Shown: positions 1 to 32,550, counted from the first letter of the stretch. The stretch: DNA of 32,550 bases from an uncultured bacterium (GCA_964619725.1 CAZUFC010000096.1:1-32550); one strand, 5' to 3'. Notes: generated from the sequence alone by a model not told the origin. Translations and numbers: made by a program.

Positions 1-69
1 AAATCCGAAGACTGACGCAGTATTGGGAAAAATTCGCCGTTTATGGACAAAAACTTACTATAAATTTTG

Positions 70-229
70 TGGACTGATCAAACCGGGATTGCACATCTTT
101 TAAAACTTTTTGCGGTTTGTTTCATTAATCGGGTTCGGTTCGAGATCGCAACCGGGATCGAAATCGAAACAAAATGATGGAAAATTCTGTCGAATTGTAA
201 CCTCAAAACAAGGATATTGAAGTAATGCC
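70..229 (-). mobile_element. MITE-like element, subtype A (hexamer-repeat core), degenerate copy
   Basis: Reverse complement is colinear with 12898..13122. It starts GGACTGATCAAACCGGGATTGCAC (71), has an ATCGGG/ATCGAA core (128-170) and AATTCTGTCGAATTGTAACCTCAAAA, and ends TTGAAGTAATGCC (229). Flanks AAATTTTG/GAATTTCT match at only 5/8. Confidence 0.7.
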
Positions 230-353
230 GAATTTCTGTTTATATGTTTTCCGGCTGAGCTCCGCCTCCCGCGTATAGACCGCCGTCAGCAATGTTTTAT
301 CCGGAATTCGCCTGACAAGCCCCATGATTGTGCATGCGCAACCGTCATCGGCT

Positions 354-1658
354 TTATTCGTCCTGAATCAACCGGATTCTCCTACCTGCCGACCAAACTT
401 CAACAGCCCTGCCGGGAAAACTCATACCCTCAAATGGCGACCATCCGCACTTTGTTTTCAAATTTTCTTTTTTTACGATAAGCGGATGATCTATATCCAG
501 AACGGTGAAGGAAGCTCTGTATCCCGGTTCGATTTTTCCGTATTTTTTACCGGAGAACCTTGAAAAAAAACGTCCCGGCGCTTCGGAAAGTATCTGAGCG
601 ATGCGCTTAAGCGAGAATTTTTCCTCCTGAATCAGCCAGGAAGCGAATGAGGCCACAGTATCCAGATGCGGAACGCCTGCGGCTCCCTTGTCTTTATCTT
701 GAAGCGTGTGAGGCGCATGGTCCGTTGCGATCATGTCTACGGCTCCGGATTCCAGGGCGCTTACCAGATACTTCCTGTCTTCTTCCGAGCGCAAAGGGGG
801 GTTCATATTCAAGAGGAGTCCCGTATTCCGGCACCTGTTTTTGAATTCTTCTGCATTCAGCAGATATCTTCTTTCCAGAGAAAAAAACAGATGGTGCGGC
901 GTCGCCTCGCAGGTGATCCTTTCTCCTTGGACCTTCCCGCGATTGTAACTTTCGATCAGTTCCAACCCTTCTTTTGTCGAAATATGGACTATATGCGTCT
1001 TCAAATCATATTTTTCCGTCCAGTTTAATACTCTTTCGACAGCCCTTATTTCCGCTTCCGCCGGTCTCTTCCGGTGATGCTTTTTTTCTGCGGCGTTTTT
1101 TCTCAGCGTATCCGGGTCCTCGCAATGAAATGCCGCGGTCAATCCCCGATATCTTTTCAACGCGGTTTCCGCTTTTTCCAGGGAGGTAAAAGCATATGGA
1201 GCAGGCTTATCGTTCATCATGAATTTATACGGCACATTACCGAACGGCGCAGAATTTTCCGTGACGGCAGCATAGAGCAGCGTATCGATTGCCGCTTTCC
1301 CTGCGAGTTCGGTTTTACGGCTGTAATTTCGGCTGTGATATGGAGGAGAGGGATTATTGGGCATTTCGGCGAATGCTGTGACGCCTCCATTGACTGCCGC
1401 TCTTCCCGCACTCAGAAAGTTTTCTTTTCGCATCTGCCCGGCAAGCTCCGAAGAAGTCTCGGCGTTCTCCTTCTCTACAGCGTATTCTCTGGCGTGTACA
1501 TGAATGTCGATGAAGCCGGGGAAGAGTATCCCCTCAATTTTTACATCGGGAAACCCGCCGGGTTCGGTTACGCTGATAATTTCACCTGCCTTCTTATCTA
1601 TTGTAATGTGTTTCTTACGGATTCCCGCTTCGGTTGGAATTCCGGCTTCGATTATCAT
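354..1658 (-). CDS. pyrC: Dihydroorotase
   Basis: Amidohydrolase motifs PGFIDIHVHARE, GGVT..EMPN, FHCED, HIVHIST, CEATPHHL, MNPPLR, ATDHAPH, KCGWSPFEG; last gene of the pyr operon. Confidence 0.93.
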   Translation of the reverse strand: MIIEAGIPTEAGIRKKHITIDKKAGEIISVTEPGGFPDVKIEGILFPGFIDIHVHAREYAVEKENAETSSELAGQMRKENFLSAGRAAVNGGVTAFAEMPNNPSPPYHSRNYSRKTELAGKAAIDTLLYAAVTENSAPFGNVPYKFMMNDKPAPYAFTSLEKAETALKRYRGLTAAFHCEDPDTLRKNAAEKKHHRKRPAEAEIRAVERVLNWTEKYDLKTHIVHISTKEGLELIESYNRGKVQGERITCEATPHHLFFSLERRYLLNAEEFKNRCRNTGLLLNMNPPLRSEEDRKYLVSALESGAVDMIATDHAPHTLQDKDKGAAGVPHLDTVASFASWLIQEEKFSLKRIAQILSEAPGRFFSRFSGKKYGKIEPGYRASFTVLDIDHPLIVKKENLKTKCGWSPFEGMSFPGRAVEVWSAGRRIRLIQDE

Positions 1659-1659
1659 A

Positions 1660-3417
1660 TCAGATTTCCCTGAGGTTGCCGGAGCGGGAGCTTTTGAATT
1701 TTCCGAATCTTTTCCAGCGCTTCGCTTCGGCTGCCGTTACTATGTGAGTATCCACGCAGGCTAGTCTCCCGTCTTCCAGGCTGCAGCTTCCGCATACGCC
1801 TACGCCGCATTTCATGTAGGGTTCGAGTATTAATCGTATATTCTTCAGTGGGATGAACGGTTCGATTTTATCGACGAGAGCTTTCAGCATTTTTTCCGGT
1901 CCGCAGGCGATGATTTCCATATCCGGGTTTTCCGATGCAGAGATATGTTCCAGCAGGCAATCGACGACATTGCCGCAATAGCCCGCTGTACCGTCTTCAG
2001 TGGCAGGGAAAAAATCGCATCCTTCCAGGTTTTCCAAAACTTCCGCCAACGCCAGCTCGCTTTTGCCGCCCGTACCGTAAAAAAACAAAAGCGGTCTTTC
2101 GCTTCCGCTATTTCGCCTGTATCTTTTATACGCGAAATACAACGGAGCGGCCCCGGTTCCTCCCGCAACAAGAATGCTCCTTTTTTGGGAATTTAAGGCG
2201 ACCGATTTTCCGTAAGGACCGCGTACCAGGAAAGGGTCTCCGGGTTTCAGATTGAAAAATCTTTCGGTGAAGGGACCTTTTTTGCCGGAAGGATGTTCGA
2301 TGAGGCGAACCAGCAGAGTGAAAGGATCATCCAGAGCTACGGAATAGGGTTTTTCTGTGGCGGGTTCTCCTGGAAGAAGGATGAATGCGAACTGTCCGGG
2401 GTCTGAAGGCAGCGGTTTATCAGCCTTCATGAGGGCCAGTCGGGGTGAGGGAAATTCGATATGTTCCACGTGGAACATTTCATATTTCATCAGCCCCTTA
2501 TTCACCATAAACCTGGCATTATCGGCGTTCCGCTCAAGATCATGTTTCAAAGTCTCCAGATAATCCTTCACTTTTTTGATGCTCATTCCCGCAAGAGCGC
2601 TTCCTATTCCGAAAAATCCCGCGCCCGCCTGGCGGTAAGCCTTCACCTGCGTCGCCCCCTGGATGCCGCCCATGGCAATAACCGGAATATTCGTCCTCGC
2701 CGTAATTTCCCTGACGCAAGCCGCCCCGAACGGCCATATGCCCGCCCCGGACATGCCCCCCAATTTGTTCGACAATATCGGCTCACCGAAAAAAGGATCA
2801 AGCGCCAGCCCCGGTCCCACCGTATTAATGGCCGCTATGCCGTCAGCGCCGCTTTTTTCCGCGGCCGCGGCCAACTCGCCGATATTCCCGAAATTCGGCG
2901 ACAACTTGACGAAAACCGGCTTGCCCGTGGTCTTTTTCACGGCTTTGACCGCTTTTTCCACGTTTTCCGGGTTCCTTCCGATCAGAGCGCCGCCGGCCGC
3001 CACATGAGGACACGACAGGTTCAATTCCAGTCCGTCGCACAGGGGACCGAGTCTTCCGGCCAGTTCAGCGAATTCCTTTTCAAAGTCGTCCAGGGCGCCG
3101 TCGGCAAACAGCGAAACAAGCAGATAAACGCCGCCGGGCAAAGGCAATATTTCCTTTAATTCTTTCTCAAATTCCTCCACTCCGGGATTAGACAATCCAA
3201 CTGCATTGACGTAACTTCCCGGTTCATATTCCGCCAGGACGGGTTCCCTGTTCCCGTCCCGGGGATTCAAACCTATGCTCTTGGTCGTTATGCCGCCCAG
3301 TCCAGGGACGTCATCGGCCAGCCGCCGCACAGTTTCGACCCGGCATGAATAGACTCCCGATACCGTAAAAAAGGGCGATCTTATATTCTTACCCGTCAAC
3401 CGCTTCTCTAATCTCAT
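1660..3417 (-). CDS. pyrD: Dihydroorotate dehydrogenase family 1B catalytic subunit fused to C-terminal electron-transfer subunit (PyrD-PyrK fusion)
   Basis: N-terminal ~300 aa carry TTKSIG, NAVGLSNPG, ELNLSCPH, VKLSPN, AINT, GGMSG, MGGI. C-terminal part carries PGQF, EKPYS, RGPYG, VAGGTGAAP, ACGPE and the [2Fe-2S] motif MKCGVGVCGSC..C. Confidence 0.92.
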   Translation of the reverse strand: MRLEKRLTGKNIRSPFFTVSGVYSCRVETVRRLADDVPGLGGITTKSIGLNPRDGNREPVLAEYEPGSYVNAVGLSNPGVEEFEKELKEILPLPGGVYLLVSLFADGALDDFEKEFAELAGRLGPLCDGLELNLSCPHVAAGGALIGRNPENVEKAVKAVKKTTGKPVFVKLSPNFGNIGELAAAAEKSGADGIAAINTVGPGLALDPFFGEPILSNKLGGMSGAGIWPFGAACVREITARTNIPVIAMGGIQGATQVKAYRQAGAGFFGIGSALAGMSIKKVKDYLETLKHDLERNADNARFMVNKGLMKYEMFHVEHIEFPSPRLALMKADKPLPSDPGQFAFILLPGEPATEKPYSVALDDPFTLLVRLIEHPSGKKGPFTERFFNLKPGDPFLVRGPYGKSVALNSQKRSILVAGGTGAAPLYFAYKRYRRNSGSERPLLFFYGTGGKSELALAEVLENLEGCDFFPATEDGTAGYCGNVVDCLLEHISASENPDMEIIACGPEKMLKALVDKIEPFIPLKNIRLILEPYMKCGVGVCGSCSLEDGRLACVDTHIVTAAEAKRWKRFGKFKSSRSGNLREI

Positions 3418-4120
3418 CCGTAATCCTCTCCAACGATTCTTCCGGCGTCATACCCGAAGGCGGTTTCGTAACGGCCCTGCCGATCACCAGAAAATCAGCT
3501 CCGTCCCTGACCGCATCGCCGGGCGCAGCGATACGCTTCTGATCGTTCGCTGCGCTCCAGGCCGGTCTTATTCCCGGAGTCACGATAACAAAATCGTCTC
3601 CGCAAGCTTTCCTCACGGTCTTTATCTCTTTCGGCGAAGCCACCACTCCGTCCAATCCCGCCTTTTTCGCCAGCAAAGCCATTTTTTTAACGTATTCCTT
3701 GGAGGAATAATCCAAACCAAGCTCCATGCGCATCACATCGTCATCGATACTGGTCAAAACCGTCACTGCTATCAGCCAAGGCCTGTCATGCCTGCCCGTT
3801 TCATCCAGCGCTTTTTTCGCTGCGTTCATCATGGCGAATCCGCCCGAAGCATGAAGATTCATCATTTTCACCTTCATTCCGGCCGCCTCTTTTACCGCGC
3901 CTGCAACAGTATTGGGAATGTCGTGGAATTTCAAATCCAGAAATATCTGTGCTCCCAGACTGTTCACAAGCGCAACGCTTTCAGGACCGAATCGCGTGAA
4001 TGACTGCAGACCAAGTTTAAAAGCCCCGGCTTTTCCCTTGAGCCTGCTCACCCAATCCTCAATTTCCTTCAGACTGTTCATGCCGTCCAAAGCAATCATT
4101 ATTCTGTCCTTCGCTTTCAT
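3389..4120 (-). CDS. pyrF: Orotidine-5'-phosphate decarboxylase
   Basis: IALD, FKLG, FLDLKFHDIPNTV, AVTVLTS, VTPGIRP, DQKR, VIGR motifs. Confidence 0.97.
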   Translation of the reverse strand: MKAKDRIMIALDGMNSLKEIEDWVSRLKGKAGAFKLGLQSFTRFGPESVALVNSLGAQIFLDLKFHDIPNTVAGAVKEAAGMKVKMMNLHASGGFAMMNAAKKALDETGRHDRPWLIAVTVLTSIDDDVMRMELGLDYSSKEYVKKMALLAKKAGLDGVVASPKEIKTVRKACGDDFVIVTPGIRPAWSAANDQKRIAAPGDAVRDGADFLVIGRAVTKPPSGMTPEESLERITDEIREAVDG

Positions 4121-4935
4121 TTTTTCGTTCTTTCCCTTTCAACTTCTTCCATGATTTTCCGGCGCTCTTCAACATCCTGAAATCGATCAACATTCTCCTG
4201 ATATTCTTTAATCAGTTCAAACTCATAACCATGCATAACTTCTTTCAGCCAGAACAAACCTTCCCTTTTAAACTTTATCAGCGAATGAAGAGTCATGCCG
4301 GCGCTTTCAGCCTGTTTTTCGGCTCCCTGTTCTCTGTCCAGTACGACGACGGCATAATCGCACATCAACTCCGTTATGCCGTTTTTTTGTGCCTGGAAAA
4401 GCGCCAGTTCCCTGGCTATTTCTTTTGAGCCGAATGATGTTACCATGTCATCGACTATAACCAGGACATCATTATTTTTCAGGCGTCCTTCCAGAAGCTG
4501 ATGTCCGCCCCAGTCCTTTTCTGATTTAAGTTCTTTCAGGGCATTCCTGGCCTGTTCCGGGGTCCTGATTTTACCGTATCCCGGTATTGGCCTGGTATAA
4601 AGAAACGGCAGCCGCCAGGACAGATTTCTGTATGCCTCGCAAGAAACAAGCGCGGCCAGCGGAATACCCGCCATATCGACTCCCACAATCCCGGTCGCTT
4701 CCGGTATCTCCTTCTGAATCAGCAAGGCAAGATAATGACCGATTTTAGCCGCCAGCTCAGGCGCAGCGCCCAAAGGACGCAAATTTAAATACCAGGGACT
4801 CCATACCCCGCTTTTCAACACCCAACCCTTTTTTCTTTTCAGCTCATCCGAAGAATTGAACAGTGTCTCAATCATCCCATAACGGTAAAGCTCCCTGATG
4901 ATTTCTTTTCCAAATTCTTCTCTATTGAATTCCAT
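4117..4935 (-). CDS. pyrE: Orotate phosphoribosyltransferase, long atypical form
   Basis: LKSGVWSPWYLNLR, GIPLA, PRPP-binding VIVDDMVTSFGSK, VVLDREQG. Overlaps pyrF by 4 bp; RBS GAGGGAG upstream. Confidence 0.88.
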   Translation of the reverse strand: MEFNREEFGKEIIRELYRYGMIETLFNSSDELKRKKGWVLKSGVWSPWYLNLRPLGAAPELAAKIGHYLALLIQKEIPEATGIVGVDMAGIPLAALVSCEAYRNLSWRLPFLYTRPIPGYGKIRTPEQARNALKELKSEKDWGGHQLLEGRLKNNDVLVIVDDMVTSFGSKEIARELALFQAQKNGITELMCDYAVVVLDREQGAEKQAESAGMTLHSLIKFKREGLFWLKEVMHGYEFELIKEYQENVDRFQDVEERRKIMEEVERERTKK

Positions 4936-5062
4936 GATTTATTCTCCCTCATTAAACTCCGCGTTAAACATGCCCGCACGCAGCAGTTTTGTCAAGAAAC
5001 CGACTGTTATTCGCCTTTTCTTTTGTCGATAATAAATTCGTTTTCATGTTTTTGGAAGGAGG

Positions 5063-5103
5063 AAAGGACAAAAGGACGAAAGGACCTAAGGGACGGAAAG
5101 GAC
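5063..5103. repeat. Five AAAGGAC-like units at 8-9 bp spacing
   Basis: AAAGGAC at 5063, 5071, 5079 and 5097; AAGGGAC at 5088. Confidence 0.8.
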
Positions 5104-5115
5104 AAGATAATTTTT

Positions 5116-5369
5116 GGCATTGATCAAAACTGGGCCTTTTGAAGTTACAACTCGGTCAGCGAGCAGTCTGCAAGAGGCCGTGAGATAATTATGAATTAAT
5201 ACGCATTTGCGCTTCCGTAAGACGAAAAACAACCCCTGATACGGTGATGTCCATGCTTCGTCGCGAGCGAATCGCATCGACATAAGCGTATATTCCCCCA
5301 TTACTAATGGGAATTTGCTCAGTCATTTTTTTTACCGATGAAAACTGTAACCCCGGTTTGATCAGTCCC
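5116..5369 (+). mobile_element. MITE-like element, subtype B, with internal hairpins
   Basis: Ends GGCATTGATCAAAA and TGTAACCCCGGTTTGATCAGTCCC. Interior is colinear with 12813..12897 joined to 13131..13228. No flanking duplication seen. Confidence 0.72.
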
Positions 5370-5418
5370 CTCGTATCGGCTTTTTGTATGAGATATCTCC
5401 GTCAGATATTCCGCCGCA

Positions 5419-6510
5419 TCATACGGGCAAATTGTCGTCTTCGCTCATCAACTCCTCACGCTGAATGTCCTTTTTAGTGAGAGCGATGGCCTGTTCGGCT
5501 TTGATTGCGCCTTCTTTGGGCTGTTTTTTGCCTACCATGAATATCCAGACTATGCCGAAGTAGACGGTGAGGGGGATGATGAGGAAATAGAAAAAGTAGA
5601 GTATGGGATGGATGGGGATCAGGTCCGGGTTTGTAAACCTGGCGAGGTTGAACAGGATAATCACTGTTGAAATGAAATCAACTGAAAAATTAGCATGCGG
5701 ATTGCTGGCGCGAAACAGTGAAAGTCCGTCGCTTCTTTTTTTAATGAAGGGCCAGATAAGCGACCCGCCCATGTGACCAGTGAGGTCTTCGGTGATGTGG
5801 GTAGCGAAACCCAGGAAGGCCGTCAAGCCATAGAGGTACCAATAGCTGAATCCGGCGAGCCAGGGGATGAGTGCAAAGGGTATGGCCAGCAGGAGACCCA
5901 GCACATAGGAATGGCTCCAGGTTCTGTGCCAGGGCAGAAATTCAACCGTCACCTTGCCTTTTTCCTTATGGAACCCGAACTGCGGTCCGCTGAGTATATC
6001 GACGACCGAGGGTCTTCCATGAGTTTCCAGCAGTTCGCCTTTTAATTTATATTTGCCGACCCGGTTTTCCTTGGGTTCCGTGCCGGGGAAGGGCACCTGT
6101 GAAGTGCTGACGATTTCATTCAGTACCACTATGACTTCGTTCGTGTTTCCGTCGAATTTGATGACGTATTGCCTCCACAGGTTGCTTCCAAGGCGCATGG
6201 GGAAGAGCTGAACGCGCTTGTATTTTCCGGTTTCATGGACTTCATCCATGGTTTTTCCTATTGTTTCGGCCATTTTCTGAGGGTCCGGATTCTCGGGATC
6301 GCATTCAACGTCGACTTCGGCTTTGGAAAAAAATTGTCCCAGTTTGAAATCCAGAGTATCCGGCATAATGCCGAATAATCCGCCCAGGCAGAGAATAAAA
6401 GAAGCCTCAGCGCCGGGCAGTGCGGAGCGTTCTGCTGCCGCTTTGACGACGGCCGGCGCGATGAAACTCGCCGCCGCCACTCCGCTCATAAAATGTGTCA
6501 AACCTTTCAT
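5419..6510 (-). CDS. Membrane-bound metal-dependent hydrolase (YdjM/DUF457-like) with ~140 aa soluble insertion
   Basis: Motifs MKGLTH, GIMPDTLD, WHRTWSHS and ATHITED, plus several hydrophobic helices. Confidence 0.8.
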   Translation of the reverse strand: MKGLTHFMSGVAAASFIAPAVVKAAAERSALPGAEASFILCLGGLFGIMPDTLDFKLGQFFSKAEVDVECDPENPDPQKMAETIGKTMDEVHETGKYKRVQLFPMRLGSNLWRQYVIKFDGNTNEVIVVLNEIVSTSQVPFPGTEPKENRVGKYKLKGELLETHGRPSVVDILSGPQFGFHKEKGKVTVEFLPWHRTWSHSYVLGLLLAIPFALIPWLAGFSYWYLYGLTAFLGFATHITEDLTGHMGGSLIWPFIKKRSDGLSLFRASNPHANFSVDFISTVIILFNLARFTNPDLIPIHPILYFFYFLIIPLTVYFGIVWIFMVGKKQPKEGAIKAEQAIALTKKDIQREELMSEDDNLPV

Positions 6511-6513
6511 TGT

Positions 6514-7848
6514 TTACACTCCCGCTAATCCGAAAAATTCGATGACGGCTTCTCCGTATCCTGCCATATTGAGGGCAATGGGTACCATAAGAACGGCCAT
6601 GCAATTCGATCTTCTGCAGTGGAAGAAGACTGGTATAGAGCCTATGCAGGAGGCTACGGCAAGAACGAACAAGCCGCCGAATCCCGTCAGGACGTATATC
6701 AGGGCAATAAGCAGGACCAGAGCGGCCCAGTATAATTTATGATAATCAATTCTTTTAAGCACAGCGATGGTCAGGATTGAGCCGTAAACCAGGATGAGAA
6801 AAGAGAGGCATCCTGCGGTCAGGATTGATGCCAGCATGACCCAGTATTGTCCGGGAAGTGGCGTGAACACCGGCTTCAAAATGACGCTTAAACCTCCACG
6901 GCTTATTCCATGAGGCGTCAAAGGCGTTATGACGAACAACAGCAGAAAAGCGCCGACGTAATATATGATCTTGGAAACGCCCCCGGAAACGATAAAAATT
7001 TTATCTCCTCTCTGGGCCGTGGCATGTCCCGCGATAATGCCTCCGATACCGGCAGTGACTGCAGGCAGATAAGAAGCCAGCAATCCTCCCAGACCTCCCT
7101 GGAATGTGCTTTTACCTAACGTTACCCAATCGAGGTCCACGGATTTGCTCACGTATTGTTCAGGGAACCGTTCGCGTGAGAGAAGATTCTGGACGATGCT
7201 CGGTATGGCGAAAAGACCGACGAAAACCGGCATGATGTTCTGGAATCCCATTTCATGAGTGATGATGGACTTGGAGGTAACGATCAAACCGAGGACGGCC
7301 GAAAAAGCGAAAGTAATTATTCCAGCGAACAGGTTCTGCCAGGCGTCGGCTATGCGCGCCCACACGGTGTCCCCGCGTCCCACGCCCTTGGGCCATTCGC
7401 TCATCAGCATATAAACCATAACCAGTCCGAGTATCCAATGCATGTGAACGGCTACTATGTTGTGGATGTAAGGAAACACCAGGTAGAAGAAAGGCGTCAG
7501 AGCTGCCAGAAGAACTACTCCGGCCAAATTTCCAATTCCCGTCAGCATGGCGGCTTCATAACCGCGTCCGGTCATCATGTATTTAGTTCCCGGAAGAATC
7601 GTCACCGTCGCAGACTCGTCCGGCGCGCCGATGAAAGTCATGGGTATCGTATTCACAAACGCGAAAGATACCACTAGCGACATAAAAAACGGCGCTACGG
7701 CTTCAGGAGGAAACAGGTTCGGCGTCAACTGCCAGAAAAGCAACACCAGGCCGGCGACGTTATAAATATGTAAAGAAGGCAGCAAAGAAAGTAATCCGCC
7801 CATCAGGACTCCGAGCGGAACAGCGATTAATATCGGCAGAATTTCCAT
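6514..7848 (-). CDS. Tripartite tricarboxylate transporter TctA-like permease (short form, no TctB/TctC nearby)
   Basis: Polytopic membrane protein with GLLSLLPSLHIYN, IPMTFIGAPDESATVTILPG..MMTGRGYEA, PVFVGLFAIP and a second-repeat LPAVTAG motif; 444 aa. Confidence 0.82.
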   Translation of the reverse strand: MEILPILIAVPLGVLMGGLLSLLPSLHIYNVAGLVLLFWQLTPNLFPPEAVAPFFMSLVVSFAFVNTIPMTFIGAPDESATVTILPGTKYMMTGRGYEAAMLTGIGNLAGVVLLAALTPFFYLVFPYIHNIVAVHMHWILGLVMVYMLMSEWPKGVGRGDTVWARIADAWQNLFAGIITFAFSAVLGLIVTSKSIITHEMGFQNIMPVFVGLFAIPSIVQNLLSRERFPEQYVSKSVDLDWVTLGKSTFQGGLGGLLASYLPAVTAGIGGIIAGHATAQRGDKIFIVSGGVSKIIYYVGAFLLLFVITPLTPHGISRGGLSVILKPVFTPLPGQYWVMLASILTAGCLSFLILVYGSILTIAVLKRIDYHKLYWAALVLLIALIYVLTGFGGLFVLAVASCIGSIPVFFHCRRSNCMAVLMVPIALNMAGYGEAVIEFFGLAGV

Positions 7849-7896
7849 TTTTTTCTTCCCGTTTTACGTCGATTCATTCATATGAGAATATTCGAT

Positions 7897-9093
7897 TCAA
7901 TTTTTAACTTCATCCAGAAAAAGTATTTCTTTCGGATTCTCCAGCAGCAGTTGAGGTTTGCCACGGAACTCCGATACCTTGACCCTCGCCCTGAAACGGG
8001 CTCCCGTATCCATCATTTTTTCACCGTTTTCTACACCGTTGAAAATGCCGTCGTAAACGAAAAAGGTCATGGTATCCGTATCGTCCGTCACCTGCAGAGA
8101 CCGGCCCACATTCTCAATCTGCCTCGACTCGACCGTTTTTACCTCTATCACTGCCCAGCTTCCTACAGGCTTCAGCAAAATATCGCTCAAATATTCTCGC
8201 TTTTCCTCCAGCAAACTCTCGGTATTATATTCCCGTTTCTCCAGGAATACGAGATTCTCCGGATTTTCGGGGTTCTTCAACTTCAGTTGGCATTCTTCCT
8301 CGTAGCGGTCAACCGTTACGACCATTTCGAATACGCTGCCCGGTTCAAAGAGCATCTCCTTTGACGCTCCTTCCGGTATGCTCTCATACTGACGCTCAAA
8401 CAGACTCAATTCCATACTCGCATTTCCGTCCCTCAACTGAATGGAGTAACCGCTCCCGAACTGCCGGTGTCCAGTAACTTCAGCTTCAATAATATACGTT
8501 TCATTAACGTCGTCCAAAGTAATATCAGCCAGCTCAGCCTCTTTAACCTCGTATTTTTGCAGCATTTTCAGGCGAGACGGTATGCTGAGGAACATCGTCG
8601 CTCCCCATTGCTCGCTTATACTGAGATTCCCTATGACTTCGATCCTGTCTCCTATACCGGGAAAATCCTCCTTGAAGGCATCCCTGAAACGGTCCAGTTT
8701 TCCGAATCCTCCCAGAGATATCGTGCCCGTTCCGTCATCCAGCGTTAACCTGAAGGTGTTCTTCTCTTCCTGAACGCTGCTGCCGGTGACTATCCCCTGC
8801 AGCTTTACCAGAGCCATGTTATGATTAGCGCCTATGGTCCCTATTTCCATCGCCGGCACTTCGGACAATTTGGCCGCCAGCCACAACAGAACCAGACCGA
8901 CAATCGATCCGATCACGACGCTTCTTTTCACCCATCGCACATCCATTCTGTATTTCATTTCCGCCTGGCAATAAGGACAACGATCATACGCTCCTACATA
9001 TCGCCCGCAACTGGGACAATGCACGGCCTGGTCTTCCATCACCTTTTCGTGAAGCTTCTTTCCCGTATTTTCAACAGCTTGTTTTTCGTCCAT
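7897..9093 (-). CDS. Single-pass membrane protein with N-terminal Zn ribbon and three OB-fold-like repeats
   Basis: CPSC..CPYC, TM helix VVIGSIVGLVLLWLAA, and three OB-like repeats (LDDGTGTI..GDRIEVIG; LRDGNASM..GSVFEM; VTDDTDTM..GARFRARVKVSEFRGKPQL). Start moved to ATG at 9093, preceded by GGGGAGG. Confidence 0.8.
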   Translation of the reverse strand: MDEKQAVENTGKKLHEKVMEDQAVHCPSCGRYVGAYDRCPYCQAEMKYRMDVRWVKRSVVIGSIVGLVLLWLAAKLSEVPAMEIGTIGANHNMALVKLQGIVTGSSVQEEKNTFRLTLDDGTGTISLGGFGKLDRFRDAFKEDFPGIGDRIEVIGNLSISEQWGATMFLSIPSRLKMLQKYEVKEAELADITLDDVNETYIIEAEVTGHRQFGSGYSIQLRDGNASMELSLFERQYESIPEGASKEMLFEPGSVFEMVVTVDRYEEECQLKLKNPENPENLVFLEKREYNTESLLEEKREYLSDILLKPVGSWAVIEVKTVESRQIENVGRSLQVTDDTDTMTFFVYDGIFNGVENGEKMMDTGARFRARVKVSEFRGKPQLLLENPKEILFLDEVKN

Positions 9094-9165
9094 AAGAATC
9101 CTCCCCGGAACGCTTATGTTCGCAAAATTACGAAAAAAAGTCAATGCTTACGTCCATCCGGCGAC

Positions 9166-9194
9166 TTGACTGCCCTCCTCGCCTCGGTTATCTT
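9166..9194 (+). promoter_or_regulatory. Putative sigma70 promoter of HAD gene
   Basis: TTGACT-17 bp-TATCTT, ending 9 nt before the ATG at 9204. Confidence 0.5.
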
Positions 9195-9203
9195 CTCCAT
9201 ACC

Positions 9204-9851
9204 ATGATTCGAGCTGTTATATTCGATATGGACGGCGTTATTTCAGATACTCAAAAACTCCATTCAAAGGTCGATTCCGATACCTTGAGGAAACTGGGCA
9301 TCGATATTTCGCCTGAACATATCACAAGACATTACTCCGGTGTCCCGACCAGCGACTTCTTCCTTGATATCCTCAGGCAATACGAGATGGAAATCGATAT
9401 AAAAACGCTCATGAGTGAAAGATGGGAAAACATCTACGAACTGGCCGAGAATGGAATATATCCCATTCCCGGGTCCAGGCGCCTTATTCAATCACTCCAT
9501 GCTCATCATTATAAACTGGCCGTCGCTTCTTCTTCATCCCATAAATTCATCCGCATGGTCCTTGCACATCTGGACCTCATTCAATATTTCGATGCCCTGA
9601 CAAGCGGAGATGAAGCCCCGAAAGGTAAACCCTCTCCGGATATATTCCTCATTACCGCCCAAAAATTGTCCGTCCCTCCCTCTGATTGTCTCGTGATCGA
9701 GGACGGCCTCAGCGGCATGAAAGCAGCCTCGTCCGCCGGCATGAAATGCGTGGGCCTGGTCCCAAAAGATGAAGCTCGACGATATCCCGCCGATTCAGTC
9801 GTTCACAGCCTCCTGGACGTTACCGTGGAAACAGTGGAAAACCTCGGATGA
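9204..9851 (+). CDS. HAD family phosphatase (beta-phosphoglucomutase/CbbY-like)
   Basis: MIRAVIFDMDGVISD motif I, VASSS, KGKPSPDIF, VIEDGLSG. Start moved to 9204. Confidence 0.92.
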   Translation: MIRAVIFDMDGVISDTQKLHSKVDSDTLRKLGIDISPEHITRHYSGVPTSDFFLDILRQYEMEIDIKTLMSERWENIYELAENGIYPIPGSRRLIQSLHAHHYKLAVASSSSHKFIRMVLAHLDLIQYFDALTSGDEAPKGKPSPDIFLITAQKLSVPPSDCLVIEDGLSGMKAASSAGMKCVGLVPKDEARRYPADSVVHSLLDVTVETVENLG

Positions 9852-10108
9852 TTTCATTTTTAACACATAAAACGGACCTACAGCGCAAAAGACCGTTCAC
9901 AGGGCTTTTACATATCTTTTGCAGGATATTGCTTCCGGCCCTTCCGCAACCCTTCAAACCCTGTTGATGGGGTTAGTCACCGTTAATTAATGACTGACTT
10001 GTTCAACCCTATTCGAATATTGCCTTTTAACTTGATTTGTTGTATTAGTCGAACGGGTTGAAGGAGAAAGGATCGGTTTAATGACAGAGGAACCGAAAAG
10101 AGATTGAA

Positions 10109-12451
10109 ATGCTGATCGAAAAAACGAACCGGCTTAAGAAAACAACTCCTGAGGCGTTTATTCAAAAAGCGGAAGCCTGGGCTCATATAATTGCTGAGGG
10201 TATCAAAAGCAAAAATGATCCTATAGCCCCAGAACATGCTTTCATAATCGGCCGAGGCATCATCCAACAGATCATCTGTTTGAGATTATGCGAAGAGATG
10301 GGAATGGAGGCTGCCGGACAACTCAAGTCACTCAGTCGTAAAACCGACATATTCCTCAAATTGCAGCAGATATCCGGCAAAGCGGCGAAACGCTATCACA
10401 GTGAGGCGTTCAATATTCCCGAAAATAAGTCTTTATGGGACGCATGCGGTTTTAACGCGCGAAAAGCGATGATAGACGATTCGGTTCTCAGCGATTTATT
10501 AAACACTCTGTATAGTAATGAGAACACGTTTGAATTTTCCAGTCTTTCAATAAATATTCCGGGCGTTCTTCACGAGTTTTTTATTGAAAAGGAAGGCCGG
10601 CACAAACAATTTGCCGGAGAGAGAAACAAAATCAGGAGGAAGCGAAAGCGCGACGGAGTTTTTTACACGCCGGATCATATCGTTCGGTATATATCGGAAG
10701 AAACGTTGAGCCGGTTGTTGGGCAGCAGTTTTCGAGTCGGAACTTCGGACGAACGGAAACCGGCAGTGCTGGACCCGGCATGCGGAGCGGGCTGGTTTCT
10801 TGTTCAGAGTTACCGGTATTTATTGGATCGTCATAGAACATATTATCTTCAGGAACCTGCGAAGTGGTCGCAGAGAGGAATCGGGCGTTTGAGGCGCCGT
10901 CAATCGGGGTGGGAATTGACTTTCAGGGAGCGAGCACGCATTCTTGTCGATCATATCTACGGCGTCGACCTGGACCCCCGGGCCGTTGAACTTACGAAGC
11001 TTTCACTGATATTCGCGCTTTTTGAAACGTCAAGAAAAATAGGGATACCCCGGAATTCGCTGTTCGGCGATTACTATGCTGGGCCGGTCCCAGATTTAAG
11101 GAACAATATTAAATGCGGCAATTCGTTGATTGAGTCTGACTATTTTTCCGTTTCAGGAAATCTCTTCAAAAAGAAGATGAAAGACGACATGAAAGTTTTC
11201 GATTGGAAAAAAAGGTTTCCGGCGATCATGAAATCAGGAGGATTCGACGCGGTGATGGGGAACCCGCCCTGGGGCGGCGATATCGATTCATACTTGGAAT
11301 ATTTACACGTCAGGTACCGGGCGAGCTCACGGGGACATACGGATATATTCAAGTGCTTTATTGAAAGAAGCGTTAATTTGACGAAAGAAAACGGTTTTTT
11401 GTGCATGATCACGCCGGCCGCCTTATTACGTCAGAGACGATTTTCAGATATCCGGTCATTCCTGATGAAATACAAAATACACGAAATAATCCAACTGGGT
11501 GACAACGTGTTCAGAAACGTGACCGCTCCAAGCTGCATATTTCTAATGGAAAAAAGCATCCGGCAAGGAAACGAAAAAACGATTCTTTATGATCTGAAAG
11601 ACCTTTTAAACACCGAAAGAAAAATAGCTCTGCAAAAACGTAAAATGAAAGGCATCGCATCTCATCAGAGTCGATTTATAGAAAATCCGGACTTCGCTTT
11701 TGGGGAGATGAAGAGGCATTATACGGCTCTTTCCGTCCCTTTGGGACGTCTGGACGCGCTGTCTTGCAGAGACGCCGGCATAAATTATCAGAGGAAAAAT
11801 GTGGGCATGCAGGAAAAGGGATACGGGAGTCTTTCTAAAAGACTGCTTTATGAAGGCGCGCAAGAGAAAACTGAGGACATGATGTACTGGAAAGGATCAG
11901 ACATAAATCGCTACTGGATAGCCGAAACCACGAATCGTTTCTGCAGGACAAATTACAGGGAGTTTACAGGTTCCAACGAAACCGTGACGCTGAACAGGAA
12001 AGTATTTGAAACCGCGCCGAAAATTCTCATTCGTCAAACAGCAGACAGGATCATCGCTGCAGTCGATTATAGGGGCATATGGTTCGGAAGGAGCCTGATC
12101 GCCATATTGCCCGCCCGGAATTCCCCTTACAGCATAGAATATTTCCTTGGACTGTTGAATTCGCAGCGCTTTAACGATATGTATCAGGAGCTTGTCGATG
12201 AATCGGGGCGCGCTTTTCCCCAGGTCAAGCTGTCGAAAATCAAGCAATTGCCGGTCAGAACAATCGATTTCGAGAATCCGTCAGAAAAAAAACTGCACGA
12301 CGATATGGCGAATTGTGTGAAAAAAATTATCGCCTTTAAGCGTAAGCAGCGCGCTCCAGGTGAAAAAGCGAGTGCCGGAGGCCTCAAACAAGAGATTGAA
12401 TCGTACGAAAAAAAAATAGATGCCCTGACGTATGCTCTGTACAACGTTTAA
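10109..12451 (+). CDS. N6-adenine DNA methyltransferase, Eco57I/type IIG-like with TaqI-like specificity domain, no N-terminal endonuclease domain
   Basis: GVFYTP, VLDPACGAGWFL, IYGVDLD, NIKCGNSL, GGFDAVMGNPPW, KILIRQT, YFLGLLNS, C-terminal IDALTYALY. Confidence 0.88.
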   Translation: MLIEKTNRLKKTTPEAFIQKAEAWAHIIAEGIKSKNDPIAPEHAFIIGRGIIQQIICLRLCEEMGMEAAGQLKSLSRKTDIFLKLQQISGKAAKRYHSEAFNIPENKSLWDACGFNARKAMIDDSVLSDLLNTLYSNENTFEFSSLSINIPGVLHEFFIEKEGRHKQFAGERNKIRRKRKRDGVFYTPDHIVRYISEETLSRLLGSSFRVGTSDERKPAVLDPACGAGWFLVQSYRYLLDRHRTYYLQEPAKWSQRGIGRLRRRQSGWELTFRERARILVDHIYGVDLDPRAVELTKLSLIFALFETSRKIGIPRNSLFGDYYAGPVPDLRNNIKCGNSLIESDYFSVSGNLFKKKMKDDMKVFDWKKRFPAIMKSGGFDAVMGNPPWGGDIDSYLEYLHVRYRASSRGHTDIFKCFIERSVNLTKENGFLCMITPAALLRQRRFSDIRSFLMKYKIHEIIQLGDNVFRNVTAPSCIFLMEKSIRQGNEKTILYDLKDLLNTERKIALQKRKMKGIASHQSRFIENPDFAFGEMKRHYTALSVPLGRLDALSCRDAGINYQRKNVGMQEKGYGSLSKRLLYEGAQEKTEDMMYWKGSDINRYWIAETTNRFCRTNYREFTGSNETVTLNRKVFETAPKILIRQTADRIIAAVDYRGIWFGRSLIAILPARNSPYSIEYFLGLLNSQRFNDMYQELVDESGRAFPQVKLSKIKQLPVRTIDFENPSEKKLHDDMANCVKKIIAFKRKQRAPGEKASAGGLKQEIESYEKKIDALTYALYNV

Positions 12452-12812
12452 GCTTCACATATCCTGACATTGACCGATAAAAAATTGTGAAATGTTTGAC
12501 GAAAATTCAGCAATCGATCAAAAAAATTCAAGTAAAACAAAGTCCCCCCGCCTGCGGGTCCGTTGATTTAATTGAAAATGAAAGCCCTTAAAAATCATTA
12601 GACATCATCTCTCAAAATCTTTTCTTATTTCCATGGTTCGCATCGAATTTCGATTAAATCAACGCTCTTCTACCGGATATAGGGGAGGCTAAAAACTGCA
12701 CAATTTTTATGCCGAGACTCAGTCTAAAAAAGTCAATTGATTTCAATATTTTAGGTTGTCCTTATCAGGAGTTCTGAACTTAGGCATTTTCGGTAATGTC
12801 GGTTAAAATTCG

Positions 12813-13228
12813 GGCATTGATCAAATATCGGTGTTTTGAAGTTACGATTCGGGCAGTACACGTAATCTGCAAAAGGCCGGGAGAGATCATAAATTCAGGC
12901 ATTGATCAAAAAAGCCTCTTTTGAGGTTACAATTCTACAGAATCGTCTGTCATTTTGTTTCTATTTGGACCACAATTGCGATACCGATGCCGATACCTAT
13001 TGCGATACCAACCCAGATATAGATACCGATACCGATTACGATACCGACACCGACCCGATTGCGATGTCTACACAAATTGTCAAAAGTTTTGAAAGAATTG
13101 CAACCCCGGCTTGATCAGTCCCTAAATTCAATACGCATTTGCTGTCCCGCAAGAAGAAAAACAACCCCCTGTACGGCAATTCGAGTTTTTTTGTAGAGAC
13201 AAATTGTAATCGGCGTCTGAGCAGTCCC
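12813..13228 (+). mobile_element. MITE-like element, subtype B, interrupted by a nested subtype A copy
   Basis: Starts GGCATTGATCAAATATC and ends CTGAGCAGTCCC. With 12898..13130 removed it aligns without a gap to 5116..5245. Confidence 0.72.
12898..13122 (+). mobile_element. MITE-like element, subtype A, with 8-bp target-site duplication TAAATTCA
   Basis: GGCATTGATCAAAA...TTGATCAGTCCC with TAAATTCA at 12890-12897 and 13123-13130; GATACC-type array at about 12979-13065. Confidence 0.85.
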
Positions 13229-13247
13229 GCTTTTCCAAAGGTCTCTA

Positions 13248-15083
13248 TCAACGGAAAAAGAAAATATCGCAGTCGATGGAGAAAATGGAGAATGTTCCTG
13301 CTTCGGTCACGGCAGCCCATAGTCTGAAGGGGCCCATAGGGACGACGAAGGGGACCTGGAATCGGAGCGGCGTATGAGACAATGCTTCTCCAGCATGCAA
13401 ATCTCTCGTCATGAAATCGATATTGAGTCCCCAGGAGGGCCAGAAGTAATATTGAAACGGACCGTATTGAGGACCTAAATCCAGAAAGATGTATTCATCG
13501 ACTGAAATGGCCGGACCGGGATTCTCAATAGTAACGCTATAGATAAACTCATCGTTGAAACTGAAGTACTGTTGATTTAATTCGCCTGTTATGACCGGTT
13601 CAGTAATGAGTGTCGGGCGGGGCGATGGTGTTGATGTCGTATGGAATGTCGGGGACGGCGGTTCGGTGGGAACGAAAGATGTCGGCGAAGGAGTTTCAGT
13701 GGGCGTTTCTGTGGGGATGAAAACGGTGGGAGTTCTAGTGGGGGTTCTTGTCGGGATATGAATCGTGGGCGTATACGTGGGAGAACGCGTCGGCGTCCCG
13801 GTGTAACTCGGCGTTATTGTCGGCGTTCTGGTGGCTGTTCTCGTGGATGACGGCGTTCGAGTGGGCGTAGAGGTCTCCGTAGGCTGAGCGCTGGTCGACG
13901 TTGGCGTTATTGTCGGCGTGTACGTCGCCGTTCCTGTGGGATGCGTTGCCGTCGACGTCGGAGTAGCGGTCCCGCCGCCTCGTATGTAAGGACCGGCGAA
14001 CCCGGCGTCCCCCGCGAACCTCATGCAATTATTCGATCCAGCGCACGCTGGATAATCAGCCTGAGCCTGGTCGAAAGCATCCTTGACTGTCCACCCGGCG
14101 TTCATCCGGCTGAACAGACTGTTCTGCCAGCTTATGGAATAATCCCAGCACGTATCGCAGTAATATTCTGACATCCCGCAATACCCAACCGTAACCGCAT
14201 CCTGACTTGATCCTTTCCTGAACACGTAAGAAAAGGTCCCGTTACCCACCGAACACATGCCTTCGCAACTGCCGATAAATGTGAAAGGCATTTTCGGGTA
14301 GGAAGAAATCCAGCTTTCCACTTCGCTCGAATAGGTATACTCAAAAGCGCTGCCCCCGCTGCATCCGCTTGCGAAATAGGCGCTGCCGCCGTGCGCCAAC
14401 TCGTAAAACATCCCGACCGTATTGTTCTGTATTCGACTCGCCACCTGCGCCTGAGTCGGCCATACTATCTCCTCACAATTGTAACCCATCGTATTGAACC
14501 ATTCCTGGGCATTCCCCGACCAGGAACTCCACGATCCCGAACAAGGATAATCATACCAGGGTCCCGTCAAAGCGAATCCTTCATAAGGAGGCGCTATCCC
14601 ATCTCCCAGATACTCGCCGGTTACCGCATCAATCACTTTTATCCTTATTGCCCCTTCTTCCTTACATCTGACTACCCAGCATGGATTCTTCGGAGCCGGA
14701 TCAATCGGATATACGTCGGAATCCGGAGAAATCATCTTCAAAATTGAAAAAAGAGTCCGGCCGCCGGCCAGCCATTCAGCATCCGCCTGCGGGACGCGAA
14801 TATCAAAATGCTCCGGCAAATCCTTACGATGCCTTATATCCCGCTTCAGCAACTCGCCCGTCTCCCTGTGAAAATGATACAAATCATAATCCTTTTCTAT
14901 TACCGCTCCATCAATCATTCTCTGACGGAAAAAAACTATTTTTTCTCCGATATCCAGACGCTTGAATGCCTTATAATCCTCCTCATAAGGCTCTAAAAAC
15001 CCATATCCGCCCGATGCCGCGCCGGCCGCAATCAAACACAGCAAAAAATAAATTGCTGAAAAAACGCCTGTAAATTTTTTCAT
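13248..15083 (-). CDS. Secreted putative clan CD (gingipain/caspase-like) cysteine protease with PepSY-like propeptide, Pro/Thr linker and C-terminal domain
   Basis: Signal peptide; CWVV..IDAVTGE (PepSY-like); FYELAHGG and FTFIGSCEG as His/Cys dyad; ~120 aa TP/PT repeats; C-terminal domain with YYFWPSW. Confidence 0.62.
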   Translation of the reverse strand: MKKFTGVFSAIYFLLCLIAAGAASGGYGFLEPYEEDYKAFKRLDIGEKIVFFRQRMIDGAVIEKDYDLYHFHRETGELLKRDIRHRKDLPEHFDIRVPQADAEWLAGGRTLFSILKMISPDSDVYPIDPAPKNPCWVVRCKEEGAIRIKVIDAVTGEYLGDGIAPPYEGFALTGPWYDYPCSGSWSSWSGNAQEWFNTMGYNCEEIVWPTQAQVASRIQNNTVGMFYELAHGGSAYFASGCSGGSAFEYTYSSEVESWISSYPKMPFTFIGSCEGMCSVGNGTFSYVFRKGSSQDAVTVGYCGMSEYYCDTCWDYSISWQNSLFSRMNAGWTVKDAFDQAQADYPACAGSNNCMRFAGDAGFAGPYIRGGGTATPTSTATHPTGTATYTPTITPTSTSAQPTETSTPTRTPSSTRTATRTPTITPSYTGTPTRSPTYTPTIHIPTRTPTRTPTVFIPTETPTETPSPTSFVPTEPPSPTFHTTSTPSPRPTLITEPVITGELNQQYFSFNDEFIYSVTIENPGPAISVDEYIFLDLGPQYGPFQYYFWPSWGLNIDFMTRDLHAGEALSHTPLRFQVPFVVPMGPFRLWAAVTEAGTFSIFSIDCDIFFFR

Positions 15084-15182
15084 GATTATTTCCTACCCAT
15101 AAAAAACATTTAACGCAGTTTCACAATCTTTACCCAATCCTTGTTGTATTCAAATTCGCGGTTGATGTCAAACAGCAGTTTC

Positions 15183-15198
15183 TTTTTTGATCAATGCC
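15183..15198 (-). repeat. Solo terminal repeat of the MITE family
   Basis: TTTTTTGATCAATGCC is identical to 18911-18926; no partner end recognised nearby. Confidence 0.6.
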
Positions 15199-15415
15199 AA
15201 TTTTACCCGTGAAATTTCGGCAGATAAACGGGAGGCAAAAAGCTTTGCCCCAATTCGATCCGTCCTGCCAAAATGAACATTATGCTTTGAATTTTGCATA
15301 TCGCTTTTTTTTATGATATTTCTGTCAATGGCCTAACCGACGTTATAAGAAAAACTTCGGTTGAAACATAAAGGGTTGAAACTTTACAAGAAATATTTTT
15401 CATCAGGAATAAAGC

Positions 15416-16843
15416 ATGAGAAAAAAAGCCCATGGAAGGAAAAGCCATCCGATGCCGGCCGTTTCTACATTATTAATCGTTCTTTTCGGATGTTTTTCAT
15501 TTGATCTTTACGCAGACACAAACGATGAACAAAAAAATTCCTATTCGAACATGGAACCGCTTCATTCTTTATCGTCTCAGGCGTCAAAGAAACAGGAAAA
15601 ACGCCGGAACTCAGATAGGAAAGAGACTCATTATCTCATCTATGAAGTTGAAGAGCCTGTTTCTGAAAGGAAAATAGAAGTCGACCCGGATGAACTCCAG
15701 AAACTCAGCGCCCTGGGTTATCTGTCGGGTTATAATGAGGCTCCGGAACGCAAAAATGTGACGATATTCGACGAAAAAAAAGCTTGCAGCGGTCTGAATC
15801 TGTATATTTCCGGTCACGGACCTGAAGCGATCCTCATGGACATGGAAGGAAACGTCTTACACAAGTGGACCTGTCCTGTCCATGATATATTAAACTGCGA
15901 TGCTTCTGCCGTAAAGTCTCCAGAGAAATACTTTTTCCGGCGTGCAGAGGCGTTCGACAACGGCGATATAATCGCCATCGTTATGAATATCGGTCTTGTT
16001 AAAATGAATTGGGAATCTGAAATATTATGGGTTTTTCTTAAGGATTGTCATCATGATTTTCATGTGGACGATGAAGGAAAAATTTACGTTTTAACTCGGG
16101 AAACAGGCATTATCCCGGAATTCGGCGACGAAAAAATTTATACGGAATTCATCACTGTCCTGACATCTACCGGCAAAGAAACAAGAAAAATTGCCTTATG
16201 GGATTGCTTTGAAAATTCATTTTTCGCTCCTGTCCTGCGTAAAATTGAAACTGCCGATACTTCGCCCCGACTTGAATCCGTCGAATTGACGGAAATATTT
16301 CATACCAATACCCTGGATATTCTCGACGGACGACATGAAAAAACCGATCCCATTTTCAAAAAAGGAAACGCCCTCATTTCCTCCCGCAATGCTCATATGA
16401 TAGCCATCGTCGACCTCACTGATGAAAAAGTTATCTGGGGATTATCCGACATGTGGCGTTATCAGCACGACCCGGATTTGCTCGACAACGGAAATATCCT
16501 GATATTCGATAACGAAGGATACGAACAAAGAACGCGTATCCTGGAATTTGATCCTTTAAGCCAGGAAGTAGTCTGGCATTATGACGGAGGTCCTGATAAG
16601 CATTTTTACTCGAAATTCTGCGGCTCGAATCAGAGACTCCATAACCGGAACACGTTAATAAGCGATTCGATGAACGGAAGGGCTCTGGAAGTTACTCCGG
16701 ACAAACAAATCGTATGGGAGTTTTTTGTTCCTTTTCGACTCACCAATGATCAAGGCAGAACTATTATCCCGGCCTTGTTCGACCTGATCAGGCTTCCTTC
16801 TGAATTCTTTCAAAACCATCTTGGGAATACTGAGGACTCATAA
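15416..16843 (+). CDS. Arylsulfotransferase (ASST) family beta-propeller protein, exported
   Basis: Hydrophobic N-terminal segment; HHDF, FHTNTL, ISSRN, QHDP, IFDNEG, QRLHNRNTLI and VTPDKQIVWEF motifs. Start could be 15452. Confidence 0.82.
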   Translation: MRKKAHGRKSHPMPAVSTLLIVLFGCFSFDLYADTNDEQKNSYSNMEPLHSLSSQASKKQEKRRNSDRKETHYLIYEVEEPVSERKIEVDPDELQKLSALGYLSGYNEAPERKNVTIFDEKKACSGLNLYISGHGPEAILMDMEGNVLHKWTCPVHDILNCDASAVKSPEKYFFRRAEAFDNGDIIAIVMNIGLVKMNWESEILWVFLKDCHHDFHVDDEGKIYVLTRETGIIPEFGDEKIYTEFITVLTSTGKETRKIALWDCFENSFFAPVLRKIETADTSPRLESVELTEIFHTNTLDILDGRHEKTDPIFKKGNALISSRNAHMIAIVDLTDEKVIWGLSDMWRYQHDPDLLDNGNILIFDNEGYEQRTRILEFDPLSQEVVWHYDGGPDKHFYSKFCGSNQRLHNRNTLISDSMNGRALEVTPDKQIVWEFFVPFRLTNDQGRTIIPALFDLIRLPSEFFQNHLGNTEDS

Positions 16844-18443
16844 TAATCGCAGCCAACGTCCAGAAAAACCAGCCTGCGATAAAGCACGTCCCCTGTGAGT
16901 ATCCTATTCCCTCCGTCAGAGAAAAAACCAGGAATCCCAGTATTCCCAAAAAAGCTCCTTTTCTAATGCCGTTGAATTGACCGAAAAATCCTCTCAACCC
17001 TCTGAGAAAAATCCTGCCTGTCATCAGAAAAAAAACCGTGATGCCCAACAACCCGGTTTCAGACAACCAACCAAGATACAGATTATGCGCATGAGCAAAC
17101 CATAGTTCGACTATGCCTTCATCCGTATTGTAAATCAGCGGCAGGCCATACAAAGGATAATGTTCATTGAAAAGTCCGAAACCGACCCCTAAAACCGGCC
17201 GTTCACGGAACATCTCCAAAGCCGCATGCCAGCATGCAATACGTCCCCGATAGGTTCCCGACCGAAGCAGCTCATCTACCGCCGGAATATTGAAATCCAA
17301 AACCCTGAGAGCGTATCCGCCTCCCAGCATAAACAAGAATAGTGTAATTAAAGTGAATATTATGAACTGTTTCCGGCTGGTTCTTTTTAATATCAGAAAA
17401 ACAATGACGCTTAATAATCCCAGCCAACTGCTTCGCGATGCGGAAAAGAAAATATAAAAAAACGCCCCTGTCATCAGAATCAGAAAACCGATCCTGTACA
17501 AACGCTTTTTCTCCACGGAAAACATATACGCAAGTAACGGAAAAACCATGATTAGACACGAATCTATGTTAGCGCTTGCAAAACGATGATTCAGAGAATA
17601 TTTCAATAACGTCGTACTCGTCAAATCAACCGCTTCGTATCTCATGAACAAATACATGCCCATTAAAAGATACAGCGAACTCGCTAATATAAGCCAGTAA
17701 ACCGTCTTTTTTACTCGCCGCTCACTCGTCAATATTGAGGAAATCAACCAGAAACCGCTTACCGGATATGCTATTTGAAAAAGCCAGTACTGAAATCCCT
17801 CTTCTGAATAAGCTGACGAAACTAATGAAAGCAAAGGAATGGAAATAAACAATATCCCCTGCCATTTCATGGGAAACGGATTGACTTCCGTCCTCGAATT
17901 CCTGAACCTTACATAGCCCAGCCATAATATGAAAATGAATATCGCCGTCGGAGTCAAATACTTAAAAAGTGAAGAAACTTCCAGAAACACGCTCATCCGG
18001 CGCCATTCCAAAAAAGCCCCGATCACCATGGCAGGAAAAAATATCCCCAATGCATCGATTAAACGTCCCGAAGCAGCAAAATAAATCGTCGCTCCTGCCG
18101 ATAAAAAAAGCAAAATAAGAAAAAATGACTCCGTAAACCCGAATCGCAACGCACCGAAAGTCGTCACCAAACCGAACAGCGCTCCCATGATAATTAAAAC
18201 CGTTAATTCCCATCCAGAAACCGTTTGCGCCAACTCACCCAATCTCGGCAACGTGAAACTTTCCTTCTGTGAACTTACAACGTAAAATATTAATATTCCC
18301 GCAAAAGGTAAAAAAGAAAGCATGACTCCGCTGAATCCGCCCTCAAATCCCTTTAATACAAAAAACGCTAATAATACCGCAGATGTTAAAAGAAGCAATC
18401 CGCTCAGCAGACTCCTTATGCCCATCGCCCGTGATATCTTCAT
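16788..18443 (-). CDS. O-antigen ligase / Wzy_C family membrane protein
   Basis: Many TM helices; SASRSSWLG, GRIACW..ALEMFRERPVLGVGFG, HAHNLYLGWLSETGLLG. Confidence 0.88.
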   Translation of the reverse strand: MKISRAMGIRSLLSGLLLLTSAVLLAFFVLKGFEGGFSGVMLSFLPFAGILIFYVVSSQKESFTLPRLGELAQTVSGWELTVLIIMGALFGLVTTFGALRFGFTESFFLILLFLSAGATIYFAASGRLIDALGIFFPAMVIGAFLEWRRMSVFLEVSSLFKYLTPTAIFIFILWLGYVRFRNSRTEVNPFPMKWQGILFISIPLLSLVSSAYSEEGFQYWLFQIAYPVSGFWLISSILTSERRVKKTVYWLILASSLYLLMGMYLFMRYEAVDLTSTTLLKYSLNHRFASANIDSCLIMVFPLLAYMFSVEKKRLYRIGFLILMTGAFFYIFFSASRSSWLGLLSVIVFLILKRTSRKQFIIFTLITLFLFMLGGGYALRVLDFNIPAVDELLRSGTYRGRIACWHAALEMFRERPVLGVGFGLFNEHYPLYGLPLIYNTDEGIVELWFAHAHNLYLGWLSETGLLGITVFFLMTGRIFLRGLRGFFGQFNGIRKGAFLGILGFLVFSLTEGIGYSQGTCFIAGWFFWTLAAIIMSPQYSQDGFERIQKEA

Positions 18444-18549
18444 TTAATAACGTCTCTCCCTTTTGTTTTTCCCAGAATAATGTCGCCGGCTGCTTACGCG
18501 ACTCCTGCCAGTCCCGTCGTCGATTCATCTCGCTCCAATCGACTCACCC

Positions 18550-18578
18550 AAATTACCATAATATCGCTCCCCGGTCAA
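18550..18578 (-). promoter_or_regulatory. Putative sigma70 promoter for the O-antigen-ligase-like gene
   Basis: Minus strand TTGACC-17 bp-TAATTT with extended TGn. Confidence 0.45.
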
Positions 18579-18735
18579 CATTTTTCCAAGAATTATCTTT
18601 TTTGCTATTTTTTTGAATCATGCGGTGAAGGAATGCCAATCTTCTAAAACTTCTCTGCTTATTCCGGAAGCTTTCAGAAGAATATCCCGGATCAATTTTA
18701 ATTGAGTAATGAACTGCCCTGGTTTTTTGAAAAAG

Positions 18736-18926
18736 GTGACCGGTGAAACAGGGGTTACACTCGTTTCAAAAATTTCGACAGTTTGTTTCAGTGAACGGGG
18801 TCGGTATCGGGGTCGGTATCAGGGTCGGGGTCGTTATCGGTATCGCAATCGGGAGCAAAATCGAAATAAAATAATGTGAGGTACTGTAGAATTGTAACCT
18901 AAAAATACGATTTTTTGATCAATGCC
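18736..18926 (-). mobile_element. MITE-like element, subtype A, with 8-bp target-site duplication TGAAAAAG
   Basis: Starts GTGACCGGTGAAACAGGGGTTACAC, has a GGGGTC/GGTATC array (~18797-18868), then TGTAGAATTGTAACCT..TTTTTTGATCAATGCC. TGAAAAAG at 18728-18735 and 18927-18934. Confidence 0.82.
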
Positions 18927-19027
18927 TGAAAAAGGTATTTACCGGACGTAAGGGGAGGTTGTTTGACGGACCTTTGGTGGGATATGATGGGAACGGGGCA
19001 TCTTGAACTGTTCCAAGAGGCGAGGTA

Positions 19028-21805
19028 ATGAAAGCGTTGGAGAACCGGTCACAAATATTGAAGCAATTGATATTCGGCATTTCGGCCCTGTTAAGCGCGG
19101 CCGGAATATCAACTTCCGGAATTTTCAGCACTGTTTTTTTATTGAGTTTCATTCTTTTGATCGGGACCGTCGCCGGCGTTTTTCTGTACACTGCTGAACG
19201 CTCATTAAAGAGATATCTCAGGGAGAACGGCGCCGGATTTGTTTTTGCGACGATATATATACTGGCGTTCTGTTCACGCCTGGAAGGAATAAAAGAATCT
19301 TTGCGTTATCCCCTGGTCATTTTCAGCATACCTCTTTTTTTGGCAGCCGGAAAGATATTGATTGGGGGCAGATTTTCATTCTGGGGCATGGGAATCTACA
19401 TTTTTCAGTCAATCCCGGTATTTCAGACGGAAGCGGTCAGGGAGAGCGTAGACCGTTTTTTTCTTCTTGCAGTGATACTGCTCGTTTATTTTTTAATTGA
19501 AAGGCGAAACCGGGATTATTTAAAGGAATTCTCATATTCAGGCCGGAATTTCTGGTTGCTTTCGTTTCTTCTGCCTTTATTTTTATCGGTATGTTTTTCG
19601 GTTTATCCTTATGCGAGTTTTGATGCGGTAAACCGGATTGCGTTCGACATATTATTTTTTCTTTTTTTGACGATTGAGTTCCGGCGTGAGGAATATTTCA
19701 GGGGAATAATGGGATTCATAGTCGTTTCCATTGCTATGATCGCATTTTCAGGGTTATTTGCAGCAGTGCGAAGGATTTTGTTTCTGGGCTGGAGCGAAGG
19801 CATATCGATCAGGATATGGACATTGGATATTCCGCCGAACTATGCGGCCTTTTACATCATCATGGCGATTCCGTTCGTTTATTATTTGTATTTCACTGAG
19901 ACGGGCCGTCTGAAGAGGATATCGACAGCAGCGACTTCGGCGGCTTCAGCGCTTTTCATTTTGATCACCTATTCCCGTGCGGCCTGGTTAGCTTTTCTCT
20001 TTGAATCTTTAGTGATAATTCCCGCTTTTTACATTTTTAAAATGAAACGCAGCAGGCTCAAAACCCGTCTTATAGCGACGGGAATAATATTACCGGCGCT
20101 GCTCGTAATAATTTGGGTCATGCTGGGGCAGTCAGCGAACTTTCAAAACCGCGTCAAAGCCATAGCAGATATAGAAAACGATCCGCGAGTTGAGATATGG
20201 AAAACAAGTTTTGAGATGTTTCTCGATAATCCTGTTTCCGGAACGGGTCCAGGCATGAAACGGTATCTTCACCCTCTTTATCACGGTGAGGAGAATCCTT
20301 ATGAATTAATCACCGGCCAATATCTGCTGGACTGCCATAACACCTATCTTGAAATTTTATCTTCATCAGGCATCCCTGGACTGGCCGGCTTTCTCCTTCT
20401 AACCGCTTCGTTTATTTTTTCACAAAAGCCGAAAAACAAGACCGGAAAAAATCCAGTCCTTTTTCCCGATCGCAGACTCCGTTTCTGCGCCCTGACTTCC
20501 CTGACGGTATTCTGTTTTGACGCCCTGGTGAACTATCGGCTGCTGCTTCCTGACAACGGATGGCTGTTCTGGTTTACCGGTGCAGTTTTGTGGTCCGGTA
20601 AAATTACCCTAACCAGAAAACGCAAATTTCATCAATTCATTGCTTGTTTTCTGGCTCTTCTCGTCTCGCTGCTTATAGTCGGACGAATGCTCTCCGCTCA
20701 TTCCACAAGCTGCATGAGAAAAGGATTAGGATTCATTTCAAAAATCGGCGAATCAAAGGACCTTTCGTATGCCGAAGCGGCTCTTGAAAGTTTTAAAAGA
20801 GCCGCCGTTATATTTCCATTCAATGCTCATCCTTTTTATTTGATGGGCGTGCATCATAAAACATTCGGCGACCCTGGCGAGGCGACAGAATACATGGAAA
20901 AGGCCGTTTCAATGAATCCCGTATCGGCCGATTATCACGAAAGACTGGGATTGCTGCTTCTTTCTCAGAATAAATATCAGGAAGCGGAAAAACGCCTGCT
21001 GAAAGCCGTCAGTCTTAAACCTTACGTGAGAGACAACCATTACCGACTGCGGCTGGCCGAGCTGTATCTGTCCCGGAACCGTAAAGAGGAAGCTGAATTC
21101 CAATTCCTGGAAATGCTTAAAACCGACCCGGATTCCGTTCCGCAATTGCTGAATTATATGTCACGCCGGTCACTCGAAAATCTTCTCCTTGAATTGAAAA
21201 AAAACGTTGACGATCAATACGATCACCATCACTCCGCCAGGCTGATGCTCATGATGCGAACCGCCCAGGCTATGCGTCGACTCAATATGAACGATCAAGC
21301 CCGAATAGTCTATGAAACGGAACTCTCACATAACCCCTATCACCTCATGCTCAGAATCAGGGCCAGTCGTCTTTTCACCGATCAGAGCATGTTCAAAAAC
21401 AGCGAATCGCTGCTTAAAAAAGCTGAAATGATGAATAATCTGAATGGAATCTATTATAACGAAACCGGAATTGTTAAATACGAATTGGCGAAATATGAGG
21501 AAGCTCAAAATTTACTGCTGAAAGCCATAAAACATTGGCCTTCCATAACCCTGGATAATCATCTCGCTCATGTCTTCCTCCTGAAAACAGCCCTCAAAAC
21601 AGAAAATGACGTTCTCGCAGGTCAGGAACTTGAAAAACTCAAATACCTGGCCGCGCTATGGGAACATCAGATGTGGGAAGCACGCTTCCACTTCGCCGAT
21701 ATGTACGGCGAATCCGAACAGCATGCCTTTTACCGCAAGCAAATTGAAGCCGCCTACAAAAAAATAAGAGAGGCGGAAAAGAATAACCGCCTCTCCTTAC
21801 CCTGA
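19028..21805 (+). CDS. O-antigen ligase / O-oligosaccharyltransferase-like membrane protein with C-terminal TPR region
   Basis: PNYAA, TYSRAAWLA, RVEIW..MFLDNPVSGTGPG, CHNTYLEILSSSGIPG, then TPR-like repeats (A..YMEKAVSMNP, EAEKRLLKAVSLKP). Confidence 0.85.
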   Translation: MKALENRSQILKQLIFGISALLSAAGISTSGIFSTVFLLSFILLIGTVAGVFLYTAERSLKRYLRENGAGFVFATIYILAFCSRLEGIKESLRYPLVIFSIPLFLAAGKILIGGRFSFWGMGIYIFQSIPVFQTEAVRESVDRFFLLAVILLVYFLIERRNRDYLKEFSYSGRNFWLLSFLLPLFLSVCFSVYPYASFDAVNRIAFDILFFLFLTIEFRREEYFRGIMGFIVVSIAMIAFSGLFAAVRRILFLGWSEGISIRIWTLDIPPNYAAFYIIMAIPFVYYLYFTETGRLKRISTAATSAASALFILITYSRAAWLAFLFESLVIIPAFYIFKMKRSRLKTRLIATGIILPALLVIIWVMLGQSANFQNRVKAIADIENDPRVEIWKTSFEMFLDNPVSGTGPGMKRYLHPLYHGEENPYELITGQYLLDCHNTYLEILSSSGIPGLAGFLLLTASFIFSQKPKNKTGKNPVLFPDRRLRFCALTSLTVFCFDALVNYRLLLPDNGWLFWFTGAVLWSGKITLTRKRKFHQFIACFLALLVSLLIVGRMLSAHSTSCMRKGLGFISKIGESKDLSYAEAALESFKRAAVIFPFNAHPFYLMGVHHKTFGDPGEATEYMEKAVSMNPVSADYHERLGLLLLSQNKYQEAEKRLLKAVSLKPYVRDNHYRLRLAELYLSRNRKEEAEFQFLEMLKTDPDSVPQLLNYMSRRSLENLLLELKKNVDDQYDHHHSARLMLMMRTAQAMRRLNMNDQARIVYETELSHNPYHLMLRIRASRLFTDQSMFKNSESLLKKAEMMNNLNGIYYNETGIVKYELAKYEEAQNLLLKAIKHWPSITLDNHLAHVFLLKTALKTENDVLAGQELEKLKYLAALWEHQMWEARFHFADMYGESEQHAFYRKQIEAAYKKIREAEKNNRLSLP

Positions 21806-21896
21806 TCATACTGTTATCGATCGGTTTAAAATGTGAGAACCCCGCTATAAAAAAGCGAGAAATTCGTCAGAACACAGATTCCAGGCCTTATTCAAA

Positions 21897-22370
21897 CTAT
21901 TCTATCGCCCCTAACGCTATGGTTCCTACCATGCCTCCTATGTCCTGACCGCGGATTACACCCGTCTCGTCAATGTAAAATGTCCTTATGCCGGTACTGT
22001 GGTATACAACCGGCCACGCCGTCGCAGACCATGTCCATATACTGCCGCCTGAACTCGCTCCCGCCTTCAGTGAGAATGTGTAACCCGATTTCAAACCACG
22101 CGTCATCGCCGGATCCAAAAAGGGTACAGAACCCGCGCCGTTACCCGAACCCAGACATGTCAGTGAACCCGTGAATGTGTGAGGTTGCGTGTTGTTGTTG
22201 TAATCGGTCTCGGCCGCCGCCATCGTCTTCAGGGCGCCTAAAGACGCCGCTTCGTTCGCCGTCATGCGCGAACGAAGAAGACCCGGTATGGCTAATCCTG
22301 CTATAATTCCCAATATAGCAACCACTATCAGCAGCTCGATCAGAGTAAATCCTTTGGAGTTCCTTTTCAT
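21897..22370 (-). CDS. Type IV pilin / prepilin-type protein
   Basis: Short leader MKRNSKG|FTLIELLIVVAILGIIAGLAIP with Glu5; ANEAAS; KSGYTF; TGIRTFYIDETGVIR; RBS AGGAGG. Confidence 0.9.
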   Translation of the reverse strand: MKRNSKGFTLIELLIVVAILGIIAGLAIPGLLRSRMTANEAASLGALKTMAAAETDYNNNTQPHTFTGSLTCLGSGNGAGSVPFLDPAMTRGLKSGYTFSLKAGASSGGSIWTWSATAWPVVYHSTGIRTFYIDETGVIRGQDIGGMVGTIALGAIE

Positions 22371-22419
22371 TCGATATAACCTCCTGTTACTGGCGCAACA
22401 CCAAATTTGCCGGAATTAC

Positions 22420-22435
22420 TGCAATTTTTATTCCA
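22420..22435 (-). promoter_or_regulatory. Putative sigma54 (-24/-12) promoter of the pilin gene
   Basis: Minus strand TGGAATAAAAATTGCA = GG-N10-GC, about 50 nt upstream of the ATG. Confidence 0.65.
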
Positions 22436-22524
22436 AACATGGCATACACCTTTCAAACAACGTTAAGATTATTGACATGAAAAGATTTACAGAAATTATG
22501 AAATATGGAACGTAAAAATTTGAT

Positions 22525-22647
22525 TGACAATTTTTGTCATTTCAAAAAATTCCCAGAATTTTTATATTCAAGTAACTTATTAATAATTATGGCGTTTCAA
22601 GAAACCGGGAAAAAACAAACAAAATGGTTAGGTGACAAAAAACGTCA
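22525..22647. promoter_or_regulatory. Two TGAC-N7-GTCA palindromes, candidate enhancer-binding-protein sites
   Basis: TGACAATTTTTGTCA at 22525-22539 and TGACAAAAAACGTCA at 22633-22647. Confidence 0.55.
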
Positions 22648-22957
22648 CATATAAAAAAATATTGCGTCATGAAAATATAATGTCTTCTATGCGAAAGACG
22701 GATCATTATAGAAAAAGATTTTACGTTTAAATTTTACCGTTTTAAGGCGACAATTTTTAATTTGACTCAGATTAAAGAGAGACTGCTCTTTGCGTATACA
22801 GATAAATCAAATGAACGGAAGTTTTCAGTCGTCGACTGTCCGTAATCGGACTTTTATTGGAGAACGAAATTGATCGGCGTTTATGAATAATCAGCATCTG
22901 TCCGCCTGGTCACGGCGAGTTAAAATAATTTAGTGAATGAGGCTCTGATAAATCGAA

Positions 22958-23734
22958 TCAGTCACGCAAGCGCAATTGAAGGGACCTTGCGGTCAATTTC
23001 AGGAAGAAGGGAATGCCTTTCAGGAGGTATCTTTCAGCGAGTCTGTAGGGTTCCTGGCTAAGTCGGTGCAGCCATTCCAACCCGAAACGCTGCATCCATC
23101 TGGGGGCTCTTTTAACGTGCCCTGAAACGAAGCTGAAACTGATTCCGACGCCGATGCACCAGGTATAGGGCAGTTGGGGTTTAAAGCGGGCGATAAGATA
23201 TTCAGTTTTAGGCGAACCGAGGGCGACATAAAGTATGTCGGGAGTGGCCTTTTTTATTTTTTCCAATAACTTTTGGACTTTATGGTCATCATTTTCAAAA
23301 CCGGGTGAAGGAGATTCGATACCGGCAATTTTCAATCCGAGGTATTTAGTTTTCAGGATTTTTCCTGCAGCTTCAGCCGTTCCGGGGGCTCCGCCGAGGA
23401 GGAAGAGCGTGCATTCCTTTTGTGCAGCGGCTTTCGACATTGAAAATATGAGATTGGAACCTGCGACTCTTTCAGGAAGGGGTTTTCCCATTAATGCTGC
23501 GGCCCAGAGAACAGGTGCGCCGTCTGGAGTGAGAATATCAGCGAGGAGCAGCATTTTTTTATAATCCGGCGATTTGGAGGCCAATTGGAGGTGATGCAGA
23601 TTGACGGTGACTATCCATCCGCCCTTACCCTTTTTTATAGAAGATATGACGATATCGATGCATTGTTTTTCGGTAATTTGAGCGATAGGGAGGTCGTGGA
23701 TGATGGTTTTGCGGAAGTCATTCGATGAATTCAC
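22958..23734 (-). CDS. WecB/TagA/CpsF family glycosyltransferase (GT26)
   Basis: IVTVN, PDGAPV, ERVAGSNL, FLLGG, VALGSPKTE, GVGISF, KRAPRWMQRFGLEWLHRLSQEPYRL. Confidence 0.94.
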   Translation of the reverse strand: MNSSNDFRKTIIHDLPIAQITEKQCIDIVISSIKKGKGGWIVTVNLHHLQLASKSPDYKKMLLLADILTPDGAPVLWAAALMGKPLPERVAGSNLIFSMSKAAAQKECTLFLLGGAPGTAEAAGKILKTKYLGLKIAGIESPSPGFENDDHKVQKLLEKIKKATPDILYVALGSPKTEYLIARFKPQLPYTWCIGVGISFSFVSGHVKRAPRWMQRFGLEWLHRLSQEPYRLAERYLLKGIPFFLKLTARSLQLRLRD

Positions 23735-24681
23735 AGCGGCAGGTTTTCCTTTTTGCTGTTGCGATGAGGATTCCAGACGTCGGCCTGCAGATCGTTAAAT
23801 TCCTGGGTGGCTCTCTTTTTTCCTTTTACCAGGCAGGCCCGTTGGTATTTTCTGAGAAAACTTCGGAATTGTTTGTCGTCATATCGCTTGCATCTTTTGA
23901 GCATACTTTTAAGGTATCCCCAAAGCATGGCGGCGCCTCCGATCAGGAGCGGAGGCCGTGTAGAACGATACAGAGCGCTGACGGTCATGTATAGAAGTCC
24001 GGTACCCATGAAATACTGTCCGTAACCGTGACGTATTCTTCCTTTAATAATGTTTTTATCGCTGGACCCCATGGGTCTGAGATGGATAAATCTCAATCCT
24101 GCGTCGTCCACGCTGCAAGCTTTCCATCCCAGCATGCGGCAGCGGTGGCAATCGATACCGTCCCACATGACTTCCCTCACGAACCCCCCGATTTGCAGAA
24201 AACAATCGGTATGGTAGAATTTGGTCATACCGAGAGAAATTTCATCGCTGACCTTTTCACTGATCAGCACGCCTGAAGTATCGTAGAAATAGGCTTTTCC
24301 GCTGATGGTTCCGATTCTGGGATCAGCCTCCATTCGCTTCATGAGACCTTCAAAGTAACCTTTCGGGAGCGCCAGATCGGCATCCAGTTTACAGATGTAA
24401 TCAAAATCGTCCAGATCAATCCGCTTCAATCCTTCGTAAAAAGCATCGACAACTCCCGGCCCCACCATCCGTTTTCCCCTGTCCGGTTTCGCCAGAATTT
24501 GAATGTAATCGTATTGTTTTTCCGCTTCAGCGATAATATCGGTGGTTTTATCGGTCGAGCCGTCATCGACTATGGTCCACAAAGCGGGTTTAACGGTTTG
24601 TTTTGCGACTGATTCAATCGTTTTTCCGATATATTTTTGTTCGTCTCTGCAGGGCGTAATGAGGGCGTAACGTTTATTCAT
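23731..24681 (-). CDS. Glycosyltransferase family 2
   Basis: ALITPCRDE, IVDDGSTDKT, KLDAD, IGGF..WDGID; overlaps the WecB-like gene by 4 bp. Confidence 0.92.
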   Translation of the reverse strand: MNKRYALITPCRDEQKYIGKTIESVAKQTVKPALWTIVDDGSTDKTTDIIAEAEKQYDYIQILAKPDRGKRMVGPGVVDAFYEGLKRIDLDDFDYICKLDADLALPKGYFEGLMKRMEADPRIGTISGKAYFYDTSGVLISEKVSDEISLGMTKFYHTDCFLQIGGFVREVMWDGIDCHRCRMLGWKACSVDDAGLRFIHLRPMGSSDKNIIKGRIRHGYGQYFMGTGLLYMTVSALYRSTRPPLLIGGAAMLWGYLKSMLKRCKRYDDKQFRSFLRKYQRACLVKGKKRATQEFNDLQADVWNPHRNSKKENLPL

Positions 24682-24721
24682 GAAAACAAAAAGCGGCTGA
24701 TTATTCTGAATGGCCCCATCC

Positions 24722-27172
24722 TCATATCAGCTCGTCTTCTTCCCGGATGCATTTTGCGACAGCGACCACTTTACCGTCGTCGCCGATGTTCTGGAGTTTG
24801 ACGCCCTGTGTAGAGCGCCCTATCATGCGGAGGCTGCTTTCATCTATTCCTATGCGAATCATTTTTCCAGTTTGAGTAATCATGAGTATCTGATCTTCTT
24901 CTTTTACCTGAAGACAATCCACGACATTGCCTATTTTGCCGGTGAGTCTAATATTGATGATGCCTTTGCCGCCACGAGATTGAAGTCTGTATTCGTCGAT
25001 ATGCGTTCTTTTACCATATCCGTTTTCCGAGATGACCAGGATGGAATAATCCTTACCCACGATAACCATGGAAACCACCGAATCATTCTTGCTCAATCTG
25101 ATCCCTATAACGCCTGATGAATTACGTCCCGTAGCTCTGACGTCTGTCTCCCTGAATCTGATGGCCATTCCTCTTTTGGTCGCCAGAAAGACTTCCTGGG
25201 ACCCGTCGGTTAACTTCACGGATATCAGCCTGTCTTCTTCCCTGATATTCAACGCTATTATTCCGTAGTTGCGATTTTGAAGAGTAGCGTATTGACTGAG
25301 TTCCGTTTTTTTGACGATGCCTTTTTCAGTGGCGAAGATCAGATAGCTGTTTTCATCGAACTCTTTCACCGGCAGTATGGCGGCAATTTTTTCCTCTGAG
25401 GAGAGATTGAGTATATTGGCGATGGAGTTTCCTTTGGAGGTTCTGCCGGCCTGGGGCAATTCGAATATTTTTCGGGCGTAGACGGTCCCCTTATCGGTGA
25501 AGAAAAGAATGTGATCGTGCGTTGACCCAACGAACAGGTGCTCAACGAAATCGCCCTCTTTGGCGATAATGCCGGTTATGCCCATACCTCTTCTTTTTTG
25601 GGAACGGTAAAGGCTGAGTGAGCTCCTTTTGATGTAGTTATGGTGAGTTACCATCACCACCATGGATTCTTCTGTGATTAAGTCCTCTATATCGAAATCA
25701 GACTCGGCGTCTCTGATCTCCGTGCGCCGTTCATCTCCGAATTTTTCAATGACTTCCTTCAATTCATTCCTGATAACATTAACCAGAAGAGCTTCCGAAT
25801 CGAGAATAGCCCTGAGTCTTTCGATTTCTTTCAGCAGTCCGGTATATTCTTCCTGAATTTTTTGTCTTTCCAGTCCGATAAGTCTCTGGAGCCTCATATC
25901 CAGGACCGCCTGAGCCTGAGCATCGGAAAATTCAAATCTTTCCATCAGGCTTTCCTTGGCTTCCGCAGCCGTCTGCGAACTTCTGATCAACTCGATAATT
26001 TCGTCAATGTTATCCAGCGCCTTCAGCAAACCCTCCAGAATATGCGCCCGTTTTTCAGCTTTATCCAACTCAAAAGCGGTCCTGCGATAAACCACCGTTT
26101 TCCGGTGCTTGATGAATTCGTTCAGGGCTTGTCTGAGATTAAGTATTTCGGGTTTTCCGTCAACCAGCGCGACCATGTTTATGCCGAAGGTGTTCTGCAG
26201 AGGCGTCATGGTATAAAGCTGATTGAGTATGACCTGTGCGTTTTCTCCCTTTTTCACGTCTATGGATATCTGTAGTCCCACCCGGTCGGATTCGTCAAGC
26301 AAATCGGCAATGCCGGTTATCTTTTTGTTTTTGACCAGGTTTGCTATTTTTTCAATCAGAGCCGCTTTATTTACCTGGTAAGGCAACTCAGTTATGATGA
26401 TTTTTTCTTTTTTGGATTTTTCATCATGCACTATCTCAGCCCTGGCGCGCATAACGACTCTTCCGCGCCCCGTTTCATAGGCTTTTAAAATGCCCGAACG
26501 TCCGTTGATAATGCCTGCGGTCGGAAAATCCGGTCCATGTATGTGTTTCATTAGTTCTCGTATACCCGCATCGGGATGATCTATCAGATGAATGACCGCG
26601 TTGATTGTCTCCGTCAGATTGTGAGGCGGAATATTTGTCGCCATTCCTACTGCGATGCCTGACGCCCCGTTGATTAAAAGCTGCGGAACAGCCGCCGGAA
26701 GAACAACGGGTTCCGTGGTGCTTTCATCATAGTTCAGCACAAAATCGACCGTATCCTTGTCCAGGTCCCTCAACATCTCTTCAGAAATACGCGCCAGCTT
26801 GGCCTCGGTATAACGCATAGCGGCCGGAGGGTCTCCGTCAATGGACCCGAAATTGCCCTGCCCGTCCACAAGCGTGTAACGCAATGAAAAATGCTGCGCC
26901 ATACGTACCAGCGTATCATAGACCGCTGCATCTCCATGAGGATGATAATTACCCATCACTTCGCCGACGATCTTAGCGCATTTGCGGAAAGGCTTGTTAT
27001 AAGTCAGCCCCATATCGTTCATGCCGTAAAGCAATCTTCTATGAACCGGCTTCAATCCGTCTTTGGCATCCGGCAACGCACGGCCCACTATCACGCTCAT
27101 TGCATAATCCAAAAACGACGTCTTCATCTCATGTTCTATTTTTATCGGCTTTTTCTGCTCTTCAATTATCAT
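24722..27172 (-). CDS. gyrA: DNA gyrase subunit A
   Basis: [27 protein letters not shown] catalytic Tyr, C-terminal beta-pinwheel repeats. Confidence 0.97.
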
Positions 27173-27182
27173 AAGCGCTTCC

Positions 27183-30685
<3,503 letters not shown>

Positions 30686-30703
30686 ACCGCAGAAAGTCCG
30701 AAA

Positions 30704-31816
30704 TTAAACCACCACGGGCATTATGACGCCTTTAAAATCTATTTCTCCCTTCTCCAGAGGCTGAATCACTACCGGAGAAGAGGTGTCGTTCAGCGCAAAC
30801 AATACGTTCTCCCCCTCCAGCACCCGCAAAATGTCCATGATATAAACCACATTAAATCCAACCTTCATCTCCTCACCCTCATACTCTATGGGAAGCTCAT
30901 CCTCCGCCTTGCCGAATTCCATGGTTTCCGAAGTAAATTCCATTAATCCCGGTTTTATGGTTATATTTATCTGTCGACTCGCATCCGTGAACAAGGAAAC
31001 CCGCCTCAATACGTTAAAAAAACTTTTCCTGTCTATCTTTATGCTCTTGCTTGTTTCCGCCGGTATCACAGAATCATAATCCGGAAAATGTCCTTCTATC
31101 TTCTTGGAAACAATAATCTCCTTGTTCTTCTTAAATAAAAATAAATTTCCCTTTATCCCAAAATGAATATCATCGCCTCCGTCAGATGAAATCATCCTCC
31201 GAACCTCCTTTAAGGTCCTGTTGGCGATGATGACTTCTATTTCCTCCGCCGTCTCGCTGCCGTTCTTCCTCTCCGCCATCGACAGCCTGTGTCCGTCAGT
31301 TCCGGCTATCCGCATGTAATCCTTGTCCATCTCGAACAACACCCCGCATAACGTTATCCGGTTTTCGTCACGGGATGTCGCATAAGCCGTTAAACGAGAC
31401 ATCTCCTCGAAAACTTCACCCGATAACGTCAAAGGCTCTACATCCTCAATTTCCGGCAAATCGGGATAATCGTCAGCCGCCAGTCCTACCATGTCGAACG
31501 TCGACTTGGCGCATACTATCTTCATCCAATTGTTTTCTTTTAACTCAAAACTTACCGGCGCATCCGGCAGCTCATGCAGAATCTCAAATAACTTCTTCGC
31601 CGATACCGTTATTCGACCGCTCTGTTCTACCTCAGCCTCAGCCTCATCAGTGATTATCATTTCTAAATCCGTTGCTGCAAAATGAATGTTGTTATCTGTC
31701 GCATCAGCTTCAATTAAAATGTTGTAAAGTATCGGCCTCGTCATGCGACGCTCAGATACGAATTGCATCTTGTTCACCTTCTCGAAAAATACGTTTCTTT
31801 CAATCTTGAATTTCAT
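30704..31816 (-). CDS. dnaN: DNA polymerase III beta clamp
   Basis: PILYNILI, ATDLE, GTDGHRLS, GHFPDY..VIP, GFNVVY, VIMPV; directly upstream of recF. Confidence 0.97.
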   Translation of the reverse strand: MKFKIERNVFFEKVNKMQFVSERRMTRPILYNILIEADATDNNIHFAATDLEMIITDEAEAEVEQSGRITVSAKKLFEILHELPDAPVSFELKENNWMKIVCAKSTFDMVGLAADDYPDLPEIEDVEPLTLSGEVFEEMSRLTAYATSRDENRITLCGVLFEMDKDYMRIAGTDGHRLSMAERKNGSETAEEIEVIIANRTLKEVRRMISSDGGDDIHFGIKGNLFLFKKNKEIIVSKKIEGHFPDYDSVIPAETSKSIKIDRKSFFNVLRRVSLFTDASRQINITIKPGLMEFTSETMEFGKAEDELPIEYEGEEMKVGFNVVYIMDILRVLEGENVLFALNDTSSPVVIQPLEKGEIDFKGVIMPVVV

Positions 31817-31877
31817 TTTTTCCTCCCGGCCTCTTACGACGATTACCCTGTTTCAATTTTTTTTTGTAGTCATTATT

Positions 31878-32309
31878 TAGTAGTAATAGTAAGGCCTGTT
31901 AGTATGTGAAAAATTTTCCGATCACTTTATTATTCCAATCATTTTTGCTGTGAATTTCCTGTACATTGTTGCCTGATGACTTTTTGATTAAAATGCCGCC
32001 TTTATAAGGTTCCTCCACGATGGAAAATCGAGCGTTAATTTCAGTTTTGCAATAACTTGAGTTTGTTTTCCCGATTTTTTCACAGGTTGTCGTCATTTTT
32101 TTGCTGATCAGTTTCATCGACAAATTAATTCCCAATTTGTCCCCAAATTTTTCCACAGAAAATATGAAAAATTGTGAAAAGCGCGCTTAAGAGCAGTTGA
32201 ATAAAAGAAAAATAATGTTGCCGCATAAGAAGAAAAGCCAATAGAAATAATAACTTGCAGGATGAGATGTTTGAATATAATCCACAGGTTTTTCCACAGT
32301 TGTGAATTG
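31878..32309. promoter_or_regulatory. Probable replication origin (oriC) with DnaA boxes and DnaA-trio unwinding element
   Basis: DnaA-box-like 9-mers at 31905, 31949, 32076, 32149, 32173, 32278, 32290 and 32301. Minus strand TTTTTCACA-TACTAACA-GGCC-T-TAC-TAT-TAC-TAC-TA at 31913..31878. AT-rich and non-coding. Confidence 0.85.
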
Positions 32310-32421
32310 TCCGAATAATTCTTTGAAAATAAAAGATAATATACGTAATTCGTATAATTGGGAGCAGCAATTAAATTCATGATCGATTTCAACATTCCGT
32401 CAATTGACAAAAAAGTTTAAA

Positions 32422-32442
32422 TTCAGGTCTCGGCGACCTGAA
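32422..32442 (-). terminator. Hairpin, possible intrinsic terminator on the minus strand
   Basis: TTCAGGTC-N5-GACCTGAA perfect 8-bp stem, followed on the minus strand by TTTAAACTTTTTT. Confidence 0.4.
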
Positions 32443-32550
32443 GGGAAATCAGAGTATTGTAAAGCAAAAAGGTAAAAAAATCAAGGTTATTTCATGACGA
32501 GCTTTTTCCGCTGTGCAGGATTTTGGAGAAAAATTTTTCCAAGTATTCCA

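Follow-up and report, generated by a model that had tools for sequence, protein, structure and literature searches.

A conserved three-gene membrane operon of bacteria, related to a gene pair of archaeal natural transformation, as a candidate module for nucleic-acid import

The window analysed here, a stretch of 32,550 nucleotides from an uncultured bacterium, contains three neighbouring genes for membrane proteins on its minus strand. Open reading frame calls bear out the sequence-only reading that these genes are co-directional and separated by gaps of 48 and 3 nt. The source genome comprises 9.17 Mb in 344 contigs and is 90.9% complete with 6.5% contamination. The features of the locus are as follows.

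9099..9106, minus strand: Shine-Dalgarno motif GGGGAGGA, read from the sequence, 5 nt before the gene 1 ATG at 9093
7897..9093, minus strand: gene 1, bitopic OB-fold protein of 398 aa (ORF and Pfam)
8968..9018, minus strand: CPxCG...CPxC zinc ribbon of gene 1, residues 26-42 (weak Pfam zinc-ribbon matches at residues 19-47, and alignment)
8866..8922, minus strand: single TM helix of gene 1, about residues 58-76 (hydropathy; aligns with the TM helix of archaeal small OB proteins)
8560..8844, minus strand: OB1 of gene 1, about residues 84-178 (PF01336; the repeat common to archaeal small TM-OB proteins)
8245..8538, minus strand: OB2 of gene 1, about residues 186-283 (PF13742 at 4.4e-4 over 194-272, below the cut-off)
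7900..8196, minus strand: C-terminal OB-like repeat of gene 1, about residues 300-398 (aligns with C-terminal repeats of homologues that match PF01336/PF13742)
6514..7848, minus strand: gene 2, short TctA-like permease of 444 aa (PF01970, tree and hhalign)
5419..6510, minus strand: gene 3, YdjM/DUF457-like polytopic membrane protein of 363 aa (PF04307)
5935..6342, minus strand: soluble insertion of gene 3, about 136 aa, residues 57-192, between the PDTLDFK and LPWHRTWSHS motifs (alignment)

The open reading frame of gene 1 spans 7897-9144 when read from a TTG, and an in-frame ATG at 9093 gives the 398-aa protein. The ATG is the likely start, because GGGGAGGA lies 5 nt upstream of it and homologues start at the same place. 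Within 3000-10500 there was no Rfam match. Compared with shuffled sequences, neither promoter-like sites (7 versus 5.5) nor terminator-like sites (6 versus 4.8) were enriched, and none of the three proteins had a PADLOC match.

The three genes constitute one conserved operon, and their arrangement is far beyond chance. In related bacterial loci with sufficient room, the OB gene lies adjacent upstream of the TctA-like gene in 61 of 75 and the YdjM-like gene adjacent downstream of it in 59 of 73, and all three genes occur in the same order and on the same strand in 55 of the 69 loci with room on both sides. Thus the trio, scored for co-occurrence across genomes as had been proposed from the sequence, proved to be a real conserved module. 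The OB-TctA junctions of the bacterial loci include seven gaps of -4 nt and two of -1 nt. The loci carry the labels of at least 12 bacterial phyla, and the bacterial branch of the TctA-like family is present in at least 352 species-level genomes (one pattern scan). The hosts span many poorly studied phyla, including Elusimicrobiota, Kiritimatiellia, Anaerolineae, Hydrogenedentota, Dependentiae and others. Viral contigs gave 37 pattern matches, none of which was confirmed. A protein labelled Altiarchaeales (P0117) was considered as a route to archaea and rejected; it is 83% identical to a Spirochaetes-labelled protein and has bacterial neighbours, and its short contig is suspected to be mis-binned. 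Among 62 selected flanking genes of the bacterial loci, no pilus or known competence gene was found, and a single SBP_bac_1 gene was present, with no solute-binding protein consistently linked. A beta-propeller or Por_Secre_tail protein is encoded between or beside the trio genes in L052, L059, L064, L058 and L068.

Like the large subunit of canonical TctABC transporters, exemplified by the Salmonella citrate system, gene 2 belongs to Pfam family PF01970. However, it matches this model with only 121.3 bits (E 5.4e-35), whereas a canonical TctA of genome G002, which has TctC/TctB as neighbours, scores 527.7 bits. Gene 2 is the one PF01970 match in the whole source genome. At 90.9% completeness, this genome has 0 matches to TctC (PF03401) and 0 to TctB (PF07331), so that the absence of both partners, claimed earlier for the locus, extends to the rest of the genome. 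Hence a TctA-level PF01970 score, TctB and TctC, which together mark the canonical TTT transporter, are all missing here. A TctA phylogeny, which the sequence-only reading had called for, agrees with the bit scores in setting gene 2 apart from canonical TctA: gene 2 falls in a bacterial clade of 62 rows with support 100; each of the 9 rows named as archaeal lies outside this clade, and canonical TctA occupies a branch of 2.6. The nearest relatives of gene 2 outside its own, separate clade are archaeal short TctA-like proteins, and hhalign relates the two clades with a probability of 100% (E 2.7e-69). Of the 28 positions that the bacterial and archaeal TctA-like clades both conserve, canonical TctA shares 17, among them G13, P24, Q231, M417 and P423. 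Gene 2 differs from canonical TctA in length (444 versus 514 aa) and at His27, which is conserved in the bacterial and archaeal TctA-like clades and is Ser in canonical TctA. A canonical TctCBA locus is additionally present in only 1 of 44 trio genomes. One 852-aa protein (P0256) looks like a fusion of OB-like repeats to a TctA-like domain, and the OB profile gave no match to it.

The archaeal relatives also have an OB partner. Among 66 archaeal-clade loci with room, 20 have a gene of about 115 aa, encoding a TM helix and an OB fold, next to the TctA-like gene and on its strand; in 2 loci this gene is divergent, and in 11 it lies at another site of the locus. Often it is found directly upstream of the TctA-like gene. 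Sixteen of 19 such proteins match PF01336, and hhalign aligns them with the gene 1 family at a probability of 98.1% (E 1e-13, window residues 47-159). Judged from these profile comparisons, the small archaeal protein is homologous to the TM+OB1 part of gene 1. [quoted passage not shown] 2023, PMC10133366). As described there, in-frame deletion of either gene abolishes natural transformation while PEG still delivers complementation plasmids, and deletion of the TctA-like gene in Methanoculleus thermophilus causes the same loss. The sequence-only reading had named a stand-alone TctA-like gene as needed for transformation in methanogens; the result exists and is stronger than stated there, since the adjacent OB gene is essential as well (PMC10133366).

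The bacterial loci share with the MMJJ_13020/MMJJ_13030 pair an adjacent, co-directional arrangement of a single-pass membrane protein with a PF01336-type OB fold, here gene 1, and a short TctA-like protein, without TctB/TctC; homology was computed with the archaeal-clade pairing of the same architecture, and the MMJJ proteins were compared by description. Unlike MMJJ_13020, the bacterial OB protein is 3-4 times longer and has in addition a predicted cytoplasmic zinc ribbon and 2 to 6 OB repeats. The bacterial TctA-like proteins form their own clade, their hosts also have ComEC, and the bacterial loci add the third, YdjM-like gene. A profile search found this gene in 0 of 80 archaeal loci, and thus it is not part of the experimentally tested archaeal pair. 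The OB/TctA-like partnership is ancient and conserved in both domains.

Gene 1 consists of a C4 zinc ribbon, one TM helix and three OB-like repeats. Its zinc-ribbon cysteines C26, C29, C39 and C42 are nearly invariant, being conserved in at least 90% of 31 aligned homologues. The number of K+R residues around the TM helix (4.6 before versus 2.2 after) suggests an N-in, C-out topology, with the zinc ribbon in the cytoplasm and the OB repeats outside. Gene 1 matches PF01336 at E 2.2e-10 (40.7 bits, cut-off 27, residues 96-159), and the best PDB matches of the OB profile are nucleic-acid binders, namely YhaM (8.7e-5, in the OB2 region over profile positions 194-290), TiaS (1.1e-4), archaeal RPA32 (6.5e-4) and SSB. 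By these Pfam and PDB profile matches, gene 1 groups with the RPA/SSB/YhaM-type OB family. The third OB-like repeat occurs in some homologues only, and by itself it had no match with the HMMs built for this analysis. PF01336 is found in 28 of 28 homologues, and the longer ones have extra OB repeats, up to 6 PF01336 stretches; such growth in repeat number is more in keeping with a polymer ligand than with a small solute. In the source genome, net charge and pI are -1 and 5.7 for OB1, -14 and 4.2 for OB2, and -4 and 4.8 for the C-terminal repeat, in line with an earlier caveat that repeats 2 and 3 are acidic. Across homologues the net charge of OB repeats ranges from -15 to +6, and the alignment of 31 sequences reveals no obvious conserved binding face of basic or aromatic residues. 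The OB repeats are putative nucleic-acid binders.

PF04307/DUF457 proteins, such as E. coli YdjM and YbcI, are predicted membrane-bound metal-dependent hydrolases, and E. coli ydjM belongs to the LexA/SOS regulon. Gene 3 matches PF04307 at E 7.5e-10 (39 bits, cut-off 29), as do 37 of 37 gene 3 homologues. In the alignment H6, D51, D54, K56, R196, W198, H200, H238 and D242 are invariant, and H195 and E241 nearly so. By its Pfam score and its His/Asp motifs gene 3 belongs to the YdjM/DUF457 family, and it is a predicted metal-dependent hydrolase with an apparently intact His/Asp metal site. Like E. coli YdjM and YbcI, it scores above the Pfam gathering threshold and keeps the His/Asp motifs; unlike them, its domain is split by the soluble insertion of about 136 aa, and the gene has a constant place in an operon beside OB and TctA-like genes. 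No Pfam family covers the insertion, and a PDB search with it gave no match below E 0.1. We take PF04307 to be in the same Pfam clan as Zn-dependent phospholipase C and P1 nuclease. A closer kinship with these enzymes was considered and is not supported for the trio members, as PF00882/PF02265 match 0 of 37 trio proteins and no PDB matches were obtained. In Pfam and PDB searches the YdjM-like protein showed no sequence relation to a nuclease of solved structure, and a literature search at record level found no activity for any YdjM/DUF457 member. As a lead from the Atlas in favour of the import reading given below, an archaeal cluster of 466-aa proteins has PF04307 in 100% and PF01336 in 39% of its members, and it matches a trio YdjM-like model at TM 0.79. 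The source genome has a second PF04307 gene, fused to a beta-propeller-like repeat region, as an example of the family occurring alone.

The locus had been proposed as a ComEC-independent uptake system. In the sense of a replacement for ComEC this is not supported, considering that the source genome encodes a complete ComEC (DUF4131, Competence and Lactamase_B) and that PF03772 (ComEC) turned up in 43 of the 44 trio genomes; with ComEC already there, no gap is left for the trio to fill. The source genome also has DprA and ComEA-like HHH_3 genes. The trio resembles ComEC (with ComEA) in bringing together an OB fold, a polytopic membrane part and a predicted metal-dependent hydrolase at the cytoplasmic membrane; it differs in spreading over three genes what ComEC holds in one. 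The three proteins lack the DUF4131 OB, Competence and metallo-beta-lactamase domains of ComEC, with no match to PF13567, PF03772 or PF00753 at E 0.1 or better, and hhalign against the N-terminal OB domain of the genome's own ComEC shows no similarity (probability 0.45%). The parallel, as far as predicted functions go, is a functional analogy only.

In sum, the operon is conserved, homologous to the archaeal pairing and distant from canonical TctABC, and it occurs with ComEC present. We tentatively propose, with a probability of roughly 40%, that the trio is a nucleic-acid capture and import module, a bacterial three-gene relative of the archaeal transformation pair. The three proteins would then work as one machine of the cytoplasmic membrane. 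The OB protein would be anchored by its one helix, its zinc ribbon facing the cytoplasm, and a row of RPA/YhaM-type OB folds on the outer side may capture linear nucleic acid such as ssDNA, RNA or oligonucleotides. The TctA-like permease probably docks the helix of the OB protein and would carry this nucleic acid, whole or in fragments, through the membrane, and the YdjM-like protein, with its His/Asp metal site and family-specific soluble insert, might cut or trim the substrate. The module would act beside ComEC, not in its stead.

Several observations run counter to import, among them the variable OB charge, the ComEC already in place, the lack of linked competence genes among the 62 scanned neighbours, the absence of the YdjM-like gene from the archaeal loci by profile, and the lack of a sequence link to solved nucleases. 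Somewhat less probable than import is a reading of the trio as a secondary transporter of a small anionic solute (carboxylate, nucleotide or similar). The TM-anchored OB protein would then replace TctB/TctC as scaffold or receptor, the YdjM-like protein would be an accessory enzyme or regulator, and the archaeal transformation defect would be indirect. The TctA family comprises small-solute carriers, and a polymer pore in gene 2 is putative. Membership of PF01970 and the motif positions common with canonical TctA fit a small solute, as do the variable, often acidic charge of the OB repeats, the ComEC already present and the lack of competence linkage among the 62 scanned neighbours. Archaeal arCOG04469/COG1784 proteins are likewise given as predicted carboxylate transporters (Makarova et al. 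2015, PMC5898192). However, in the only genetics of the family, as described in PMC10133366, natural transformation is lost completely and specifically. Moreover, a small-solute receptor would not usually have tandem arrays of 1 to 6 or more OB repeats, the repeats are of an OB type that matches nucleic-acid binders, and the lone SBP_bac_1 among the scanned neighbours leaves no solute-binding protein as a consistent partner.

Less probable still is a module for envelope or membrane maintenance with no nucleic-acid role, in which, for instance, the ligand of the OB array would be a glycan or lipid-linked polymer, the YdjM-like protein would be a membrane phosphodiesterase or lipase, and the TctA-like protein would transport the product. 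Oligosaccharides are among the ligands of OB folds, and the acidic OB repeats and the beta-propeller/Por_Secre_tail proteins in some loci would suit such a role. One small archaeal neighbour matches both PF00882 (Zn-dependent phospholipase C, 7.1e-8) and PF04307 (2.9e-6), whereas no such PF00882/PF02265 match was seen in the 37 trio YdjM-like proteins. In addition, the OB repeats match nucleic-acid rather than glycan-binding OB families, and the archaeal phenotype, as described, is one of DNA uptake (PMC10133366).

The sequence-only reading had also taken the position of the trio directly upstream of the pyr operon as fitting nucleotide scavenging. Genes for pyrE-like, pyrF and pyrD-like proteins indeed follow on the same strand, but only after a 483-nt gap, and relatives of these proteins occur in 0 of 80 related loci, which marks the adjacency as a chance one; considering also that the source genome itself encodes these pyrimidine-synthesis genes, a functional tie to the pyr operon is very improbable. 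Metal transport by the TctA-like protein, for which its conserved His, Cys and Met residues might speak, was considered and is not supported. Mere chance adjacency of genes without a joint function has next to no probability, since loci from many phyla repeat the order and strand of the three genes and their stop and start codons often overlap, even if each of the three families also occurs alone elsewhere.

To our knowledge, no DNA transporter has yet been identified in naturally competent archaea. The leading candidate is the OB/TctA-like pair, resting on one genetic study. Our results place this archaeal pair in a wider family with a large bacterial branch, which has recruited a predicted membrane metallo-hydrolase, and thereby give independent comparative support for the proteins acting together. 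Bacteria may thus possess, in addition to the classical apparatus, another device for nucleic-acid uptake that has not been described before. In its boldest form, which we think unlikely, many bacterial phyla would have an archaeal-type nucleic-acid import machine parallel to ComEC, where the OB array feeds a strand to a TctA-like polymer translocator, formerly a solute carrier, and the YdjM-like metalloenzyme degrades or trims the substrate. If true, this would be the first function for the YdjM/DUF457 family and would imply that archaeal DNA uptake and that of some bacteria have a shared origin. The conserved operon gives YdjM/DUF457 proteins their first functional context and offers bacterial systems for asking whether a TctA-fold protein moves nucleic acid. 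Should the trio transport a small solute instead, the archaeal transformation phenotype would need another explanation, and thus either outcome would be useful.

The three genes of interest are co-directional ORFs separated by 48 and 3 nt, just as the sequence-only reading had described them:

7897-9144, minus strand: protein 1, OB protein (TTG start; in-frame ATG at 9093; 398 aa counted from the ATG)
6514-7848, minus strand: protein 2, TctA-like permease (444 aa)
5419-6510, minus strand: protein 3, YdjM-like membrane protein (363 aa)

Protein 1 probably begins at the ATG at 9093, since a GGGGAGGA motif lies 5 nt upstream and homologues start at the same point. In Pfam searches, protein 1 matched the OB fold PF01336 (E 2.2e-10) and, below threshold, the OB family PF13742 (E 4.4e-4), with weak zinc-ribbon matches at residues 19-47. 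Protein 2 matched TctA (PF01970, E 5.4e-35, 121 bits), and protein 3 matched YdjM (PF04307, E 7.5e-10; 39 bits, cut-off 29). NCBIfam has no name for any of the three. The window is bacterial DNA close to the replication origin, since dnaN, recF, gyrB, and gyrA are located at 24.7-31.8 kb. In its assembly (9.17 Mb; completeness 90.9%; contamination 6.5%), profile searches found a single PF01970 gene and neither TctB nor TctC, in agreement with the lack of such partners first read from the window. Other genes in the window are:

1660-3417, minus strand: pyrD-like gene, 585 aa including its fused NAD-binding/Fe-S (PyrK-like) part
4117-4935, minus strand: pyrE-like gene (272 aa)
10109-12451, plus strand: 780-aa protein with Eco57I (PF07669), N6_Mtase, TaqI_C, and MmeI_Mtase domains, which resembles a type IIG-like restriction-modification methylase
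13248-15083, minus strand: ORF of 611 aa without a Pfam match at E <=0.001

The pyrE-like protein is classed as divergent OPRTase-like because it scores 68.7 bits against a TIGR00336 cut-off of 106.8. The methylase-like gene lies just past a divergent HAD phosphatase gene, and the 611-aa ORF adjoins an arylsulfotransferase-like gene and two Wzy_C O-antigen-ligase-like genes.

TctA-like relatives are numerous, with 1529 at E <=1e-5 among 8000 scored candidates, and the gene is present in 6 of the 14 species genomes of the window's small candidate phylum. When one genome per species was scanned by pattern, 499 stretches matched, 352 of which encode a relative. The labels among the best 80 of these 352 loci are Muiribacteriota, CSSED10-310, Ozemobacteraceae, Elusimicrobiota, Sumerlaeota, Lindowbacteria, Hydrogenedentota, Chlamydiota, Spirochaetes, Dependentiae, Auribacterota, Chloroflexota/Anaerolineae, Planctomycetota, Verrucomicrobiota, and Kiritimatiellia. 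Neighbour genes were sought in the ORFs of these 80 loci with profiles from our own alignments. Upstream on the same strand, the OB gene was adjacent in 61 of the 75 loci with room, further off in 5, and not found in 9; downstream, the YdjM-like gene was adjacent in 59 of 73, further off on the same side in 3, and not found in 11. Where both flanks had room (69 loci), all three genes occur in 55, tightly packed in 51 of the 55; the neighbourhood recurs across genomes. Gaps between the OB and TctA-like genes of -4 nt (seven loci) and -1 nt (two) are typical of translational coupling. Another PF01336 gene directly precedes the TctA-like gene in three loci with an absent or distant OB profile match (L064, L081, and L083) and in L072, which has little upstream room. 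A gene for a Lactamase_B_2 metallo-beta-lactamase fold lies upstream of the OB gene in L021 and L043, labelled Tritonobacter and Auribacterota. Genes outside the trio differ between loci, and the 62 neighbours chosen for scanning included no pilus or known competence genes. Relatives of the window's pyrE-like, pyrF, and pyrD proteins were found in none of the 80 loci, so that the pyr adjacency, once read as fitting nucleotide scavenging, is local chance.

The OB protein has a conserved layout in an alignment of 31 homologues: a zinc ribbon of the form CPxCG...CPxC, then basic residues and a single hydrophobic helix, then OB1 (motifs NxAL, DDGTG, and GD) and OB2 (YRGxxQL), followed in part of the members by a third OB-like repeat. 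Since Lys and Arg together average 4.6 in the 15 residues before the helix versus 2.2 after it, the ribbon would be cytoplasmic and the OB repeats outside; the sidedness and contacts of the trio proteins are judged from charge counts. Searched against the PDB, the family profile retrieved nucleic-acid binders, namely YhaM (8.7e-5), TiaS (1.1e-4), archaeal RPA32 (6.5e-4), and SSBs. All 28 longer homologues scanned contain PF01336, in up to six stretches per protein; five carry an N-terminal GYF_2 domain, three have sub-threshold DUF4131 matches, and none has a nuclease or helix-hairpin-helix domain. The net charge of the repeats ranges from -15 to +6 across homologues. In the window's genome it is -1 for OB1, -14 for OB2, and -4 for the third repeat, the latter two as acidic as had been cautioned.

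Every one of the 37 aligned YdjM-like homologues is recognised by PF04307 and not one by PF00882 or PF02265. H6, D51, D54, K56, R196, W198, H200, H238, and D242 are invariant and H195 and E241 nearly so, and these residues are putative metal ligands of the family. The domain is interrupted by a soluble insert of ~136 aa that no Pfam family covers. Sequence-based PDB searches returned no solved relative of the TctA-like or YdjM-like proteins. The window's genome encodes a second PF04307 protein, unmatched by the OB and trio-YdjM profiles, whose C-terminal repeats have by eye the look of a TolB-type beta-propeller:

L185 (G000:C3:59500-63500), ORF 716-2212, minus strand: 498-aa protein, YdjM-like membrane part plus C-terminal repeat region

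The TctA-like proteins of 44 trio genomes score 88-133 bits against PF01970. Only one of these genomes (G002) has a TctA at the canonical level, at 527.7 bits in contrast to 121 for the window's protein, and TctC/TctB domains are encoded just upstream of it. Against 1.84 billion representatives, an exhaustive phmmer search gave 1300 proteins at E <=1e-3, 753 at 1e-10, and 81 at 1e-30. From 150 representatives among the matches listed and six further bacterial proteins, 121 rows of 380-560 aa were placed with canonical TctA in a FastTree phylogeny. The window's protein and all 8 rows known as bacterial fall in a 62-row clade (support 100, stem 0.78) that includes none of the 9 archaeal-named rows. 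Two of these 9, P0284 (Methanobacteriota MAG) and P0307, whose cluster contains a Thermococci-labelled protein, group with this clade (support 100), opposite the remaining 57 rows (support 86). The non-bacterial rows bear the names Methanobacteriota, Hydrothermarchaeales, Thermococci, Euryarchaeota, Methanomicrobia, Aenigmarchaeota, Halobacteria, Woesearchaeota, Nanoarchaeota, and Thermoproteota, with one row labelled Bacteroidota. Of the proposed archaeal-type module, the separation from canonical TctA stands (canonical TctA lies on a branch of length 2.6), and the bacterial proteins form a clade of their own. With one long outgroup and FastTree only, we claim no direction of transfer. The bacterial and archaeal clades align with a profile-profile probability of 100% (E 2.7e-69, 26% identity), and both conserve His27, where canonical TctA has Ser. 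P0117, labelled Altiarchaeales, is 83% identical to a Spirochaetes-labelled protein and lies on a 2.7-kb contig; its label is probably a binning error. P0256 (852 aa), with repeated OB-like segments in its ~418 N-terminal residues and then a TctA-like domain (PF01970, 418-826), may represent the two partners fused into one protein; the OB profile has no match in it.

The sequence-only reading was right that an archaeal TctA-like gene is needed for natural transformation. According to PMC10133366, transposon hits and in-frame deletions of M. maripaludis MMJJ_13020 (OB fold, one TM helix) and neighbouring MMJJ_13030 (TctA-like, 11 TM) abolish transformation, which is regained on complementation with plasmids introduced by PEG. 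Methanoculleus thermophilus likewise loses transformation when its TctA-like homologue is deleted, and a DNA transporter role for the protein is the authors' proposal, without demonstration (PMC10133366). Our search of open full texts found no TctA-OB fold link beyond that paper and its preprint and no description of the bacterial operon; the later papers examined contain no follow-up.

Scanning metagenomes with an archaeal-clade profile yielded 575 relatives; 80 loci were retained. In 15 of 63 loci with room, the bacterial OB profile matched an ORF of ~115 aa immediately preceding the TctA-like gene, encoding an N-terminal helix and a single OB fold. PF01336 matched 16 of 19 such small proteins. 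A profile made from these 19, circular for the same proteins, placed the gene in 66 loci with room as adjacent on the same strand in 20, adjacent and divergent in 2, elsewhere in the locus in 11, and absent from the fetched flanks in 33. The small proteins align with the bacterial family over the helix and OB1 (window protein residues 47-159; hhalign probability 98.1%, E 1e-13). By these profile matches, an OB partner is common to the bacterial trio and archaeal-clade loci. The YdjM-like profile matched in none of the 80 archaeal-clade loci; one small neighbour has sub-threshold PF04307 and PF00882 matches. An archaeal Atlas cluster of "DNA-binding" proteins 466 aa long, in which 100% of members carry PF04307 and 39% PF01336, matches a trio YdjM-like model at TM 0.79 and may serve as a lead only. 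In one locus, a gene for a staphylococcal-nuclease homologue (L168:3473-3886, plus strand; PF00565, 1.9e-22) precedes the TctA-like gene by 84 nt; the M. maripaludis transformation genes of PMC10133366 also include a thermonuclease. Of 112 neighbour ORFs scanned, 8 encode ribosomal protein L35Ae immediately after the TctA-like gene (L098, L118, L121, L123, L125, L140, L154, and L166), a recurrent synteny on contigs that are probably DPANN.

The trio does not replace a missing ComEC, because the window's genome has a complete one (DUF4131, Competence, and Lactamase_B domains) and PF03772 occurs in 43 of the 44 trio genomes. The OB protein has no similarity to the OB domain of its own genome's ComEC. 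The genome also has three DprA and nine HHH_3 matches, two sets of the latter adjoining ComEC genes. Its second PF03772 gene (G000:C63:3884-4858), with two flanking HHH_3 matches, is divergent and ComEC-like; such genes, with an open frame of ~930-1180 aa and a PF03772 match split in two, recur in many of the 44 trio genomes.

The main rival, only somewhat less probable, is that the trio transports small anions by means of novel accessory subunits. In PMC5898192, arCOG04469/COG1784 are mostly stand-alone genes for probable carboxylate transporters. We regard nucleic-acid handling as the most likely function because of the kind of OB fold, the variable arrays of tandem OB repeats, which would suit a linear polymer, and the family's only genetics. 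Our confidence in it is only about 0.4, given the acidic or variable OB charge, the solute-carrier ancestry of TctA, the presence of ComEC, and the lack of linkage to competence genes among the neighbours scanned. Taken together, these comparisons show a conserved three-protein unit that appears to share common ancestry with the archaeal OB/TctA-like pair and may handle nucleic acid.
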